Source of the DNA: Streptococcus parasanguinis
GTDB lineage: Bacteria > Bacillota > Bacilli > Lactobacillales > Streptococcaceae
NCBI GenBank assembly: GCA_018379295.1
Contig: JAGZVW010000003.1
Location: 6,111-70,110, forward strand
Reading direction: 5' to 3'
DNA length: 64,000 bases
Part shown: piece by piece, positions 1 to 64,000 of the stretch
Layout of the letters: every line of letters starts with the position of its first letter
Numbering within the stretch: position 1 is the stretch's first letter
Translations under genes and position numbers: made by a program
The notes under the pieces: model-generated
Told to the model about the DNA's origin: nothing
The model's database searches: none
Seen by the model: only the letters and a program-made list of their open reading frames with translations

Positions 1-711
1 GCCTACATTATTACAAGAAACACGGTATTGTACAACTTAGGATTTATCTTCTTAGGATTGATTGTTTCCGTAGGGATTGCCATCATCTTTAGTGAGTTGA
101 GATCAAAAAGAGTGGTCAAGGTGCTTCAAACCTCCATGCTCTTCCCATACTTCCTATCATGGGTTATCATCAGCTTCTTCACCGATGCCTTCCTTAACGT
201 GGACAAAGGATTGGTCAACCACATCTTAGCTTCATTTGGTATGAAAGCCATCAATTTCTATTCGGAATTGTGGATCTGGCCAGCGCTTCTCCTCTTCTTA
301 GGAATCTGGAAAGGCTTTGGTTATAGCAGTGTCATGTACTATGCAACCATCATGGGAATCGATCCAACCTTCTATGAAGCAGCGACCGTGGATGGTGCAT
401 CTAAGTGGCAACGCATTCGCAACATCACCATTCCGCAGTTGTCTTCCTTGATTACAGTCTTGACCATTCTTGCAGTCGGAAATATCTTCCGCGCAGACTT
501 CGGTCTTTTCTACCAAATCCCGCATAATGCTGGAGCTCTCTATAGTGTAACCAACGTTATTGATGTTTATGTCTACAATGGTTTGACCAAGTCAGGAGAT
601 ATCGGGATGACAGCAGCAGCCGGTCTTTACCAATCGGTAGTCGGTTTGGTTCTTGTGTTAATCTCAAATATCATTGCCCGTCGCATTGATAAGAATGCCG
701 CTCTCTTCTAG
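1..711 (+). CDS. Carbohydrate ABC transporter permease (LplB/MsmF-like), 5'-truncated by the window edge
   Basis: The frame is open from nt 1 with no stop before 709-711. It has the multi-TM and EAA-like loop 'EAATVDGASKWQRIRNITIPQL' typical of binding-protein-dependent sugar permeases. Confidence 0.8.
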   Translation, partial: AYIITRNTVLYNLGFIFLGLIVSVGIAIIFSELRSKRVVKVLQTSMLFPYFLSWVIISFFTDAFLNVDKGLVNHILASFGMKAINFYSELWIWPALLLFLGIWKGFGYSSVMYYATIMGIDPTFYEAATVDGASKWQRIRNITIPQLSSLITVLTILAVGNIFRADFGLFYQIPHNAGALYSVTNVIDVYVYNGLTKSGDIGMTAAAGLYQSVVGLVLVLISNIIARRIDKNAALF

Positions 712-724
712 AAAGGAGGATCGT

Positions 725-1657
725 ATGAAAAAATCAACCATTCAAAAAGAAAAAATTGATAATGTCGGGATCCATTCTTTCAGTAAGAAGAGCAACTTCT
801 TCTTTACCTTGTTGTTGACCTTGGTCGGCTTGACCTGTGTGCTTCCCTTCATCTTCGTTGTCATGATCTCTTTGACAGACGAACAAAGTTTGGCAGTCCA
901 TGGATTCCAATTCTGGCCAGCAAAATTTGGATTTGATGGTTACCTCTTCTTGGTACAGTTCAAAGACAAAATCTTGCAAGCCCTCTTCATTACCTTGTTT
1001 GTGACCATTGTGGGAACAGCATGTAATGTCTTTATCACAACGACCTATGCTTACGCTATCTCACGGAGTACCTTTAAATACCGCAAGTTCTTTACCGTAT
1101 TTTCACTCCTTAGTATGCTCTTTAGTGCAGGGTTGGTTCCAAGCTACATTGTCACCACTCAACTCTTGCAATTAGGTGATACCATCGGGGCTTTGATTAT
1201 CCCAATGTTGCTCAGTCCATTTAACATCATCTTGATGCGGACCTTCTTTAAACGGACCATTCCAGAAGCTATCCTTGAATCTGCTCGGATCGATGGGGCA
1301 AGTGAAACACGGATCTTCTTCCAAATCTGCTTGCCACTCTCTCTACCAGGGATTGCGACTATCAGTTTGTTCACTGCCTTAGGGTTCTGGAACGACTGGT
1401 TCAACGCCCTTCTCTATATTAAGAGTGACAACCTTTACCCATTGCAATACCTCTTGATGCAAATCCAAAACAATATGGATTACATCGCTAAAAACGTCGG
1501 GGTATCCGGCCAATTGGCAGGAGCTGTACAATCCATCCCACGGGAAACAGGACGTATGGCCATGGTGGTTGTGGCAACAGTGCCAATCGCCATTCTCTAT
1601 CCATTCTTCCAACGCTACTTTGTAAAAGGCTTGACCATCGGTGGTGTGAAAGAATAA
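725..1657 (+). CDS. Carbohydrate ABC transporter permease (LplC/YtcP-like)
   Basis: RBS GAAAGGAGGA precedes ATG 725. The listed ORF at 674 is probably 17 codons too long. It has 6 TM and an 'ESARIDGASETRIFFQICLPL' EAA loop. Confidence 0.8.
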   Translation: MKKSTIQKEKIDNVGIHSFSKKSNFFFTLLLTLVGLTCVLPFIFVVMISLTDEQSLAVHGFQFWPAKFGFDGYLFLVQFKDKILQALFITLFVTIVGTACNVFITTTYAYAISRSTFKYRKFFTVFSLLSMLFSAGLVPSYIVTTQLLQLGDTIGALIIPMLLSPFNIILMRTFFKRTIPEAILESARIDGASETRIFFQICLPLSLPGIATISLFTALGFWNDWFNALLYIKSDNLYPLQYLLMQIQNNMDYIAKNVGVSGQLAGAVQSIPRETGRMAMVVVATVPIAILYPFFQRYFVKGLTIGGVKE

Positions 1658-1736
1658 CATCGTTCATTGAAAATCAACAGGATTTTCAATTCATAACTTA
1701 GTCTATAAAGAAAATAACATAAAGGAGATTTTTCTT

Positions 1737-3218
1737 ATGAAAAATTGGAAAAAATACGCGTTAGCATCTGCTAGTGTCATCGCTCTTGGAGCTACTCTTG
1801 CTGCTTGTGGAAACCTTACAGGGAACAACAAGAAGTCAGCAACAACTGAAGACGGTAAACCAATCATCAAGATGTACCAAATCGGTGATAAACCAGATAA
1901 CTTGGATGTTCTTCTTAAAAACGCCAACAAGATCATTGAAAAGAAAGTTGGCGCAAAATTGGATATTCAATATCTTGGTTGGGGTGACTACGCACAAAAA
2001 ATGAACGTTATCATCTCATCTGGTGAAAACTATGATATTGCCTTTGCTAATAACTACGTGATCAACGCTCAAAAAGGTGCTTATGCTGACTTGACAGAAT
2101 TGTACAAGAAAGAAGGGAAAGACCTTTACAAAGCACTTGACCCAGCTTACATCAAAGGGAACACTGTAAATGGTAAGATCTATGCTGTTCCAGTAGCAGC
2201 TAACGTGGCATCTTCTCAAAACTTTGCCTTCAACGGACCACTTCTTGAAAAATATGGTATCGACGTTTCAAACGTGAAAGACTATGCTTCTCTTGAACCA
2301 GTCTTGAAAGCTATCAAAGAAAAAGATCCAAACGTTGTTCCATTTGCAATGAACAAGAGCTACGGTGGACCTTCAGATGACTTCGACTATGTGGCTGTTG
2401 ATGGACTTCCATTCGTTGTTGACTTGAAAGGTGACACCACTAAGATCGTTGACCGTTACACAATTCCTCGTTATGTAGAAAACTTGAAGACTCTTCACAA
2501 ATACTACGAAGCAGGATACATTCCAAAAGACGTAGCAACGAGCGACACTGGTTATGATCTTTCTCAAGATACATGGTTGGTTCGTGAAGAAACAGTAGGA
2601 CCAGCTGACTACGGTAACAGCTTGCTTTCTCGTGTAGCAAACCGTAAGATCGACATCAAACCATTTACTGAACTGTACAAGAAAAACAACACCACTCAAG
2701 TAGCTAACTTTGTTATCTCAAACAACTCTAAGAACAAAGAAAAAGCTATGGAAGTGTTGAATCTCTTGAATACTAACCCAGAACTCTTAAACGGTCTTGT
2801 TTATGGACCAGAAGGCAAGAACTGGGAAAAAGTTGCCGGCAAAGAAAACCGTGTCAAAGTCTTGGATGGCTACAACGGAAACACTCACATGTCTGGATGG
2901 AACACTGGTAACAACTGGATTCTTTACATCAACGAAAACGTAACTGATGAACAAATTGCACAATCTAAGAAAGATTTGGAAACTGCAAAAGAATCTCCAG
3001 CACTTGGCTTCATCTTTAACACAGATAAAGTGAAATCAGAAATCACTGCTCTTACAAATACTTTGAACCAATTTGCAGGTGCGATCAATACTGGTACTGT
3101 GGATCCTGAAGTAGAAGTTCCTAAGATGCTTGAAAAATTGAAATCAGAAGGTGCTTACCAAAAAGTGCTTGACGAAATGCAAAAACAATACGACGAATTC
3201 CTTGCTTCTAAAAAATAA
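1737..3218 (+). CDS. Extracellular solute-binding lipoprotein (LplA-like, family 1 SBP) of the sugar ABC transporter
   Basis: RBS AAAGGAG; lipobox 'LAACGN'; 493 aa, the typical size for polysaccharide/oligosaccharide SBPs. Confidence 0.8.
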   Translation: MKNWKKYALASASVIALGATLAACGNLTGNNKKSATTEDGKPIIKMYQIGDKPDNLDVLLKNANKIIEKKVGAKLDIQYLGWGDYAQKMNVIISSGENYDIAFANNYVINAQKGAYADLTELYKKEGKDLYKALDPAYIKGNTVNGKIYAVPVAANVASSQNFAFNGPLLEKYGIDVSNVKDYASLEPVLKAIKEKDPNVVPFAMNKSYGGPSDDFDYVAVDGLPFVVDLKGDTTKIVDRYTIPRYVENLKTLHKYYEAGYIPKDVATSDTGYDLSQDTWLVREETVGPADYGNSLLSRVANRKIDIKPFTELYKKNNTTQVANFVISNNSKNKEKAMEVLNLLNTNPELLNGLVYGPEGKNWEKVAGKENRVKVLDGYNGNTHMSGWNTGNNWILYINENVTDEQIAQSKKDLETAKESPALGFIFNTDKVKSEITALTNTLNQFAGAINTGTVDPEVEVPKMLEKLKSEGAYQKVLDEMQKQYDEFLASKK

Positions 3219-3242
3219 GAACAGGTAGTTCGAAAAAGGCTT

Positions 3243-3277
3243 TGGAGGAATCTCCAGAGCCTTTTCATGTCTTTATG
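3243..3277 (+). terminator. Rho-independent terminator after the SBP gene
   Basis: GC-rich hairpin 'aaggctttggagg...ctccagagcctttt' followed by T-run. Confidence 0.5.
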
Positions 3278-3384
3278 AAAATAGAACTGTAAATGAAAAT
3301 CAATATTTCAATTTACCAATGCAAATAAGGGAAAGCGTTTTATTTTTATGGTATAATAGAATCACTAATTGGAAAAGAGGCTGA

Positions 3385-3999
3385 ATGATGGGAAAAATCA
3401 TCGAGTTCATTTTTACGAGAGTCTATGTTGCTATGCTGGTAACAGGGATTTTTTGGGTCTTGACGATCTGTGGGGGTGTTCTACTAGGAGTAGGACCGGC
3501 TAGTGCCACTATCATGAGCCTCTATGCGGAAAATGGCATGACCTACAAGGACTATCATTGGTCACGCGCTTGGGAACTCTTCAAAGAAAATCTACGCCCG
3601 GCCAATCAAGTCTTTTATACCTTCTTTGCCATTGAAGGGGTTCTCCTCTATGGCATGTACCTCATGGTCCAGATTCCTCACTTGAATTTCTTCCAAATTT
3701 TGGTTCTCTTGTTTAATCTGGTTTTCCTCTTGGTTGCGCCTCTAGCTTACGCCGTTTATTTGAAATTGCAAGTTCATTTTGATCTCTCTTATGCCAACAG
3801 TATCAAGCTCAGTTTGATCGGAATGTTGCTGGACATTCGTCCGGTTCTCAAGCTCATCCTTGGAACCGCGCTACTTGGTGTCATTAGCTACTATATGCCA
3901 GCCCTTCTCTTTTTCGTCTTGATCGGTGTATGGCATTTCTTTGTCAATGATATCTTTGACCCTGTTTATCAAAACATCCACGAAAAATTGGTATCCTAA
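3385..3999 (+). CDS. YesL-like integral membrane protein (DUF624 family)
   Basis: 204 aa, 5-6 TM. It sits between the sugar ABC genes and the YesMN-like TCS, as in Bacillus yesLMN. Confidence 0.6.
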   Translation: MMGKIIEFIFTRVYVAMLVTGIFWVLTICGGVLLGVGPASATIMSLYAENGMTYKDYHWSRAWELFKENLRPANQVFYTFFAIEGVLLYGMYLMVQIPHLNFFQILVLLFNLVFLLVAPLAYAVYLKLQVHFDLSYANSIKLSLIGMLLDIRPVLKLILGTALLGVISYYMPALLFFVLIGVWHFFVNDIFDPVYQNIHEKLVS

Positions 4000-4001
4000 C
4001 G

Positions 4002-5648
4002 ATGAAAAAAATCTGGTTAAGTACGCTTTTAAAATTCTACGCCTATGTCATGGTGGTCATTTTGACCATTATGGGCCTGGTTGTTGCGGGGATCTCTTGG
4101 AAAAACCAGCAAGCTGAAGCCGACCGGATCGCCCAACGGGTCTTGACCGAAGTGGTGACGGATCTTGAGACCTCTTATCAGCGGGTCACACAAGAAGGGC
4201 GTAGCCTCGTTGAAAACCCTGCAAAATTAGAAGGAGTTTATCGCTATTTTACCTTGTCACCATCGGAGTATGAGACTTGGCGATTGAATGCCCAATTTCC
4301 TTCGTATATCCAATTGTCCCTACATAAGAATATTGACAGCCTCTATTTGAGCAATAAAAACATCGAGGGTATCGATGTCACCTTGTCTGATTACAAGACG
4401 GTATTTGTCTCTACCCGGCAATCACAGGGAGGCAAGCAAGTCTCAGCGGACCATTACAAGGCTCCTGCGACAGCCATTCCGGTTCCTTTGACAGATCCGA
4501 CTACGGGTGCTGGAGTTGGGATAGCTTATATGACGCTGGACCAAGAAATTTTGACGGCAACGATTGATAATGCCAGAGGCGATCTTCCGATCGCTGTGCG
4601 GATTTTCACTCCCTTTGGGAAAGAGATGTACCATGAAGGGGATAAGGGGCAATCAAAAGATGTTAAATGGCAAACCCGTAGCACGATCTATGGCTACAAG
4701 GTGGATGTAGCTGTTTCTGAAAGTTATCTGGTCAAAAAGGGTCTAGCTAACCTGACCACTTTCCTCTCCATTGCTTTCCTAATTTTCTTGATCCTTTACT
4801 TGTTATTACGGCAGATTTTCAAAAATTACCGGCGTCAAGTCCTCGATTTGGTCGATACCATGAATCAGATCAGTCAAGGCGATAGTGAACGACGGATTGA
4901 TACCTCGACCAAGGATCAAGAACTGCTGGTTATTGGTAATATGATCAATACCATGTTAGACAATATGGATAAGAATATTCGGGATATCTACCAGCTGCAG
5001 CTCAGCCAAAAAGATGCCAATATGCGGGCCCTACAAGCCCAGATCAATCCCCACTTCATGTACAATACACTGGAATTTATCCGGATGTATGCCGTCATGC
5101 AAGAGCAGGATGAATTGGGTGATATTATCTATGAGTTTAGTAGTCTCTTGCGCAATAATATCTCAGACGAGCGAGTGACGACAGTTGAAAATGAGCTCGA
5201 ATTTTGTCGCAAATACAGCTACCTCTGTATGGTGCGTTATCCAAAATCGATTGCCTATGGCTTTAAGATCGATCCAGGCTTGGAAAAGATGAAGATTCCC
5301 AAATTCACCATCCAGCCTTTGGTCGAGAACTATTTTGCGCATGGAGTGGATCATAAACGCAAGGACAATGTGATTAGTGTCAAAGTCTTGCAAGGAGAAG
5401 GGCAAGTCATGATCCTAGTTACTGATAATGGGCGTGGGATGGAAGAAGAACAGCTAGAAAAAATTCAAGAGATACTGGCCAATCGCAATCCACGCTCAGA
5501 AATCGAAGAAAAGAGTGGTCGGCAGTCTATCGGAATTGTCAATGTCCATGAACGCATGCTACTCTATTTTGGAGATCGCTACCATATCCAAGTCTTCTCC
5601 CAACCTCACCATGGAGTGACCTATACGATAACCATTCAAGATGAATAA
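4002..5648 (+). CDS. Sensor histidine kinase, YesM-like (2 TM, extracellular sensor, HAMP, His_kinase, HATPase)
   Basis: 548 aa; 'NPHFMYNTLEFI' His-kinase box; C-terminal 'VTDNGRGM' ATPase motif. Confidence 0.85.
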   Translation: MKKIWLSTLLKFYAYVMVVILTIMGLVVAGISWKNQQAEADRIAQRVLTEVVTDLETSYQRVTQEGRSLVENPAKLEGVYRYFTLSPSEYETWRLNAQFPSYIQLSLHKNIDSLYLSNKNIEGIDVTLSDYKTVFVSTRQSQGGKQVSADHYKAPATAIPVPLTDPTTGAGVGIAYMTLDQEILTATIDNARGDLPIAVRIFTPFGKEMYHEGDKGQSKDVKWQTRSTIYGYKVDVAVSESYLVKKGLANLTTFLSIAFLIFLILYLLLRQIFKNYRRQVLDLVDTMNQISQGDSERRIDTSTKDQELLVIGNMINTMLDNMDKNIRDIYQLQLSQKDANMRALQAQINPHFMYNTLEFIRMYAVMQEQDELGDIIYEFSSLLRNNISDERVTTVENELEFCRKYSYLCMVRYPKSIAYGFKIDPGLEKMKIPKFTIQPLVENYFAHGVDHKRKDNVISVKVLQGEGQVMILVTDNGRGMEEEQLEKIQEILANRNPRSEIEEKSGRQSIGIVNVHERMLLYFGDRYHIQVFSQPHHGVTYTITIQDE

Positions 5649-5658
5649 AGGAGACAGA

Positions 5659-6963
5659 ATGTACAAAGTCTTATTAGTAGACGATGAGTATATGATTACA
5701 GAAGGGTTAAAAAAATTAATCCCCTTTGACCACTGGAATATGGAAGTGGTCGCAACTGCAGAAGATGCAGACCAGGCCCTTGATTATGTGCGAGAGCATC
5801 CGGTGGATGTGGTGATCACGGATGTCAATATGCCTGGAAAGACCGGACTTCAGATGATTGCAGAGATGAAGGATTTGATGCCAGATGCTGCTTTTATCAT
5901 TATGTCAGGCTATCAGGATTTTGAATATGTCAAGACAGCTCTCAATTTGCGCGTGGCAGACTACCTGCTCAAACCTGTCAATAAGGTGGAGATGGGCAAT
6001 ATCCTAGAAAAAATTCAGCACCAAATCCAGCAACCAAGCCAAGAGTTGGCCAACCGCTTGATTCACGATGATATCTCTGAGGAAGAGTTTTGTCGGTATA
6101 TCGCAGGACGAAATTCACTGTGGATTGGGGTTGCTAAGGAGAAAAAAGGCTTTATCAGCTCGTCTTACCAAGTTCTCGGGCAAAATCTTCAACTCTTTAT
6201 CTCAGATCAAGAAGAAGAAGCCATGATTGAGAAGGCCTTCGAGCCACCTTATAAGGAGCACTTTCATCAATTTAAGGACCTAGTGGAGCGGAGTCTCTTT
6301 TATGGAGCGACCCCTCTCAATCAAGATGAGGAAGTCTTTAACTACTACGAGCCGGCCTACCGGGTGATCATGCAAGGAAATATCCAACAGATCTTAGAAG
6401 AACTGGACTGGTTGGAAAAAATGATCCTTGAGAAGACACCTAAGGTTTCGCTGACCAAGCAACTCTTTATCCAATTTTTGATGGATGTCTTTCATTTGTT
6501 TGAATACCTGCAAGGAGATGATTTGGCCGATGTGGTCAAGAAAGTCCATGATGCTGCTACCTTTAGTGAGATGATTAGCTTCATCCAGGAAGAGTTATCC
6601 CGTTTCTTATCCCACTATCGAATGAACGAAAATGTAGCGAGTGTCCTCCAAGTGATTAGCCGTGATTACCAAAAAGAGCTGTCACTCAAGGACATTAGTC
6701 AGGCTCTCTTTATCAATCCAGTCTATTTAGGCCAGTTGATTAAACGAGAAACCAATGCAACGTTCGCAGAACTCCTCAACAAACAGCGGATTAAGGCTGC
6801 CCAGCAGCTCCTCTTATCTACCAATGACAGCATTGAAGATATCTGCTATAAAGTCGGTTACAGCAATGTGGGCTATTTCTATAAGGTTTTCCGTAAACTC
6901 TGTGGAAAATCGCCTAAAACCTATCGCTTACAAGTCATGACAGAGCATGCAGAAGATGAGTAA
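5659..6963 (+). CDS. Response regulator with C-terminal AraC-type HTH (YesN-like)
   Basis: RBS AAGGAGA precedes ATG 5659 (MYKVLLVDDE, receiver domain). C-terminal AraC HTH 'DICYKVGYSNVGYFYKVFRK'. Confidence 0.85.
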   Translation: MYKVLLVDDEYMITEGLKKLIPFDHWNMEVVATAEDADQALDYVREHPVDVVITDVNMPGKTGLQMIAEMKDLMPDAAFIIMSGYQDFEYVKTALNLRVADYLLKPVNKVEMGNILEKIQHQIQQPSQELANRLIHDDISEEEFCRYIAGRNSLWIGVAKEKKGFISSSYQVLGQNLQLFISDQEEEAMIEKAFEPPYKEHFHQFKDLVERSLFYGATPLNQDEEVFNYYEPAYRVIMQGNIQQILEELDWLEKMILEKTPKVSLTKQLFIQFLMDVFHLFEYLQGDDLADVVKKVHDAATFSEMISFIQEELSRFLSHYRMNENVASVLQVISRDYQKELSLKDISQALFINPVYLGQLIKRETNATFAELLNKQRIKAAQQLLLSTNDSIEDICYKVGYSNVGYFYKVFRKLCGKSPKTYRLQVMTEHAEDE

Positions 6964-6996
6964 AAAGGCTGAGACAAATCGTCTCAGCCTTTTTAA
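6926..6996. repeat. Direct repeat copy 1 (~69 bp): 3' end of the yesN-like CDS plus its terminator
   Basis: Near-identical to 8326-8396. The only difference is one extra T in copy 2. Confidence 0.85.
6964..6996. terminator. Bidirectional rho-independent terminator (copy 1)
   Basis: 'aaaaaggctgagacaaatcgtctcagccttttt': 9-bp perfect stem flanked by A-run and T-run. Confidence 0.75.
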
Positions 6997-7093
6997 TTGA
7001 AGATAAAGTCTTCTTAGAAACTTTCCTTAGGTGAGTAGATAACAGAAGGTCAGAGACTCTGAAGCTAAGTTTTGAGTATTTTTTAATTTGACA
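6997..7093. repeat. BOX-like intergenic repeat element
   Basis: 'gaagataaagtcttcttagaaactttccttaggtgagta...' is shared with 39981-40020 and partly with 41850-41870. Internal IR gaagaNaaagtcttc. Confidence 0.6.
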
Positions 7094-7162
7094 AATATAA
7101 GTAGACAGTGTATACTTTATAAAAAGTAGACGGCGTATACTTTGATAGGGAAAGGTGGTCAA

Positions 7163-7756
7163 ATGAAACGGAATACGGAAGAACTGAAAGAAAAGTTAAT
7201 TTCGGTCGGCATTGAAGAAATTAGAACTAACGGGATTGACCGGATGTCTATGCGTACAATAGCTCAAAAATGTGGGGTGACTCATGGAGCTCCCTATAAG
7301 CATTTTGGAAGTAAAGATAGATATATTCAAGTGGTTATGGAACACTTATCAATGTTCTTTTTGACAAATATGATACAAGGGATTGATACTTCCATAGATG
7401 CAAGAACTCAACTAATTCTGATGGGCTGTAACTTTGTAAGGTTTGCCCAAGAGGAAACCTATCTATTTGAAGCATTATTTATCAAATTTCCATATAACTA
7501 TTTGGAGCTATCCCAGGAAACTATTTCAGTCAACTCCTCTTTACCAGGATTTGAACATTTTAAGTCGGTAGCGTTAAGACTTAAAGATGAGGAAAATCTT
7601 TCTAGTAGTGACGCAGAAATTTTGATCCATTTTTGGAGTTTTATTGCTGGTTTGGCTCTATTGGTAAGGAGTCCCGTTGGAGAAAGCTTTAAAGAAAATG
7701 ATGTTCAAAAGACCGTCAGAACGATGCTTGATATTTATATAAAAGGAGATAGCTGA
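7163..7756 (+). CDS. TetR/AcrR-family transcriptional regulator
   Basis: RBS GAAAGGTGG precedes ATG 7163. N-terminal HTH 'MSMRTIAQKCGVTHGAPYKHFGSKD'. ~197 aa. Confidence 0.8.
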   Translation: MKRNTEELKEKLISVGIEEIRTNGIDRMSMRTIAQKCGVTHGAPYKHFGSKDRYIQVVMEHLSMFFLTNMIQGIDTSIDARTQLILMGCNFVRFAQEETYLFEALFIKFPYNYLELSQETISVNSSLPGFEHFKSVALRLKDEENLSSSDAEILIHFWSFIAGLALLVRSPVGESFKENDVQKTVRTMLDIYIKGDS

Positions 7757-8319
7757 TGAATGTTTTAATAATCTATTCACATCCGAATGAAACAAGTTAT
7801 AATGCATCAATCCTTCAAACTGTGCAAAAGCATTTAGCACCAGAGCATAGGGTTAAAATAGTAGACTTATATAAAGAAAACTTTGATCCGGTTTTACGTT
7901 TTGATGAAAGGCATAAAAGGAGAGATTTACAGCATAATGAAGACATGAAACCGTATAGAGATTTATTGAGTTGGGCGGATCAGTTGATTTTTATTTTCCC
8001 TACTTGGTGGAGTGGAATGCCAGCTATTTTAAAAGGTTTTATTGATCGTGTTTTTGTTGCAGGTTTTGCTTATCAGAATGGACCTCGAGGTCCGGTGGGG
8101 CAACTAGATGGAAAAGCATGGATCATTACGACGCATAATACGCCAAAAATTTTTCTTCCTTTTTCTCAAGACTACGCAAAGGTTCTAAAATCCCAAATCT
8201 TGAAACCCTGTGGTATTAAACCGGTTAAAGTGACACAAGTTACACGAGTGGAATATATGAGTGATCGTCAACGGAAAGAAGAACTCGAAAAAATCGCACA
8301 AATAGCAAAAAGGATTTAA
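7756..8319 (+). CDS. Flavodoxin-like fold NAD(P)H dehydrogenase (quinone) family protein
   Basis: ATGA overlap with the tetR stop. 'MNVLIIYSHPN...FPTWWSGMPAILKGFIDRV' is the Flavodoxin_2/NQO signature. Confidence 0.75.
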   Translation: MNVLIIYSHPNETSYNASILQTVQKHLAPEHRVKIVDLYKENFDPVLRFDERHKRRDLQHNEDMKPYRDLLSWADQLIFIFPTWWSGMPAILKGFIDRVFVAGFAYQNGPRGPVGQLDGKAWIITTHNTPKIFLPFSQDYAKVLKSQILKPCGIKPVKVTQVTRVEYMSDRQRKEELEKIAQIAKRI

Positions 8320-8325
8320 AAAGTG

Positions 8326-8396
8326 CTTTACAAGTCATGACAGAGCATGCAGAAGATGAGTAAAAAGGCTGAGACAAATCGTCTCAGCCTTTTTAC
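8326..8396. repeat. Direct repeat copy 2 (~69 bp), including a second copy of the bidirectional terminator (8364-8396)
   Basis: Duplicates 6926-6996. It contains an orphan 36-nt fragment encoding '...LQVMTEHAEDE*' of the yesN-like C-terminus. Confidence 0.85.
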
Positions 8397-8397
8397 T

Positions 8398-9252
8398 TTA
8401 AGTCCTTTGTATCTTGATTTTCCCAACTAGCAGCTCCGCTTCAACGGTGATTTCTGTGAGTTGATTCCAGTCGATTTTTTCTTGGTCAACGTGAAATAGA
8501 AGGGGGGTCATGGCGAGGAGCGCCTGGCGTTCTTCAGGAGTTAAACTCTTGGTGAGGCTGACCGTTTCGGATGAGAGGATCTGGCAGTGGTCTTCAAAGT
8601 GCTCCAAAATCTCCTGGTTGGAGTAGGATTGCTTGGTCAATTGATCTTGGGCCAACTGACGAATTTCTTTCAGATGAGAAGAGGTTGGGACAACCTTAAT
8701 GATCACCCCTTCATCCTTTAAGACACGCTCAAATTCAGCATAATTAGCCGGGGAGAAGATGTCCAAAATGACCTCCATACTCTTGGATTGAATGGGTAAA
8801 TGAGCCAAGTCTCCGACAAACCAATTGACCTTCCAGCTAGTGTTACTCTTGGCAGCTAGTTGCACAGATTCCTTGGAAAGATCAAAGGCATAGAAAGTAG
8901 CTTCGGGATAGGCTTCTTGTAGTTTTCGGGAGTAATAACCTTCTCCGCAACCGATATCTAGAATTCTGGCATCACTGGTCGGAATTTTTTGTCCGATCGC
9001 TGTTAGAATCGGCTCATAAAAACCTGCTTCTAGGATTAGCTGGCGATTCTGGAAATTTTCTTTGTCATAGTCCTTTGATTGTTTGATCTGGGGAGCCAGG
9101 TTGACATAGCCAAATTTCGCCAAGTCAAAAGAATGGCCCTTGGGACATTTAAAACTGGTCTCCACAAGTTCTAGGTCCAGTTGACAGATGGGACAGGCAA
9201 AAGCAGTGGCTGTTTGAAATCGTTGTAATTTTGGTTTAATCGGTGTATTCAT
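8398..9252 (-). CDS. rlmA: 23S rRNA (guanine-N1)-methyltransferase RlmA family (RlmAII/TlrB-like)
   Basis: N-terminal Zn finger 'CPICQ...CPKGH'; SAM motif 'LDIGCGEGYYS'; 284 aa. Confidence 0.8.
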   Translation of the reverse strand: MNTPIKPKLQRFQTATAFACPICQLDLELVETSFKCPKGHSFDLAKFGYVNLAPQIKQSKDYDKENFQNRQLILEAGFYEPILTAIGQKIPTSDARILDIGCGEGYYSRKLQEAYPEATFYAFDLSKESVQLAAKSNTSWKVNWFVGDLAHLPIQSKSMEVILDIFSPANYAEFERVLKDEGVIIKVVPTSSHLKEIRQLAQDQLTKQSYSNQEILEHFEDHCQILSSETVSLTKSLTPEERQALLAMTPLLFHVDQEKIDWNQLTEITVEAELLVGKIKIQRT

Positions 9253-9521
9253 ATTAGTAGTGTAACAAAAGAGCCTCTAGATAGCAACCGATGCTCTAAT
9301 AGAGTACCAAACAGAATATGAGCTGATAGAAAAAGGCAATTCATTGATGCCGATTTTAAAGGACTTGAATCAATGGGGAAAAGAATGGCTGCAATAAATT
9401 TTTTCCTCATTTTAATCTCTTCTATCTCGCCACTCATCTCTTCATTTTGACCACTTATCCCCAAAAGCCATTTTTTAAGCGGCTTTTTTGTTAGACTGGT
9501 TCTATCAAAAGGAGAGAGAAC

Positions 9522-10388
9522 ATGATATTACAAGCTAAAAACATCAGTAAACGATATGGAAATCATTTAGCCGTAAACAATATTCACTTACAGTTTGAAA
9601 AGGGAACGTTTAATGCGATTCTAGGACCAAATGGGGCGGGGAAATCAACGACGATTTCTATGTTGATCGGTTTGAAACAACCAACGCAAGGCGAGATCAT
9701 CTATGAACCCGGTACTAAAATTGGTGTGGTCTTCCAAACCAGTGTTTTAGATGAGATGCTGACGGTTAGGGAAAATCTGACCATTCGTGCCAGACAGTAC
9801 AAAGGCCTAAAACCAAATCGTGTGTCTGATCTTATTGATCGACTAGGCCTATCAGCTTTCCAAAAGCAGAAATATGGGACGCTTTCAGGCGGCCAAAAGC
9901 GTCGGGTTGACATTGCGCGTGCTCTACTGCACGGTCCAGATCTTCTGTTCTTAGATGAGCCAACGACAGGTTTAGACATTCAAACCCGGAAGTCTATTTG
10001 GGATTTGCTCTATCAATTGCAGAGAGAAGAGGGGATGACCGTTGTATTGACCACGCATTATCTTGACGAAGCAGATGAAGCTGATCAAATTTATATTGTA
10101 GATCATGGGAAAGTGATTGCTCAAGGATCGGCACTAGATATTAAGAGCCAGTATGCTACTAATATCTTAAAGATTCGTTTCAAGGAGAGACAGCAGATAG
10201 AAAGTCTCAAATCTTCGGGAATGTCAGTAGAGCAACAAAGTCAATTGGAGTATGTTCTTCAACCCGATAGTGAAAGGGAAGCCATTGATTACCTGGCGCA
10301 AGTTAGAGATAAAATAGCCCATTTTGAGTTTCGTCCAGGGACTATGGATGATGCCTTTATTGCACTTACAGGAAGGGAGGTTCGCTAA
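9522..10388 (+). CDS. ABC transporter ATP-binding protein
   Basis: Walker A 'GPNGAGKST', signature 'LSGGQKRR', Walker B 'LLFLDEPT'. Confidence 0.9.
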   Translation: MILQAKNISKRYGNHLAVNNIHLQFEKGTFNAILGPNGAGKSTTISMLIGLKQPTQGEIIYEPGTKIGVVFQTSVLDEMLTVRENLTIRARQYKGLKPNRVSDLIDRLGLSAFQKQKYGTLSGGQKRRVDIARALLHGPDLLFLDEPTTGLDIQTRKSIWDLLYQLQREEGMTVVLTTHYLDEADEADQIYIVDHGKVIAQGSALDIKSQYATNILKIRFKERQQIESLKSSGMSVEQQSQLEYVLQPDSEREAIDYLAQVRDKIAHFEFRPGTMDDAFIALTGREVR

Positions 10389-11230
10389 TGCTAGCCTTAC
10401 TAAAGCGAAATTTTTTATTGTATTTTAGGAATCGTTCAGGTGTTTTCTTCTCCTTGTTGGGAGCCTTGATTTCCTTTATTCTCTATATTATTTTTCTTCA
10501 AAAAAATCTAACAGATGCCTGGGCTCAGCTTCCCAATAGTGCTCCTGTGTTAAATAATTGGTTAATGAGTGGGACGCTGGCTGTGACAGGGATTACGACA
10601 AGTCTGGCTGCCCTGACTCAGTTAGTAAAGGACCGTGAACATCAAGTAGATCAGGATCTTTATTTATCGGATCAAGGAAAGTGGCGGTTAGCATTTTCGT
10701 ATCTAACGAGTGCGATCATCATTTCTTTTTCCATGCAGATCCTTATGTATGTGCTGATGTGTGGCTATTTTAGAGAAGTTCCAACCTTATCTCTATTACC
10801 TGAAGTGCTCCTCATTATGCTCCTTAGTAGCCTACTTTCTAGCTTAGTGAATGCCATTTTTGTTTATTTTTTCCAATCCGTAGACAGTCTTGGGAAGTTT
10901 TCGACCATAGTGGGTACAGCTTCTGGTTTTTTGGTAGGGACTTATGTTCCTTTAGGTGTTTTACCCACTTTTGCACAATCACTAATGAAGTGCACTCCAG
11001 CAACATATATTGCTGCACTTTATCGACAAGTCCTCATGAAAGAAGCATTAAGTGAGACCTTTAAAGGTCAAGATAAGCTTCTTCAAGAGTTTCAAGAAAA
11101 AATGGGTGTTCAGCTCAAATGGCAAACTTTATTGACAAAGGAACAAACATACCTTATAGTGTTAGGAGGTATTCTTCTAGCTTTGGGGATTTGGATTTCC
11201 TTGGCAAAAAGATCGAGTAAAAGAAAGTAA
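10388..11230 (+). CDS. ABC-2 type transporter permease
   Basis: ATGCTAG start overlaps the ATPase stop. ~6 TM, 280 aa. Confidence 0.75.
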   Translation: MLALLKRNFLLYFRNRSGVFFSLLGALISFILYIIFLQKNLTDAWAQLPNSAPVLNNWLMSGTLAVTGITTSLAALTQLVKDREHQVDQDLYLSDQGKWRLAFSYLTSAIIISFSMQILMYVLMCGYFREVPTLSLLPEVLLIMLLSSLLSSLVNAIFVYFFQSVDSLGKFSTIVGTASGFLVGTYVPLGVLPTFAQSLMKCTPATYIAALYRQVLMKEALSETFKGQDKLLQEFQEKMGVQLKWQTLLTKEQTYLIVLGGILLALGIWISLAKRSSKRK

Positions 11231-11248
11231 GTGAGAATTGGAGTAGGA

Positions 11249-11704
11249 ATGAAGATTCGTTTTGAGGAAAAACAAGATATCCCAGAAAACGACCCCTGTG
11301 TGGTCATTCAAGCCAAGCAATTATCTGATCAAGCACGAGAGGTGATGGAGTATCTCGAACAATTTTCGACAGTGAATCAAGTAGTGATTCCTATCAAAAC
11401 AGATGATCATTTGATCATGGTAAAAATTGATGACATTATTTTAGCCGAGATTGATAAGAATCAGCTAACCATTTATACGACAGACAAAATGTTCACCGTC
11501 AGAGATACTTTGACAAATTTTCAACATCGGATAAATCGTCGTAATTTTTTACAGATATCCCGCCACGCGGTGATGAATATCGACCATTTGGAATCGCTAT
11601 CGGATAGTTTTTCAGGCAATATGATGGCTAAACTGACACGCGGAGTAAAATCAAGTGTCAGTCGGAAATATGTCAAATCCTTGATGGATTATTTAGGGGT
11701 ATAG
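11249..11704 (+). CDS. LytTR-family DNA-binding protein with no receiver domain
   Basis: RBS GGAGTAGGA precedes ATG 11249. LytTR motif 'LQISRHAVMNIDHLESL'. Confidence 0.75.
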   Translation: MKIRFEEKQDIPENDPCVVIQAKQLSDQAREVMEYLEQFSTVNQVVIPIKTDDHLIMVKIDDIILAEIDKNQLTIYTTDKMFTVRDTLTNFQHRINRRNFLQISRHAVMNIDHLESLSDSFSGNMMAKLTRGVKSSVSRKYVKSLMDYLGV

Positions 11705-11710
11705 GAGAAA

Positions 11711-12127
11711 GTGATGAAACGAGTTATAGCTTATTTTGTATCTGGTATGAGGACAGGTTCCTTCTTTTATTTGTGTTTGGTGTTATTATCCCATCTCTAT
11801 ACCAACATCGTCTATCCCGCTGTAAATGCCCGCAACATCCTGGCGATCTTTTTAATGAGTGGAACAATGGGAGTCTTGACGTTCATTCTTGAGGAAGAAG
11901 AGTTTTTGACCTATAGTTTGCGTGTGGCCTTGCATTTAGTTGTGACAGCTACCATCTTAGCATTGACCTACTTATTTTTTGGCTGGGGGGCAGCCTTACG
12001 GAGCCCGATTCCTTGGTTGATCTTTCTAGCCATTTACGGCCTGATCTGGCTGTACCAGATTTGGCAACTCCATAAAAAAACTCAACGAATCAACCAAGCA
12101 TTGTTGCATCGCAGAAAAGGGAAATAG
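11711..12127 (+). CDS. Small multi-TM membrane protein (DUF3021-like), a frequent partner of stand-alone LytTR regulators
   Basis: 138 aa, 4 TM. It lies immediately downstream of the LytTR gene. Confidence 0.6.
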   Translation: MMKRVIAYFVSGMRTGSFFYLCLVLLSHLYTNIVYPAVNARNILAIFLMSGTMGVLTFILEEEEFLTYSLRVALHLVVTATILALTYLFFGWGAALRSPIPWLIFLAIYGLIWLYQIWQLHKKTQRINQALLHRRKGK

Positions 12128-12149
12128 TCCCAGAAAAAAGTGTATAAGA

Positions 12150-12186
12150 AAACCACGAAGTTCATACCAAACTTCGTGGTTTTACT
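12150..12186. terminator. Bidirectional terminator between the DUF3021 gene and tyrS
   Basis: 'aaaaccacgaagttcataccaaacttcgtggtttt': 12-bp stem. Confidence 0.75.
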
Positions 12187-12189
12187 TTC

Positions 12190-13446
12190 TTAATAAGTCA
12201 AAACAAAGTATTTTTTCTTACCGCGACGGATAACGGTCAATTCATTTTCTAATTTATCGCTATCGCTCAAGACATAGTCAAGGTCTTGGATGCGGTCGCC
12301 GTTGACGTAGATAGCTCCATTTTGAACATCTTCGCGGGCTTGGCGTTTAGAATTGACCACACCAGCTGTGACCAAGAGTTCAACAATGTTGAGGTTGTCT
12401 TCTGCTTGGACCTGGTAGTTTGGCACACCACGAAGGCCTTGTTTGAGTTCTTTAACAGAAAGGTTTTTGATGTTTCCTGCAAAGAGTTGTTCTGTGATGT
12501 TAAGGGCTTCCTTGTAGGCTTCTTCGCCGTGGACAAGGGTAACCACTTCACGTGCCAAGATCTTTTGAGCCAAGCGTTCATGAGGAGCAGCCTCAAACTG
12601 TTTGCGGATCTCTTCGATTTCGTCCAGTGACAAGAAAGTGAAGATCTTCAAGAAGCGCACAGCATCCGCATCCATCACATTCATCCAGAATTGGTACATT
12701 TCGTATGGAGATGTTTTGTCTGCATTGAGCCAGACCGCATTGCCTTCTGATTTACCGAATTTCTTACCAGTTGCATCTGTGATCAAAGGCACAGTCATAA
12801 CATGACCAGTTTTATCTGCTTTACGACGCATCAACTCAGTGCCAGCTGTCATGTTTCCCCATTGGTCAGATCCACCGATTTGAAGGGTTACATTGTGTTC
12901 TTGGTTGAGGACGTAGAAGTCATAGCCTTGCATAATTTGGTAGGCAAACTCTGTGTAAGAAATCCCTGTCTCAATCCGTTTTTTAACAGATTCTTTACTC
13001 ATCATAGCATTGACCGTAAAGTATTTCCCGACATCACGAAGGAAGTCAATAAAGCTAATGCTTCCGAACCAATCGTAGTTGTTGACCATTTCGGCTTTAT
13101 TGTCCCCATTTTCAAAATCGAGGAAACGAGACAATTGTCCTTGAATGGAGCGAACCCATTCTTGTACAGTTTCTTTTGTTTGGAGACTACGTTCAGCATC
13201 TTTGAAGGACGGATCTCCAATGAGACCAGTCGCACCGCCAACGAGCGCATAAGGTTTGTGGCCTGCTAGTTGAAGGCGACGGCTCGTCAAGATGGCAACC
13301 AAGTGACCAAGGTGAAGGCTGTCAGCAGTTGGATCATAACCAGTATAATAAGAAACCTGACCTTCTTCCAGTGCTTTGCGCAAGGCTTCTTCATCCGTCG
13401 TTTGAAATACCAAACCACGCTCTTTTAGCTCATCAAAAATGTGCAT
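12190..13446 (-). CDS. tyrS: Tyrosine--tRNA ligase
   Basis: The ORF is trimmed to '[22 protein letters not shown]...', which matches the TyrS N-terminus. RBS AAGGAGAAAAG upstream. 'HLGH' and 'KFGKS' class-I motifs. Confidence 0.95.
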
Positions 13447-13629
13447 GTGTCTTTTCTCCTTTATAAGTTTATTCATTTCTCTATTCTACCATAAACCACG
13501 GAAATGGCAATGGTTTCCATCATTTTCTTGACCTTACTCAAGAAGATTGAGTGACGATTTCTACGCTCTTGTGATTGAAAACAAAGGGCCTAATCTGCTA
13601 TAATATAGGGAACAAGGAGAAAGAATCAG

Positions 13630-16085
13630 TGAATCAATTAAAAGAGAAGCTGCAAGAATTTTGGACGAAGATTCAAAAATTCTTTGCAAATATGTATACA
13701 GAAACTCCGAATAAGGAAAAAAATGAGGAAAGTAGCTGGTCTGTCGGTGATATTTTTGCGACCTTTTTACGAACCCTCAAACTCTTGTGGGATGTCATGA
13801 TCGCCCTGTTCGTGTGCCTCTTTTTATTTGGCGCAGGGATCGGGATTGGTTATGCGGCGAGCCTCTTTAGTAACGTCAAGGTTCCAAAGACAGAAGAATT
13901 GGTCCAGCAGGTCCGAAACGTCAGCAGTGTTTCAAAACTGACTTATTCCGATAAGAGCTTGATTGCAGAAGTGGACAGTGATTTGATCCGTACGCCAGTA
14001 GCAGGAGACGCCATTTCGGATAATGTCAAGAAGGCTGTGATCGCTACTGAGGATGAGAATTTTGAAAGCCACAAGGGGGTTGTACCTAAAGCCGTTCTTC
14101 GGGCAACACTTGGATCTGTAGCCGGCGTGGGTTCCTCAAGTGGGGGATCAACCCTGACCCAGCAGTTGATCAAACAGCAAGTCGTGGGAGACGCTCCAAC
14201 CTTTACTCGTAAGGCGACAGAGATTGTCGATGCCTTGGCTTTAGAGCGGGGAATGGATAAAAATGAAATCCTAACCACCTACTTAAATGTTTCGCCTTTT
14301 GGACGAAACAATCGGGGACAAAATATTGCGGGTGTGGAAGCTGCAGCTCAAGGAATCTTTGGCGTCTCTGCCAAAGACTTGACCGTTCCACAAGCGGCCT
14401 TTATCGCTGGCTTGCCACAAAGTCCGATTGTCTACTCTCCTTATGCTGCAGACGGTAGCCTAAAGAGCAAGGAAAACCTCGAGTTAGGTTTGGCGCGTGC
14501 CAAAGACGTTTTGTTCAATATGTACCGGACGGGAGCCTTGTCGAAAAAAGACTACGAGACCTATGCTCAGTACGACTTGACCAAAGACTTCATGGCTCCA
14601 GATGGCATCGAGAAAACACCGCATGACTACCTCTACTTCCAAGCCATGGAAGAAGCAAAAGAGGCTATGTATGATTACTTGATCAAGCGAGACAATGTCA
14701 CCAAGCAAGACTTGAAAAATAATGAAACCGTCAAGGCTTACCAAGAATTAGCTGAGAGCGAGTTGCGCGAAGGTGGCTACACCATTCAAACCACGATTAA
14801 CAAACCGGTTCACAATGCGATGCAGGCTGCGGTAGCGAATTTTGGAAGCGTCTTGGATGATGGGACGGGTCTTGTAGAAGTTGGGAATGTCCTTATGGAC
14901 AACCGAACGGGTGCCGTTTTAGGATTTATCGGTGGACGGAATTTTGACGGCAACCAAAACAACCATGCCTTTGATACAGAGCGTTCCCCAGGGTCTACTA
15001 TCAAGCCGCTGTTGGCCTATGGGATTGGCATCGACCAAGGCTTGATGGGAAGCAATAGCATCCTTTCTAACTATCCGACTAATTTCTCAAGTGGTGAGCC
15101 GATCATGCACGTGGATAGCCGAGGAACAGCGATGATGGATCTCCGTGAGGCCCTCAATACCTCATGGAATATTCCAGCTTACTGGACTTACCGGACCCTT
15201 CGTGAAAAGGGTGTGGATGTCCCATCCTACATGAAGAAAATGGGCTATGATATCCCTGAATATGGCATTGAAAGCCTGCCGATGGGGGGAGGAATTGAGG
15301 TCACTGTTGCCCAACATACCAATGGTTTCCAAACCATTGCTAACAATGGGAACTACCTCAAACGCTACATGGTAGAGCAAATCATTGATCGAGATGGAGA
15401 TGTAGTTTACAAGCACGAGGCAGATCCTGTTCGTGTTTACTCTCCAGCAACGGCAACGATTATGCAGGATCTCTTGCGCGGGGTTATTACGTCTGGTGCT
15501 ACAACGACCTTTAAGTCACGGATTAGCCAAGTCAACCCAACGCTGGCAGGTGCAGACTGGATTGGAAAAACCGGTACCACTAACTCAAATGGGGATATGT
15601 GGCTCATGTTGTCCACCCCTAATGTTTCTTTAGGAGGTTGGATCGGCCATGACAACAATGCTTCTATGCAGACCTTGACTGGATACAACAACAATGCCCA
15701 ATACATGGCGCAGTTGGCGAATGCGATCTACCAAGCAGATCCAAGTCTCTTCGGAATTCAGGATAAATTCACTCTCGATAAGAGTGTGATCCGCTCTGAA
15801 GTGCTCAAATCGACTGGTGAAAGACCGGGCCGCGTCAATGTCAATGGTAGGGATATCGATGTGAGCGGTCAAATGGTGACGAGCCTTTGGGCCAAAAACG
15901 GAGCGCCAACCACTCAATACCGCTTTGCCATCGGGGGATCGGATAGCGATTATCAAAGTGCTTGGGCAGCGATTTTCGGTAATTCCAGTGGAAATCAGTC
16001 GAATAATAAGAACAATTCGACAACCAATAGTTCATCCAGCAATAGTTCAAATCGAAACAGCTCAAATCGTGGCAATCGACACTAG
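13630..16085 (+). CDS. pbp1b: Class A penicillin-binding protein 1B (bifunctional glycosyltransferase/transpeptidase) with an Asn/Ser-rich C-terminal tail
   Basis: GTG start after RBS AAGGAGAAAG gives '[11 protein letters not shown]...', parallel to the pneumococcal PBP1b N-terminus. GT51 '[11 protein letters not shown]' and transpeptidase 'STIKP' (SxxK) motifs. Confidence 0.9.
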
Positions 16086-16115
16086 TCTGATCCAGTAGAA
16101 AACCTGGAGAAAGCC

Positions 16116-16144
16116 TTGATTTTTGGAGCAAAAAACGGTATAAT
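16116..16144 (+). promoter_or_regulatory. Near-consensus sigma-A promoter (TTGATT-17-TATAAT) immediately downstream of the pbp1b stop
   Basis: -35 at 16116-16121, -10 at 16139-16144. Confidence 0.5.
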
Positions 16145-16195
16145 AGTGATAACTAATTTGTCGTGTGCTTTATTTGAAATATTGTCCAAATAAGA

Positions 16196-16247
16196 GCTTA
16201 CAGCAGTTAAATCTTACTTGAATAAGTCGATTTAGCTGCTCTTTTTG
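16196..16247 (+). terminator. Hairpin plus T-run. It is either the pbp1b terminator or an attenuator/sRNA 3' end.
   Basis: 'cagcagttaaatc-N15-gatttagctgctcttttt'. Confidence 0.55.
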
Positions 16248-16436
16248 TGCCTATTTTTCAGAAAAATCCTAGTTTGTTACACAAATTTAATTTTTCTAAA
16301 AATTACAAAAAGCGACGAATGAGGTGAAGAGATAGCTCTTCACGTGATGCAAATCACACAATTGTAGTTAAAACCGGATAGGTGGTGAAAGTCATTTTAC
16401 CAAGCTATCCTAGTATGGAAAAAGGAGCTAAAAACT

Positions 16437-19400
16437 TTGGCAGGACATGACGTTCAATACGGGAAACATCGGACCCGTCGTAGTTTTTCAAGAATCAAAG
16501 AGGTTCTTGATTTACCAAACTTGATTGAAATCCAGACAGACTCATTCAAAGATTTCTTGGATCATGGCTTGAAGGAAGTATTTGAAGATGTGCTTCCCAT
16601 CTCAAACTTCACGGATACAATGGAATTGGAATTTGTGGGTTATGAAATCCGCGAACCTAAGTATTCGCTTGAAGAAGCGCGCATCCACGATGCCAGCTAC
16701 TCAGCACCAATCTTTGTGACCTTCCGTTTGGTCAACAAAGAAACAGGTGAAATCAAGACCCAAGAAGTTTTCTTTGGTGATTTCCCAATCATGACGGAGA
16801 TGGGAACTTTCATCATCAATGGTGGAGAACGGATTATCGTATCTCAGTTGGTCCGCTCACCAGGTGTCTACTTCAATGATAAGGTGGACAAGAATGGTAA
16901 GGTAGGTTATGGATCAACTGTTATCCCTAACCGTGGGGCTTGGTTAGAGCTTGAAACTGACTCAAAAGACATTGCTTACACGCGCATCGACCGCACACGT
17001 AAGATTCCATTTACAACTCTTGTGCGTGCTCTTGGATTCTCTGGAGATGATGAAATCATCGATATCTTTGGGGACAGCGAATTGGTTCGCAATACCATTG
17101 AAAAAGATATCCACAAAAATCCAATGGATTCACGGACAGATGAAGCCCTCAAAGAAATCTACGAGCGTCTTCGTCCAGGTGAACCAAAAACAGCGGAAAG
17201 CTCACGTAGCTTGTTGGTAGCCCGTTTCTTTGATCCACGTCGTTATGACTTGGCACCAGTTGGTCGCTACAAGATCAACAAGAAACTCAATATCAAGAAC
17301 CGCTTGTTGAACCAAACAATCGCAGAACCATTGGTAGATGCTGAAACAGGGGAAATCCTTGTAGAAGCTGGTACTGTCATGACGCGCGATGTGATCGACA
17401 GCATCTCAGAACAATTGGATAACGGTTTGAACAAAATCACCTACATTCCAAATGATGCTGCTGTTTTGACAGAACCAGTAGAATTGCAAAAATTCAAAGT
17501 TGTCGCTCCAACAGATCCAGACCGCGTTGTTACCATCATTGGAAATGCCAACCCATCTGACAAAGTACGCATCGTAACTCCAGCTGATATCTTGGCAGAA
17601 ATGAGCTATTTCTTGAACCTTGCAGAAGGCCTTGGCCGCGTGGATGATATCGACCACCTTGGAAACCGTCGGATTCGTGCCGTTGGTGAATTGCTTGCCA
17701 ACCAAGTGCGTCTTGGACTTTCACGGATGGAACGAAACGTTCGCGAACGGATGTCTGTACAAGATAACGACGTCTTGACACCACAACAAATCATCAACAT
17801 CCGCCCAGTAACTGCAGCAATTAAAGAATTCTTTGGATCTTCACAGTTGTCACAGTTCATGGACCAACACAACCCACTTTCTGAGTTGTCTCACAAACGT
17901 CGTTTGTCTGCCTTAGGGCCTGGTGGTTTGACACGTGACCGTGCCGGATATGAAGTGCGTGACGTGCACTATACCCACTATGGTCGTATGTGTCCAATCG
18001 AAACACCTGAAGGACCAAACATCGGTTTGATCAACAACTTGTCATCTTACGGACACTTGAACAAATATGGCTTCATCCAAACGCCATACCGTAAAGTGGA
18101 CCGGGAAAAAGGTGTAGTCACCAACGAAATCGTTTGGTTGACAGCCGATGAAGAAGATGAGTACATCGTCGCTCAGGCTAACTCTAAGTTGAACGAAAAA
18201 GGTGGCTTTGCTGAGCCAATCGTTATGGGACGTCACCGTGGTAACAACCAAGAATTCCCATCTGATCAAGTCGACTACATGGACGTATCTCCAAAACAAG
18301 TAGTTGCCGTTGCGACAGCATGTATTCCTTTCTTGGAAAACGATGACTCCAACCGTGCCCTCATGGGTGCCAACATGCAACGTCAGGCTGTGCCATTGAT
18401 CGATCCAAAAGCCCCTTATGTGGGTACTGGTATGGAATACCAAGCAGCCCATGACTCAGGAGCTGCAGTCATTGCTCAACACGATGGTAAAGTTACTTAT
18501 GCGGATGCGGACAAGGTAGAAGTTCGTCGGGAAGATGGATCTCTTGATGTCTATCACGTCCAAAAATTCCGTCGTTCAAACTCAGGTACTGCTTACAACC
18601 AACGTACCCTTGTAAAAGTTGGCGATGTCGTTGAAAAAGGCGACTTTATCGCTGACGGTCCATCGATGGAAAAAGGGGAAATGGCCCTTGGTCAAAACCC
18701 AATCGTCGCTTACATGACTTGGGAAGGGTATAACTTCGAGGATGCCGTTATCATGAGCGAACGCTTGGTGAAAGAAGATGTCTACACATCTGTTCACTTG
18801 GAAGAATTCGAATCAGAAACACGCGATACCAAGTTAGGCCCTGAAGAAATTACCCGTGAAATTCCAAACGTTGGGGAAGATGCTCTTCGTGACTTGGATG
18901 AAACAGGTATTATCCGTATTGGTGCGGAAGTAAAAGAAGGCGATATCCTTGTCGGTAAGGTAACGCCGAAGGGTGAAAAAGACCTTTCTGCTGAAGAACG
19001 TCTCCTTCACGCGATCTTTGGAGATAAATCTCGTGAAGTGCGGGATACTTCTCTTCGTGTCCCTCACGGTGGAGATGGAGTCGTTCGCGATGTTAAGATC
19101 TTTACGCGTGCAAACGGAGATGAATTACAATCTGGTGTCAACATGTTGGTTCGTGTTTACATCGCACAAAAACGTAAGATCCGCGTCGGAGATAAGATGG
19201 CCGGTCGTCACGGAAACAAAGGGGTTGTGTCTCGTATTGTTCCAGTTGAAGATATGCCTTACCTTCCAGACGGTACACCGGTTGATATCATGTTGAACCC
19301 TCTTGGGGTGCCATCACGTATGAATATTGGTCAGGTTATGGAACTTCACCTTGGTATGGCCGCTCGTAACTTGGGTATCCACATCGCAACACCAGTCTTT

Positions 19401-20006
19401 GACGGAGCAAGCTCAGAAGATCTCTGGGATACTGTGAAAGAAGCTGGTATGGATAGCGATGCCAAGACGATTCTTTACGATGGACGTACAGGTGAGCCGT
19501 TTGACAACCGTGTTTCTGTCGGTGTCATGTACATGATCAAGCTTCACCACATGGTTGATGATAAACTCCATGCCCGTTCAGTTGGACCATACTCAATGGT
19601 TACCCAACAACCACTCGGAGGGAAAGCTCAGTTTGGTGGACAACGTTTCGGGGAAATGGAAGTGTGGGCCCTTGAGGCTTATGGTGCATCAAATGTCCTT
19701 CAAGAAATTTTGACCTACAAGTCAGATGATGTCAACGGACGTTTGAAAGCTTATGAAGCGATTACCAAAGGTAAACCAATTCCAAAACCAGGTGTACCAG
19801 AATCCTTCCGCGTTCTTGTCAAAGAATTGCAATCTCTTGGACTTGACATGCGTGTCTTGGACGAAGATGATCAAGAAGTGGAACTTCGTGACCTCGATGA
19901 AGGGGAAGACGATGATGTGATTCATGTGGATGACCTTGAAAAAGCACGTGAAAAAGCAGCTAAGGAAGCAAAAGCAGCCTTTGATGCTGAAGAATCAGAA
20001 AAATAA
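16437..20006 (+). CDS. rpoB: DNA-directed RNA polymerase subunit beta
   Basis: TTG start after AAGGAG. '[17 protein letters not shown]...' matches streptococcal RpoB. 1189 aa. Confidence 0.98.
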
Positions 20007-20166
20007 TCAGTAAAAATGATTGTCTTGTGAGAAACCAATGCTTCTGACAGGATGATTCGATAACAAGATACAGACACAAGGCGGTGGCAAGAAAGTTTCC
20101 TTTCTTCCCCCACCTAAGGCTGTATCCAAATGAAACAAGTATGAAAACAAGGAAAGGTAAGAAATA

Positions 20167-23100
20167 GTGGTTGATGTAAATCGTTTTAAAAGTATGCAAA
20201 TCACCCTAGCTTCTCCAAGCAAGGTCCGTTCATGGTCTTATGGAGAGGTCAAGAAACCTGAAACAATCAACTACCGTACATTGAAACCAGAACGTGAAGG
20301 TCTCTTTGATGAAGTCATCTTTGGACCTACAAAAGACTGGGAATGTGCGTGTGGGAAATACAAACGGATCCGTTACAAAGGGATCGTTTGTGACCGCTGT
20401 GGGGTTGAAGTAACACGTGCGAAAGTTCGTCGTGAACGCATGGGGCACATCGAGTTGAAAGCTCCTGTATCACACATCTGGTACTTCAAAGGCATCCCTT
20501 CTCGTATGGGATTGACCTTAGATATGAGCCCTCGTGCCCTTGAAGAAGTCATTTACTTCGCAGCTTACGTGGTGATCGATCCAAAAGATACACCACTTGA
20601 GCACAAATCCATCATGACAGAACGTGAATACCGTGAACGCTTGCGTGAATACGGACCAGGTTCCTTTGTAGCTAAGATGGGTGCAGAAGCGATCCAAGAC
20701 CTCTTGAAACAAGTGGATTTGGAAGCTGAAATTGCTCTCTTGAAAGAAGAATTGAAGACTGCAACTGGTCAAAAACGTGTGAAGGCTGTTCGTCGTTTGG
20801 ATGTCTTGGATGCCTTCTACAAATCTGGTAATAAACCAGAATGGATGGTTCTCAACATCCTTCCAGTTATTCCGCCAGATCTTCGTCCGATGGTCCAATT
20901 GGATGGTGGCCGTTTTGCTGCCTCTGACTTGAACGACCTCTATCGTCGTGTGATTAACCGGAACAACCGTTTGGCACGTTTGCTTGAGTTGAATGCCCCT
21001 GGTATCATCGTGCAAAACGAAAAACGGATGCTCCAAGAAGCCGTTGATGCTTTGATCGATAACGGTCGTCGTGGTCGTCCGATTACAGGACCAGGTAGCC
21101 GTCCATTGAAATCATTGAGCCACATGCTCAAAGGGAAACAAGGACGCTTCCGTCAAAACTTGCTCGGTAAACGGGTTGACTTCTCAGGACGTTCTGTTAT
21201 CGCCGTTGGTCCAACTCTTAAGATGTACCAATGTGGTGTGCCACGTGAAATGGCGATCGAGCTCTTCAAACCATTCGTGATGCGTGAAATCGTTGCGCGT
21301 GATATCGTGCAAAACGTTAAAGCTGCAAAACGCTTGGTCGAACGCGGAGATGAACGCATCTGGGATATCCTAGAAGAAGTGATCAAAGAACACCCAGTTC
21401 TCTTGAACCGCGCACCGACCCTTCACCGTTTGGGGATCCAAGCTTTTGAACCTGTCTTGATTGACGGGAAAGCTCTTCGTTTGCACCCACTTGTCTGTGA
21501 AGCCTATAATGCCGACTTTGACGGGGACCAAATGGCCATCCACGTACCGCTTTCAGAAGAAGCTCAAGCAGAAGCTCGTATCTTGATGTTGGCTGCTGAG
21601 CACATCTTGAATCCAAAAGACGGTAAACCAGTTGTTACTCCATCTCAGGATATGGTATTGGGGAACTATTACCTCACTATGGAAGAAGCTGGTCGTGAAG
21701 GCGAAGGCATGGTCTTCAAAGACCGTGATGAAGCGGTCATGGCCCTTCGCAATGGCTATGTTCACTTGCATACACGTGTCGGAATTGCGACAGATAGCTT
21801 GAACAAACCATGGACAGAAGCGCAACAACACAAGATTCTCTTGACAACTGTTGGTAAGATCCTCTTTAACGATATCATGCCTGCAGAGCTTCCATACCTT
21901 CAAGAGCCAAATAATGCCAACTTGACAGAAGGCGTTCCAGCTAAGTACTTCTTGGAGCCTGGTCAAGATGTCAAAGCAGCGATTGAGAAATTGGAATTAA
22001 ACGTTCCATTCAAGAAGAAAAATCTTGGAAATATCATCGCAGAAATCTTCAAACGCTTCCGTACAACTGAAACGTCTGCTTTCTTGGACCGCTTGAAAGA
22101 CTTGGGTTACCATCATTCAACCCTTGCTGGTTTGACAGTGGGGATTGCCGATATTCCGGTCGTTGAAGACAAGGCAGAAATCATTGAAGAATCTCACAAA
22201 CGTGTGGAACAAATCACCAAACAATTCCGTCGTGGTTTGATCACAGATGACGAACGCTACAATGCCGTTACAGCTGAATGGCGTGCAGCCCGTGAGAAAT
22301 TGGAAAAACGCTTGGTGGATAACCAAGATCCGAAAAACCCAATCGTTATGATGATGGACTCTGGTGCCCGTGGTAACATTTCAAACTTCTCGCAACTTGC
22401 CGGTATGCGTGGTTTGATGGCCGCTCCAAATGGACGGATCATGGAATTGCCAATCCTGTCAAACTTCCGCGAAGGTTTGTCAGTACTCGAAATGTTCTTC
22501 TCAACTCACGGTGCCCGTAAAGGGATGACCGATACGGCCTTGAAGACAGCCGACTCAGGTTACTTGACTCGTCGTTTGGTTGACGTGGCCCAAGACGTCA
22601 TTATCCGTGAAGATGACTGTGGAACAGACCGTGGACTTGTGATTCGTGCCATTACTGATGGTAAGGAAATGATCGAGCCACTCGAAGAACGTTTGACTGG
22701 TCGTTATACCAAGAAATCTGTTAAACACCCTGAAACAGGTGAAGTCATCGTTGGTCCAGATACCTTGATTTCAGAAGACCTAGCACGTGAAATTGTCAAA
22801 GCTGGTGTGGAAGAAGTCACTATCCGCTCTGTCTTTACATGTAACACCCGCCATGGTGTCTGCCGTCACTGTTATGGTATCAACTTGGCGACTGGTGATG
22901 CGGTTGAAGTGGGTGAAGCAGTCGGAACTATCGCTGCCCAATCTATCGGGGAACCTGGTACACAGTTGACCATGCGTACCTTCCACACGGGTGGGGTTGC
23001 CTCAAATACCGATATCACTCAGGGTCTTCCTCGTGTCCAAGAAATCTTTGAAGCCCGCAATCCAAAAGGGGAAGCGGTCATCACTGAGGTCAAAGGGGAA

Positions 23101-23820
23101 GTCACAGCGATCGAAGAAGATGCTTCTACACGCACTAAGAAAGTCTTTGTTAGCGGAGCAACTGGTGAGGGCGAATACGTTGTCCCTTACACTGCCCGCA
23201 TGAAAGTCGAAGTGGGAGATCAAGTTTCTCGTGGTGATGCTCTGACAGAAGGGTCTATCCAACCAAAACGTCTCCTTGCCGTTCGTGATGTCTTGTCTGT
23301 TGAAACTTACCTTCTTGCAGAAGTACAAAAAGTATACCGTAGCCAAGGGGTAGAAATCGGCGACAAACACATCGAGGTAATGGTTCGTCAAATGATCCGT
23401 AAAGTACGTGTCATGGATCCAGGAGATACAGACCTTCTCATGGGTACTCTGATGGACATTACAGACTTTACAGATGCCAACAAGGACGTCCTTATTTCTG
23501 GTGGAGTTCCTGCGACTGCTCGTCCAGTCCTTATGGGAATTACCAAAGCCTCACTTGAAACCAACAGTTTCTTGTCTGCGGCTTCCTTCCAGGAAACAAC
23601 TCGTGTTCTTACAGACGCAGCGATCCGCGGTAAGAAAGACCATCTCCTTGGTCTTAAGGAAAATGTTATCATTGGTAAGATTATTCCTGCAGGTACAGGT
23701 ATGGCTCGTTACCGTAACTTGGAACCACAAGCAGTCAATGAAGTTGAAATTATCGAAGAAGTGCCATTAACAGATGGAACAGTCGATGAAGTTCAAACAG
23801 CTGAAGTCATAGAAGAATAA
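20167..23820 (+). CDS. rpoC: DNA-directed RNA polymerase subunit beta'
   Basis: GTG start. '[17 protein letters not shown]'; Zn finger 'CACGKYK...CDRCG'; 'NADFDGD' catalytic loop. Confidence 0.98.
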
Positions 23821-23828
23821 GAAAATAA

Positions 23829-23857
23829 GTCGGAACTACAAGTTCCGGCTTTTTTTG
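23829..23857 (+). terminator. rpoC terminator
   Basis: 'gtcggaactacaagttccggcttttttt'. Confidence 0.8.
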
Positions 23858-24050
23858 AAAAAATTATAAAAATTTATTATTTGAAAAATAATTGTATAAT
23901 TATTGAATTATTTTTTTACCAAAAATATTAGCCCGGTAAAAGTCGTGCTGTAAATACTTACAATTAGTGATTATATGGATATGTATTCTAAACGTCAAAA
24001 TAATAAAATGACTAACTATTAGTAATTTCTTTATAAAACCCAAAATCGGT

Positions 24051-24079
24051 TTGACATTTAAAGTCATTGGCGGTAGAAT
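24051..24079 (+). promoter_or_regulatory. Canonical sigma-A promoter (TTGACA-17-TAGAAT) driving the EPS-like operon
   Basis: -35 at 24051-24056, -10 at 24074-24079. It sits at the 3' end of a ~280-bp extremely AT-rich spacer. Confidence 0.65.
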
Positions 24080-24141
24080 GAAAAAAGATGTACACAAATT
24101 AAAAAAATGTCGAATTACATGCATGTCGACGGGGGAAGTTT

Positions 24142-25296
24142 ATGGGAAAATTGAAAATAATGGTTGTGTTTGGGACGCGACCGGAGGCCATTAAAATGGC
24201 CCCTTTGGTGTTGGAGTTGCAAAAACAAAAGGAGGTTATTGAGACAATTACGGTGGTCACTGCCCAGCACCGTCAAATGCTGGACCAGGTTTTAGAAACC
24301 TTTAACATCGTACCTGATTACGATTTGGATATTATGGGGAAAAGCCAGACCTTATTAGACATTACCTCTAAAATTCTGAATCAATTAGATCCAGTTATCA
24401 AAAAAGAAAAGCCGGATATGGTGCTCGTCCATGGAGATACGACCACTACCTTTGCGGCTAGTCTGGTTGCCTTTTACAATCAAGTCCGCATTGGTCACGT
24501 CGAAGCTGGTTTGAGAACCTTTGATAAATATTCTCCATATCCAGAAGAGATGAACCGTCAAATGACGGATGATTTAGCGGATCTGTATTTTGCGCCGACG
24601 GGCGAAAGTAAGGCCAATCTCTTAAAAGAAAATCATCCGGAATCTTCTATTGTGGTGACAGGAAATACTGCCATTGATGCACTGAAACTCACGGTTCAAG
24701 AGGACTATCACCACGAAGTGTTAGATCAATTGGATCCAGATAAAAAAGTCATCCTGGTCACCATGCATCGAAGAGAAAATCAAGGCCAACCCATGCGAGC
24801 GGTCTTTGGAGCTCTGAGAGAAATGGTGGATCAAGAACCGACTATTGAAGTGGTTTACCCAGTGCATCTTAGTCCAGCGGTCCAAGAGGCGGCAAACGAT
24901 CTATTAGGAGATCATGATCGGATCCACCTCATTGAGCCTCTAGATGTGCTAGATTTCCACAACTTAGCTTCGAGAAGTTACTTTATCATGTCGGATTCAG
25001 GTGGGGTGCAAGAGGAGGCGCCATCATTAGGGAAACCGGTATTGGTATTGCGTGATACAACAGAACGCCCAGAAGGGGTCAAAGCAGGGACTTTGAAATT
25101 AGTTGGTACGGATCCTGCCGTCGTCAAATCCACGATGACGGAGCTCTTAACCAACGAACATCTTTATCTAGAAATGGCAAATGCCCGAAATCCTTATGGA
25201 GATGGAAGAGCTTCTGAGCGAATCGTGCAAGCTATTAAACATTACTTTGGCCAGGGAGATGCTGCTGAAGAATTTCATGAGGGAGAGAAAGAATAA
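24142..25296 (+). CDS. UDP-N-acetylglucosamine 2-epimerase (non-hydrolysing; WecB/MnaA family)
   Basis: 'MVVFGTRPEAIKMAPLV' N-terminus and 'HVEAGLRT' motif. 384 aa. Confidence 0.9.
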   Translation: MGKLKIMVVFGTRPEAIKMAPLVLELQKQKEVIETITVVTAQHRQMLDQVLETFNIVPDYDLDIMGKSQTLLDITSKILNQLDPVIKKEKPDMVLVHGDTTTTFAASLVAFYNQVRIGHVEAGLRTFDKYSPYPEEMNRQMTDDLADLYFAPTGESKANLLKENHPESSIVVTGNTAIDALKLTVQEDYHHEVLDQLDPDKKVILVTMHRRENQGQPMRAVFGALREMVDQEPTIEVVYPVHLSPAVQEAANDLLGDHDRIHLIEPLDVLDFHNLASRSYFIMSDSGGVQEEAPSLGKPVLVLRDTTERPEGVKAGTLKLVGTDPAVVKSTMTELLTNEHLYLEMANARNPYGDGRASERIVQAIKHYFGQGDAAEEFHEGEKE

Positions 25297-26085
25297 ATGA
25301 AAAAAACGGAAAAGTTAAGTAGATGGTTGCTAATTTTGATTGTTTTCGAAGTACTTCTTTTACTTTACTGCTTGTTTTTTGCAAGAGAGATTCTGATTGA
25401 AGAAGGATTATTCTTTGTTTTAGGATTATTTTCTGCTATTGTTTTATCAGATTTGTTGTTGACATGGACCATCCTGTTGTCATTTGCCCTAGGGATTGTC
25501 TTTTTGGTGGCGGGTGTTGTCTATATCCCATTTCATCAAGCCTTGCTTCTGCTCTTTAGTTTTCCAATCTTGATTGGAATTTTGACCCAAATTCGCTACC
25601 ACCTCTTTAAAGAGATTGCAAAAGTGAAGGATCAAGAGCCAGAAGCTTACGCAGATTACCGCAACCGCATCGCTTCTTATGGTGGGGAAACCAATGATAC
25701 GATTCAAGCCTTACTCATTCACTGGTCGCACGAGGAATTGTTCTTCCAATTGCAGCCGAGAGAATATAATCGGACCTTGAACCAAATCAACTATTTGGTA
25801 ACGCATCATCTAAAGCCAAATGAAAGCTTGTATTATGTATCAGACGGTAATTTCTTGATCTTATCTTCTGATAGCGAGCGGGATCTGAAGGGCGATTATA
25901 TGACAGTCTTAAAACCACAGTTGGAAGGACTGGTGTTCCAAGGCGAAGATGGGGTGCAAGCCATCCAATTTCAGTCCGGCTTTCTTGTAGTGGATCAATC
26001 CAATCGCACCAAATACCATCGCTATAAAGAAATGATTCGTTACTTAAAACGTCAACTTGAAACAGATATTATTGTGGAATATTAG
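25297..26085 (+). CDS. Membrane protein of unknown function: N-terminal ~4 TM plus a ~140-aa cytoplasmic domain
   Basis: TAAATG junction with the epimerase. No family recognised by eye. The cytoplasmic domain begins '...DYRNRIASYGGETND'. Confidence 0.6.
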   Translation: MKKTEKLSRWLLILIVFEVLLLLYCLFFAREILIEEGLFFVLGLFSAIVLSDLLLTWTILLSFALGIVFLVAGVVYIPFHQALLLLFSFPILIGILTQIRYHLFKEIAKVKDQEPEAYADYRNRIASYGGETNDTIQALLIHWSHEELFFQLQPREYNRTLNQINYLVTHHLKPNESLYYVSDGNFLILSSDSERDLKGDYMTVLKPQLEGLVFQGEDGVQAIQFQSGFLVVDQSNRTKYHRYKEMIRYLKRQLETDIIVEY

Positions 26086-26094
26086 GAGGAAAAC

Positions 26095-26235
26095 ATGTCT
26101 CTTACAAATATATTTTTTAATATAGCTGTAGGCATTAGTGTATTTTTTGCCTTGTGCTTTATTGTATTATTTGTAGCTTATACGGTGATTTACCGCCGTG
26201 TCAATAAAAACTTTAAGGCGGTGGACCATGATTAG
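26095..26235 (+). CDS. Small (46 aa) single-TM peptide; its stop overlaps the GT2 synthase start
   Basis: Not in the ORF track because it is under 60 aa. RBS AGGAGGA lies 4 nt upstream. 'MSLTNIFFNIAVGISVFFALCFIVLFVAYTVIYRRVNKNFKAVDHD'. Its stop overlaps ATG 26228 (ATGATTAG). Confidence 0.45.
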   Translation: MSLTNIFFNIAVGISVFFALCFIVLFVAYTVIYRRVNKNFKAVDHD

Positions 26236-27538
26236 TCAAATTGTGATGATTATTGCCTTGATTTCGATTTGGCTGTCCTTAGCCTGGGGCCTAGTAATCC
26301 TCTTTTCAGCCGTTCATTTTTGGTTTAAACACAGTGATTTTCGTGTCAATACGGATCCGCTTCCTTATTATCCAAAAGTGACGATCGTTGTGCCCGCCCA
26401 TAATGAGGATGTGGTCATTGCACAGACAGCCAAAGCGATCCTTGATTTGAACTACCCACATGATCGTGTAGAATTACTACTGTTTGCGGATAATTGTTCC
26501 GACCGCACTTATGAAGAGTGTTTGGCAGTTAAAGCATTGCCAGAGTATGCAGGACGTGATTTGACCATTATCAATCGCAGTGGGACAGGTGGGAAAGCCG
26601 GTGTGTTAAATGACGCTTTGGCCATGGCGACCGGAGACTATATCTGTGTCTATGATGCAGATGCCATGCCTGAAAAGAATGCTCTTTATTTCCTTGTGAA
26701 AGAAGTGCTCAAAGATCCAGAGCGTCATGTGGCTTCTTTTGGTCGCAATAAAACGCGGAATGCCGGTCAAAACTTCTTGACCCGCTGTATCAACCAAGAA
26801 ATTGTTGTCACCCAACGGGTTCACCATGTAGGCATGTGGCATCTCTTTAAGATTGGACGGATTCCAGGAACCAACTTCATTATTCAAACTGAATTTGTCA
26901 AGAGTATTGGGGGATGGAAAAACGGTGCCTTAACAGAGGATACTGATATTTCCTTTAAGATTATGCAAAGTGGGAAGTTGATTGCTCTAGCCTATAATTC
27001 AGAAGCATTTCAACAGGAACCTGAGACCCTGAAGAGTTATTATATGCAACGGAAACGTTGGGCCAAAGGGAATTATGAAGTGGTTCTTTCCAACTTCAAA
27101 CATTTATTTGGTAAGGGAAATTGGCGCGTGAAGTTAGAAGTGACCAACTATTCCTGTATCTTCTTCTGGTTCAATGCAGCTATCGTCTTATCAGACTTGA
27201 TCTTTTTTGCCAATATTCTGGCCATGTGTCTCCATACAGTGGTGCCAGGAGTGCAAATTCCATTTGCCTTTGATTCAGAAAATATCTATATTGCGCAATT
27301 GATGTTGTTCAATTGGATCTTGATGATTGGGCTCTACTTACTTCAGATTAATGTGGCTCTTGCCTCACAATTTGGCCAAGCCACTACCAAGCAAATTTGG
27401 TTGGCCTTAGCTGCCTACTTCACCTATTCTCAACTGTTTATCATTGTGTCAATTGATGCCATCTCTTCGATTGTGATGGATAAACTATTGCACCGGAAAG
27501 AAACCAAATGGGTTAAAACAAAACGATTCGCAGGATAG
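26228..27538 (+). CDS. Processive family-2 glycosyltransferase (PgaC/IcaA/NodC/HAS-like HexNAc-polymer synthase)
   Basis: 2 N-terminal TM and ~4 C-terminal TM. 'YDADAMP' (DxD), 'LTEDTDISF' (TED) and 'QRKRWAKG' (QxxRW) motifs. An alternative GTG start at 26198 is possible. Confidence 0.85.
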   Translation: MISQIVMIIALISIWLSLAWGLVILFSAVHFWFKHSDFRVNTDPLPYYPKVTIVVPAHNEDVVIAQTAKAILDLNYPHDRVELLLFADNCSDRTYEECLAVKALPEYAGRDLTIINRSGTGGKAGVLNDALAMATGDYICVYDADAMPEKNALYFLVKEVLKDPERHVASFGRNKTRNAGQNFLTRCINQEIVVTQRVHHVGMWHLFKIGRIPGTNFIIQTEFVKSIGGWKNGALTEDTDISFKIMQSGKLIALAYNSEAFQQEPETLKSYYMQRKRWAKGNYEVVLSNFKHLFGKGNWRVKLEVTNYSCIFFWFNAAIVLSDLIFFANILAMCLHTVVPGVQIPFAFDSENIYIAQLMLFNWILMIGLYLLQINVALASQFGQATTKQIWLALAAYFTYSQLFIIVSIDAISSIVMDKLLHRKETKWVKTKRFAG

Positions 27539-27546
27539 GAGAGATT

Positions 27547-28650
27547 ATGAATACGAAAAAGATGAGATATGTATGGTTTCTAGTCATCCTTTGCATTTTC
27601 TGTTTGACCTTGTTTTTAGCGAGAACGAGAAGTAAAGTGGACATGCGAAATCGAATTTATCGTCAGTGGAATGAGCATTTTGTTGTTTCAAAAGGAAAAG
27701 AATCCTATGTTCGAACTACCAATGATAGCAATCAAACGGTGGTTTTATCCGAAGCGCAAAGTTATGGAATGCTCATTACTGTTGCGGCTGCTAAAAAAGG
27801 ACAAGCCCAACAAGCAGACTTTGACCGACTCTATCAATATTATCTAAATCATCGCTTGGAAGGTACCCAATTGATGTCTTGGAAACAAACCATCAGCAAT
27901 GGAAAAGCAAAGGATGAGGACCATAATGCCACAGATGGAGATCTCTATATTGCCTATGCTCTTCTAAAAGCTGCTCAGCAATGGCCAAAGCAAGCCAAAG
28001 ACTACCAGGCTCAAGCCAAAGCGATTTTAGAAGATATTCTCGCACACAACTACAATGAAGAAACCGGTGTGTTAACGGTGGGAAATTGGGCCAATCAGGA
28101 TTCGGAATTCTATCATTTGATGCGGACGTCTGATACACTGCCAGCGCAATTCCAGATCTTTTATGAAGTGACAAAAGATTCGAAGTGGTTGGACATCAAA
28201 GAAAAGATGTTGCAGCAACTCCAAACGATCAGCTCCCAAACAAAAACAGGTTTACTACCTGATTTCATCTGGGTAGATGAGCAAGGAACGCGCGTAGCGG
28301 ATCCCAAGACGATTGAATCCAAGTATGATGGAGCCTACTCGTATAATGCTTGTCGCCTTCCATATAATCTTGTTCAAAGTAAGGATGCAACCAGTCAAAA
28401 ATTGGTGAAAAAGATGTTAAACTTTTTCAAGAGTCAAAGAAACCTGTACGCGGGTTATGACTTGAAAGGAAAAGCCTTGAACAATCATCAGGCAGCAAGT
28501 TTTTTGGCACCGATAGTCTATGCTTCTGAACACGAAAAAGGCTATCTGAAGTTGGTGCAACAGAATAAGTATATCTTCACACAAGATCTACCTCTGAACA
28601 ACTATTATGATGCAACCATGACAACCATGATTGCACTTGAATTGTTCTAA
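27547..28650 (+). CDS. Membrane-anchored glycoside hydrolase family 8 (BcsZ/PssZ/chitosanase-like)
   Basis: N-terminal signal anchor. Catalytic 'LSEAQSYGM' and 'NATDGDLYIAYALLKA' GH8 motifs. Confidence 0.8.
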   Translation: MNTKKMRYVWFLVILCIFCLTLFLARTRSKVDMRNRIYRQWNEHFVVSKGKESYVRTTNDSNQTVVLSEAQSYGMLITVAAAKKGQAQQADFDRLYQYYLNHRLEGTQLMSWKQTISNGKAKDEDHNATDGDLYIAYALLKAAQQWPKQAKDYQAQAKAILEDILAHNYNEETGVLTVGNWANQDSEFYHLMRTSDTLPAQFQIFYEVTKDSKWLDIKEKMLQQLQTISSQTKTGLLPDFIWVDEQGTRVADPKTIESKYDGAYSYNACRLPYNLVQSKDATSQKLVKKMLNFFKSQRNLYAGYDLKGKALNNHQAASFLAPIVYASEHEKGYLKLVQQNKYIFTQDLPLNNYYDATMTTMIALELF

Positions 28651-28659
28651 ATACTTGAG

Positions 28660-28712
28660 AAGAGAGAGTTCCCAGGATGGCTCGTCATTTTGTTGGGACT
28701 CTCTTTTTTGAT
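28660..28712 (+). terminator. Terminator of the 5-gene EPS-like operon
   Basis: 'agagagttcccagg...ttgggactctctttttt'. Confidence 0.6.
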
Positions 28713-28858
28713 TCTCGAAAAAAGGACCCAATAGCAATTAGGCAGTCTATTTTTGAAAAATAATTGTGAAAATCACCTGAAAACTACCTGAAAAATCATG
28801 CTCTGAGCAGAAAACTTTTATTCTCAAAGGATTTTCTATATAATAGAGGATACAAAGG

Positions 28859-29260
28859 ATGGAAGAGTTTATGTATCGAGTGATTGAAATGTACGGGGAC
28901 TGTGAACCCTGGTGGTTTTTAGAAGGTTGGGAAGAAGATATCGTGAGTAGTCGGAAGTTTGAAGACTATTACCAGGATTTGAAATACTACAAGCAGAAGT
29001 GGTTGGAGTTAAATGAGCACTTTCCAAGTTATAAGAGTCGGAGTGACCTCATGACGATCTTTTGGGATACCAAGGAGCAAGAGTGGTGTGAGGACTGCAG
29101 TGAAGATGTGCAGTTTTTCCATTCGATTGTCCTCCTAGAAGACGAGCATAAGATCCCTAAAAGCAAGCTCCGCCCAGGCTACGAAAAGGAAAGAGGCAGT
29201 CGCAAACACCGTTCTTGTCAATATACACTCGATTCAAAAAAGGGGACGACCCTGTCATAA
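28859..29260 (+). CDS. Conserved acidic Trp/Cys-rich hypothetical protein (DUF1033-like) that precedes comGA in streptococci
   Basis: 133 aa, 'MYRVIEMYGDCEPWWFLEGWEEDI'. The start could be ATG 28859 or 28871. The -10 TATATAAT lies at 28841. Confidence 0.6.
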   Translation: MEEFMYRVIEMYGDCEPWWFLEGWEEDIVSSRKFEDYYQDLKYYKQKWLELNEHFPSYKSRSDLMTIFWDTKEQEWCEDCSEDVQFFHSIVLLEDEHKIPKSKLRPGYEKERGSRKHRSCQYTLDSKKGTTLS

Positions 29261-29315
29261 GAGAAATGCGGAAGATTTTTTAGAGCGATCTAGAAAGTCT
29301 TCTTTTTTTGTCTTC

Positions 29316-29326
29316 TTTTTCGAATA
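29316..29326 (+). promoter_or_regulatory. ComX (sigma-X) box variant, T-tract plus TTCGAATA, upstream of comGA
   Basis: 'tttttcgaatag' lies 22 nt upstream of ATG 29348. The same octamer sits upstream of ssbB. Confidence 0.6.
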
Positions 29327-29347
29327 GTATAAGTGAGAGGAGGAACT

Positions 29348-30289
29348 ATGATTCAAGAAATTGCAAAAAAACTGATCCGTATGGGAAAGAAGGAAGAGGC
29401 TCAGGATCTTTACTTCATTCCTCGGAAGGAGGAGTACCAGGTTTTTATGAGGGTGGGAGACGAGAGGCGCTTTGTGCAGTCCTTCCCTTTTGAGGACATG
29501 ACGGCTATGATTAGCCACTTTAAGTTCGTGGCAGGGATGAATGTGGGAGAAAAAAGGCGCAGCCAGCTAGGGTCGTGTGATTACCCATTAGAGGATGGAG
29601 TGGTCTCGATTCGCTTGTCGACGGTGGGAGATTATCGTGGCTATGAAAGCTTGGTCATTCGGCTCTTGCATGATGAGGAACGTGAATTGCGGTTTTGGTT
29701 TGATCAGTTGCCAGACTTGCAGAAGAAATTGGCCGGTCGTGGTCTCTATCTCTTTGCAGGTCCTGTTGGTTCGGGAAAGACCACTCTCATGCATGCTTTG
29801 GCGCAAGAGCGCTTTGCGGACCAGCAAGTCATGTCTATTGAAGACCCTGTCGAGATCAAGCAGGATAATATGCTTCAGCTTCAGCTGAATGACCAGATCG
29901 GCATGACCTATGACAACCTGATCAAACTCTCCTTACGCCATCGGCCGGACCTTCTCATCATTGGAGAGATCCGAGATAAGGAAACAGCTCGTGCAGTCGT
30001 ACGAGCTAGTTTGACAGGAGTCACCGTCTTCTCTACTATTCATGCCAAGAGCGTTCGAGGTGTTTATGAGAGGCTCTTAGAACTTGGAGTGAGTGAGGAA
30101 GAGCTCAAGATTGTTTTACAAGGTATTTGCTACCAACGATTAATTGCAGGAGGAGGTGTGGTCGATTTTGCGACGGAAAACTACCAAGAGCACTCAGCCA
30201 GCCGCTGGAACCAACAAATGGATCTCTTGGCTCAATCGGGATATATCCAGCTGGCTCAGGCCCAAGCCGAAAAAATTATCTACCGCTAA
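29348..30289 (+). CDS. comGA: Competence pilus assembly ATPase ComGA/CglA
   Basis: RBS AGGAGG. Walker A 'GPVGSGKTT'. Strong similarity to pneumococcal CglA ('YFIPRKEEYQVFMRVGDERRF'). Confidence 0.95.
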   Translation: MIQEIAKKLIRMGKKEEAQDLYFIPRKEEYQVFMRVGDERRFVQSFPFEDMTAMISHFKFVAGMNVGEKRRSQLGSCDYPLEDGVVSIRLSTVGDYRGYESLVIRLLHDEERELRFWFDQLPDLQKKLAGRGLYLFAGPVGSGKTTLMHALAQERFADQQVMSIEDPVEIKQDNMLQLQLNDQIGMTYDNLIKLSLRHRPDLLIIGEIRDKETARAVVRASLTGVTVFSTIHAKSVRGVYERLLELGVSEEELKIVLQGICYQRLIAGGGVVDFATENYQEHSASRWNQQMDLLAQSGYIQLAQAQAEKIIYR

Positions 30290-31253
30290 ACAAAAGCAAA
30301 TCATCGAATTGTTTTTGAATCTTTATTCGAGTGGTTTTCACCTGTCTGAGATTGTCGATTTTCTGGATCGCTCTCACCTAGTGGAGAGTCGTTTGGTTTC
30401 CCAGATGCGAGAGGATCTCTCGCGGGGGCGGAGTTTTTCAGAGATGATGGCAGGGATCGGTTTTTCAGATGCAGTGACGACACAGCTGTCTCTCGCTGAG
30501 CTCCATGGCAATCTTGCATTGAGCTTGGAGAAAATCAGTGCTTACCTAGAAAACATGCGCAAGGTCAAGAAAAAGTTGATCGAGGTGAGCACCTATCCTC
30601 TCATCTTGCTTGGATTTTTAGTTCTAATTATGCTAGGCTTGCGCAATTATTTGCTTCCTCAAATGGATGCTCAAAATATTGGGACGCAATTGATCAGTTC
30701 CTTCCCCCAACTCTTTTTGGTCTTAGGAGCGGGACTGGTGGCCTTCTTTTTACTCGGATTTCTCTATTACCGCCAGTCAGGCAAGATCAACGTTTTTAGA
30801 ACCTTGTCTCATCTGCCTTTCGGAAAAGGCATGATTCAAGCTTATTTGACAGCCTATTATGCCAGAGAATGGGGCAATCTGATTGGGCAAGGATTGGAAT
30901 TGACTCAGATTTTTTCCATGATGCAGGACCAAAAATCCCAGCTTTTTCAAGAAATTGGAAGGGACTTAGCTCTTTCTTTAGATCGTGGCCAGTCCTTTTC
31001 AGAGACGGTCAGGGGGTATCCTTTTTTCAAAAAAGAATTGCCTCTTATGATTGAATATGGTGAAGTCAAATCAAAGCTCGGAAGTGAGCTAGAGATCTAT
31101 GCTGAAAAAACATGGGAAGATTTCTTTCGTCGGGTTCACAAGGCCATGAATGTAATACAACCCTTGGTGTTTGTCTTTGTGGCTCTTGTGATTGTGTTAC
31201 TCTATGCAGCCATGTTGCTGCCGATTTATCAAAATATGGAGGTTCGTTTATGA
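30144..31253 (+). CDS. comGB: Competence pilus platform membrane protein ComGB/CglB
   Basis: Similarity to CglB starts near aa 30 of this ORF ('...KLSTAKQKQIIELF'), so the true start is probably ~30230-30255 and overlaps the comGA 3' end. No canonical start codon is visible there. Confidence 0.85.
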   Translation: MQEEVWSILRRKTTKSTQPAAGTNKWISWLNRDISSWLRPKPKKLSTAKQKQIIELFLNLYSSGFHLSEIVDFLDRSHLVESRLVSQMREDLSRGRSFSEMMAGIGFSDAVTTQLSLAELHGNLALSLEKISAYLENMRKVKKKLIEVSTYPLILLGFLVLIMLGLRNYLLPQMDAQNIGTQLISSFPQLFLVLGAGLVAFFLLGFLYYRQSGKINVFRTLSHLPFGKGMIQAYLTAYYAREWGNLIGQGLELTQIFSMMQDQKSQLFQEIGRDLALSLDRGQSFSETVRGYPFFKKELPLMIEYGEVKSKLGSELEIYAEKTWEDFFRRVHKAMNVIQPLVFVFVALVIVLLYAAMLLPIYQNMEVRL

Positions 31254-31567
31254 AAAAATTAAAAACCTATAAGGTTAAGGCCTTTACACTTATTGAAATG
31301 TTGGTGGTCTTATTGATCATCAGTGTGCTCTTATTGCTCTTTGTGCCGAATTTGACCAAGCAAAAAGACTCCGTGAAAGAGACAGGAAATGCAGCGGTTG
31401 TGAAGGTGGTCGAAAGTCAGGCTGAATTGTACGAGCTCAATCATACCAATGACCAAGCCACTCTATCAAAGCTAATTGCTGATGGAAATATTACCAACAA
31501 ACAAGCAGAATCTTATCGTGCCTATTATGCGAAAAATAGTGGAGAAACTCGTGCGGTTGCAGATTAA
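31250..31567 (+). CDS. comGC: Major competence pilin ComGC/CglC
   Basis: Type IV pilin prepeptide 'KAFTLIEMLVVLLIIS'. ATGA overlap with comGB. Confidence 0.9.
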   Translation: MKKLKTYKVKAFTLIEMLVVLLIISVLLLLFVPNLTKQKDSVKETGNAAVVKVVESQAELYELNHTNDQATLSKLIADGNITNKQAESYRAYYAKNSGETRAVAD

Positions 31568-31961
31568 GGCCTTCACCTTGGTGGAGACTCTTCTGACCTT
31601 GATGATCGTCAGTTTTATCTATCTGGGCTTATCGGGATCGATCAAGACGAGCTTTCAGCAGGTGGAAGAAAAAGTATTTTTTGCAGAGTTTGAACACCTC
31701 TATCAAGAAAGCCAGAAAATAGCGCTGGCAAGGCAAACGGAATTGGATGTTGAAGTGACTGCAAGGAAGATTCAAACGCCTTACCAGACGGTGGAGATTC
31801 CTGATTCTGTCATTTTGCAAGATCCTAAAACTATTCGTTTAGACCGTGCAGGTGGCAATTCATCCCTGGCCAATGTTCACTTTCAGACACAGAGAGGAGT
31901 GGTGACCTATCAGCTTTCGCTTGGAAATGGGAAAATTAAAAAAAGCATCCGTTCCCGCTAG
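31554..31961 (+). CDS. comGD: Minor competence pilin ComGD/CglD
   Basis: 'QIKAFTLVETLLTLMIVSF' with a TTG start overlapping comGC. Confidence 0.8.
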   Translation, partial: RLQIKAFTLVETLLTLMIVSFIYLGLSGSIKTSFQQVEEKVFFAEFEHLYQESQKIALARQTELDVEVTARKIQTPYQTVEIPDSVILQDPKTIRLDRAGGNSSLANVHFQTQRGVVTYQLSLGNGKIKKSIRSR

Positions 31962-32214
31962 TATTCTCATAGAATCTTTGGTAGCCTTGGGTTTATTTGC
32001 CATGATTACGACCTTATTGTTAGGGGAGATCCGGCGTTCGCGCAAGGAGCGACTAGCGGATTTCAAAGAGGTAGAGGTCTTATCTGTCGCTCAAATGGCG
32101 CTTCAGACAGGGCAAAATCATCTAGAGGCCAATGGCATTCAGGTTCAAGTCGAAAAAGATGCCGATCAACTCACGGTCTATCATCAAGGGAAGGTGGTAC
32201 TGCATGTGGAATAA
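31921..32214 (+). CDS. comGE: Minor competence pilin ComGE/CglE
   Basis: 'ILIESLVALGLFAMITTLL' pilin-like N-terminus. Confidence 0.75.
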   Translation: MEMGKLKKASVPASILIESLVALGLFAMITTLLLGEIRRSRKERLADFKEVEVLSVAQMALQTGQNHLEANGIQVQVEKDADQLTVYHQGKVVLHVE

Positions 32215-32656
32215 CGGAAAGGTCAAGGCCTTTACCCTGCTCGAAGCCTTGGTCGCTCTCTTGGTGCTCAGTGGGGGAGTGTTGGTCTTTCAAGGCTTGA
32301 CCAAGCTCCTGCATGCTGAATTGGACTACCAGGCACATCAAAAGCAGGAAGAATGGATACTTTTTCAGCAACAATTGCAGGTGGAATTGGATCGGAGTCA
32401 TTTTGAAAAAGTAGCGGACAATCATATCTACTTGGTTCAGGATCAAAAACCAATTGCCATTGGTCAATCGAAAGGGGATGATATCCGAAAAACAGATGAT
32501 AAGGGCAGGGGCTATCAGCCTATGATTTCAGGGGTTCACTCTAGTCAGATTTGGCAGGAGGGAGAGTCGCTTCATCTGCGGTTGAATTTTGAAGATGGTC
32601 TAGAAAGGGAGTATGTCTACCATGTGGTACCAGCGATACAAAATGAAAAAAGTTAA
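32204..32656 (+). CDS. comGF: Minor competence pilin ComGF/CglF
   Basis: 'KVKAFTLLEALVALLVLSGG', similar to CglF. Confidence 0.8.
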   Translation: MWNNGKVKAFTLLEALVALLVLSGGVLVFQGLTKLLHAELDYQAHQKQEEWILFQQQLQVELDRSHFEKVADNHIYLVQDQKPIAIGQSKGDDIRKTDDKGRGYQPMISGVHSSQIWQEGESLHLRLNFEDGLEREYVYHVVPAIQNEKS

Positions 32657-33080
32657 GGCTGGTGTCTTGCTTTACGCTCTCTTGATGGCAGCGATTTTTA
32701 GTCTCTTGCTTCAGTTTTACCTGCACCGTCAGGTTGCGGAAAGACGAATCTTAAAGACGAGTCAAGATCGCCTTCAGGCCTATGCTTTGGTGCAAATGGC
32801 TCTTGAAAAGAGAAAGAGTGATGAGAAGACATCAGAGATTCATTTAAAATCTGGAACCGTTCAGCTAAAGAAGGATACTGGTTTTCTTCATGCCCAGGCT
32901 GAGATGGATGGCGAAAGCTATGAGTTTGTCCTTCCAGTAAGGGAAGAAAAAGAAAGTAAGAAGAGCCAAAAAGAAAAGAAGAAGACACAGAAAGATAAGG
33001 AGAAGGCAGGGAGCGAAACGCCTTCTGAAGAGACGCTAAACGAGACCAAGGAACCATCAGAAAATAGCGAAAAAGACTAA
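32643..33080 (+). CDS. comGG: Minor competence pilin ComGG/CglG with a Lys/Glu-rich C-terminus
   Basis: 'MKKVKAGVLLYALLMAAIFSLLLQFYL' is near-identical to the CglG N-terminus. Confidence 0.8.
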   Translation: MKKVKAGVLLYALLMAAIFSLLLQFYLHRQVAERRILKTSQDRLQAYALVQMALEKRKSDEKTSEIHLKSGTVQLKKDTGFLHAQAEMDGESYEFVLPVREEKESKKSQKEKKKTQKDKEKAGSETPSEETLNETKEPSENSEKD

Positions 33081-33110
33081 TTTTTGGTATGATAGGGTGC
33101 GGAGGAAATC

Positions 33111-34064
33111 ATGAATTTCGAAAAAATTGAACAAGTCTATACCTATCTATTAGAAAACACTCAAAGTATTCAAAATGAATTGTCGACCAACTTTTATGAC
33201 GCCTTAATTGAACAGAATGCCATGTATTTGGATGGCAAGACGAATCTAGACATCGTTAAAAACAATAGCAAAAAATTAAAAGAACTAGGTTTAAGTAAGG
33301 AAGAATGGCGCAGAGCCTACCAATTCCTTTTTATGAAAGCTGCTCAGACAGAACCTTTACAAGCGAATCACCAGTTCACACCAGATGCGATTGGTTTTAT
33401 CATTACATTTTTGATCGATCAGTTGGCCAAAGGCGACCAATTGGATGTCTTAGAAGTGGGAAGTGGAACCGGAAATCTCGCTGAGACCATTGTCAACAAT
33501 AGCCGCCTCACGATTGATTACTTAGGATTGGAAGTGGATGATCTCTTGATTGATCTATCTGCTAGTATCGCAGATGTGATGGAGTCTAGCGTTGTCTTTG
33601 CACAAGGCGACGCGGTGCGTCCACAAGTGTTGAAAGAAAGTGACTTGATCGTTAGCGACTTACCGATTGGCTATTATCCAGATGATGCGATTGCACAGCG
33701 CTATCAGGTGGCGAGCTCCGAAGGCCATACCTATGCTCATCACCTCATGATGGAACAGGCTCTGAAATACCTGAAACCTCAAGGAGTAGCCATCTTTTTG
33801 GCTCCAAATAACCTCTTGACGAGCCCTCAGAGTGATCTGTTGAAAGCTTGGCTAACAGACAAGGCTCAAATCCTTGCCATGCTGACCTTGCCAGAATCTC
33901 TTTTTTCAAATCCCGCCTATGCTAAGACGATTTTCGTCCTACGAAAACAAGAAGAAGAGTCTGTTCAGCCCTTTGTCTATCCTTTTACCGATCTCCAGGA
34001 TCAAGACCAGGTGGTTCACTTTATGGAAAGTTTCCAAAACTGGTTAAAGGATAGTGAAATTTGA
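33111..34064 (+). CDS. Class I SAM-dependent methyltransferase (YtxK/ComYH-like, N6-adenine MTase fold)
   Basis: 'LEVGSGTGNL' SAM motif and a 'DLPIGYYP' (D/N-PP-Y-like) motif. It sits between comGG and ackA as in the S. mutans comY operon. Confidence 0.8.
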   Translation: MNFEKIEQVYTYLLENTQSIQNELSTNFYDALIEQNAMYLDGKTNLDIVKNNSKKLKELGLSKEEWRRAYQFLFMKAAQTEPLQANHQFTPDAIGFIITFLIDQLAKGDQLDVLEVGSGTGNLAETIVNNSRLTIDYLGLEVDDLLIDLSASIADVMESSVVFAQGDAVRPQVLKESDLIVSDLPIGYYPDDAIAQRYQVASSEGHTYAHHLMMEQALKYLKPQGVAIFLAPNNLLTSPQSDLLKAWLTDKAQILAMLTLPESLFSNPAYAKTIFVLRKQEEESVQPFVYPFTDLQDQDQVVHFMESFQNWLKDSEI

Positions 34065-34115
34065 TCAAAGATCTGATATAATAGAGGAAGTGAAAACGCT
34101 TAATGAGGTGAATAT

Positions 34116-35309
34116 ATGTCGAAAACAATTTCTATTAATGCAGGAAGCTCTAGTTTGAAATGGCAATTGTACCAAATGCCAGAGGAAACTGTTCTTGCAA
34201 AAGGGTTGATTGAACGGATCGGTTTGAAAGATTCTATTTCAACTGTTAAATTTGATGGACGCTCTGAAAAACAAGTATTAGATATCCAGGACCATACACA
34301 AGCTGTAAAAATTTTGTTGGATGATTTGATTCGTTTTGATATTATCAAATCCTACGATGAGATTACAGGTGTGGGCCACCGCGTCGTTGCTGGTGGAGAA
34401 TACTTTAAGGATTCTGCCTTGGTAGATGACGAAGTCCTTCGAAAAGTAGAAGAATTGTCTTTGTTAGCACCTCTTCATAATCCTGCAAATGCAGCTGGAA
34501 TTCGCGCCTTTAGAGAGATTTGTCCAAATATTACCAGTGTTGTGGTATTTGATACTTCTTTCCATACAACCATGCCGGAAAAAGCTTATCGTTACCCTCT
34601 TCCAACCAAATATTACACAGAAAATAAGGTCCGTAAGTACGGTGCTCATGGAACCAGTCATCAGTATGTAGCGGGTGAAGCTGCTAAACTTCTTGGAAAA
34701 CCATTAGAAGAATTGAAATTGATCACCTGCCACGTTGGAAATGGTGTATCTGTTACAGCGGTTGACAAGGGAATCTCTGTCGATACCTCAATGGGCTTCA
34801 CCCCTCTAGGTGGAGTCATGATGGGAACCCGTACAGGGGATCTCGATCCAGCGATTATTCCTTACTTGATGGAACATACAGAGGATTTCAATAAACCTGA
34901 AGATATCAGCCGTATCCTCAATCGTGAATCAGGTCTTCTGGGTGTTTCTGGATCTTCTAGTGACATGCGGGATATCCATACAGCGATGCACAATGGAGAC
35001 GAAAAAGCTAAATTGGCTTACGATATCTTTATCGATCGTTTGCAAAAATACATCGGTCAATACTTAGCAGTCTTGAATGGTGCAGATGCCATCATCTTTA
35101 CAGCAGGAATCGGTGAAAATGCAGTAAATGTTCGTTCTTCTATTATCAATGGAATCAGCTGGTTTGGCTGCAAGGTCGACCCTGAAAAGAACGTCTTTGG
35201 AGTTGTCGGAGATATTTCTACAGATGATTCCCGTGTGAAGGTATTGGTGATTCCAACGGATGAAGAGTTGGTGATTGCGCGTGACGTTGAACGTTTCAAA
35301 AATCAGTAA
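34116..35309 (+). CDS. ackA: Acetate kinase
   Basis: '[15 protein letters not shown]' N-terminus; 397 aa. Confidence 0.95.
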
Positions 35310-35381
35310 ACTGTAATAAAGAGAGAAGGCTGGAGGCGAAAGCCCCAGTCTTCTTATTTTATACAAGAAAGAGGTTGTCCA

Positions 35382-36113
35382 TTGAAAAATATACAGTCAT
35401 TTGTTCGAAAGCACCCATTATGTAAGAATGCCCTCTGGCTCCTTCTTTTTGTGCCCTTATTCTTTCTCTCACAATTCCCCCTCATCACCATGGTTTATTC
35501 CCTTCAAGAAGGAATGGATGCAAGGTGGGTCACTATCCTCACTCTCTTGGTGACAGTGGCGGTGCTATTTATTTTTTATATAGTCATCAAAAAGAGCCCT
35601 CTGGAGAACTTAGATGCTCGGGTTATAACCTGGCCGTCTTTGGGGAGAAATTTTCTTTTTCTTCTCTTGTTGATGGCTAATAACCTGCTCGCCTATCCCT
35701 TGTTGAAACAAGAGGCAGGTGGTACGACGGCAAACCAAGCGGCTCTGAATGAACTGCAATCTCATGCTCCTTTTCTTGCTATGGGCATGGTCGTGATCCT
35801 TGTTGCTCCGATTCTAGAAGAGCTGCTCTGTCGGGCCATTATCCCTCGTTTGATCTTTCGAGGGGCAGAACCAATCGGTTATCTAGCCGGTGCTCTCTTT
35901 TTTACGTACTTGCATGGACCGAGTACCCTAGGGGAGTGGGTAGCTTACGGAGGCATGTCCTTGATCTTAACTTGGGTGGCTTATCGCTATAAGCGGATCG
36001 AGTATAACATTTGCCTTCATATGACCTTGAATGCGCTAGCTTATTATTATCCGGTGGTCATACTCCTTTGTTTATTGCCAGTATGGAGAGTTTTCTTCCA
36101 TGATAAATTATGA
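35382..36113 (+). CDS. CPBP-family intramembrane metalloprotease (CAAX protease/Abi fold)
   Basis: TTG start. 'ILEELLCRAIIPRL' (EExxxR) and 'FTYLHG' motifs. 243 aa, multi-TM. Confidence 0.75.
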   Translation: MKNIQSFVRKHPLCKNALWLLLFVPLFFLSQFPLITMVYSLQEGMDARWVTILTLLVTVAVLFIFYIVIKKSPLENLDARVITWPSLGRNFLFLLLLMANNLLAYPLLKQEAGGTTANQAALNELQSHAPFLAMGMVVILVAPILEELLCRAIIPRLIFRGAEPIGYLAGALFFTYLHGPSTLGEWVAYGGMSLILTWVAYRYKRIEYNICLHMTLNALAYYYPVVILLCLLPVWRVFFHDKL

Positions 36114-36241
36114 TAAAATGGTAGGTACCAATGAGTTTTGATGCAGAACCATCCTACAGAAGGTCAGAAATCCGTATGGAGAGTAGACTCAGAGGTTTAG
36201 AACACTTGTTCTAGCCTCTTTTGTTCGCAATCATGCTGTAG

Positions 36242-37216
<975 letters not shown>

Positions 37217-38527
37217 ATGAAGACAAAAGAACATCAGTTGGATCTTCGTTGGCTAGAGGCCTATCGTTCCCAAGATCCACATTTCGGCTTGGAGCGCATG
37301 GAAGCTCTCTTGGCTTTGAGAGGAAATCCTCACCTAGACTGTCGGGTCATCCATATTGCGGGGACCAATGGCAAAGGCTCTACCATTGCCACCTTGTCCC
37401 AACTCTTGAGGCAGGCAGGTTTACGAGTTGGAGTCTTTACCTCTCCTTATCTGATCCATTACAATGACCAAATCACCATTAATGGCGAAGCCATTTCGGA
37501 TCAAGACCTGCAAACCTACCTGGATAGTTACCAGCAACTCCTGGAAGCTGAACAATCAAGGGCTGTTTTTCAAGGGTTGACGGAATTTGAAGTGATGACG
37601 GCCATCGCCTATGATTATTTTGCTCACGAGGAGCTGGATTATGTGATCATGGAAGTCGGTATGGGGGGACGACTAGACAGTACCAATGTCTGTCAGCCTG
37701 TTCTGACGGCGATCACTTCGATTGGCTTGGATCATGTCGCCCTTCTTGGGCCAGATCTGGCTTCCATCGCCCGTGAAAAGGCAGGCATCATTAAGCCAGG
37801 AATTCCTCTGGTTCTAGGGAAATTAGAAGCAGAAGCCAGCCAAGTCATTGAAGGCATTGCGATTCAGAAGCAGGCACCGATAACAGCCTATGACAGAGAT
37901 TACCAAGTTGAGCTAGAGGCCTCTTGTCTATCGGGCCAATCCTTTTCTTATCACAGTTCCAAAAGAGAAACAGCCTCCTATCAAGTAGCGCTCTTAGGTC
38001 ATCACCAGGCTAGAAATGCAGCTCTTGCGATCAGTATCTGTGATGTACTTTTTGAAAGAGAAGGGCGTGAACTCTTGTCAAGAGAGTTAGTGGATGAGGC
38101 CTTGCATCAAGTCGTCTGGCCTGGCCGGATGGAAGTGGTCTCGCAAAATCCCATGATCTTACTAGATGGGGCCCATAACCCCCATGCCGTTGCGCCTTTG
38201 ATCGCAAGTCTTCGGGAACTGTTCCCAAGTCAAAATAAGACCATTCTTTTTACCTGCATCCGGACCAAAGCCTTAGAAGAGATGCTCATTCAGTGGCAGG
38301 AACTAGAAAATAGTCGCTTGATCCTCACGAGCTTTGAAGATCCAAGAGCTTATTCTCAAGAAGAGATAAGAGCTGCTGCGAAAAACCATCAGCTTGAGGA
38401 AGTCAACTGGCAAGAGTTTCTACAAAACTGGCAAGCTGAAGGCAATGAGCTCCTCATTGTAACGGGGTCGCTCTACTTCCTTAGCCAGGTACGACCTTAT
38501 TTATTAAAAACAGAAAAATCCAACTAG
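37217..38527 (+). CDS. folC: Dihydrofolate synthase / folylpolyglutamate synthase
   Basis: '[11 protein letters not shown]' P-loop; 436 aa. Confidence 0.9.
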
Positions 38528-38535
38528 GAGATGAT

Positions 38536-39090
38536 ATGGATACAAAGAAAATTGAAGAAGCAGTGAAAATGATCATCGAGGCAGTCGGTGAAGATGAGAA
38601 CCGTGAGGGACTTCAGGAAACGCCGACCCGCATTGCCAAGATGTACCAAGAAATCTTTGCAGGATTAGGGCAGACAGCAGAAGAGCACCTGTCTAAATCA
38701 TTTGAAATCATTGATAACAATATGGTGGTCGAGAAGGATATCTTCTTCCATTCCATGTGTGAGCATCACTTTTTACCATTTTATGGAAAAGTGCACATTG
38801 CCTACATTCCAAATGGCCGTGTGGCTGGGCTTTCCAAACTGGCTCGTACGGTCGAAGTTTACGCTAAAAAACCACAGATTCAGGAACGTTTGACGGTAGA
38901 AATCGCAGATGCCTTGATGGAATATCTTGGAGCACAAGGAGCACTTGTCTGGGTAGAAGCAGAGCATATGTGTATGAACATGCGTGGTGTCCGTAAACCT
39001 GGGACCGCTACAGTGACAACTGCTGCGCGTGGACTGCTTGCGACAGATAAAGACTTAAAAAATGAAGCCTATAAACTCATGGGCCACTAA
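38536..39090 (+). CDS. folE: GTP cyclohydrolase I
   Basis: '[22 protein letters not shown]' signature. Confidence 0.95.
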
Positions 39091-39106
39091 TGGCTGGCTA
39101 TAAGAG

Positions 39107-39925
39107 GTGAACAGAGTGGATCAATTACGGATCAAGGACTTAGAGGTATACGCCTATCACGGTGTTTTCCCAGCAGAAAAAGAATTAGGACAACGCTTTG
39201 TCCTAGACCTATGGGTAGATTATGAGATGACTCGTGCTGCCCGCACAGGTGATTTGGAAGCTTCGATCCATTACGGGATCTTGGCGGAACAGTTGACCGA
39301 GTGGATGCAGGCAGAAAAGATTGATCTGATTGAAACGGTGGCCTTTCAATTGGTTCAAAAGATTTTCGAAAGCTATGCCTTCGTAGAAAAAGTTCGTCTG
39401 GAGTTGAAAAAACCTTGGGCTCCTGTTCCCTTGCCACTCGAGACTTGTTCGGTGACAATCGAACGGGAGAAAAAACGGGCCTTTATTGGGCTTGGCACCA
39501 ATATGGGAGATAAACAACTGCAACTAGAGACGGCGCTAGAAAAACTCAAGGATCGAGGCATTCGCCTTCTTCAGACATCCACAAGGATTGAAACAGAACC
39601 CTGGGGAGGAGTGGAGCAGGACACCTTTTTGAATCAGGTGGCAGAGGTTGAAACCTGGATGACCCCAGAGGATTTATTAGAGACCTTACTTGCCATTGAG
39701 CAGGAAATGGGGCGTGTCCGTGAGGTCAAGTGGGGGCCACGTGTGATCGATCTAGATCTGCTCTATATGGAGGACACCATTTGTTACAGTCCGAGCTTGA
39801 TCTTGCCACATCCTTATGTGGCAGAACGTGCCTTTGTCCTAGAGTCTTTGAATGAAATTGCTCCTCATTTTGTGGACCCTGTTCAAAGAAAGCCAATTCG
39901 CCAATTATGGGATGCCGTCAAATAG
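39107..39925 (+). CDS. folK: Bifunctional dihydroneopterin aldolase / 6-hydroxymethyl-7,8-dihydropterin pyrophosphokinase (FolB-FolK fusion)
   Basis: GTG start. The N-terminal FolB fold and C-terminal HPPK '[10 protein letters not shown]' correspond to pneumococcal SulD. Confidence 0.9.
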
Positions 39926-39965
39926 TCTCTCTTCTTTGCATCATAAAAAAACAATCCCTGCTCTA

Positions 39966-40215
39966 GGAATTGTTGAGATTGAAGACAAAGTCTTCTTAAA
40001 AAACTTTCCTTAGGTGAGTACGGACGTCAGCGAACTTCTATGAAGTTCCATGACTAATTATTGAGCCTAAGGTCTCAATAATTCCGAGTGCCTGAAACTG
40101 AGTCGTTTCAGGCACTTTTCTCACGGCGGAAAGTTTCATTAGATGACTGAATAACTATAACGAGTATAATTTTTAAAGAATTGATTGGATTTTATAAAAG
40201 ATTCGTTTCTCTACG
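39966..40215. repeat. Composite BOX element (~250 bp) inserted in the folK terminator
   Basis: Its 5' module is shared with 6997-7040. It contains 'acgtcagcg' (boxA-like) and several internal hairpins. It is flanked by halves of a split terminator stem ('acaatccct'). Confidence 0.65.
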
Positions 40216-40250
40216 CTCTCAACAATCCCTCGAGCAGGGATTGTTTTTGT
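40216..40250 (+). terminator. Terminator of the fol operon (intact copy, downstream of the BOX insertion)
   Basis: 'acaatccctcgagcagggattgtttttgtttg': perfect 9-bp stem plus T-run. Confidence 0.75.
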
Positions 40251-40260
40251 TTGTCTCAGT

Positions 40261-41745
40261 TTATTTACGATACAAGCGATCGTATTGGTAGACAGGGTCC
40301 ATGGTGACGTTGATACCGAGCTTGCGAAGGACATTCTTGTCTTCGTCTGTCAGCATCACGGTTGAATGGGCTTCACTGCCTTTCAACTTGCCTAATTCTT
40401 GCATCGCAAGCTTAGCATCTTCGTTACTCATGGCCGTAATGGCTAGGGCAATGAGGATTTCGTTCGAGTGAAGACGAGGATTGCGGCTACCCAAATGATT
40501 GATCTTCAAGCCTTGGATAGGTTGGACGTATTCTGGCTCGATTAATTTGGTTTCTTTATCAATATGCGCCAATTTCTTGATCGCATTGATCAAGAGGGCT
40601 GCTGTTGGACCAAAGAGATCAGAGGTTTTTCCGGTTACCATCTCGCCGTTTGGCAATTCAAGGGCCAAGGCTGGCTCCCCTGTTTCTTCTTCTTTTTGGC
40701 GGGCAAGCACGGTCACTTTCCGGTCATTTGGAGTAATGCCTAAATCATTCATCAAGAGCTCAATCTTCTTGACAGCTCCTTCACCGACGCGTTCAGCTTT
40801 GACATCCAAAATGGTTTGGTAATAGCGACGGATGATTTCTTGTTGGGAAGCTTCAATCGCAGCGTCATTGTCCACAATGGCAAAGCCAACCATGTTAACG
40901 CCCATGTCTGTTGGAGAAGCGTAAGGGGAGGTTCCTAAGATGCGTTCCAACATGCGCTTCAAGACAGGGAAGATTTCGATATCGCGGTTGTAATTGACTG
41001 TTGTTTCCCCGTAGGTTTGGAGGTGGAAGGGATCGATCATATTGACATCGTCTAGATCTGCAGTCGCTGCTTCATAAGCCAAGTTGACTGGGTGGTGCAA
41101 AGGAAGATTCCATACCGGGAAGGTTTCAAACTTAGCATAACCTGATTTGATCCCATTTAATTGGTCATGGTACATATTGGACATACAAGTTGCCAGCTTA
41201 CCAGAACCAGGTCCAGGAGCCGTCACAACGACCAAATTTCGACTAGTTTTGATGTAATCATTTTTCCCCATCCCTTCAGGAGAGATGATGTGGTCCATAT
41301 CAGTCGGATAGCCCTTGATCGGATAGTGTAGATAAGAGGCGATCCCGCTCTTATCCAGTTGTTTGCGAAAGGCATCTGCTGCAGCTTGTCCAGCATATTG
41401 GGTGATGACGACAGAGCCTACAAAAATCCCCAATTCATTGAATTTGTCGATCAAACGCAGTACTTCTTGGTCATAAGAAATTCCTAGATCCCCACGGGCT
41501 TTTGAGTGCTCAATGTTATTGGCGTTGATGGCAATGACAATTTCCACCTGGTCGCGCAATTCTTGGAGCAGCTTGATCTTATTGTCTGGTTCGTATCCAG
41601 GGAGGACACGAGCAGCGTGGAAGTCTTCTAACATCTTACCACCAAATTCAAGGTAGAGCTTGCCATCGAATTGGTTGATCCGCTCAATAATGTGGTCACG
41701 TTGCAAGTTCAAATACTTTTCAGAACTAAAAGCTTGTTTTTTCAT
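40261..41745 (-). CDS. Conserved Firmicutes protein of unknown function (UPF0371/DUF1846-like by recollection)
   Basis: Trimmed to '[15 protein letters not shown]...' with RBS CAGGAG upstream. 494 aa. Confidence 0.6.
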
Positions 41746-41825
41746 GTAAAACTCCTGTATATAAGGGAAGGGTCTACCACACAAATCCAAGGATGAGTGT
41801 TCAGTTTCCTACCATTTCATTCTTT

Positions 41826-41956
41826 CATATTATATCAGAAAACAGATGGAAGATAAAATATTCTAAGATACTTTCCTAAGGGGAGTGTGGATGCCGAGGG
41901 GCTCAATGGTGACTCACGCTGGAAAGTTTCAAAGAGAACCTTGTTTTCCCCCTAAA
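41826..41956. repeat. BOX-like repeat element
   Basis: 'ctaagatactttcctaagg' and 'ggaaagtttc' modules are shared with the 7.0-kb and 40.0-kb elements. Confidence 0.5.
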
Positions 41957-41985
41957 AAAGCCCCTTACGGGGCTTCAGATCGATG
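41955..41985 (-). terminator. pepA terminator
   Basis: Reverse strand reads 'ctgaagccccgtaaggggctttttt'. Confidence 0.75.
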
Positions 41986-41989
41986 TTGT

Positions 41990-43054
41990 TTAATAGTGTT
42001 TGATCAAATCAACTGTAGAGCGATCCAATTTCTTAACCAATGCTTGTAAGAAGGCTTGCGCTTGTAAGAAATCATCCATGGCATAGAGGGTTTGGTGAGA
42101 GTGGATGTAACGTGCACAGACACCAATAGTGGTTGATGGGACTCCGCCGTTCTTCAAGTGTGCTGCACCTGCATCGGTACCACCTTTGGCACAATAGTAT
42201 TGGAATTTGATGCCCGCTTCTTCAGCCGTAGTGAGCAAGAAATCTTTCATATTTGGTAGCATGATGTGACCTGGATCATAGAAGCGAAGCAGTGTTCCTT
42301 CCCCAATCGCTCCTTGGTCTCCAAAGACATCGGCTGCTGGCGAACAGTCTACAGCAAGGAAGATTTCAGGATCAAATTTAGTGGTTGAAGTGTGGGCTCC
42401 ACGAAGTCCCACTTCTTCTTGAACGTTGGCCCCTACATACAGTTCATTGTTTAAGGCTTGTCCGGAAAGGCTCTTGGCCAATTCGCTGACCATCAAGACG
42501 CCGTAGCGGTTATCCCATGCTTTAGAGATGACGTTTTTACCATTAGCAGTAAGAATCGCAGAGCTGTCTGGGACCAAGGTATCTCCAGGACGGACTCCAT
42601 AGCTTTCAGCTTCGGCTTTAGAGCTAAAGCCTGCATCAAAGACGATGTCGCTAATGGCAGGTACGGTTGGTCCACCTGTTCCACGTGTCAAATGAGGAGG
42701 AACAGATCCTGAAATAGCAGGGTATTCACGTCCGTCACGTGTAAAGAGTTTGAAGCGTTGGCTGCTGACGACCATCGGGTTCCAACCTCCGATTGGGACA
42801 ACACGGAAAGTTCCGTCAGCTTTGATCTCGCTGATCATAAAACCAACTTCGTCCATGTGGGCAGCCACTAAGATACGAGGAGCATCGGCTGCCGTTGAGT
42901 GTTTGACCCCAAAGATCCCACCGAGACCATCTGTCACGATTTCGTCCACATGAGGGGTCAATTGTTGGCGCAAATAATCCCGTACAGGAGCTTCATGACC
43001 TGAGATAGCAGGGATTTCAGTTACTTCTTTGATTTTAGAAAATAAATCAGTCAT
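41990..43054 (-). CDS. pepA: M42-family glutamyl aminopeptidase
   Basis: 'ILVAAHMDEVGFMISEI' M42 motif; 354 aa. Confidence 0.85.
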   Translation of the reverse strand: MTDLFSKIKEVTEIPAISGHEAPVRDYLRQQLTPHVDEIVTDGLGGIFGVKHSTAADAPRILVAAHMDEVGFMISEIKADGTFRVVPIGGWNPMVVSSQRFKLFTRDGREYPAISGSVPPHLTRGTGGPTVPAISDIVFDAGFSSKAEAESYGVRPGDTLVPDSSAILTANGKNVISKAWDNRYGVLMVSELAKSLSGQALNNELYVGANVQEEVGLRGAHTSTTKFDPEIFLAVDCSPAADVFGDQGAIGEGTLLRFYDPGHIMLPNMKDFLLTTAEEAGIKFQYYCAKGGTDAGAAHLKNGGVPSTTIGVCARYIHSHQTLYAMDDFLQAQAFLQALVKKLDRSTVDLIKHY

Positions 43055-43197
43055 AGGTTACCTTCTTTCTGATGCTATTTTATCACTTTTTCTACAAGGA
43101 TGGTAGCGTTATTATGGAAATCAGTCCCAAAAAGCGGAGGGAGAGATCTAGCCTAGACCGTTGTCCCTCTGCTTATTTTGTGTTACAATAGGCACTA

Positions 43198-43487
43198 TGA
43201 AAGCTAAAAAAATTATTTTGTCTAGTCTGGCTGTAGCAAGTGCAGGAGCTCTTGCGGCCGGTGTTTATAAAATTGCCAAAGATCAAAAGCGTCTCCGTAC
43301 CCAAGAAGAGTTGGTAGCAGAAGTACGGGAGCAAATGGAAGCCATGGGGACGATTGCGACTCTGTATGTGGAACTCTACGAGTCTAGTGAAGAGCGCTTA
43401 GTAGGAGGCGTCATTTTTGAAGATGAGCGCCATTACCGCTTTGTCTATGAGGACGGTCTCTTGCATTACGAAGAGGAAAAATTATGA
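43198..43487 (+). CDS. Small membrane-anchored acidic protein of unknown function
   Basis: N-terminal TM 'IILSSLAVASAGALAAGV'. It is translationally coupled (ATGA) to the thioredoxin-like gene. Confidence 0.55.
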
Positions 43488-43801
43488 TTACACCAAATTC
43501 TCTAGAAGAAATTGCTTCATACGTAGAGCAAGATGGCAAGAAAGTCTTTGTCTTTTCAGCCGACTGGTGTGGGGATTGTCGTTACCTCAAGCCTTTTTTG
43601 CCGGAGATTGAAGCTGAAAATCCCGAATTTACCTTTATCTTGATTGACAGAGATGCCTATATGGATCTGGCGAAAGTCTGGGATGTTTATGGGATCCCAA
43701 GTTTGGTGGTTCTGGAAAAGGATAAGGAAATCGGTCGGTTTGTCAATCGGGATCGGAAAACCAAAGCGCAGATTACAGCATTCTTAGCAGGATTAAAATA
43801 G
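43484..43801 (+). CDS. Thioredoxin-like protein (YtpP-like)
   Basis: 'WCGDC' active site; 105 aa. Confidence 0.8.
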   Translation: MITPNSLEEIASYVEQDGKKVFVFSADWCGDCRYLKPFLPEIEAENPEFTFILIDRDAYMDLAKVWDVYGIPSLVVLEKDKEIGRFVNRDRKTKAQITAFLAGLK

Positions 43802-43810
43802 GAGAAAAAC

Positions 43811-44437
43811 ATGATTGTAACATACAACAAAGAACAAGTCGGCGATGTATTGATGCTGACCTTGAAAAATAGTGGGGAAGCAAAGCTCGCGGTGGAGAGA
43901 AAAGGGAAAGTGGCTCGCGTTTACCGTGAGGACAACCAAGAAACCGTTGCCTGGAATATCTTTGATGCCTCATCTTTCTTCGCCATCGAAGGCAAGGGCC
44001 AAGTCTTTTTGACAGATGAGCAAGTAGCTCGTTTGAACCAAGAATTGGAAAGAGAAGGCTTCGCAGAACGTTTGGTCAACGATCGGGAACCAAAATTTGT
44101 GGTGGGAGAAATCCTTGAAATGGTGGCCCATCCAGATAGTGACCACTTGAATATCTGCCAGGTAGCAGTTGGACCAGATAAGACGGTTCAGATCGTAGCT
44201 GGAGCTCCAAATGCGCGGGTGGGTCTCAAGACCATTGTCGCTCTTCCAGGTGCCATGATGCCGGATGGTAGCTTGATTTTCCCAGGTGCCCTTCGTGGAG
44301 AAAAAAGCTATGGCATGATGTGCAGTCCGCGTGAATTGCACTTGCCAAATGCTCCTCAAAAACGAGGCATTATTGAATTGGATGACGCAGAAGTAGCAGG
44401 GACACCTTTTGATCCTGCTCGTCACTGGCATGAATAA
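43811..44437 (+). CDS. tRNA-binding domain protein (YtpR/CsaA-like)
   Basis: C-terminal tRNA_bind OB-fold 'VGEILEMVAHPDSDHLNICQV'. Confidence 0.7.
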   Translation: MIVTYNKEQVGDVLMLTLKNSGEAKLAVERKGKVARVYREDNQETVAWNIFDASSFFAIEGKGQVFLTDEQVARLNQELEREGFAERLVNDREPKFVVGEILEMVAHPDSDHLNICQVAVGPDKTVQIVAGAPNARVGLKTIVALPGAMMPDGSLIFPGALRGEKSYGMMCSPRELHLPNAPQKRGIIELDDAEVAGTPFDPARHWHE

Positions 44438-44444
44438 AGAGAAG

Positions 44445-44477
44445 AATCTAGGATGTTTTGAATCCTAGATTTTTTTG
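44445..44477 (+). terminator. Terminator after the ytpR-like gene
   Basis: 'gaatctaggatgttttgaatcctagattttttt'. Confidence 0.75.
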
Positions 44478-44504
44478 ATTTTGGTTTGTCACCCCCATTT
44501 TTTG

Positions 44505-44519
44505 AAATTTTTTCGAATA
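44505..44519 (+). promoter_or_regulatory. ComX-box variant (T-tract plus TTCGAATA) upstream of ssbB
   Basis: 'aaattttttcgaataa' lies 17 nt upstream of the ssbB ATG. Confidence 0.6.
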
Positions 44520-44535
44520 AATAGATAGGAGGTAA

Positions 44536-44934
44536 ATGATGTATAATAAAGTTATTTTAATCGGTCGCCTGGTGGCGGCCCCAGAATTGCATAAAACCAG
44601 CACAGACAAATCCGTTGCCCGAGTGACCGTTGCGGTCAATCGTCGCTACAAGGATCAAAACGGGGAGCGAGAGACTGATTTTGTCAATGTCGTTGTCTGG
44701 GGGAAATTGGCTGAAACCATGGCTAGTTATGCCAGCAAAGGGAGTTTGATCTCTTTGGATGGAGAGATTCGGACGCGCCGCTACGAGAAAAATGGCATCA
44801 TGCAGTATGTGACAGAGGTCCTCTGCCAAAGTTTTCAGTTATTAGAGAGCCGCGCTCAGCGAGCGATGCGTGAAAATGGTGGAACGGGAGATTTAGCCGA
44901 CATCATTTTAGAGGAGGAAGATCTTCCTTTTTAG
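44536..44934 (+). CDS. ssbB: Competence-induced single-stranded DNA-binding protein SsbB
   Basis: 132 aa, near-identical in pattern to pneumococcal SsbB ('MYNKVI.IGRL...ESRAQRAMREN'). It lacks the long Gly-rich tail of SsbA. Confidence 0.9.
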   Translation: MMYNKVILIGRLVAAPELHKTSTDKSVARVTVAVNRRYKDQNGERETDFVNVVVWGKLAETMASYASKGSLISLDGEIRTRRYEKNGIMQYVTEVLCQSFQLLESRAQRAMRENGGTGDLADIILEEEDLPF

Positions 44935-44944
44935 AAACAAAAAA

Positions 44945-44980
44945 AGAAAAGCTGGTTCGTTTATAGACCAGCTTTTTTTG
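44945..44980 (+). terminator. ssbB terminator
   Basis: 'aaaagctggttcgtttatagaccagctttttttg'. Confidence 0.75.
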
Positions 44981-45125
44981 ATACTTGGTAGGGATTTCAT
45001 TCGGGAACAAGTCTTTTAAAAATAAATCAAAAATATGCATCTGTACAATAAAAGCCAGCACTTTTCTTGAAAAAGTAGTAAAATAAAGTAATATATATTC
45101 AAAATTTTCAGAAAAGGAACGGAGT

Positions 45126-46109
45126 TTGAAGGGGAAAGAAGAAAGAAAAGAACGGTTGAAATGGCTGATAAAACGGGTTTTACTGGTGATTCCAGTGGCT
45201 TGCATCCTCTTGTGGATCTATGCCGTTTGTCAAACCAGTAGCATCAAGGATCAGACCAAGATCGGTGTCACCTATATGACCATGAACAATGAGTTCTATA
45301 AAAGTATTCATTCGGAAATTAGTCGAATTGCCGATGAGAGAGGTGCTCTTGTATCTGTTCGAGATCCGGAATTGGATGAAAAAAGGCAGAGCCAGCAGAT
45401 CGATGATTTTTGCGCCCAAAAAGTAAATGTGATTGTGATTAATCCGGTCAAAGGGGATAGTCAGCCCATTTTAAGGGCTCTTAAAAAAGCTAGAAAACAA
45501 GGAATTAAGATCATTGCAGTTGATACCCAGCTCAAGCATTTTAAGCCGGATGCCAGCATTGTCTCCGACAACTACCAAGCAGGAGTCTTGATTGCGAAAG
45601 AGCTGATGAAACGCTCTTCAAATGCTCAGATCCTTCTCTTGGAGCACAAAGGGACTGTTTCAGCAGATACGCGGATTCAGGGATTTAAGGATACCATCAA
45701 AGGACATGGGTCATATGAGATTATCTCGGAACTAGAAACCAAGGGTCAGACGGAGATCGCCATGCCAGCTGTCCGTAAGTTCTTGCAGTCAGGGGGGAAT
45801 GTCGATACACTAGTTGCCCTAAATGACCGCTCGGCTATAGGAGCTTTAGCAGCGATCAAGGAGCAAGGAATCACCCATCCCATTGCGATTTATGGGATCG
45901 ATGGCTCACCAGATATGAAAGCCTTGCTGCACTCGACAGATGATGTTGTAGGAACCGTTGCCCAGTCTCCGTTGAAGATGGGAGACCGCGTAATGGAGGT
46001 CATCCAAGATATGACGGCTGGGAAAAGCTACCAAAAAGAGATAACCATTCCGGTTCAAATGATGACAAAGGAAAACATCGATCACTTTGATGTGAATGGG
46101 TGGCAGTAA
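45126..46109 (+). CDS. Membrane-anchored periplasmic-binding-protein fold (Peripla_BP_4, ribose/LacI-type) sensor partner
   Basis: TTG start. One N-terminal TM, then a type-I PBP fold ('IGVTYMTMNNEFY...VDTLVALNDRSAIGA'). Confidence 0.7.
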   Translation: MKGKEERKERLKWLIKRVLLVIPVACILLWIYAVCQTSSIKDQTKIGVTYMTMNNEFYKSIHSEISRIADERGALVSVRDPELDEKRQSQQIDDFCAQKVNVIVINPVKGDSQPILRALKKARKQGIKIIAVDTQLKHFKPDASIVSDNYQAGVLIAKELMKRSSNAQILLLEHKGTVSADTRIQGFKDTIKGHGSYEIISELETKGQTEIAMPAVRKFLQSGGNVDTLVALNDRSAIGALAAIKEQGITHPIAIYGIDGSPDMKALLHSTDDVVGTVAQSPLKMGDRVMEVIQDMTAGKSYQKEITIPVQMMTKENIDHFDVNGWQ

Positions 46110-47425
46110 TGAGAAAATTTAGAGGTGTGAGATACAGTTTGGCCATCCTGATGGTCGTAAATTTTATCGCTGTGATGCTCAACAGTATCATCTATCTTCA
46201 AGCAACCAACTATATTATTGCCCAACGGCAAGCTTCTCTATTAGTAGAACGCTTAGAGCGTATTCCTTTTGCGCCCTCTACAACTTTTTGGTTGTCTGCG
46301 CTCTTATTTGCTGGGATTGCCTTGATCTCCATGAGTCGTTACCGGTCTCAAACGAGTCGATGGTCCATTTTTGATAAGTGGAACATTATGGAGATCCTCC
46401 TGATGTTGCTCTTGATGTGGGTCCAAAATGTAGCTTATAACGGGCTTATTCTATTGGTTTTTGCGGATATCTTCTATGGTTCCAAAGAGTTGAATACCAA
46501 GCGAGACCGCAAGTATTGGTTTGCGTTTATCCTAGTGAGTTTCTTGATTCTCCTTGTGACCAATTCAGACGTCTTTTCGCTTTTCTTTCCGATACCTTCT
46601 CTTGATGTCTATATTCATTTTTATCCTGCCTCCATTCGGATTCTGGCCTTTTTCTTGAAGAATTCCCTCTATGCCTTGAATATGGTGCTCTTCATTATTT
46701 CGCTTTTGTTCTATATTATGAATGTTCTTGCGGAAAACCACGAAGTAGAAGAAGAGTTGGCCATGGTTTCGAAGGTCAATACGGAGTTGAACAACTATAT
46801 GGCCTTGTCTGAGAAGATTGCAGAGGATCGGGAGCGCAAGCGGATTGCTCGGGAAATTCACGATACCTTGGGGCATGCGCTAACAGGGATCTCAGCAGGT
46901 TTAGATGCTGTCGGAGTCTTGATTGATATCGATCCCAATCGGGCAAAAGAGCAGGTGAAAAGTGTATCAGAAGTGGTTCGTGAAGGAATCCAGGATGTGA
47001 GAGGCTCTCTCAACCGCCTCCGTCCAGGTGCCCTTGAGGGACGAACCCTCAAAGATGCTTTAGAAAAGATGATCCGCGAGTACCAGACGCTTTCCAAGTT
47101 GCAGGTTGATTTACACTATGAATGGGTCGATGTCGATATGGACGTCATGATTGAAGATACGATCTTTCGTGTGATCCAGGAGTCTATGACCAATGCGGTT
47201 CGTCACGGTCATGCCAGTCAGATGAGCCTTCATTTTTTTGAGAATGAAGAAGATTACCTGATCGAGTTGCAGGACAATGGGGTTGGGTTTGAAACCTTGA
47301 CCTATGGCTATGGGCTCAAGCAGATGATGGAGCGCATTTCCATCCTAGGAGGACAGCTTCAATTTGAAAGTCGCGATGGATTTTTCACGCGCGTCAGTTT
47401 ACCGAAATATAAAGAAGGGAGATAG
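46109..47425 (+). CDS. Sensor histidine kinase, HisKA_3 type with a 6-TM N-terminal domain
   Basis: TAATGA overlap with the upstream gene. 'RIAREIHDTLGHAL' H-box and a C-terminal HATPase. Confidence 0.85.
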   Translation: MRKFRGVRYSLAILMVVNFIAVMLNSIIYLQATNYIIAQRQASLLVERLERIPFAPSTTFWLSALLFAGIALISMSRYRSQTSRWSIFDKWNIMEILLMLLLMWVQNVAYNGLILLVFADIFYGSKELNTKRDRKYWFAFILVSFLILLVTNSDVFSLFFPIPSLDVYIHFYPASIRILAFFLKNSLYALNMVLFIISLLFYIMNVLAENHEVEEELAMVSKVNTELNNYMALSEKIAEDRERKRIAREIHDTLGHALTGISAGLDAVGVLIDIDPNRAKEQVKSVSEVVREGIQDVRGSLNRLRPGALEGRTLKDALEKMIREYQTLSKLQVDLHYEWVDVDMDVMIEDTIFRVIQESMTNAVRHGHASQMSLHFFENEEDYLIELQDNGVGFETLTYGYGLKQMMERISILGGQLQFESRDGFFTRVSLPKYKEGR

Positions 47426-47427
47426 AG

Positions 47428-48114
47428 ATGGTGATAAAAGTAATGGTGGCAGATGACCAGGCCTTGATTCGAGAATCTCTGAAAATTATTTTGTCAGCCC
47501 ACCCCGATATCGAAGTGGTGGCCACAGTGGAAGATGGGAATCACGTCTTGTCGAGCATTCCACAGACACATCCTGACCTGATCTTAATGGATATTCGGAT
47601 GCCAGGCATGGATGGGGTTTTGGCGACAAAAGAGGTAAAAGAGCACTATCCGGATATCAAAATTATTATTTTAACGACCTTTGATGATGATGAATTTATC
47701 TATAGTGCACTCAAGTATGGTGCTTCAGGTTATCTTTTAAAGGGAGCCTCGACAGAGGAACTCTATGAAGCGATTAAGGTGGTGTATCAAGGCGGAGCCA
47801 TGATCAACCCGAATATCGCTAGTAAAGTCTTTCAAATTTTCTCACAAATGGCCAAAACCAACTTCTCTATTGCTGTAGATGAGGACAATGTCAAGGATTT
47901 GAGCACGACGGAATGGCGCATTATCCAAGAAGTCGGCTATGGGGAGTCCAATAAAGAAATTGCGGCCAAACTCTTCTTGTCAGAAGGAACCGTGCGCAAT
48001 TACTTATCAACGATTTTGGCGAAATTAAACCTACGAGATCGAACGCAATTAGCGATCTGGTCAGTCCAAACAGGAGTGACGAGACGTGATTTTTCTAAAG
48101 GAAATACAGAATGA
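47428..48114 (+). CDS. NarL/LuxR-family response regulator
   Basis: Receiver 'KVMVADDQALIRESL...LMDIRMPGMDG' and LuxR HTH 'EIAAKLFLSEGTVRNYLSTILAKL'. Confidence 0.9.
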   Translation: MVIKVMVADDQALIRESLKIILSAHPDIEVVATVEDGNHVLSSIPQTHPDLILMDIRMPGMDGVLATKEVKEHYPDIKIIILTTFDDDEFIYSALKYGASGYLLKGASTEELYEAIKVVYQGGAMINPNIASKVFQIFSQMAKTNFSIAVDEDNVKDLSTTEWRIIQEVGYGESNKEIAAKLFLSEGTVRNYLSTILAKLNLRDRTQLAIWSVQTGVTRRDFSKGNTE

Positions 48115-49409
48115 AATTGAAGCGAAAGCATCTTTGTTGGGGGATTGGCCTCCTTGTTGTGCTCTGTGCGAGCGCAGGTTTTTATTGGTGGAAACAGCAA
48201 CCGACCGTACTCCATATCGGTGTTTATGCAGGTTCTAGCTGGGATGTGCCGACCAGTCAACGTTCCCATGCCTTGGATCGAGCGATTCAAAAATTTGAAA
48301 AATCCCATCCCCACGTCCGTGTAGAGTATGAAAACGGGATTCCGCAGTCAGATTATTCAGACTGGCTCTCTGAAAAGATTGTCTCAGGAAAGACGCCAGA
48401 TGTGTTTATGGTCTCTGAGCAAGATCTTTCTTTATTAGCAGCGCGGGGGGTGCTAGAAAAGTTAAACGGCTATATGGATCGAAAAGACCAAGCTGCCTTT
48501 TATCCCGTTGCCTTTGAATCGGGTGTCTATCAGGGGCAAACCTATGCCTTACCTTATGAAAGCAATCCGATTTTGATGTGTGTCAATAAAGATCTCTTAG
48601 ATAAAGAAGGTATCGCGGTTCCCAAAGAAGGCTGGACCCTTGAAGAGTTCTATACGATTTGCAAGAAACTAACCAAAGATACCAATGGGGATGGGCAATT
48701 GGACCAATTTGGGAGCACAGAATACACCTGGAAAGAAGCCTTGGCGGCAAATGGAGGTCATCTTTTCCAAGGAGGCATGCTCAAGCTGACAGCTCCAGAA
48801 GTGAAAGAGTCTTTGACTTTTCTGCAAAAATTGGAAGATCTAAATAAAAATTACAAGGTGAGCTCTAAAGATTTTGACCAGGGGAAAGTCGCCTTCTATC
48901 CCATGACCTTGGCCCAATATCGGACCTATAAACCTTATCCCTACCACGTTTCAAAATATTCAAACTTCACCTGGACCTGTATCCCGATGCCTGCTAAGTC
49001 AAAAACGACCAAGGCAACCTTAGTCACGACGACTTCTTTTGCTATGTCAGCTCGGAGTTCTCATTCCAAGTTGGCTTGGGAATTGATGCAACTTTTGACA
49101 GAGGATCCAGACATTCAACAAACTCTCTTTGCCCAATCCCAAGGGATCTCTGTCATGCCACAGGTAGTCAAGAGTCGCTCTAGTAAAGACCTTTTGCAGG
49201 TGGATGATTTTGGAACAGATTCCTTGACCAATCAGACCTTGAACCGCATCATGGAACAAGCTGTTGAAAGTAGTCCGAAAAATGTCTCAAAAGAGGTGCT
49301 AGAAAAGCTAGATTACTTGATTGGCAATGCCTTGCGTGATCAGGATGTCGAGAACCGCTTGCCTCAAATTCAGAGGGAGATTGAAAGTAGTCTACAGGTA
49401 GGAGTTTAG
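48111..49409 (+). CDS. Extracellular solute-binding protein (SBP family 1)
   Basis: ATGA overlap with the RR. N-terminal TM/signal. 432 aa. Confidence 0.7.
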   Translation: MKLKRKHLCWGIGLLVVLCASAGFYWWKQQPTVLHIGVYAGSSWDVPTSQRSHALDRAIQKFEKSHPHVRVEYENGIPQSDYSDWLSEKIVSGKTPDVFMVSEQDLSLLAARGVLEKLNGYMDRKDQAAFYPVAFESGVYQGQTYALPYESNPILMCVNKDLLDKEGIAVPKEGWTLEEFYTICKKLTKDTNGDGQLDQFGSTEYTWKEALAANGGHLFQGGMLKLTAPEVKESLTFLQKLEDLNKNYKVSSKDFDQGKVAFYPMTLAQYRTYKPYPYHVSKYSNFTWTCIPMPAKSKTTKATLVTTTSFAMSARSSHSKLAWELMQLLTEDPDIQQTLFAQSQGISVMPQVVKSRSSKDLLQVDDFGTDSLTNQTLNRIMEQAVESSPKNVSKEVLEKLDYLIGNALRDQDVENRLPQIQREIESSLQVGV

Positions 49410-49493
49410 AGTAAAATAAGATGGCATTTTGTCAAGTGACAGATGTCATTTTTTTATTGCTAAATGTCATATTGGGAATGTGACATTTGACAA

Positions 49494-49509
49494 TGTAAAA
49501 GCGCTTTCA
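49494..49509 (+). promoter_or_regulatory. cre-like palindrome (candidate CcpA site) in the PTS promoter region
   Basis: 'TGTAAAAGCGCTTTCA' with a perfect AAAGCGCTTT core. It is flanked by TTGACA (49487) and TACAAT (49517). Confidence 0.5.
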
Positions 49510-49549
49510 AATAGTCTACAATAGAGTCAAATAAAGGAGGCGTAGCAAA

Positions 49550-49987
49550 ATGAAATACCTCATTTTGGTCAGTCATGGTGGACTGGCAGAAGGTCTAAAA
49601 ACATCACTAGCCATGTTTGCTGGTGACAAGTTGGATCAGGTCATCGCAGTTGGACTCAAAGAAGGAAAATCAGTTGATGACTTCGCAGTTGATTTCAGAG
49701 AGAGCATTTCAGGATTGACAGCTGATGATTCTGTTTTGGTCTTGGCAGATATCGTAGGTGGTAGTCCATTAACCACTGCAGCCACGGTTCTAGAAGAAGC
49801 TGGAAAGCTCGATGGAGCCTTGATCCTTGGTGGGATGAACCTTACCATGGCCTTGACGGCAGTTGTGATGAAGGATGTGTTGGATGGAGACGATTTGTCA
49901 GCCACCATCTTATCAGAAGCACGATCTGCACTACAGCCTTTTGAAATTTCAGCCGCTGGTGCTGAAGAAGATGATGACGATATTTAA
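49550..49987 (+). CDS. PTS mannose-family EIIA component
   Basis: 'MKYLILVSHGGLAEGL', 145 aa. Confidence 0.85.
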   Translation: MKYLILVSHGGLAEGLKTSLAMFAGDKLDQVIAVGLKEGKSVDDFAVDFRESISGLTADDSVLVLADIVGGSPLTTAATVLEEAGKLDGALILGGMNLTMALTAVVMKDVLDGDDLSATILSEARSALQPFEISAAGAEEDDDDI

Positions 49988-50001
49988 TAGGGAGGTACCT
50001 T

Positions 50002-50496
50002 ATGGTAGTAACATTTGTACGGATTGATGACCGCATGATTCACGGTCAGACAGTCACACGCTGGGCAAAAGAAAAACCATGTGATGGTTTGATTGCCGTA
50101 AACGATGCAGCAGCATCAAACAAGGTTTTGATTCAAGCTTACAAAGGCGCATCAGACAAGAAAACCTTTGTATGGACAAAGGAAGCCTTTAAAGAAAAAT
50201 CAGCAAAAGTAACAGAATCAGATAGTCGTTACTTCTTGATCACCAAAAATCCAATCGATATGAAGGAAATTTTGGTCGACCAAGGGTTTGTCCCAGGTGA
50301 TGTCAAAGAAATCATTGTTGGCCCTGCAAATGATCGTCCTGGAGCTGTGAAATTGGGAAATAACCAATCCATCACTCAGGAAGAAGCAGAAGCCTTCCAA
50401 GCTATTCAAGCAGCAGGCTACAAGGTGAAATTCCAATTGTTGCCAGATGTTTCCATCGGTTATTGGGATGATTTCAAATCAAAATTTGGTTTTTAG
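50002..50496 (+). CDS. PTS mannose-family EIIB component
   Basis: 'VRIDDRMIHGQ' phospho-His motif. Confidence 0.85.
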   Translation: MVVTFVRIDDRMIHGQTVTRWAKEKPCDGLIAVNDAAASNKVLIQAYKGASDKKTFVWTKEAFKEKSAKVTESDSRYFLITKNPIDMKEILVDQGFVPGDVKEIIVGPANDRPGAVKLGNNQSITQEEAEAFQAIQAAGYKVKFQLLPDVSIGYWDDFKSKFGF

Positions 50497-50552
50497 AACT
50501 AACAGTCTGATCTGTTAGGTAAATAAATTTACAAACAAAAGGAGCGTTTGTT

Positions 50553-51395
50553 ATGACAATTTCATGGATTCAAGCAATCTTGCTTGGTATTTTCGCCAGC
50601 TTGTCTTCAATGCCTGGTATGGGAGGTTCCAGTATCGGGAACTATACACTCGGTCGTCCTTTGATCGGTGGGTTGATTTCAGGTTTAATTCTTGGAGATG
50701 TGACAACCGGTATTATGGTCGGGGTTGCCCTTCAAGTCGTTTATATCGCCTTGGTAACACCTGGTGGTACCGTATCTGCCGATGTGCGTGCCATCTCTTA
50801 CATCGGTGTTCCTCTTGCTATCTTGTTTGTGCATGCTAATAACATCACAGATGAAGCAGGAATCGCCGCAGCTGCAGCTCCAATCGGTGCAGCCGTTGGG
50901 ACAATTGGTACAGTTCTTTTCTACGGTACCGCTACTATGAACTTGGTTTGGCAACACATTGGTTGGAAAGCCGTTGAAGAAGGAAACTTCAAAAAACTCT
51001 ACGCAGTTGACTGGGTTTACCCTTGGATCTCTCACTTCCTCTTCTCTTTCCTTCCAACAATGATTATCACCAAATACGGTGAAAACATGGTTGATTTGAT
51101 GAAACAATACCTTCCTATGGATGGTTACTGGATGAAAGCCCTCTTTACAGTCGGTGCTCTTCTCCCATGTGTCGGTATTGCCATCTTGTTGAAACAAATT
51201 GTTACAGAAGCAACTGACTTCATTCCATTCTTTGTTGGATTTACCTTGGCAAAATCTCTCGGATTGAACTTGGTATCCAGTGCCGTTGTTTCATTAATCT
51301 TTGCAGTAATCTACTATGAACTTGAAGTGATCAAATCGATGAAAGCTGCTCCGGCTGGAGCGGTGGATCTAGACGATGATGAGGAGGATATTTAA
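50553..51395 (+). CDS. PTS mannose-family EIIC component
   Basis: 280 aa, multi-TM, Gly-rich. Confidence 0.85.
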   Translation: MTISWIQAILLGIFASLSSMPGMGGSSIGNYTLGRPLIGGLISGLILGDVTTGIMVGVALQVVYIALVTPGGTVSADVRAISYIGVPLAILFVHANNITDEAGIAAAAAPIGAAVGTIGTVLFYGTATMNLVWQHIGWKAVEEGNFKKLYAVDWVYPWISHFLFSFLPTMIITKYGENMVDLMKQYLPMDGYWMKALFTVGALLPCVGIAILLKQIVTEATDFIPFFVGFTLAKSLGLNLVSSAVVSLIFAVIYYELEVIKSMKAAPAGAVDLDDDEEDI

Positions 51396-51396
51396 A

Positions 51397-52233
51397 ATGG
51401 CTGATAGAAAGAAAATTTCAAAGAAAACATTAGCAAAAGCATTCCATCATTGGTATTATGGTCATTTGACTTGTTTCTCTCAAGAACATATGCAAACCTT
51501 CGGGTACTTGACTTCTATGCTTCCAATCGTAGAAGAAATGTATGACACAAAAGAGGAACAAAAGGATGCTATGCAAACCTATACGGCCTTCTTCAACACT
51601 GAACCACAACTTGGATCTCTTGTTGTAGGGATCACAGCTGGTTTGGAAGAAGCGCGTGCAAACGGAGATGCAGTGGATGGCGAAACCATCAACGGTATGC
51701 GTGCCGGTTTGATGGGACCAATCGCTGGTATTGGTGACTCATTGGTTGTTGGTACCTTGATCCCAGTTCTCTTAGGGATTGCCCTTGGTCTTTCTAAAGG
51801 TGGTAACGTCGCTGGTGCTCTCTTCTACATCGTCGTATGGAACCTCTTAGTCTACTTTGGTATGCGCTTTGCCTTCTTCAAAGGTTACCAATTAGGGGAT
51901 AAAGCCGTTGAATTCCTTGTAGGACCAAAAGGACAAGCTCTTCGTAAAGCGATCAGCGTTGTCGGTGGTATGGTTATCGGTGCCGTAGCAGCTACTTGGG
52001 TATCTGTTACAACAGCCCTTCAATTCAAGAATTCTGAAGGAAAAGTCTTCTTGAACATCCAAGAAAAGATCGATGGTGTTTATCCAGGTCTCTTGACAGC
52101 AGCCTTCATCACTCTTTGCTGGTGGTTGATGTCTAAGAAAAAAATTTCACCAAACAAAGTCATGTTACTTCTCGTTGTAGTTGCTTTGATCGGTGTTGCC
52201 CTTGGTATCTTCGACCCACATCTTAAATACTAA
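51397..52233 (+). CDS. PTS mannose-family EIID component
   Basis: RBS GAGGAGGA precedes ATG 51397 ('MADRKKISKKTL...HWYYGH'). Confidence 0.85.
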   Translation: MADRKKISKKTLAKAFHHWYYGHLTCFSQEHMQTFGYLTSMLPIVEEMYDTKEEQKDAMQTYTAFFNTEPQLGSLVVGITAGLEEARANGDAVDGETINGMRAGLMGPIAGIGDSLVVGTLIPVLLGIALGLSKGGNVAGALFYIVVWNLLVYFGMRFAFFKGYQLGDKAVEFLVGPKGQALRKAISVVGGMVIGAVAATWVSVTTALQFKNSEGKVFLNIQEKIDGVYPGLLTAAFITLCWWLMSKKKISPNKVMLLLVVVALIGVALGIFDPHLKY

Positions 52234-52335
52234 GGAAAAGAAAAAACGAATTTGCTAGTAGGAGTTTTTGAGAATGAAGTGAATTGACCTCCTTTACTTG
52301 CACTTCATTCTCAATTTTTATAAGGAGGAATCCCA

Positions 52336-52628
52336 TGGTTACAAAACAAGAACTTGTCAATGGATATGAAACAGAAATCAAGTACCAACGCCACATGCTT
52401 GAAAACCTTGGTCGTTGGTTCAGCTTACTCTTTATCATTGCCAGTATTGGTGTGGTATTGATCTATCTCTTTCACAAAAGTTTCCTCCCACTCTTGATCC
52501 TCGGGATTTTACTAGCCTTGGTTGGAATTTTAGGCATGATTGTTTTTGGATATGGCATCTACCGCGGGCGGATCAATCTTCAAAAAGTGATCGACGATTT
52601 CAATCAAAAATTGACAATTTTAAATTGA
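52336..52628 (+). CDS. Small 2-TM membrane protein
   Basis: RBS AGGAGGA. 97 aa. Confidence 0.5.
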
Positions 52629-52633
52629 TATTT

Positions 52634-52670
52634 TAGAAACATCTCATCTATTTTTGAGGTGTTTTTTTCT
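52634..52670 (+). terminator. Rho-independent terminator
   Basis: 'aaacatctcatctatttttgaggtgttttttt'. Confidence 0.7.
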
Positions 52671-52697
52671 TGACTATTTCTGACCAAGTGATACAAT
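52670..52697 (+). promoter_or_regulatory. groESL sigma-A promoter (TTGACT-16-TGnTACAAT)
   Basis: -35 at 52670-52675; extended -10 at 52689-52697. Confidence 0.6.
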
Positions 52698-52708
52698 AGA
52701 AACATAAG

Positions 52709-52735
52709 TTAGCACTTACGTATAGAGAGTGCTAA
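52709..52735 (+). promoter_or_regulatory. CIRCE operator (HrcA binding site)
   Basis: TTAGCACTT-N9-GAGTGCTAA perfect inverted repeat. Confidence 0.9.
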
Positions 52736-52757
52736 AAACACGTATGGAGGAATGAAC

Positions 52758-53039
52758 ATGTTAAAACCATTAGGAGACCGTGTGGTCTTAAAAGTAGAAG
52801 AAAAAGAACAGACTGTTGGAGGTTTTGTCCTCGCAGGTGCGAGCAAGGCCGATACAAAAACAGCTGAAGTAGTGGCCGTTGGCGAAGGTGTGCGTACCCT
52901 AAGTGGCGAACTCATTGCTCCAGCTGTAAAAGCAGGAGACCACGTTTTGGTTGAAAGCCATGCAGGAATTGAAGTTAAAGATGGGGAAGAAACCTACACC
53001 ATCGTTGGAACAGCAAACATTCTTGCAATTGTAGAGTAA
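52758..53039 (+). CDS. groES: Co-chaperonin GroES
   Basis: '[12 protein letters not shown]'; start chosen at the second ATG after GGAGGA. Confidence 0.95.
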
Positions 53040-54686
<1,647 letters not shown>

Positions 54687-54770
54687 GACACTTAGTCTAA
54701 TGGGTGCTGAAGCACCTCATTAGACTACGGCAAGCACCATGGTGCCTTACCGAAGTGTCTTACTAGCTCA
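54687..54770. repeat. BOX-like structured element (three-way junction) downstream of groEL
   Basis: Contains 'ctacggcaag' (matches the 5' end of the BOXA1R primer as I recall it). Nested IRs gacactt/aagtgtc, tagtctaatg/cattagacta and ggtgc/gcacc. Confidence 0.55.
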
Positions 54771-54800
54771 AAGGGAGGAAAATATCGTTCCTCCTTTTTT
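54770..54800 (+). terminator. groEL terminator
   Basis: 'aaagggaggaaaatatcgttcctcctttttt'. Confidence 0.8.
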
Positions 54801-55169
54801 ATCGTGCTTTGGAATTTTCATGTGTTGTGGAATAATATTTTTATTTTAAATTTTGTAACAGAAATGATAAATACTAATTAAAGAGGACTTGCGTAGATGC
54901 TTGGGAATCAAGCGTTTGTGGTGTTTTCAGGCGGAGGAATATTTGCCAACAAATTGCAATACAAATTAACTGATTTTGTAATAATTCTAGTGTATACTAG
55001 TAAGAGTAGATCACAGGTCTACATTGTTGCAAGGGGAGAACTTCCCACATACATGTCTATTGACAATAAAACTTGATCGTAATATCGCTGTTAGTAAAAT
55101 GAGAGTTTGAACATAGCATAGATTTTATCGACCTTTTTCATATTAAAAAATATTTTTCAAATTCCCCTT

Positions 55170-55205
55170 GCGCAAGCTCTTCCGGATTCCTCCGGGAGAG
55201 TTTTT
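55170..55205 (+). terminator. Orphan terminator in the groEL/TCS intergenic region
   Basis: 'ctcttccggattcctccgggagagttttttgttt'. Confidence 0.55.
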
Positions 55206-55307
55206 TGTTTAGGAGAAAAGGTAGAAGGCCTATCAAGTCTCTTTTGAAAGAGTGGCTCAGTAGGCATCATTTATGGTAAAATAGAACATATTCGTAGAGG
55301 GGAAGGA

Positions 55308-56051
55308 GTGAGGACTTTGTTGAAGATTTTTGTGTTAGAAGATGAATGGATCCAACAATCGCGTATCGAAGCGGTCTTGCAGGATCTCATCCGTCAAAAA
55401 TCCCTGCAGTGCAAAGCGCCAGAAGTGTTTGGGAAGTCAAGCCAGTTGCTGGATGCTGTCACAGAGAGAGGCGCCCATCACCTATTTTTTTTAGATATCG
55501 AGATTAAAGGTGAGGAGAAAAAGGGTCTAGAGATCGCAAAAGAGATTCGTAAGAAAGACCCCCATGCGACCATTGTCTTTGTCACCACTCACTCTGAATT
55601 CATGCCCATTACCTTTCAGTACAAAGTAGCCGCCTTGGATTTTATCGATAAAACGCTGGGTGAGGAAGAGTTCAGAGAGAGAATCAGCTCAGCCATCGAC
55701 TATACCTTGGAGCAAGCTGGGATCACGATTGCGCAAGATGCCTTTACATTTGAGAGTGCGATGGCGCGTGTACAAGTTCCCTTTAATAAGATTTTGTATG
55801 TTGAAACGTCTCCAACCATTCACAAGGTTATTTTACACACCCAGGATGAGCGCTTAGAATTTTACGCCAGTATTACCGATATCGAAAAAGCAGATCCCCG
55901 CTTGTATCGGTGCCACCGCTCCTTTGTGGTGAATCCACAAAATATTACGAAGATTGACAAAGAAGCCAAGAAAGCTTTTTTTGAAAATGGGGACAATTGC
56001 TTGATCTCACGGACCAAGTATAGAGGCTTACTGGAAGCTTTGAAAAAATAG
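55308..56051 (+). CDS. LytTR-family response regulator (ComE/BlpR/AgrA-like)
   Basis: Receiver domain plus LytTR 'YRCHRSFVVNPQNI'. The start could be GTG 55308 or TTG 55317 after GGGGAAGGAG. Confidence 0.85.
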   Translation: MRTLLKIFVLEDEWIQQSRIEAVLQDLIRQKSLQCKAPEVFGKSSQLLDAVTERGAHHLFFLDIEIKGEEKKGLEIAKEIRKKDPHATIVFVTTHSEFMPITFQYKVAALDFIDKTLGEEEFRERISSAIDYTLEQAGITIAQDAFTFESAMARVQVPFNKILYVETSPTIHKVILHTQDERLEFYASITDIEKADPRLYRCHRSFVVNPQNITKIDKEAKKAFFENGDNCLISRTKYRGLLEALKK

Positions 56052-56064
56052 AAGGGAGAAAGAA

Positions 56065-57369
56065 TTGCTGTTAGATATTCTAATGTCTTACTTAAAGTTC
56101 TTCGTCAGCATGCTGATCTATCGTCATATCAGTAGACAAGAGTTCGCCTTACGTTGGCTCTTTTTGTGCCCCTTCTTCTTTGCAGTCGTCTTTACCCTTG
56201 TGCCACCGGTAGGCTTTTTTGGCTATTTCTTAGTATTTATTGCCTATAGTTTCTATCGGAATCATAACATACGACACCTTTTGAACATTTTTTACGGGCT
56301 CTACCCGGTTGTCATGGAGAGTCTCATTGGGCGTCTCTTAGCCTTTTATGTCTTTCCAATGCTCGGGATTGTACTTGTTCATGAGGCATCTGTCAGCTGG
56401 TATGATGCTCTACTTGAATTGCTGGTCTTTCCTGTCTATTTAGGGCTCACTAAATTGTTAAAACTAGATTTTACAGATTTAAAAGTAGGATTTCAACGGC
56501 AGTATTTTAATCGTTTCTTACTTCCAATGGATCTTTCTATGTTTGTGTATTTAGTCAGTGTTATAGGTCTGGTGGTTTTTGAGGATGCTATTCCTCATGC
56601 AGATGCTTTACGGGAACAGTTAAATAGTATTTATCTGATTTTGTTTTTTGTGATGCTCTTGTATTTCAATGCAGTGTCCAAAGAACGATTGAAACAAGAG
56701 ATTCTAGAGCAAAAAGATAGGCAACTGCAGGAGTTAGCCACCTATAGCCAACACGTCGAAATGCTCTACGGGGAGATTCGTGCCTTTCGTCATGATTACC
56801 TGAATATTTTAACCAGTCTCAAGTTAAGTATTGAGCATGAAGATCTCAATGCGATCAGGGAAGTCTATGAGAACGTTCTTCGAGAGAGTGGCCAGCAATT
56901 TTACGATAGCAAGTTTGATATTGCCAAACTCAGTCACATCGAAAATCCAGCTGTAAAAAGTGTTCTGTCCGCAAAATTATTGGAGGCTCAAAACAAAGGG
57001 ATTGGGATCTCTGTCGAGATCGATGAACCTGTTCGTGATTTATTCATCGAGGTTTTAGATTTCATCACCTTCTTATCCATCCTTTGTGACAATGCTATCG
57101 AAGCGAGTCTTGAATCAGAGGACCCACAGCTGACTCTTGCCATGCTCCAGGAGGAAAACTCCCTCCTCTTAATAGTTGAAAATAGTACAAAAGCTGAAAA
57201 AATAGATCTGGCGAGAATATTTGAAAAGGACTACTCAAGTAAAGGAGATGGTCGCGGTCTTGGCTTGTACAAGATCCAACAATTACTGGAAAAGTATCCC
57301 AAAACGACAGTGTCTACCAAGAGTTCAAACTACCGATTTACTCAGAGCCTGACCTTTTGGAAGGAATAA
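56065..57369 (+). CDS. HPK10-subfamily sensor histidine kinase (ComD/BlpH/AgrC-like, ~6 TM)
   Basis: H-box 'FRHDYLNIL' and an N-box-only ATPase. 434 aa. Confidence 0.85.
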   Translation: MLLDILMSYLKFFVSMLIYRHISRQEFALRWLFLCPFFFAVVFTLVPPVGFFGYFLVFIAYSFYRNHNIRHLLNIFYGLYPVVMESLIGRLLAFYVFPMLGIVLVHEASVSWYDALLELLVFPVYLGLTKLLKLDFTDLKVGFQRQYFNRFLLPMDLSMFVYLVSVIGLVVFEDAIPHADALREQLNSIYLILFFVMLLYFNAVSKERLKQEILEQKDRQLQELATYSQHVEMLYGEIRAFRHDYLNILTSLKLSIEHEDLNAIREVYENVLRESGQQFYDSKFDIAKLSHIENPAVKSVLSAKLLEAQNKGIGISVEIDEPVRDLFIEVLDFITFLSILCDNAIEASLESEDPQLTLAMLQEENSLLLIVENSTKAEKIDLARIFEKDYSSKGDGRGLGLYKIQQLLEKYPKTTVSTKSSNYRFTQSLTFWKE

Positions 57370-57394
57370 TGGAAGAGAGAGTGGGACAGCTTCA

Positions 57395-57575
57395 ACAGTC
57401 TGGGAGACTGTTGAAGGTTGCAGATAAAGGAAACATAGTTTCCGTCAACATAGGGCATCTTTGAAGCTTAAAAAGCGAACAAAGACTTAGGATACTTGCT
57501 TCGCAAGATCTATCCGCCACCTCAAAGCAGTGCTTTGAGCACTCAACCACTGCGTCTTGCTCGACAATCCAAAAA
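57395..57575. repeat. BOX element (boxC-like 3' module)
   Basis: 'cctcaaagcagtgctttgagcactcaacc' resembles the pneumococcal box 'AACCTCAAAACAGTGTTTTGAGC' as I recall it. Multiple hairpins. Confidence 0.55.
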
Positions 57576-57577
57576 TA

Positions 57578-57613
57578 ATTGAGAGGCTAGGACTTTTGTC
57601 CCAGCCTCTTTTT
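57578..57613 (+). terminator. Terminator after the TCS operon
   Basis: 'gagaggctaggacttttgtcccagcctctttttt'. Confidence 0.7.
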
Positions 57614-57641
57614 TGACCATTCGCGATGATTTTTTGACCGA
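57606..57641 (+). promoter_or_regulatory. Two 'TTTTTTGACC' direct repeats phased 21 bp apart, a candidate LytTR binding site upstream of the ABC-2 operon
   Basis: 57608-57619 and 57629-57640. A TATAAT lies at 57678-57683. Confidence 0.35.
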
Positions 57642-57715
57642 TTCTGACAGAGAGCCTCCAAGGTTTTCTCCTTGAAGTATAATGGACACAAGATCAATAA
57701 GAAAAGAGGGATCGT

Positions 57716-58396
57716 ATGTTTCAGTTAGCATCTATTACAAAATCATTTAAGGAGAAAGCTGTATTAAAGGGGGTATCTTTTTCGATAGAAGAAGGAGACA
57801 AAATTGCCTTGCTGGGAAACAATGGAGCAGGTAAAAGCACCCTGTTCAACATTATTGCTGGGCAGCTCCAGGCCGATTCGGGGACGATAAAGACTTCGTT
57901 TGATTTTCAAAGGGAAATTGGGATGATGCCACAGGGGGATCTGCTCATCGAGGATCTAACCCTTGCTGAATTCGTCGAATTAAAAAGCCGGATGAATCAG
58001 TTGAAGCAGGCTGATATCAATGGACTCTTAGAAATGGTCGAATTAAGAGAATCAAGAGAGCAGATGGTGGGAAGTCTTTCTGGTGGCCAAAAGAGACGCT
58101 TGTCCTTGCTGTTAACTATTTTGAATCATCCAAAGTTGATTTTTTTAGATGAGCCAACGACTGGCATGGACTTGGAAGCAGTGGATAATTTTTGGAAATT
58201 GCTGGAGCAGCAAGAGTTTACATCTGTTGTGGTGACCCATGATTTTAACCAAATCGATGCCTTTTTTACAAAAGTCCTGATTTTAAAAGAGGGGCGAATT
58301 GCTGCAACAAAGGCTGTTGAGGACATTCACCAGGCTGGTCAAACCATTGAGCAGTATTTCCGAGAAGAGATGAATAAAGGAAGGGAACAAGCATGA
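57716..58396 (+). CDS. ABC transporter ATP-binding protein
   Basis: 'GNNGAGKST', 'LSGGQKRR', 'LIFLDEPT'. Confidence 0.9.
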   Translation: MFQLASITKSFKEKAVLKGVSFSIEEGDKIALLGNNGAGKSTLFNIIAGQLQADSGTIKTSFDFQREIGMMPQGDLLIEDLTLAEFVELKSRMNQLKQADINGLLEMVELRESREQMVGSLSGGQKRRLSLLLTILNHPKLIFLDEPTTGMDLEAVDNFWKLLEQQEFTSVVVTHDFNQIDAFFTKVLILKEGRIAATKAVEDIHQAGQTIEQYFREEMNKGREQA

Positions 58397-59100
58397 AAAA
58401 GATTCAATTAAAACAAGTTTTACGAAATAAGCGCTTCGTATTATTCACCATTATTTTACCCATAGGCTGGTATATCTTCTTTTATCAGCTTCAAAAAGGG
58501 ATTTCACCAAGTATTTTATTAGGCATTGCCGTATTTATCGGGGTCATTGGCAATAGCCTTGCAACTTTTAGTAAGCGAATCGCCTCAGATATCGGGTTTT
58601 ATTCTTTTGAATCCCGCTTTACAAGCTATAGTGTCAAGAACTATTTATGGGATCAAAGCATCGTACAACTGATTCTGAACAGCTTGATCTTTTTAGCGGT
58701 GCTAGTAGTTGCTGTCCTAGGTTTTCACTTTCCAGTGACGACTAGCCTGTTGGTACAATTTTTCCTCTTATCCTTGATGGGGATCTACTTTAGTGCGATT
58801 GGTTTTGTACTTGGGGTGAAAGTAGATGCCAAGACGATTGATACCATTGGCTTTCCAGTTATTATTTTAGCAGCCATGACCATTATTCCCTTTGATACGC
58901 TTGGCGCAAGTGGAGGATTTATGGACTTGGTTGGCAAGCTACAACGGGTATTCCCAGGCTATTATTATACAAAGTTGATCCAAGATTTGACTGAGAAACA
59001 AACGATTGATGCCACCCAATTAGCGCTCTTTGTTGCCGTATTTGGATTGAATTTGCTGTTTTTCTATCTGCTCGTACCCAAAGGGGAAATGGGGAACTAG
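58393..59100 (+). CDS. ABC-2 family permease (6 TM)
   Basis: ATGA overlap with the ATPase. 235 aa, hydrophobic. Confidence 0.75.
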   Translation: MKKIQLKQVLRNKRFVLFTIILPIGWYIFFYQLQKGISPSILLGIAVFIGVIGNSLATFSKRIASDIGFYSFESRFTSYSVKNYLWDQSIVQLILNSLIFLAVLVVAVLGFHFPVTTSLLVQFFLLSLMGIYFSAIGFVLGVKVDAKTIDTIGFPVIILAAMTIIPFDTLGASGGFMDLVGKLQRVFPGYYYTKLIQDLTEKQTIDATQLALFVAVFGLNLLFFYLLVPKGEMGN

Positions 59101-59109
59101 GAGCAGTTA

Positions 59110-59142
59110 AAAAAGCCTTGAGTTGTTCTCAAGGCTTTTTGT
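59110..59142 (+). terminator. Terminator; marks the left edge of the AT-rich island
   Basis: 'aaaaagccttgagttgttctcaaggcttttt'. Confidence 0.75.
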
Positions 59143-59413
59143 GCATAAAAAATGCCCCCTACATGGATTTGTAAGAAATCTTTATATTGAAAGTAATCAA
59201 AAATGTTGAAATATAGCTGATTTTAGGGAACTACTTTTAGGTATTTTCAATGACATGATTTAAAAGTGGGGCAAAAATGGGGCAAAAACGAATGACTCAT
59301 AAAGGTTTCTAATTTGGTTTGAAAAACCTATAATACCTAATGATTATGCCATACTAGATATATAGTGTTGTTATAAATAAAAATCAGTATGAAACCAAAT
59401 CCTCAAATAAAAA

Positions 59414-59442
59414 TTGAGTGTACTCAATGGTTATGGTATAAT
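59414..59442 (+). promoter_or_regulatory. Promoter (TTGAGT-17-TGnTATAAT) whose -35 is embedded in the perfect palindrome TTGAGTGTACTCAA (candidate operator)
   Basis: Palindrome 59414-59427; -10 at 59437-59442. Confidence 0.55.
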
Positions 59443-59501
59443 ACACATAAAAATTATATCTAAAGAAAAGAGGAAACGGCATAGCATTAAATTATAAACC
59501 C

Positions 59502-59693
59502 TTGTGGATACAACTCGCCAAAAAGGGATTAAAGAAAACAGAAGTTATTGTTATTGCACAGATTACAACTAATGTCATGGCACAGATGGGAAAAAACAAG
59601 CCAATCACACTTAAAAATTTGGAAAAAATATGTAATGCATTGGAATGTACTCCAAATGATGTATTTAGTTTTAAGGGGGGTGGAAATGAATGA
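59502..59693 (+). CDS. XRE-family (Cro/CI-type) HTH protein; the N-terminus/start is uncertain
   Basis: 'GLKKTEVIVIAQITTNVMAQMGKNK-PITLKNLEKICNALECTPNDVF' is HTH_XRE helices 2-5. Only a TTG start with no SD is visible. ATGA overlap with the RR. Confidence 0.6.
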   Translation: MWIQLAKKGLKKTEVIVIAQITTNVMAQMGKNKPITLKNLEKICNALECTPNDVFSFKGGGNE

Positions 59694-60388
59694 CTGAAAT
59701 GAAAATAATGCTTGTAGAAGATGATACTAACTTAGCAGAGCTTATAAAGATTTATTTAATATCAGAGAATTGGAAAATCAGCATTTTTCATACTGGAAAA
59801 GAGGCGTTAGAGGAATTTGAAAAAAATAAATATGACTTGATATTATTGGATATTTTACTTCCTGATATAAATGGATTTGAAATATGCAAAAAGATAAGAG
59901 AAACGTCCACTATGCCAATCATTATGCTTACTGCCTTAGAAGATCCTATTCATAGAGTGCAAGGATTGAATATAGGTGCAGATGACTATATCGTAAAACC
60001 GTTTGAACCATCTGAATTGATTGCGAGAATTAATTCTCATTTTAGAAGAAATTATGTATTTACAAAAAATATTGTAAATACAATTAATTGTGATAGAGAA
60101 GTTAATAATTTAAAGATTAGCATTAAAACACATAAAGTTTACTATGGTAATATAGAGATTGAACTAACACCAAAAGAATTTGATATTTTGTGGTTGCTTA
60201 TGGAAGAACCTGGTAAAGTGTATAATATGGATGATATACACTATAAAATATGGGGTGATAAGGTGCTAGAAAATGAAGTTAACCCAGTTATGGTTCATGT
60301 AAGAAGAATTAGAAGTAAGTTTGAAAAGATTGGGTTAAAATCAGTCATATTAACTGTTTGGGGAGTGGGGTATAAAATCAATGGGTAA
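59690..60388 (+). CDS. OmpR-family response regulator
   Basis: Receiver 'KIMLVEDD...LILLDILLPDINGFE' plus winged-helix C-terminus. Very AT-rich codon usage. Confidence 0.85.
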   Translation: MTEMKIMLVEDDTNLAELIKIYLISENWKISIFHTGKEALEEFEKNKYDLILLDILLPDINGFEICKKIRETSTMPIIMLTALEDPIHRVQGLNIGADDYIVKPFEPSELIARINSHFRRNYVFTKNIVNTINCDREVNNLKISIKTHKVYYGNIEIELTPKEFDILWLLMEEPGKVYNMDDIHYKIWGDKVLENEVNPVMVHVRRIRSKFEKIGLKSVILTVWGVGYKING

Positions 60389-61466
60389 GAAAAACCGTTT
60401 TTTTGTGGAAGGTATTATTTATCAAATACTATGGATATTTTTAAGTACAATCCTATTTTTCATTATTTACAAAATAATGGATAATTCTTTTGTTGACAGT
60501 GTAGATCCAGAATTGCCATTAGATAAATTTGCTTCCTTTTATTTTGAAATAGGTAAATATATAATACTTTTACTAGGGGCGGTTGCTATATTGATAGGGA
60601 CATTTATAATACAGAAAAAAAGGTTTTATGTATATAATCAATATTTTGAGTCTGGACTGAATTATCTTAAAAGTGAAGATAAAGATTTAATACCATTTCA
60701 TGAGTCATTATCAAAGGAACGAGATTTGTTTATAGAACTTCATAATTACAATAAAGAACTTGAAAAGGAGTATGAACTGGTATATAAAGAAAAAACAGAT
60801 CTGCTAACGTATTTAGCTCATGATATAAAAACTCCTCTTGCGAATATGATAGGTTATATAACACTATTAAAAGACGAAAAAAATCTTTCTGAAGAACAAA
60901 AAAATAAGTTTGTTGATGTTATATATGAGAACATAAAATATTTAAATCGTTTAAGTGAAGATTTTTTTTCATATTTAAAATTCAATTTAAATGAAATTCC
61001 ACTAAATTTAACGGATGTAGATATAAAAATTTTTTTTAGCCAGTGGGAAGAAGAAAAAAGTTTATCTATAAAAGATCATCTTTTAATTTTGGAGTTTTTA
61101 AATTTGGAAAACAGTAAGATTAAAACGGAACCACAACTTTTACTTAGAATAATGGAGAATCTGATTACAAATGCAGTTAATTATTCTGTGAAAGGAACAA
61201 GCATAAATATAAAGGTTGAGGAAATTAATGGAATGTTAAAAATAAGTGTTATAAACGATGTTTCTCCAAATTTAAATGTGAATTGGAATATGGTTACTTC
61301 AAAGTTTTATAGGGGAAATTTATCAAGACGAATAAGCAATAATGGATCGGGACTTGGACTTACAATTGTAAGTGACATTGTAAAACACTTGGGTGGAAAT
61401 TTTGAAATTGGAGAGGAGAATAAAAGAGTTTGTGCTAAAGTAATACTTCCATATATATTAAATTAA
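60381..61466 (+). CDS. Intramembrane-sensing histidine kinase (2 TM, short loop; BceS/CesS-like architecture)
   Basis: H-box 'YLAHDIKTPLANMIGY'; ATPase 'GSGLGLTIVSDIV'. 361 aa. Confidence 0.8.
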   Translation: MGKKNRFFVEGIIYQILWIFLSTILFFIIYKIMDNSFVDSVDPELPLDKFASFYFEIGKYIILLLGAVAILIGTFIIQKKRFYVYNQYFESGLNYLKSEDKDLIPFHESLSKERDLFIELHNYNKELEKEYELVYKEKTDLLTYLAHDIKTPLANMIGYITLLKDEKNLSEEQKNKFVDVIYENIKYLNRLSEDFFSYLKFNLNEIPLNLTDVDIKIFFSQWEEEKSLSIKDHLLILEFLNLENSKIKTEPQLLLRIMENLITNAVNYSVKGTSINIKVEEINGMLKISVINDVSPNLNVNWNMVTSKFYRGNLSRRISNNGSGLGLTIVSDIVKHLGGNFEIGEENKRVCAKVILPYILN

Positions 61467-61744
61467 ATCGCAAAGAAAACGCAAGAATTATTCAAAGATA
61501 CCGTTAAGTATAAAGCAAAGAGCTATTCTATAATATAAATAAGGATAGCTCTTTTATATTTGAATGGAATTATTAATTTGAATCATCATCTGTGATTATA
61601 AATATATAAAATAGAGGTGGAGTTTTATGAATTACAATAATCCTCATAGGTATAAGAACGGAGATTGAGTAGAGTTTTTGAAAACTTTATTCGGAAGAAA
61701 AATTTTACAAAAAGTTTAAGTATTTGAGAGAGGAGAATTTTATC

Positions 61745-62128
61745 ATGAAAAAAGCATTGCCATTAGTATTATTAACAGGTTTTATGTTAGTATCATTCGT
61801 ACCAGCATTTGCAGCAGAAAAAACAAACTTACCATATGTTGAAGGTCTTGGTTATGAGGTGGAAGTATTTGAAGAAGATTATACTCTGCCAAGATTGTTC
61901 AGTTATGATAGCGGATGGAAAAGTTTTTTAGGTGGAAAATGGAGACATGGTGTAGGTAGTCGATATGTTTGGTCTAAATACGATCACAATAATAAAACAC
62001 ATAAAACTACAGTACAAGGTGCTGGTGGTCAATTCTCTTATTCGGGTTGGACAAGCGCTGGAAGTAGAGCAGAAGCTTCTTGGGAAAAAGCTTCAAGTGG
62101 TAATAGAGCTTGGGCTGATGTTAAATAA
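61745..62128 (+). CDS. Lactococcin 972-family bacteriocin precursor
   Basis: Sec signal 'MKKALPLVLLTGFMLVSFVPAFA|AEKT'. The mature domain 'GGKWRHGVGSRYVWSKYDHNNKTHKTTVQG' parallels the Lcn972 'GTWQHGYGVSSAYSNYHHGSKTHSATV' core. Confidence 0.75.
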   Translation: MKKALPLVLLTGFMLVSFVPAFAAEKTNLPYVEGLGYEVEVFEEDYTLPRLFSYDSGWKSFLGGKWRHGVGSRYVWSKYDHNNKTHKTTVQGAGGQFSYSGWTSAGSRAEASWEKASSGNRAWADVK

Positions 62129-62234
62129 CAATAAATAAAAATAGTTGAACGAGTTTGAGCGGTGCCACGTTGTTATTTTAGTATTGTGGCATTACTCATA
62201 CTCGTTATTTTTATATAGTTGGAGATGATGCAGA

Positions 62235-64000
62235 ATGAAAAAAACAGTGGGTATACTGGCAATTTTACTAATTATAGTGATTGGTATAGGAAAGTTTTTC
62301 TATTCAGACGGCATGTTTTTAAATATATTCATAAAAGAGTTTAATACTACTGTAAACATTGTAACAAAGCCAGAAATAGCTGATAAAACAATAATTGAAT
62401 TGCAGAAAATCGCCAATAAAAATGATTTAAGCTTCATAAAGGAAGAATATATTCCTAAGAATAGTAGATTTGATAAACAAAAAATAAAGATTTACATTCA
62501 TCTAAATGATTCTGAATGGTTCAAGAAATCTTTTAGAAATATATCTATTGCTGATAGCAAAGACAAATTGAATGATTTTGAGAATGTAAAATCAATGAGT
62601 TTACTCACGTCAAAAGATATAAGCTTAATTCCTTTTGAAAACGTCAGCAAGGAAAAAGTTAATGGGGATTATCATGTAAGAGGTACGGAAGTAAATATTA
62701 ATAAGTTTATTGAAGAAATAAATCAAAATGAAAAATTAAAAACAGAAGTCGTGGTTAATCCGGATTTTATTGTTTCTAGTGAATTCACACAAAAACAAGC
62801 ATATCTATATATGCTTACGATTTTTATTATATTTGTAGCTACTGTCTTTTGTCTAATTATTTATAATGGGATGCTTTCAAAGGAATTATCGATATCAATT
62901 TTACTAGGATACGACAAATTAACTTTAGCTATTTCTAAGGTTTTAAATATTCTTGCAATACCAGCAATAGTGGGACTTGTACTGACGATTGGAATTATAG
63001 GATATTTAGTTGCTCCTAGTGATATTTTAGGATTTATGATATCAATGAAAACAATTCTTATTTTAGTTGCTTTTATAATAGGGGGGCTAATATCAATAGA
63101 GTTTATATTGATTTATCTTAAATTAAAAGGAATTAATGTTATTGCCTTATTGAAAGGTTATAGAAGAAGTTATCATAGAAGTTCGTTTTTTATAAAAACA
63201 GGGTCGATTGTTATGGTTCTTTATTTAGCAATTGTAAGTATTTTAGGACTCGCTGATTACTCGAGTATGAAACAATACATTCCAACTTGGGAAAGCTCAA
63301 AGTATTATGCAAATATGGCTTGTGCATGGTCTTGGAGTTATGAAAAAGATGATGATAAGTTCCATGAGATTGTTATTCCAAAGCTGAATAACTTATGGAA
63401 TAGTTTGGACGATAGTGGAGCAATATTATTTAATGCTCCAAACGTTAGAAAAGAGGGAATGAATGATGATGAGGAGTATCTAAATCAACAACCGTTTCAA
63501 GGCAATTATGCCTATGTAAATAAAAATTATTTACATATTGCTAATCTCTTAGATAAAGATACGAATAAAATAGAACAATATAAAATACATGAAAATGAGT
63601 GGATTGTTTTTGTTCCAGAAGATGTTAAAATTACTGAATTTGACAAAGAAAAAATTCATGAAGATCATATTTTTCATAATATAAAAAAACAAGGTACAAT
63701 TATAGAAACATATGTAAGGCTGAAAGATAATCAAAGTGTATTTTCTTTTGATAGTGGCAAAAGAATTGATGAAGCAAACTTGAAAAATTATGTTTTGGTA
63801 GCAGTAAATGGGAAAGAATTACTCCCAGATTACGGAATCAAACTATCATCTTTAGTAAATGGGCAGCTACATCCATATGTTAAAGAGCCTAGTAGAGGAT
63901 ACGAGAGTTTGAAGGACATAATTGAAGAAACAGAATCTGAGCCGTTTATACTCTTTATCAGCTCAGTCTACGATGATATAGTTTCAAGAATAGACGAATA
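62235..64000 (+). CDS. Lcn972-associated large integral membrane protein (FtsX-like/DUF1430 putative immunity-transport protein), 3'-truncated by the window end
   Basis: The frame is open from ATG 62235 to the window end (588+ codons). It has one TM, a ~190-aa extracytoplasmic domain, then multiple TMs. It is not in the ORF track because it has no stop. Confidence 0.65.
   Translation, partial: MKKTVGILAILLIIVIGIGKFFYSDGMFLNIFIKEFNTTVNIVTKPEIADKTIIELQKIANKNDLSFIKEEYIPKNSRFDKQKIKIYIHLNDSEWFKKSFRNISIADSKDKLNDFENVKSMSLLTSKDISLIPFENVSKEKVNGDYHVRGTEVNINKFIEEINQNEKLKTEVVVNPDFIVSSEFTQKQAYLYMLTIFIIFVATVFCLIIYNGMLSKELSISILLGYDKLTLAISKVLNILAIPAIVGLVLTIGIIGYLVAPSDILGFMISMKTILILVAFIIGGLISIEFILIYLKLKGINVIALLKGYRRSYHRSSFFIKTGSIVMVLYLAIVSILGLADYSSMKQYIPTWESSKYYANMACAWSWSYEKDDDKFHEIVIPKLNNLWNSLDDSGAILFNAPNVRKEGMNDDEEYLNQQPFQGNYAYVNKNYLHIANLLDKDTNKIEQYKIHENEWIVFVPEDVKITEFDKEKIHEDHIFHNIKKQGTIIETYVRLKDNQSVFSFDSGKRIDEANLKNYVLVAVNGKELLPDYGIKLSSLVNGQLHPYVKEPSRGYESLKDIIEETESEPFILFISSVYDDIVSRIDE

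Follow-up and report, generated by a model that had tools for sequence, protein, structure and literature searches.

The yesN/rlmA interval of Streptococcus parasanguinis raises the question of how a small operon, composed of a tetR gene and a gene for an NAD(P)H:quinone oxidoreductase (NQO), came to lie between two copies of a long and perfect direct repeat, and whether the perfection of this repeat betrays a recent arrival. The locus was studied in a 64,000-nt stretch of DNA, called the window below, to which all positions refer, and in 49 species-level relatives from the S. parasanguinis complex (GTDB species representatives).

Architecture of the locus

Comparison of the window with itself revealed an exact direct repeat of 68 nt, the two copies of which start 1400 nt apart (Table 1). 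When two mismatches are tolerated, the match reaches 75 nt, and directly 5' of the repeat a GC also matches, given one extra T in the right copy. The number of exact repeats of this length expected by chance in 64 kb, ~(6.4e4)^2/2 x 4^-68, is effectively zero. Each copy contains the last 12 codons and the stop codon of the yesN-like regulator gene, followed by a perfect terminator hairpin with a dG of -23 to -28 kcal/mol and a z of -6.7 to -10.4 on either strand. The hairpin of the right copy would terminate both the tetR-NQO transcript (+ strand) and that of rlmA (- strand). A first-pass annotation of this DNA had placed the repeat at 6926-6996 and 8326-8396 with one extra T, and had pointed out an orphan C-terminal regulator fragment behind the oxidoreductase stop codon; the extra T is real, the exact repeat measures 68 nt, and the fragment is the 12-codon yesN relic of the right copy. 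Its gene calls also hold, with Response_reg and HTH_18, TetR_N, Flavodoxin_2/FMN_red, and RlmA zinc-ribbon and methyltransferase domains in the respective products.

Table 1. Features of the yesN/rlmA interval (positions in the window).
Feature	Position	Strand	Evidence or remark
yesN-like AraC-type response regulator, intact; last 36 nt in left repeat copy	5641-6963	+	ORF; Pfam Response_reg 1.8e-24, HTH_18 3.8e-20
Left copy of 68-nt direct repeat	6928-6995	+	Identical to 8328-8395
Bidirectional terminator hairpin of the left copy (perfect stem of 15 bp; loop AAATC)	6961-6995	.	Inverted repeat; dG -23 kcal/mol on both strands
X', 42-nt left-end fragment of SSRC8/RF02616-family dispersed repeat	6996-7037	+	42/42 identical to start of full element in cassette-free L039/L059
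Leader of foreign core	7038-7087	+	Without homology to jag-rpmH operon copy; blastn homology to L070-L076 begins at 7087
Sigma-70-type promoter of tetR-NQO operon, TTGACA-17 nt-TATACT	7088-7116	+	11/12 match; conserved in homologous operon
Two tandem 19/20-nt imperfect palindromes (AAGTAGAC-N3-GTATACTT), putative TetR operators	7099-7143	+	Direct repeat
TetR-family repressor, 197 aa	7163-7756	+	Pfam TetR_N 2.8e-9
NAD(P)H:quinone oxidoreductase, Flavodoxin_2 fold, 187 aa	7756-8319	+	Pfam Flavodoxin_2 (PF02525) 3.6e-38
Right junction AAAGTGCT, 8 nt, from NQO stop to right repeat copy	8320-8327	+	Same or close variant in every cassette-bearing locus
Right copy of 68-nt direct repeat (orphan 12-codon yesN relic and terminator)	8328-8395	+	Identity to left copy
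Bidirectional terminator hairpin, right copy	8359-8397	.	Inverted repeat; dG -28.4 (+ strand), -27.3 (- strand); terminator function predicted
rlmA-like 23S rRNA methyltransferase, convergent with yesN	8398-9252	-	Zn_ribbon_RlmA 3.3e-14; NCBIfam PRK11088 9e-53, below curated cut-off

The foreign core of the cassette measures 1.29 kb (7038-8327) and consists of a promoter, two putative TetR operators, tetR and the NQO gene. On its left side, it is joined to the first 42 nt of a dispersed repeat, called X, and on its right side to the second copy of the last 36 nt of yesN with the terminator. The start codon of the NQO gene overlaps the stop codon of tetR (TGATG). The first of the putative operator palindromes overlaps the -10 element, and the same two palindromes are found upstream of the homologous operon in L072-L074. 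With an N-terminal TetR helix-turn-helix domain and palindromes over the promoter, the segment has the features of an autoregulated operon of the TetR family, and TetR would repress the operon via the two palindromes until it is released by a quinone-like ligand. The enzyme matches the NADPH quinone oxidoreductase of PDB entries 3LCM/4F8Y over its full length (residues 1-186; E = 8e-77); this close similarity to a characterised enzyme, together with the family match, places it among the Flavodoxin_2/NQO-type proteins, with a score under the model's cut-off for NCBIfam PRK09739.

The left end of the cassette had initially been taken for a BOX repeat. However, an Rfam search gave no family match at the supposed BOX position, and the BOXA1R motif, in a test limited to this one motif, was absent from the whole 64,000-nt window at up to 3 mismatches. 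According to PMC3049150, BOX, RUP and SPRITE elements hardly occur in species other than pneumococcus, S. mitis and S. suis. The BOX identity was rejected because of these two negative results and because the region fits the X family instead: positions 6996-7037 are the left end of an element of the SSRC8/RF02616 family, designated X', and adjoin the terminator hairpin exactly as full X copies do. A search using nhmmer with an X-family HMM, built from 55 metagenome copies, matched window positions 6997-7075 to HMM positions 2-86 (E = 5e-9); the match past 7037 is not significant alone, no more than 42 nt can be assigned to X with certainty, and X' itself falls short of the Rfam gathering score. 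Neither the X core (TCTCACGGCGGAAAGTTTC) nor the X right end was found in 7038-8420, and nhmmer with the same HMM gave nothing in 8200-8420. Thus, X is incomplete at the cassette. A complete copy is located elsewhere in the window, at 39952-40241 (Rfam RF02616 SSRC8_2, 82.5 bits).

Origin and distribution of the cassette

The insert has a GC content of 34-38%, versus 42-47% in the flanks. In a sample of 17 cassette-bearing sequences, i.e., the window and 16 species-level relatives, third-codon pi was 0.020 in tetR and 0.029 in the NQO gene, versus 0.094-0.103 in the HK, yesN, rlmA and ABC genes, which makes the third-codon diversity of the cassette 4-5 times lower than that of its flanks. The nearest homologous operon (75% nucleotide identity) is located at another locus in other streptococci, in the order jag-tetR-NQO-rpmH; the closest TetR outside parasanguinis, 74% identical, has this same context, and the DNA homology is confined to window positions 7087-8313. 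More distant TetR homologs, with 52-55% identity, are present in S. mutans, S. sanguinis and others. Because of its low GC content, its reduced third-codon diversity and the different locus of its nearest homolog, the tetR-NQO segment is, judged by its sequence, foreign. Searches among homologs, plasmids and phages did not reveal the context from which the core was donated. The low diversity relative to the flanks, together with the divergence of the repeat copies in most carriers (see below), indicates that the cassette entered a single time, when the core alleles were already diverse, and then spread by homologous recombination.

Among the 49 relatives, 23 carry the cassette at the yesN/rlmA site with the same junctions, and one more carries a truncated version; the site is cleanly empty in 18, and 5 contain only small repeats (X/Y). 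The order yesN-terminator-rlmA, proposed earlier as the ancestral type, does therefore exist, in 18 of the 49 relatives. The hairpin-to-X' left junction is identical in all ~45 carrier loci, which also share the right junction, TAA followed by AAAGTGCT and TTACAAG or a close variant. The exact TetR protein is indexed in 1475 collection blocks; all 10 matches listed are at the yesN/rlmA locus, as are 20 out of 20 matches listed for the exact TetR and NQO proteins. The common junctions and the one locus of the listed exact proteins point to a single origin of the cassette. The suggestion that the same cassette might occur elsewhere, flanked by BOX, found no support, as there was no second locus among the matches listed, and no plasmid or phage copy was found either. 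In three relatives, a full X still follows the right copy, and the duplication there is 108 nt long (36 + 30 + 42); such 108-nt repeats are present in L027 and L016.

An insertion sequence or composite transposon was considered and rejected: the only ORFs are those for TetR and NQO, one end only is TIR-like, the duplication is 68-108 nt long and a single locus is occupied in every place sampled. As the yesN-to-rlmA interval never exceeds ~1.8 kb, in carriers or in the 49 relatives, there is no room for a transposase or integrase gene, and the gene tables of carrier loci L001-L020 contain no transposase, integrase or relaxase gene.

Site-specific integration at gene 3' ends yields direct repeats of the 3' end with its terminator, as in ICEs, IMEs and CIMEs. 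The repeat copies could, hence, be the attL and attR sites of a decayed, CIME-like ICE or IME remnant that targeted the yesN 3' end and lost its recombinase module. The 68-nt repeats indeed reproduce the last 12 codons of yesN, so that the 3' end of the target gene is reconstituted, and the insert is low in GC. However, no recombinase is listed in the gene tables of L001-L020, and no larger, parental element occupies the site in the 49 relatives. Moreover, the repeat length is 68 or 108 nt, varying with the flanking X, the left junction lies inside a MITE-like repeat and not in an att core, and the core is a bare operon with a chromosomal homolog elsewhere. This origin is very improbable.

Age, exchange and loss

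Within carriers, the left and right copies show 0-8 differences per 64 nt, in 15 distinct haplotypes; they differ in most carriers, and the terminator loop is often inverted. Since approximately half of the relatives share identical junctions and the copies have diverged in most of them, the primary event is old and single, and the cassette is an old presence/absence polymorphism of single origin rather than a freshly moved element. The recent mobile event assumed in the first-pass annotation is thereby largely contradicted. Of its proposed 1.33-kb insertion with a 69-bp duplication, the genuine flanking duplication and the foreign nature of the segment stand, whereas the BOX and the recent mobility do not. 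The insertion of an accessory operon cannot be dated from a long and perfect direct repeat at its borders; here, half of the species complex has the same architecture, and recombination keeps the copies alike or makes them so. L060, a divergent relative, has a mainstream-type relic on the right but a different yesN end of its own; on this sequence comparison, the yesN relic travels with the cassette.

The window differs from the empty-site relatives L021 and L022 by 8 SNPs over 1932-9600 (99.9% identity) and by an exact 1400-bp unit, i.e., these relatives lack exactly one repeat unit plus the cassette. Such near-identity shows recent recombination across the repeats, and the perfect 68-nt identity in the window is a secondary state. 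The difference may represent loss or re-gain; L021 and L022 look like the product of a matching precise deletion. Thus, the repeats make the cassette a reversible character, which matters for reading gain and loss in the pan-genomes of transformable streptococci. Over 6990-8430, the window has no mismatches to L025 and L034, the flanks of which differ by ~3%, and the resulting mosaic has breakpoints no further than 6 nt from the boundary of the left repeat (6990-6995). This mosaic is not explained by a simple import, mediated by the flanks, from an L025-like donor; two events or an unsampled donor would be needed. Private variants common to both copies are found in L047, L067 and L027, and the left/right distance is smaller within the own genome (3.8) than across genomes (4.6; permutation p = 0.03), which suggests that the copies are occasionally homogenised.

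The same genome pair could reflect homology-mediated capture. A circular or tandem intermediate, containing the yesN end with terminator and the cassette, would integrate by a Campbell-type crossover in the 68-nt segment and be excised in the same way, and the identical copies in the window would result from recent re-integration into an L021-like empty site. In agreement with this scenario, the window is the L021/L022 haplotype with exactly one unit added, its cassette and right copy are identical to those of L025/L034, and the mosaic breakpoints lie at the repeat boundaries; the reaction would moreover yield repeats of 68 nt at empty sites and of 108 nt where X is present. Capture cannot, however, account for how the duplication first arose. 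DNA taken up in natural transformation enters as linear single strands, which does not favor a circular intermediate. No tandem or circular junction was present in any contig examined, the private SNPs in both copies of L047 and L067 are unexpected after a Campbell crossover with a foreign circle, and precise deletion between the 68-nt repeats is a simpler account of the genome pair. Capture is decidedly unlikely. Recombination in a transformable host, as invoked in the first-pass annotation, best fits the later spread and loss but does not demonstrably explain the first duplication.

Proposed mechanism of insertion

On balance, the accessory operon was probably inserted once, by an illegitimate event not involving a transposase, and homologous recombination has governed its retention, exchange and loss ever since. 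The foreign fragment would have entered a chromosome that already carried X behind the yesN terminator. Its left end would have been joined at X position 42, whereas the joint of its right end would lie within yesN, ~108 nt further upstream, where there is a GC(T)T microhomology; such placement of the joints would duplicate the interval between them. The microhomology at the right joint is a possible one, and the repeat that contains the left joint also occurs in X-bearing relatives (no donor sequence was found). A template switch or a staggered break at a hairpin-stalled fork could produce the duplication, which would have kept yesN intact and given the new operon its own terminator. Afterward, the cassette evidently spread across diverged lineages via flank-mediated recombination. 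The left copy would then evolve with the yesN alleles and the right copy with the rlmA alleles, with occasional homogenisation, and recombination between the copies would delete exactly one unit.

The X family and duplicated terminators

X-family elements regularly lie between duplicates of the local terminator hairpin. The canonical left junction, i.e., hairpin, A/G and ATTGAAGA…, was found at a minimum of 18 independent sites of X insertion, and at every one of them the element is bracketed by a direct duplication of the hairpin of that site; these duplications are 17-37 nt long (median 27 nt). Filled and empty alleles of another X site show that the hairpin was single before insertion (window 3219-3384 is the empty state), and in the consensus structure of Rfam RF02616 the ends of the element pair with each other.

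Terminator duplications are thus a product of X elements themselves, and the X machinery, rather than a random illegitimate event, might be the source of the terminator part of the repeat. The machinery of this SSRC8-like, MITE-type family could even have installed the entire cassette in an aberrant, one-ended event, with the canonical X left end placed 3' of the hairpin and a non-X pseudo-end (…AAAGTGCT) joined 36 nt upstream of the hairpin base, by which the usual whole-hairpin duplication would become 68 nt. The left junction of the cassette is the canonical one, the single hairpin before insertion and the paired element ends are as this account requires, and there is a precedent in TnSha1/IS1272, where a hairpin-targeting IS moved a metabolic gene with a degenerate second end (PMC4923244). 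Nevertheless, the cassette lacks an X right end and securely contains just 42 nt of X, its 68-nt duplication falls outside the range of the X duplications, it occupies a single locus among the matches listed, and the DNA searched contained no autonomous partner whose inverted repeats match. We therefore consider this installation unlikely.

In a broader form, X repeats in oral streptococci would be non-autonomous mobile elements that enter immediately 3' of the hairpin of a rho-independent terminator, with the entire hairpin copied as a structure-defined target duplication of 17-37 nt; the same machinery would have produced the tetR-NQO cassette as a rare by-product that carries cargo, and the 68-108-nt duplication and the frequent loop inversion would be signatures of this process. 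This proposal is tentative and rather doubtful. If the bracketing of X does reflect structure-targeted insertion, small elements would have a distinct route to colonise gene ends with termination undisturbed, which would also explain insertion hot spots in convergent intergenic regions such as yesN/rlmA. The lesson of the cassette itself is modest but useful; the X repeat family is the more interesting lead.

Comparison with known systems

Like X', the pneumococcal BOX, RUP and SPRITE elements are small, structured, AT-rich intergenic repeats that are enriched between convergent genes (PMC3049150). They belong to other sequence families than the RF02616-like X, and bracketing by duplicated local terminator hairpins, as seen for X copies, is not described for them. 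TnSha1/IS1272 of staphylococci (IS1182 family) targets terminator hairpins without primary-sequence specificity, and TnSha1 carries a single metabolic gene, sh-fabI, between one good IS end and a degenerate pseudo-end (PMC4923244, PMC5678879). Whereas IS1272 encodes a transposase, removes a portion of the hairpin and leaves the target unduplicated, the cassette has no transposase, its hairpin is duplicated with 36 nt of upstream coding sequence, and it resides at one locus only among the matches listed.

ICEs, IMEs and CIMEs resemble the cassette in that an insert of low GC content lies between direct repeats of a gene's 3' end, with no damage to the target gene. In contrast, the cassette was found without a recombinase or parent element, and its repeat length depends on the neighboring MITE-like element. 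With respect to function, the 187-aa enzyme resembles, over its full length, the NADPH:quinone oxidoreductase of S. mutans (PDB 3LCM/4F8Y), which also has an adjacent TetR; the operon of the S. parasanguinis complex differs in being accessory and at another locus, and the activity of its enzyme is a prediction.

In illegitimate or homology-facilitated insertion in transformable streptococci, foreign DNA is likewise trapped beside homologous DNA, duplications arise by alternative pairing, and later spread or loss proceeds by homologous recombination. Prudhomme et al. 2002 (PNAS) and Johnston et al. 2013 (PLoS Genet) reportedly describe mostly insertions with deletions, or very large merodiploid duplications; compared with these, a duplication of 68-108 nt around a 1.3-kb insert is a non-standard outcome.

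Structure of the cassette locus

The operon of a tetR-family gene and an NAD(P)H:quinone oxidoreductase (NQO) gene, located between a yesN-like regulator gene and rlmA, is flanked by a direct repeat with exact identity over 68 nt (6928-6995 and 8328-8395), at a start-to-start spacing of exactly 1400. The match lengthens to 75 nt at the cost of two mismatches. The first-pass annotation had described these flanking repeats, which are real, and rightly mentioned one extra T: when this is allowed, a 5' 'GC' also matches. The repeat contains the last 12 codons and the stop codon of the AraC-type response regulator, 3' of which lies a perfect hairpin. Neither of the hairpins flanking the cassette was flagged in a consensus terminator scan because the T-run belongs to the stem, and they were assessed by folding instead, which yielded a dG of -23 to -28 kcal/mol on either strand; no shuffle folds equally well. 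The loops of such hairpins are often reverse-complemented (window 6976-6980, 8376-8380 and 39946-40250, and also the compared loci L042 and L009) when alleles or duplicated copies are compared (GATTT/AAATC; GGAT/ATCC), which makes loop inversion a recurrent polymorphism.

Features of the cassette locus and of the X repeat family in the window
Feature	Position	Strand	Remarks
AraC-type response regulator (yesN-like)	5641-6963		Pfam Response_reg + HTH_18
Terminator hairpin, left copy	6961-6995		By folding
Promoter TTGACA-17-TATACT	7088-7116		11/12 match
Two tandem 19-20-nt palindromes	7099-7143		7099-7117 and 7124-7142; one over the -10 element
TetR-family gene	7163-7756		Between the repeat copies
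Flavodoxin_2 NAD(P)H oxidoreductase gene (NQO)	7756-8319		Translationally coupled to tetR
Terminator hairpin, right copy	8359-8397		By folding
rlmA	8398-9252	-	Converges on the right repeat copy
Orphan 31-codon C-terminal HxlR-type regulator fragment (EYQTEYELIEKGNSLMPILKDLNQWGKEWLQ*)	9302-9397		Between rlmA and ABC transporter
Complete X copy	39952-40241	-	Passes Rfam RF02616 SSRC8_2 ('Streptococcus sRNA 8') gathering score, 82.5 bits
Short diverged X-like fragment	41849-41935		Between two minus-strand genes; nhmmer E = 8e-4

Over its full length, NQO matches an NADPH:quinone oxidoreductase of solved structure (3LCM/4F8Y; E = 8e-77). The GC content is 34-38% in the insert vs. 42-47% outside. 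At the position of the orphan HxlR fragment, the YCII and HxlR genes are both full-length in relative L018; therefore, the fragment is a deletion relic and another indel polymorphism adjoining the cassette. Elsewhere in the window, a Lacto-rpoB RNA motif (RF01709) is found at 16156-16214 with a score of 70.3 bits, above the gathering score.

A BOX repeat had been annotated ahead of tetR, but this label is wrong. A search of the cassette region against Rfam gave sub-threshold noise only, and the BOXA1R motif is absent from the whole window. BOX, RUP and SPRITE were reported to occur almost only in pneumococcus and S. mitis (PMC3049150). The first part of the region concerned (6996-7140) instead matches X, a dispersed repeat resembling SSRC8/RF02616: positions 6996-7037 are the left end of X (hereafter X'), with 42/42 identity to the start of an element of 240-300 nt located 3' of the yesN terminator in cassette-free relatives, and they match an HMM built from 55 metagenome copies of X (E = 5e-9). 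On the basis of the HMM match, the lack of Rfam and BOXA1R matches and the reported distribution, a BOX identity was rejected. A full-length alignment of X reaches to about 7075, but 7038-7086 alone gives no nhmmer match, and a fragment longer than 42 nt is unsupported. The right end of X was absent from the other side of the cassette in a search with the X HMM.

Distribution and age of the insertion

The exact TetR protein is indexed in 1475 and the exact NQO protein in 5677 blocks of public assemblies, and the order yesN-tetR-NQO-rlmA was found in 20/20 places among the matches listed for these proteins. A scan with the YesN protein in one genome per GTDB species revealed 49 loci, all in the Streptococcus parasanguinis complex. 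The cassette is present at 23 of these, plus one more cut by a contig end, whilst 18 have a clean empty site (yesN-terminator-rlmA), five have X and/or another small element (Y) alone, and a further two are truncated. In every carrier, the NQO stop codon is followed by AAAGTGCT or a close variant and then TTACAAG…, and the left junction between hairpin and X' is alike. Such identical junctions in all carriers argue for a single origin of the cassette insertion. Two of the 23 carriers (L027 and L016) contain a full X 3' of the right copy and, hence, a direct repeat of 108 nt, in which 36 nt of yesN and the hairpin are followed by 42 nt of X.

The left and right copies have diverged in most carriers; the number of differences is 0-8 per 64 positions (15 distinct haplotypes). 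A G/A change is typical, as are one A fewer ahead of the stem, a reverse-complemented loop (GATTT vs. AAATC) and changes in the T-run. The perfect 68-nt repeat was found only in the window and its near-twin L006, which differs from it by 10 SNPs and two gaps over 12.6 kb. Third-codon diversity among 17 carrier sequences is 0.020 for tetR and 0.029 for NQO vs. 0.094-0.103 for the histidine kinase gene, yesN, rlmA and the ABC gene. Thus, the cassette is younger than the diversity of the core alleles and has moved between diverged backgrounds, but it is by no means new. L060, a divergent relative, has an orphan relic of the mainstream type, whereas its own yesN end is different, and therefore the relic travels with the cassette. 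The first-pass annotation had proposed a recent mobile event that inserted the cassette with a duplication of ~69 bp. This proposal holds in outline but not in its recency: about half of the relatives share the arrangement, mostly with diverged copies, which largely fits the outcome named in that annotation as refuting a recent event. The event is old and probably of single origin, and the perfect repeat in the window is due to later recombination.

From two empty-site loci, L021 and L022, the window differs by only eight SNPs over 1932-9600, as compared with 3-5% outside that block, and within the block exactly one repeat unit plus the cassette is the sole structural difference. With the carriers L025 and L034, in contrast, there are no mismatches over 6990-8430, whilst the flanks differ by about 3%, including six sites within their left copy. 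Together, this places an L025-type cassette within an L021-type haplotype and the breakpoints at the repeat boundaries. The window has none of the six left-copy variants of the donor type, which excludes simple flank-mediated import with an L025-like donor and an L021-like recipient. In the simplest reading, the window's lineage gained identical copies by homogenization or allele replacement, and L021 and L022 represent a precise deletion between the copies; re-integration through the repeats is a possible alternative for the difference from these two loci. Private variants common to both copies (L047, L067 and L027) and a modest excess similarity of left and right copies within genomes (3.8 differences vs. 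4.6 across genomes; p = 0.03) suggest that the copies occasionally exchange sequence.

Source of the cassette and origin of the duplication

Outside the complex, the nearest TetR proteins are 74-75% identical and are encoded on the chromosome of other streptococci, in the gene order rnpA-yidC-jag-tetR-NQO-rpmH. The DNA homology to this operon is about 75% and is limited to window 7087-8313, i.e., the promoter, both operators and the two genes. The jag-rpmH operon is not the direct donor, and the TetR search gave no closer one, with nothing between 75 and 91% identity. Searches of plasmids gave remote partial NQO matches only, and those of phages no match. A target duplication around the jag-rpmH operon was also discarded, since the 12-nt repeat present there is no better than chance 12-mers at that locus.

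The left joint of the cassette is located inside X, which abuts the hairpin in the canonical manner; most likely, therefore, the recipient chromosome already had X 3' of the yesN terminator. In that case, the 108-nt forms, which retain X, would come closest to the primary product. If the left end of the incoming fragment was joined downstream of the joint at its right end, the interval between the joints would necessarily be duplicated, and such a duplication could stem from template switching or from a staggered break where the hairpin stalled a fork. A candidate GC(T)T microhomology is present at the right joint. Transposition or att-site integration of the cassette is rated low, because no recombinase or transposase gene is present in the gene tables of carrier loci L001-L020, the yesN-rlmA interval in the other relatives is too small to accommodate one, and the cassette was found at the yesN/rlmA locus only. 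As to the 68-nt repeat, its terminator part could be a product of the machinery behind the hairpin-duplicating behavior of X (see below), but the additional 36 nt from yesN, the lack of an X right end and the single locus speak against a canonical event of this kind. As a system, the cassette is an ordinary accessory operon whose flanking duplication is unusually long.

The X family

The behavior of the X family is the most promising lead. X is abundant in streptococcal metagenome contigs, with at least 120 stretches containing the exact 19-nt core (loci L077-L196, e.g., L142, L185, L157, L087, L112 and L078). At 18 or more distinct sites, 17-37 nt (median 27) directly left of X are repeated just right of it, and the duplicated sequence is the locus-specific rho-independent terminator hairpin, far above a mismatched-pair null. 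The complete X in the window is likewise bracketed by copies of the local terminator hairpin (39946-39975 and 40222-40250), with mutually reverse-complementary loops. However, the loops are colinear at the best-preserved sites; an inverted duplication by X was rejected on this ground, and flipped loops are taken as secondary. A second site at which X is present in some loci and absent from others is the SBP/DUF624 intergenic region; the window, in which it is empty (3219-3384), was compared there with L042, L036, L003, L004, L009 and others. The filled alleles L042 and L036 have the local hairpin on both sides, whereas empty alleles have one; the right copy has been lost from other filled alleles.

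The Rfam consensus structure of RF02616 pairs the two ends of the element, and these ends resemble terminal inverted repeats (AGATTGAAGACAAAG…/…TTTGTCTACATTCT), which are all that miniature derivatives retain. Considering the hairpin duplications, the filled and empty alleles, and the paired, TIR-like ends, X behaves like a MITE whose insertion at terminators leads to duplication of the hairpin. No autonomous IS partner with matching inverted repeats was found in the window or the 120 metagenome loci, only miniature X derivatives.

X elements also seem to be hot spots for nested insertions of small repeats. Y, which has inverted ends (CTGCGGAT…ATCCGCAG), is nested in X copies at L095, L129, L096 and L092, and a ~170-nt structured repeat (…GGGACAGAAATCGGTAATTCG…CTAGGACTTTTGTCCCAGCCTC) is nested in those at L084 (4560-4400) and L128 (4740-4900). 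Y is also present between yesN and rlmA (L039, L059, L023, L029 and L062), adjoining the rlmA stop codon in some relatives. Its terminal sequence TCAAGATACAAAGG is the reverse complement of the last codons of rlmA, and the Y copy in L062 is flanked on both sides by a duplicated 12-nt piece of the rlmA end.

The hairpin duplication around X looks like a structure-defined target duplication. A limited literature search yielded no description of hairpin-duplicating elements, which is no proof of novelty. Among published elements, IS1272 and TnSha1 come closest; they also target terminator hairpins, but they remove part of the hairpin and make no duplication (PMC4923244, PMC5678879).

Follow-up and report, generated by a model that had tools for sequence, protein, structure and literature searches.

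A predicted five-gene, Pss-like exopolysaccharide synthase operon with a degenerate GGDEF-fold partner in Streptococcus parasanguinis

The window analysed here, a 64-kb stretch of the Streptococcus parasanguinis genome, contains five tightly packed genes (24142–28650) which, together with a promoter and a strong terminator of their own, form a single unit; this unit and all features located below lie on the + strand. The upstream boundary of the inserted block is the intrinsic terminator of rpoC (23827–23851), where a terminator scan identified an 11-pair stem with a T run behind it. The sigma-70-type promoter TTGACA-17-TAGAAT (24051–24079) scored 11 out of 12 and was the top + strand match of the region. 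In S. oralis and S. infantis, where the genes occupy other chromosomal sites, the operon is preceded by a 30-nt promoter core (spacer counted) conserved to about 87%, and the leader outside this core is not conserved in these species. Searches of the operon 5′ region against Rfam found no riboswitch or leader RNA. Each of the five starts is directly preceded by a purine-rich, Shine-Dalgarno-like stretch. The intrinsic terminator of the operon (28657–28709) has a predicted RNA fold of −26.1 kcal/mol (z −3.68; none of 200 shuffled sequences was as stable), with UUUUUU after it; a simple terminator scan missed this hairpin, probably because the stem contains an internal bulge. Measured against a relative with 93–98% identity, dN/dS was 0.02–0.14 over the five genes (the micro-ORF was also given as 0.12–0.25), and all five are real genes under purifying selection. 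The preliminary description of this DNA had read promoter, packed genes and terminator as one unit, and every element was recovered at or within a few bases of where it had been placed; the three families proposed there for an HMM search, Epimerase_2, Glycos_transf_2 and Glyco_hydro_8, were all matched.

The first gene (24142–25296) encodes a non-hydrolysing UDP-GlcNAc 2-epimerase of the WecB/MnaA type (dN/dS 0.04) and meets the second at a TAAATG junction. Its product matched Epimerase_2 in Pfam (PF02350, E 4.5e-124) and, at equivalog level, the NCBIfam wecB model TIGR00236 (522.6 bits against a 210-bit cut-off), whereas the hydrolysing NeuC model reached only 100 bits against a cut-off of 236. 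The enzyme is the presumed supplier of UDP-ManNAc. We infer, for composition and linkage alike, that the operon product may be a ManNAc/HexNAc polymer, and this inference is strengthened because the epimerase accompanies the module both in the gene order of Streptococcus and in the independent one of Weissella. The corresponding cassette of Lactiplantibacillus plantarum lacks the epimerase; therefore ManNAc is perhaps not obligatory, or is supplied by the host.

The fourth gene (26228–27538) encodes a 436-aa processive-type family 2 glycosyltransferase (GT2). Its true start is the ATG at 26228 rather than the upstream GTG at 26198, because the homologues are all 436 aa long, and this choice reproduces the overlap ATGATTAG that had been reported for the junction, in which the 3′ end of the preceding micro-ORF runs 8 nt into the GT2 gene. 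The protein belongs to the Pfam families Glyco_tranf_2_3 and Glycos_transf_2, carries the motifs DAD (143), TED (236) and QRKRW (274) in a motif scan, and by hydropathy has a single strongly hydrophobic segment at its N-terminus, then a GT-A domain and, towards the C-terminus, several TM segments, directly after which it ends at residue 436 with no C-terminal PilZ domain. An AF2 model built from a shallow alignment (at least 87% identity) had a pLDDT of 50. In BLASTP the GT2 aligned end to end with PssC of Listeria monocytogenes (33% identity over 437 columns, 246 bits, E 1e-81), in line with the Pss/Pga/Bcs-like gene content previously noted for the locus. The alignment shows homology, short of orthology or identical specificity; with only 33% identity, the substrate specificity may differ. 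Matches to other synthases were weaker, with 27% identity over 332 aa to E. coli PgaC (93 bits), E of about 1e-12 to BcsA chains and 82 bits against a 699 cut-off to the CelA model, and the GT2 is nearer in sequence to Listeria PssC than to PgaC.

The last gene (27547–28650) encodes a 367-aa signal-anchored glycanase with one N-terminal TM segment by hydropathy. It belongs to glycoside hydrolase family 8 (GH8; Glyco_hydro_8, PF01270, E 1e-30, 107 bits against a 24-bit cut-off), with the PROSITE signature ATDGDLYIAYALLKAAQQW at residues 128–146 and the catalytic-Glu motif SEAQSYG at 68. The best PDB matches were beta-glucanase 5xd0 (E 9e-35) and chitosanase 1v5c, and BLAST gave no match at E ≤ 1e-10 among Listeria records. 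A 335-aa version on some S. infantis contigs reflects the start chosen by the gene caller, the DNA being identical. Between the second gene and the GT2 lies a micro-ORF (26095–26235) encoding a 46-aa protein with one TM segment by hydropathy, conserved in position and sequence across seven loci as far as Weissella and L. plantarum; residues F7, F18, F26, Y33, R35 and V36 are invariant. By analogy, the peptide may be another micro-protein subunit of a glycan synthase.

These proteins could also be read as making a PNAG-like poly-GlcNAc, as in Ica/Pga systems, or a chitin- or cellulose-like beta-glucan, with the epimerase serving another pathway or the precursor pools. The best NCBIfam models point in this direction, PgaC_IcaA (TIGR03937) for the GT2 (E 8e-37) and BcsZ for the GH8 (E 5e-19), as do the small membrane partner reminiscent of IcaD/PgaD, the glucanases and chitosanases among solved GH8 relatives, and the L. 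plantarum cassette that does without the epimerase. However, both model scores fall far under the curated cut-offs (127 against 422 bits, the equivalog cut-off, and 68 against 299), the micro-peptide has no detectable similarity to PgaD, and the operon contains no IcaB/PgaB-type deacetylase, PilZ domain or BcsB. Given in addition the much closer match to PssC and the recurrent linkage of the epimerase, we regard a PNAG or glucan product as unlikely.

The second gene, ORF2 (25297–26085), encodes a 262-aa protein with 4 TM segments by hydropathy and a cytoplasmic domain at about residues 111–262 (dN/dS 0.096). Sequence searches against Pfam, NCBIfam and PDB sequences returned no match, including none to Pfam PF00990 at E ≤ 0.1; weak PDB matches were rejected as artefacts, since they aligned to His-tag/TEV letters of deposited chains. 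Distant members of the family do give weak Pfam GGDEF matches, and some are named GGDEF domain-containing in UniRef. A profile of ORF2 matched Listeria PssE (E 8.9e-6, 183 columns, 83% probability), and the two have HW..FQ and LE[TY]D motifs in common; the relationship is visible by profile comparison only, BLASTP between the two not being significant. Both proteins are of equal size and have a multi-TM N-terminal region, so that ORF2 combines the N-terminal TM helices and degenerate GGDEF domain of a PssE-type partner. The GG[DE]EF site and PF00990 match of an active diguanylate cyclase are both absent: SDGNF stands where GGEEF aligns, and the positions aligned with the GTP- and metal-binding residues of PleD are replaced, a His being aligned with the metal-binding Asp, D327. 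At the I-site, K173-P-N-E176 stands where PssE has RTSD and PleD has RAID, so that RxxD is lost; it occurs in 1 of 131 streptococcal-type ORF2 sequences, in which these positions vary freely (MYND, KPNE, NENE, IQDE and others) while the C-terminal motif (RQLETDIIVEY in ORF2) is almost invariant. The cytoplasmic domain, which the preliminary description had called unassignable (about 140 aa), is a PssE-type, degenerate GGDEF domain that retains the fold only, and ORF2 is a decayed relative of the Listeria c-di-GMP receptor.

This assignment ties directly to the operon a remark made earlier, that the host is of a type not expected to use c-di-GMP, which agrees with the literature: streptococci typically have no DGC and PDE genes (PMC7112168). 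In PssE and YdaK, activation of EPS synthesis requires RxxD (PMC4125290, PMC5422440). Since both the cyclase site and RxxD are lost in the streptococcal domain, activation would probably be independent of c-di-GMP, and the conserved promoter would then be the main point of control. The domain could instead still be a nucleotide sensor that gates the synthase, with c-di-AMP, another nucleotide or the c-di-GMP of neighbouring species as its ligand. It is under purifying selection (dN/dS about 0.1), the family has conserved motifs of its own (HW[SA]H, IQFQ and RxLETDIIVEY), its Lactobacillaceae members keep a conserved R-x-x-x-E that is shifted by one residue relative to RxxD, and K and E are conservative at two I-site positions of the window protein, so that weak nucleotide binding may be possible. 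Set against this are the free variation of the I-site among streptococcal homologues and the replacement of the residues aligned with the PleD binding positions, and we give a retained nucleotide sensor a low probability. More broadly, and tentatively, the GGDEF fold may have been repurposed without c-di-GMP, either as a ligand-independent obligatory activator acting via RxLETDIIVEY or as the sensor of a different signal. If so, the core structural role of PssE/YdaK-type receptors in synthase activation would both precede and outlive c-di-GMP control, and the module would mark out a poly-ManNAc-type surface polymer that is widespread, yet unstudied, in the abundant oral streptococci of humans and in food lactobacilli.

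Synteny was assembled from contigs encoding homologues, and a scan of genome contigs seeded with the rpoC C-terminus, dominated by non-streptococcal genomes, yielded two streptococcal loci. In S. gallinaceus, rpoB, rpoC and the DUF1033 gene are directly adjacent, which represents an empty site, and promoter and five-gene block are found at three different chromosomal sites in streptococci, two of them in S. oralis and S. infantis. The promoter and five genes move as one block, whose site of arrival differs between streptococci, and the expectation that rpoC and DUF1033 adjoin in relatives is borne out in S. gallinaceus. Of the proposal that the block is an accessory insertion, the insertion is supported and the rare island is not: in S. 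parasanguinis the operon turned up in sampling at roughly the frequency of the adjacent DUF1033 gene and is probably near-core, and its core recurs across Lactobacillales. The GC content of the operon (0.415) matches that of the window (0.422), and in view of this unremarkable composition recent foreign acquisition was rejected. The 16-nt repeat TTTGAAAAATAATTGT occurs in exactly two exact copies in the window, flanking the operon (23880–23895 and 28752–28767; repeat search); in 100 shuffles the level of 3 matches at ≤2 mismatches was never attained, and the repeat has drifted by at least 1 nt in relatives. It is a possible insertion footprint. The four-gene core of ORF2, micro-ORF, GT2 and GH8 is carried on plasmids in L. 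plantarum and on the chromosome in Weissella, where the epimerase comes last, at the other end; a further locus (L098) has the gene order of the window. A literature search brought up no publication on this operon in streptococci or lactobacilli.

The position among housekeeping genes and the probable near-core status would also suit a glycopolymer anchored to the wall or to a lipid (a secondary cell-wall polymer, for instance, or a teichoic-acid-like decoration), with the GH8 in remodelling, and UDP-ManNAc has its classical use in wall teichoic acid linkage units. The GT2, however, combines the QxxRW signature of processive synthases with multiple TM segments and is homologous to PssC and BcsA along its whole length, genes for a flippase, a ligase (LCP) or a priming transferase are missing from the operon, and NCBIfam scores to teichoic, teichuronic and Pgf enzymes were negligible, all of which makes an anchored wall polymer highly improbable.

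We consider it probable that the operon is a minimal Pss-like synthase module producing a beta-1,4 polymer in which ManNAc is likely, probably regulated without c-di-GMP. Such a module would be a self-contained synthase-dependent EPS unit, a stripped-down relative of Listeria Pss and, by published architecture, of Bacillus Yda. The epimerase, from its equivalog-level family match, would convert UDP-GlcNAc to UDP-ManNAc, and the PssC-like GT2 would polymerise and translocate a beta-linked HexNAc polymer, most likely of ManNAc and most likely beta-1,4, as suggested by its DxD/TED/QxxRW motifs, its relatedness to PssC, BcsA and PgaC and the type of linkage that GH8 enzymes cleave. The 4-TM/GGDEF-fold protein and the 46-aa peptide may be obligate membrane partners of the synthase, judging from their strict co-occurrence across genera and the analogy with PssE/YdaK and IcaD/PgaD; the GGDEF-fold domain would have been retained for a structural or activating role, with its conserved RxLETDIIVEY tail as a possible docking element. 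Outside the cell, the signal-anchored GH8 would trim or release the polymer, like PssZ, YdaJ and BcsZ.

Among the bacteria that colonise the human mouth early, S. parasanguinis, S. oralis and S. infantis rank with the most abundant, and their matrix polymers, glucans and capsules apart, are poorly known. The operon predicts a further surface polysaccharide in oral streptococci that is genetically simple to test, and offers a natural experiment on a c-di-GMP-gated synthase after loss of the messenger, in which the receptor fold was kept and the binding motifs decayed. The plasmid-borne Lactiplantibacillus cassette bears on strain-level differences in adhesion and texture among food and probiotic strains.

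Among known systems, Listeria Pss (pssA-E and pssZ; locus L099) shares with the window operon a PssC-type GT2 with the same C-terminal ETKW.KT.RF, a partner of about 260–290 aa with a multi-TM N-terminus and a degenerate GGDEF domain, a GH8 hydrolase and the link to ManNAc, its polymer being a beta-1,4-ManNAc chain with galactose decoration (quoted in PMC5422440). However, PssA, PssB (DUF2334) and the BcsB-like PssD of Listeria are absent from the window unit and from all related loci examined; the window operon has the conserved micro-protein instead and holds its GH8 and epimerase genes inside the operon. PssE retains the RxxD I-site that ORF2 has lost, and the host genus, unlike Listeria, is reported to be without c-di-GMP enzymes. 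The Pss-like operon of Enterococcus faecalis (L101) encodes a GT2 36% identical to that of the window and an orthologue of Listeria PssE (E 8e-40) in which RxxD is likewise lost, but it keeps large PssA- and PssB-like genes, has an unannotated 2-kb gap at the PssD-like position, and shows no GH8 or epimerase within the stretch examined. In Bacillus subtilis ydaJKLMN, compared by description only, the GH8 YdaJ, the degenerate-GGDEF TM protein YdaK and the GT2 YdaM form the common set, and the GT2 is far more conserved than its partners, as in the window family (PMC13274460, Table 1); YdaL and YdaN have no counterpart in the window operon, which has no extra large genes, and YdaK needs its own RxxD and a diguanylate cyclase (PMC5422440). 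PgaCD and IcaAD similarly pair a GT2 of about 410–440 aa with a small membrane partner, whereas none of the five window products has a deacetylase domain and the micro-peptide has a single TM segment. From Bcs cellulose synthase the operon differs in having neither a BcsA with a C-terminal PilZ domain nor a BcsB, and its GH8 stays below the BcsZ equivalog score. Streptococcal Pel is likewise a synthase-dependent EPS system with a degenerated c-di-GMP receptor in a genus without c-di-GMP, but there the GGDEF domain of PelD has been deleted outright (PMC7112168) and the synthase is PelF/PelG; the window operon, with its GT2 synthase, keeps the GGDEF fold under purifying selection and has lost the binding motifs only.

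The operon lies on the forward strand and is separated from the rpoC terminator (23827-23851, forward strand) by a leader of 26% GC. Its promoter, TTGACA-17-TAGAAT at 24051-24079, is the best sigma-70-type match of the region and is followed on the same strand by genes for a UDP-GlcNAc 2-epimerase (24142-25296), ORF2 (a membrane protein of 262 aa, 25297-26085), a 46-aa peptide (micro-ORF, 26095-26235), a GT2 (26228-27538, counted from the ATG at which its 436-aa homologues all begin) and a GH8 (27547-28650). A terminator at 28657-28709, also forward, consists of a hairpin of -26.1 kcal/mol and a U run. The epimerase/ORF2 junction reads TAAATG, ORF2 and the micro-ORF are 9 nt apart, the micro-ORF overlaps the GT2 gene by 8 nt (ATGATTAG), and 8 nt separate GT2 from GH8, with a purine-rich Shine-Dalgarno-like stretch 5' of all five starts. 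The promoter, the five packed genes and the closing terminator were all found at the positions given in the preliminary description or within a few bases of them. Compared with a close relative, each of the five genes shows purifying selection (dN/dS 0.02-0.14). DUF1033 followed by comGA-G lies downstream in the window. RpoC and the products of four operon genes (epimerase, ORF2, GT2 and GH8) are identical to S. parasanguinis entries in the databases, which places the window in this species. In the stretch 24051-24112, the promoter spacer and a CAAATTAA box about 20 nt 3' of the promoter are kept in three species besides the -35 and -10 hexamers, and this conservation suggests an operator overlapping the promoter. 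Two RNA families were also matched in the window: a Lacto-rpoB RNA (Rfam RF01709, 70 bits) in the rpoB leader at 16156-16214, and Streptococcus sRNA 8 (Rfam RF02616 SSRC8_2, 82.5 bits) at 39952-40241 on the reverse strand, with the folate operon on one side and a DUF1846 gene on the other.

By sequence, the family assignments of the epimerase, GT2 and GH8 are solid; family models, motifs and hydropathy agree with the enzymes first proposed, a UDP-GlcNAc 2-epimerase, a GT2 with DxD/TED/QxxRW motifs and a signal-anchored GH8. The epimerase matches TIGR00236 (wecB) with 522 bits against a cut-off of 210 bits. Family-2 Pfam models match the GT2, which carries DAD143, TED236 and QRKRW274 and has one strong N-terminal and several C-terminal hydrophobic segments. 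Its alignment to Listeria PssC takes in the whole length of the proteins (33% identity, 246 bits) and includes a common C-terminal ETKW.KT.RF; the match to PgaC of E. coli is much weaker (27% identity, 332 residues, 93 bits). GH8 has PF01270, the PROSITE GH8 signature and a single N-terminal anchor helix; a search against the Listeria records returned nothing at E<=1e-10, and its closest solved relatives are a beta-glucanase and chitosanases. A PNAG-like polymer or a glucan, to which these relatives might point, seems an unlikely product; with the curated PgaC_IcaA and CelA models the GT2 stays far under the cut-off. Given what the solved relatives act on and the linkages known for the GH8 family, we infer that the product would be beta-1,4-linked.

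ORF2 is labeled 'hypothetical' in databases, and its cytoplasmic domain had been considered unassignable; profile alignment instead identifies it as a PssE-type GGDEF fold that has degenerated. Only 93 representatives of the family were counted in a set of 1.84 billion proteins, and members with an organism name given are all Lactobacillales, including Streptococcus, Liquorilactobacillus, Limosilactobacillus, Lactobacillus, Lactiplantibacillus, Levilactobacillus, Oenococcus and Weissella. Some distant members have sub-threshold PF00990 matches. A profile of 36 members aligned with PssE over 183 columns (probability 83%, E 8.9e-6; the Listeria pssA-E locus was taken from a chromosome-sized PLSDB record) and more weakly with the classical cyclases PleD and WspR (E 2.5e-3), in an identical register. 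In this register SDGNF (residues 182-186) occupies the place of GG[DE]EF, K173-P-N-E176 that of the RxxD I-site (RTSD in PssE), and H142 stands opposite the metal-binding Asp of PleD. Two motifs are common to ORF2 and PssE, HW..FQ in the first strand and LE[TY]D near the C-terminus. A C-terminal R-x-L-E-T-D-I-I-V-E-Y is almost invariant across the ORF2 family.

Among streptococcal-type ORF2 sequences RxxD occurs in one of 131, the usual forms being MYND and KPNE. Longer members (>267 aa), mainly from Lactobacillaceae, carry R-L-P-S-E one residue off the RxxD register; in 17 of 20, the family alignment (window residues 172-176) has an Arg one residue upstream of the I-site Arg, then a conserved Glu/Asp. 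This motif may be a shifted I-site and might still bind a nucleotide. Streptococci are reported to be without diguanylate cyclase genes (PMC7112168). Because of this and the loss of the I-site, activation of the synthase is probably independent of c-di-GMP. A GGDEF-fold domain that still works as a nucleotide sensor is the less likely reading. Under c-di-GMP-independent activation the fold would be retained as a structural activator, plausibly acting through the conserved C-terminal tail, which is poorly modelled (residues 258-262, pLDDT <50).

The order rpoC-operon-DUF1033-comG is kept in close relatives. In S. gallinaceus, rpoB-rpoC-DUF1033 is found with only 114 bp from rpoC to DUF1033, and in S. 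oralis ATCC 9811 no part of the operon was detected within 10 kb after rpoC. In S. oralis the operon has a GNAT gene on one side and a HAD/PPIase gene on the other; in S. infantis its neighbours are rpsR and the ortholog of that GNAT gene. Nucleotide similarity between these copies and that of S. parasanguinis runs from the epimerase ATG to the GH8 stop, and in the leader only a 30-nt promoter core is also conserved; on this sequence comparison, what moves is therefore the promoter together with the five genes. On either side of the block stands an exact 16-nt direct repeat with no other copy in the 64-kb window, but since it has drifted in relatives it is only a possible insertion footprint. 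The insertion after rpoC proposed in the preliminary description is supported by the S. gallinaceus junction and the other sites elsewhere. The block is not a rare island: operon GC equals the window average, and S. parasanguinis sequences sample its genes at about the frequency of the adjoining DUF1033 gene. The operon is a lineage-specific, long-resident insertion. S. gallinaceus also has a PTS/PRD-regulator sugar island between DUF1033 and comGA (L093:9497-14964), so the rpoC-comG neighbourhood has accepted differing cargo across streptococci.

ORF2, the micro-peptide, GT2 and GH8 form a widespread core, in which the micro-peptide is always kept and has one TM helix and an IYxRV motif. One metagenomic contig has the gene order of the window. 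In Weissella cibaria the epimerase is the final gene of the chromosomal module, and the Mga-family gene directly 5' (L097:5308-6816) might encode its transcriptional regulator; the streptococcal copies have no comparable neighbour. Lactiplantibacillus plantarum plasmids carry the core without the epimerase, with a resolvase and IS elements as neighbours (identity to the window: GT2 65%, GH8 40%, ORF2 24%). This cassette (L089:4835-12672 and L090; PLSDB matches H1-H10) resides on mobilisable plasmids of 63-119 kb, flanked by the resolvase on one side and IS3/ISL3 transposases on the other, and its 48-aa micro-ORF is unannotated there. PLSDB 'plasmid' records include chromosome-sized (0.57-5.5 Mb) Listeria/Bacillus replicons (NZ_CP030101.1, NZ_LR134402.1, NZ_CP093325.1), a caveat for plasmid statistics.

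The most likely way of working is that the epimerase would supply UDP-ManNAc, the PssC-like GT2 with ORF2 and the micro-peptide would polymerise and export a beta-linked ManNAc-containing polymer, and the anchored GH8 would trim or release it; a polymer that stays wall-anchored is very improbable. We infer ManNAc in the product because the epimerase accompanies the module in two gene orders, the nearest characterised synthase is PssC, and the Pss polymer, as quoted in PMC5422440, has a beta-1,4-ManNAc backbone.

A full-text literature search found no study of the operon in streptococci or lactobacilli. Enterococcus faecalis (NZ_CP143580.1, L101:1542-10376) has a Pss-like operon that comprises three large genes of hypothetical products, a GT2 with 36% identity to that of the window, an unannotated 2-kb gap where a PssD-like gene would be expected, and a PssE orthologue of 286 aa (E 8e-40 against the Listeria protein). 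Here too RxxD is gone; this single observation may parallel the streptococcal case and agrees with activation independent of c-di-GMP. In contrast to Listeria Pss with its large PssA/B/D, and to B. subtilis ydaJKLMN (compared by published description only) with YdaL/N, the module has none of these proteins and a micro-peptide instead. The operon is not a categorically new mechanism but a new minimal variant among PssE/YdaK-type synthase systems, in which the c-di-GMP site has decayed.
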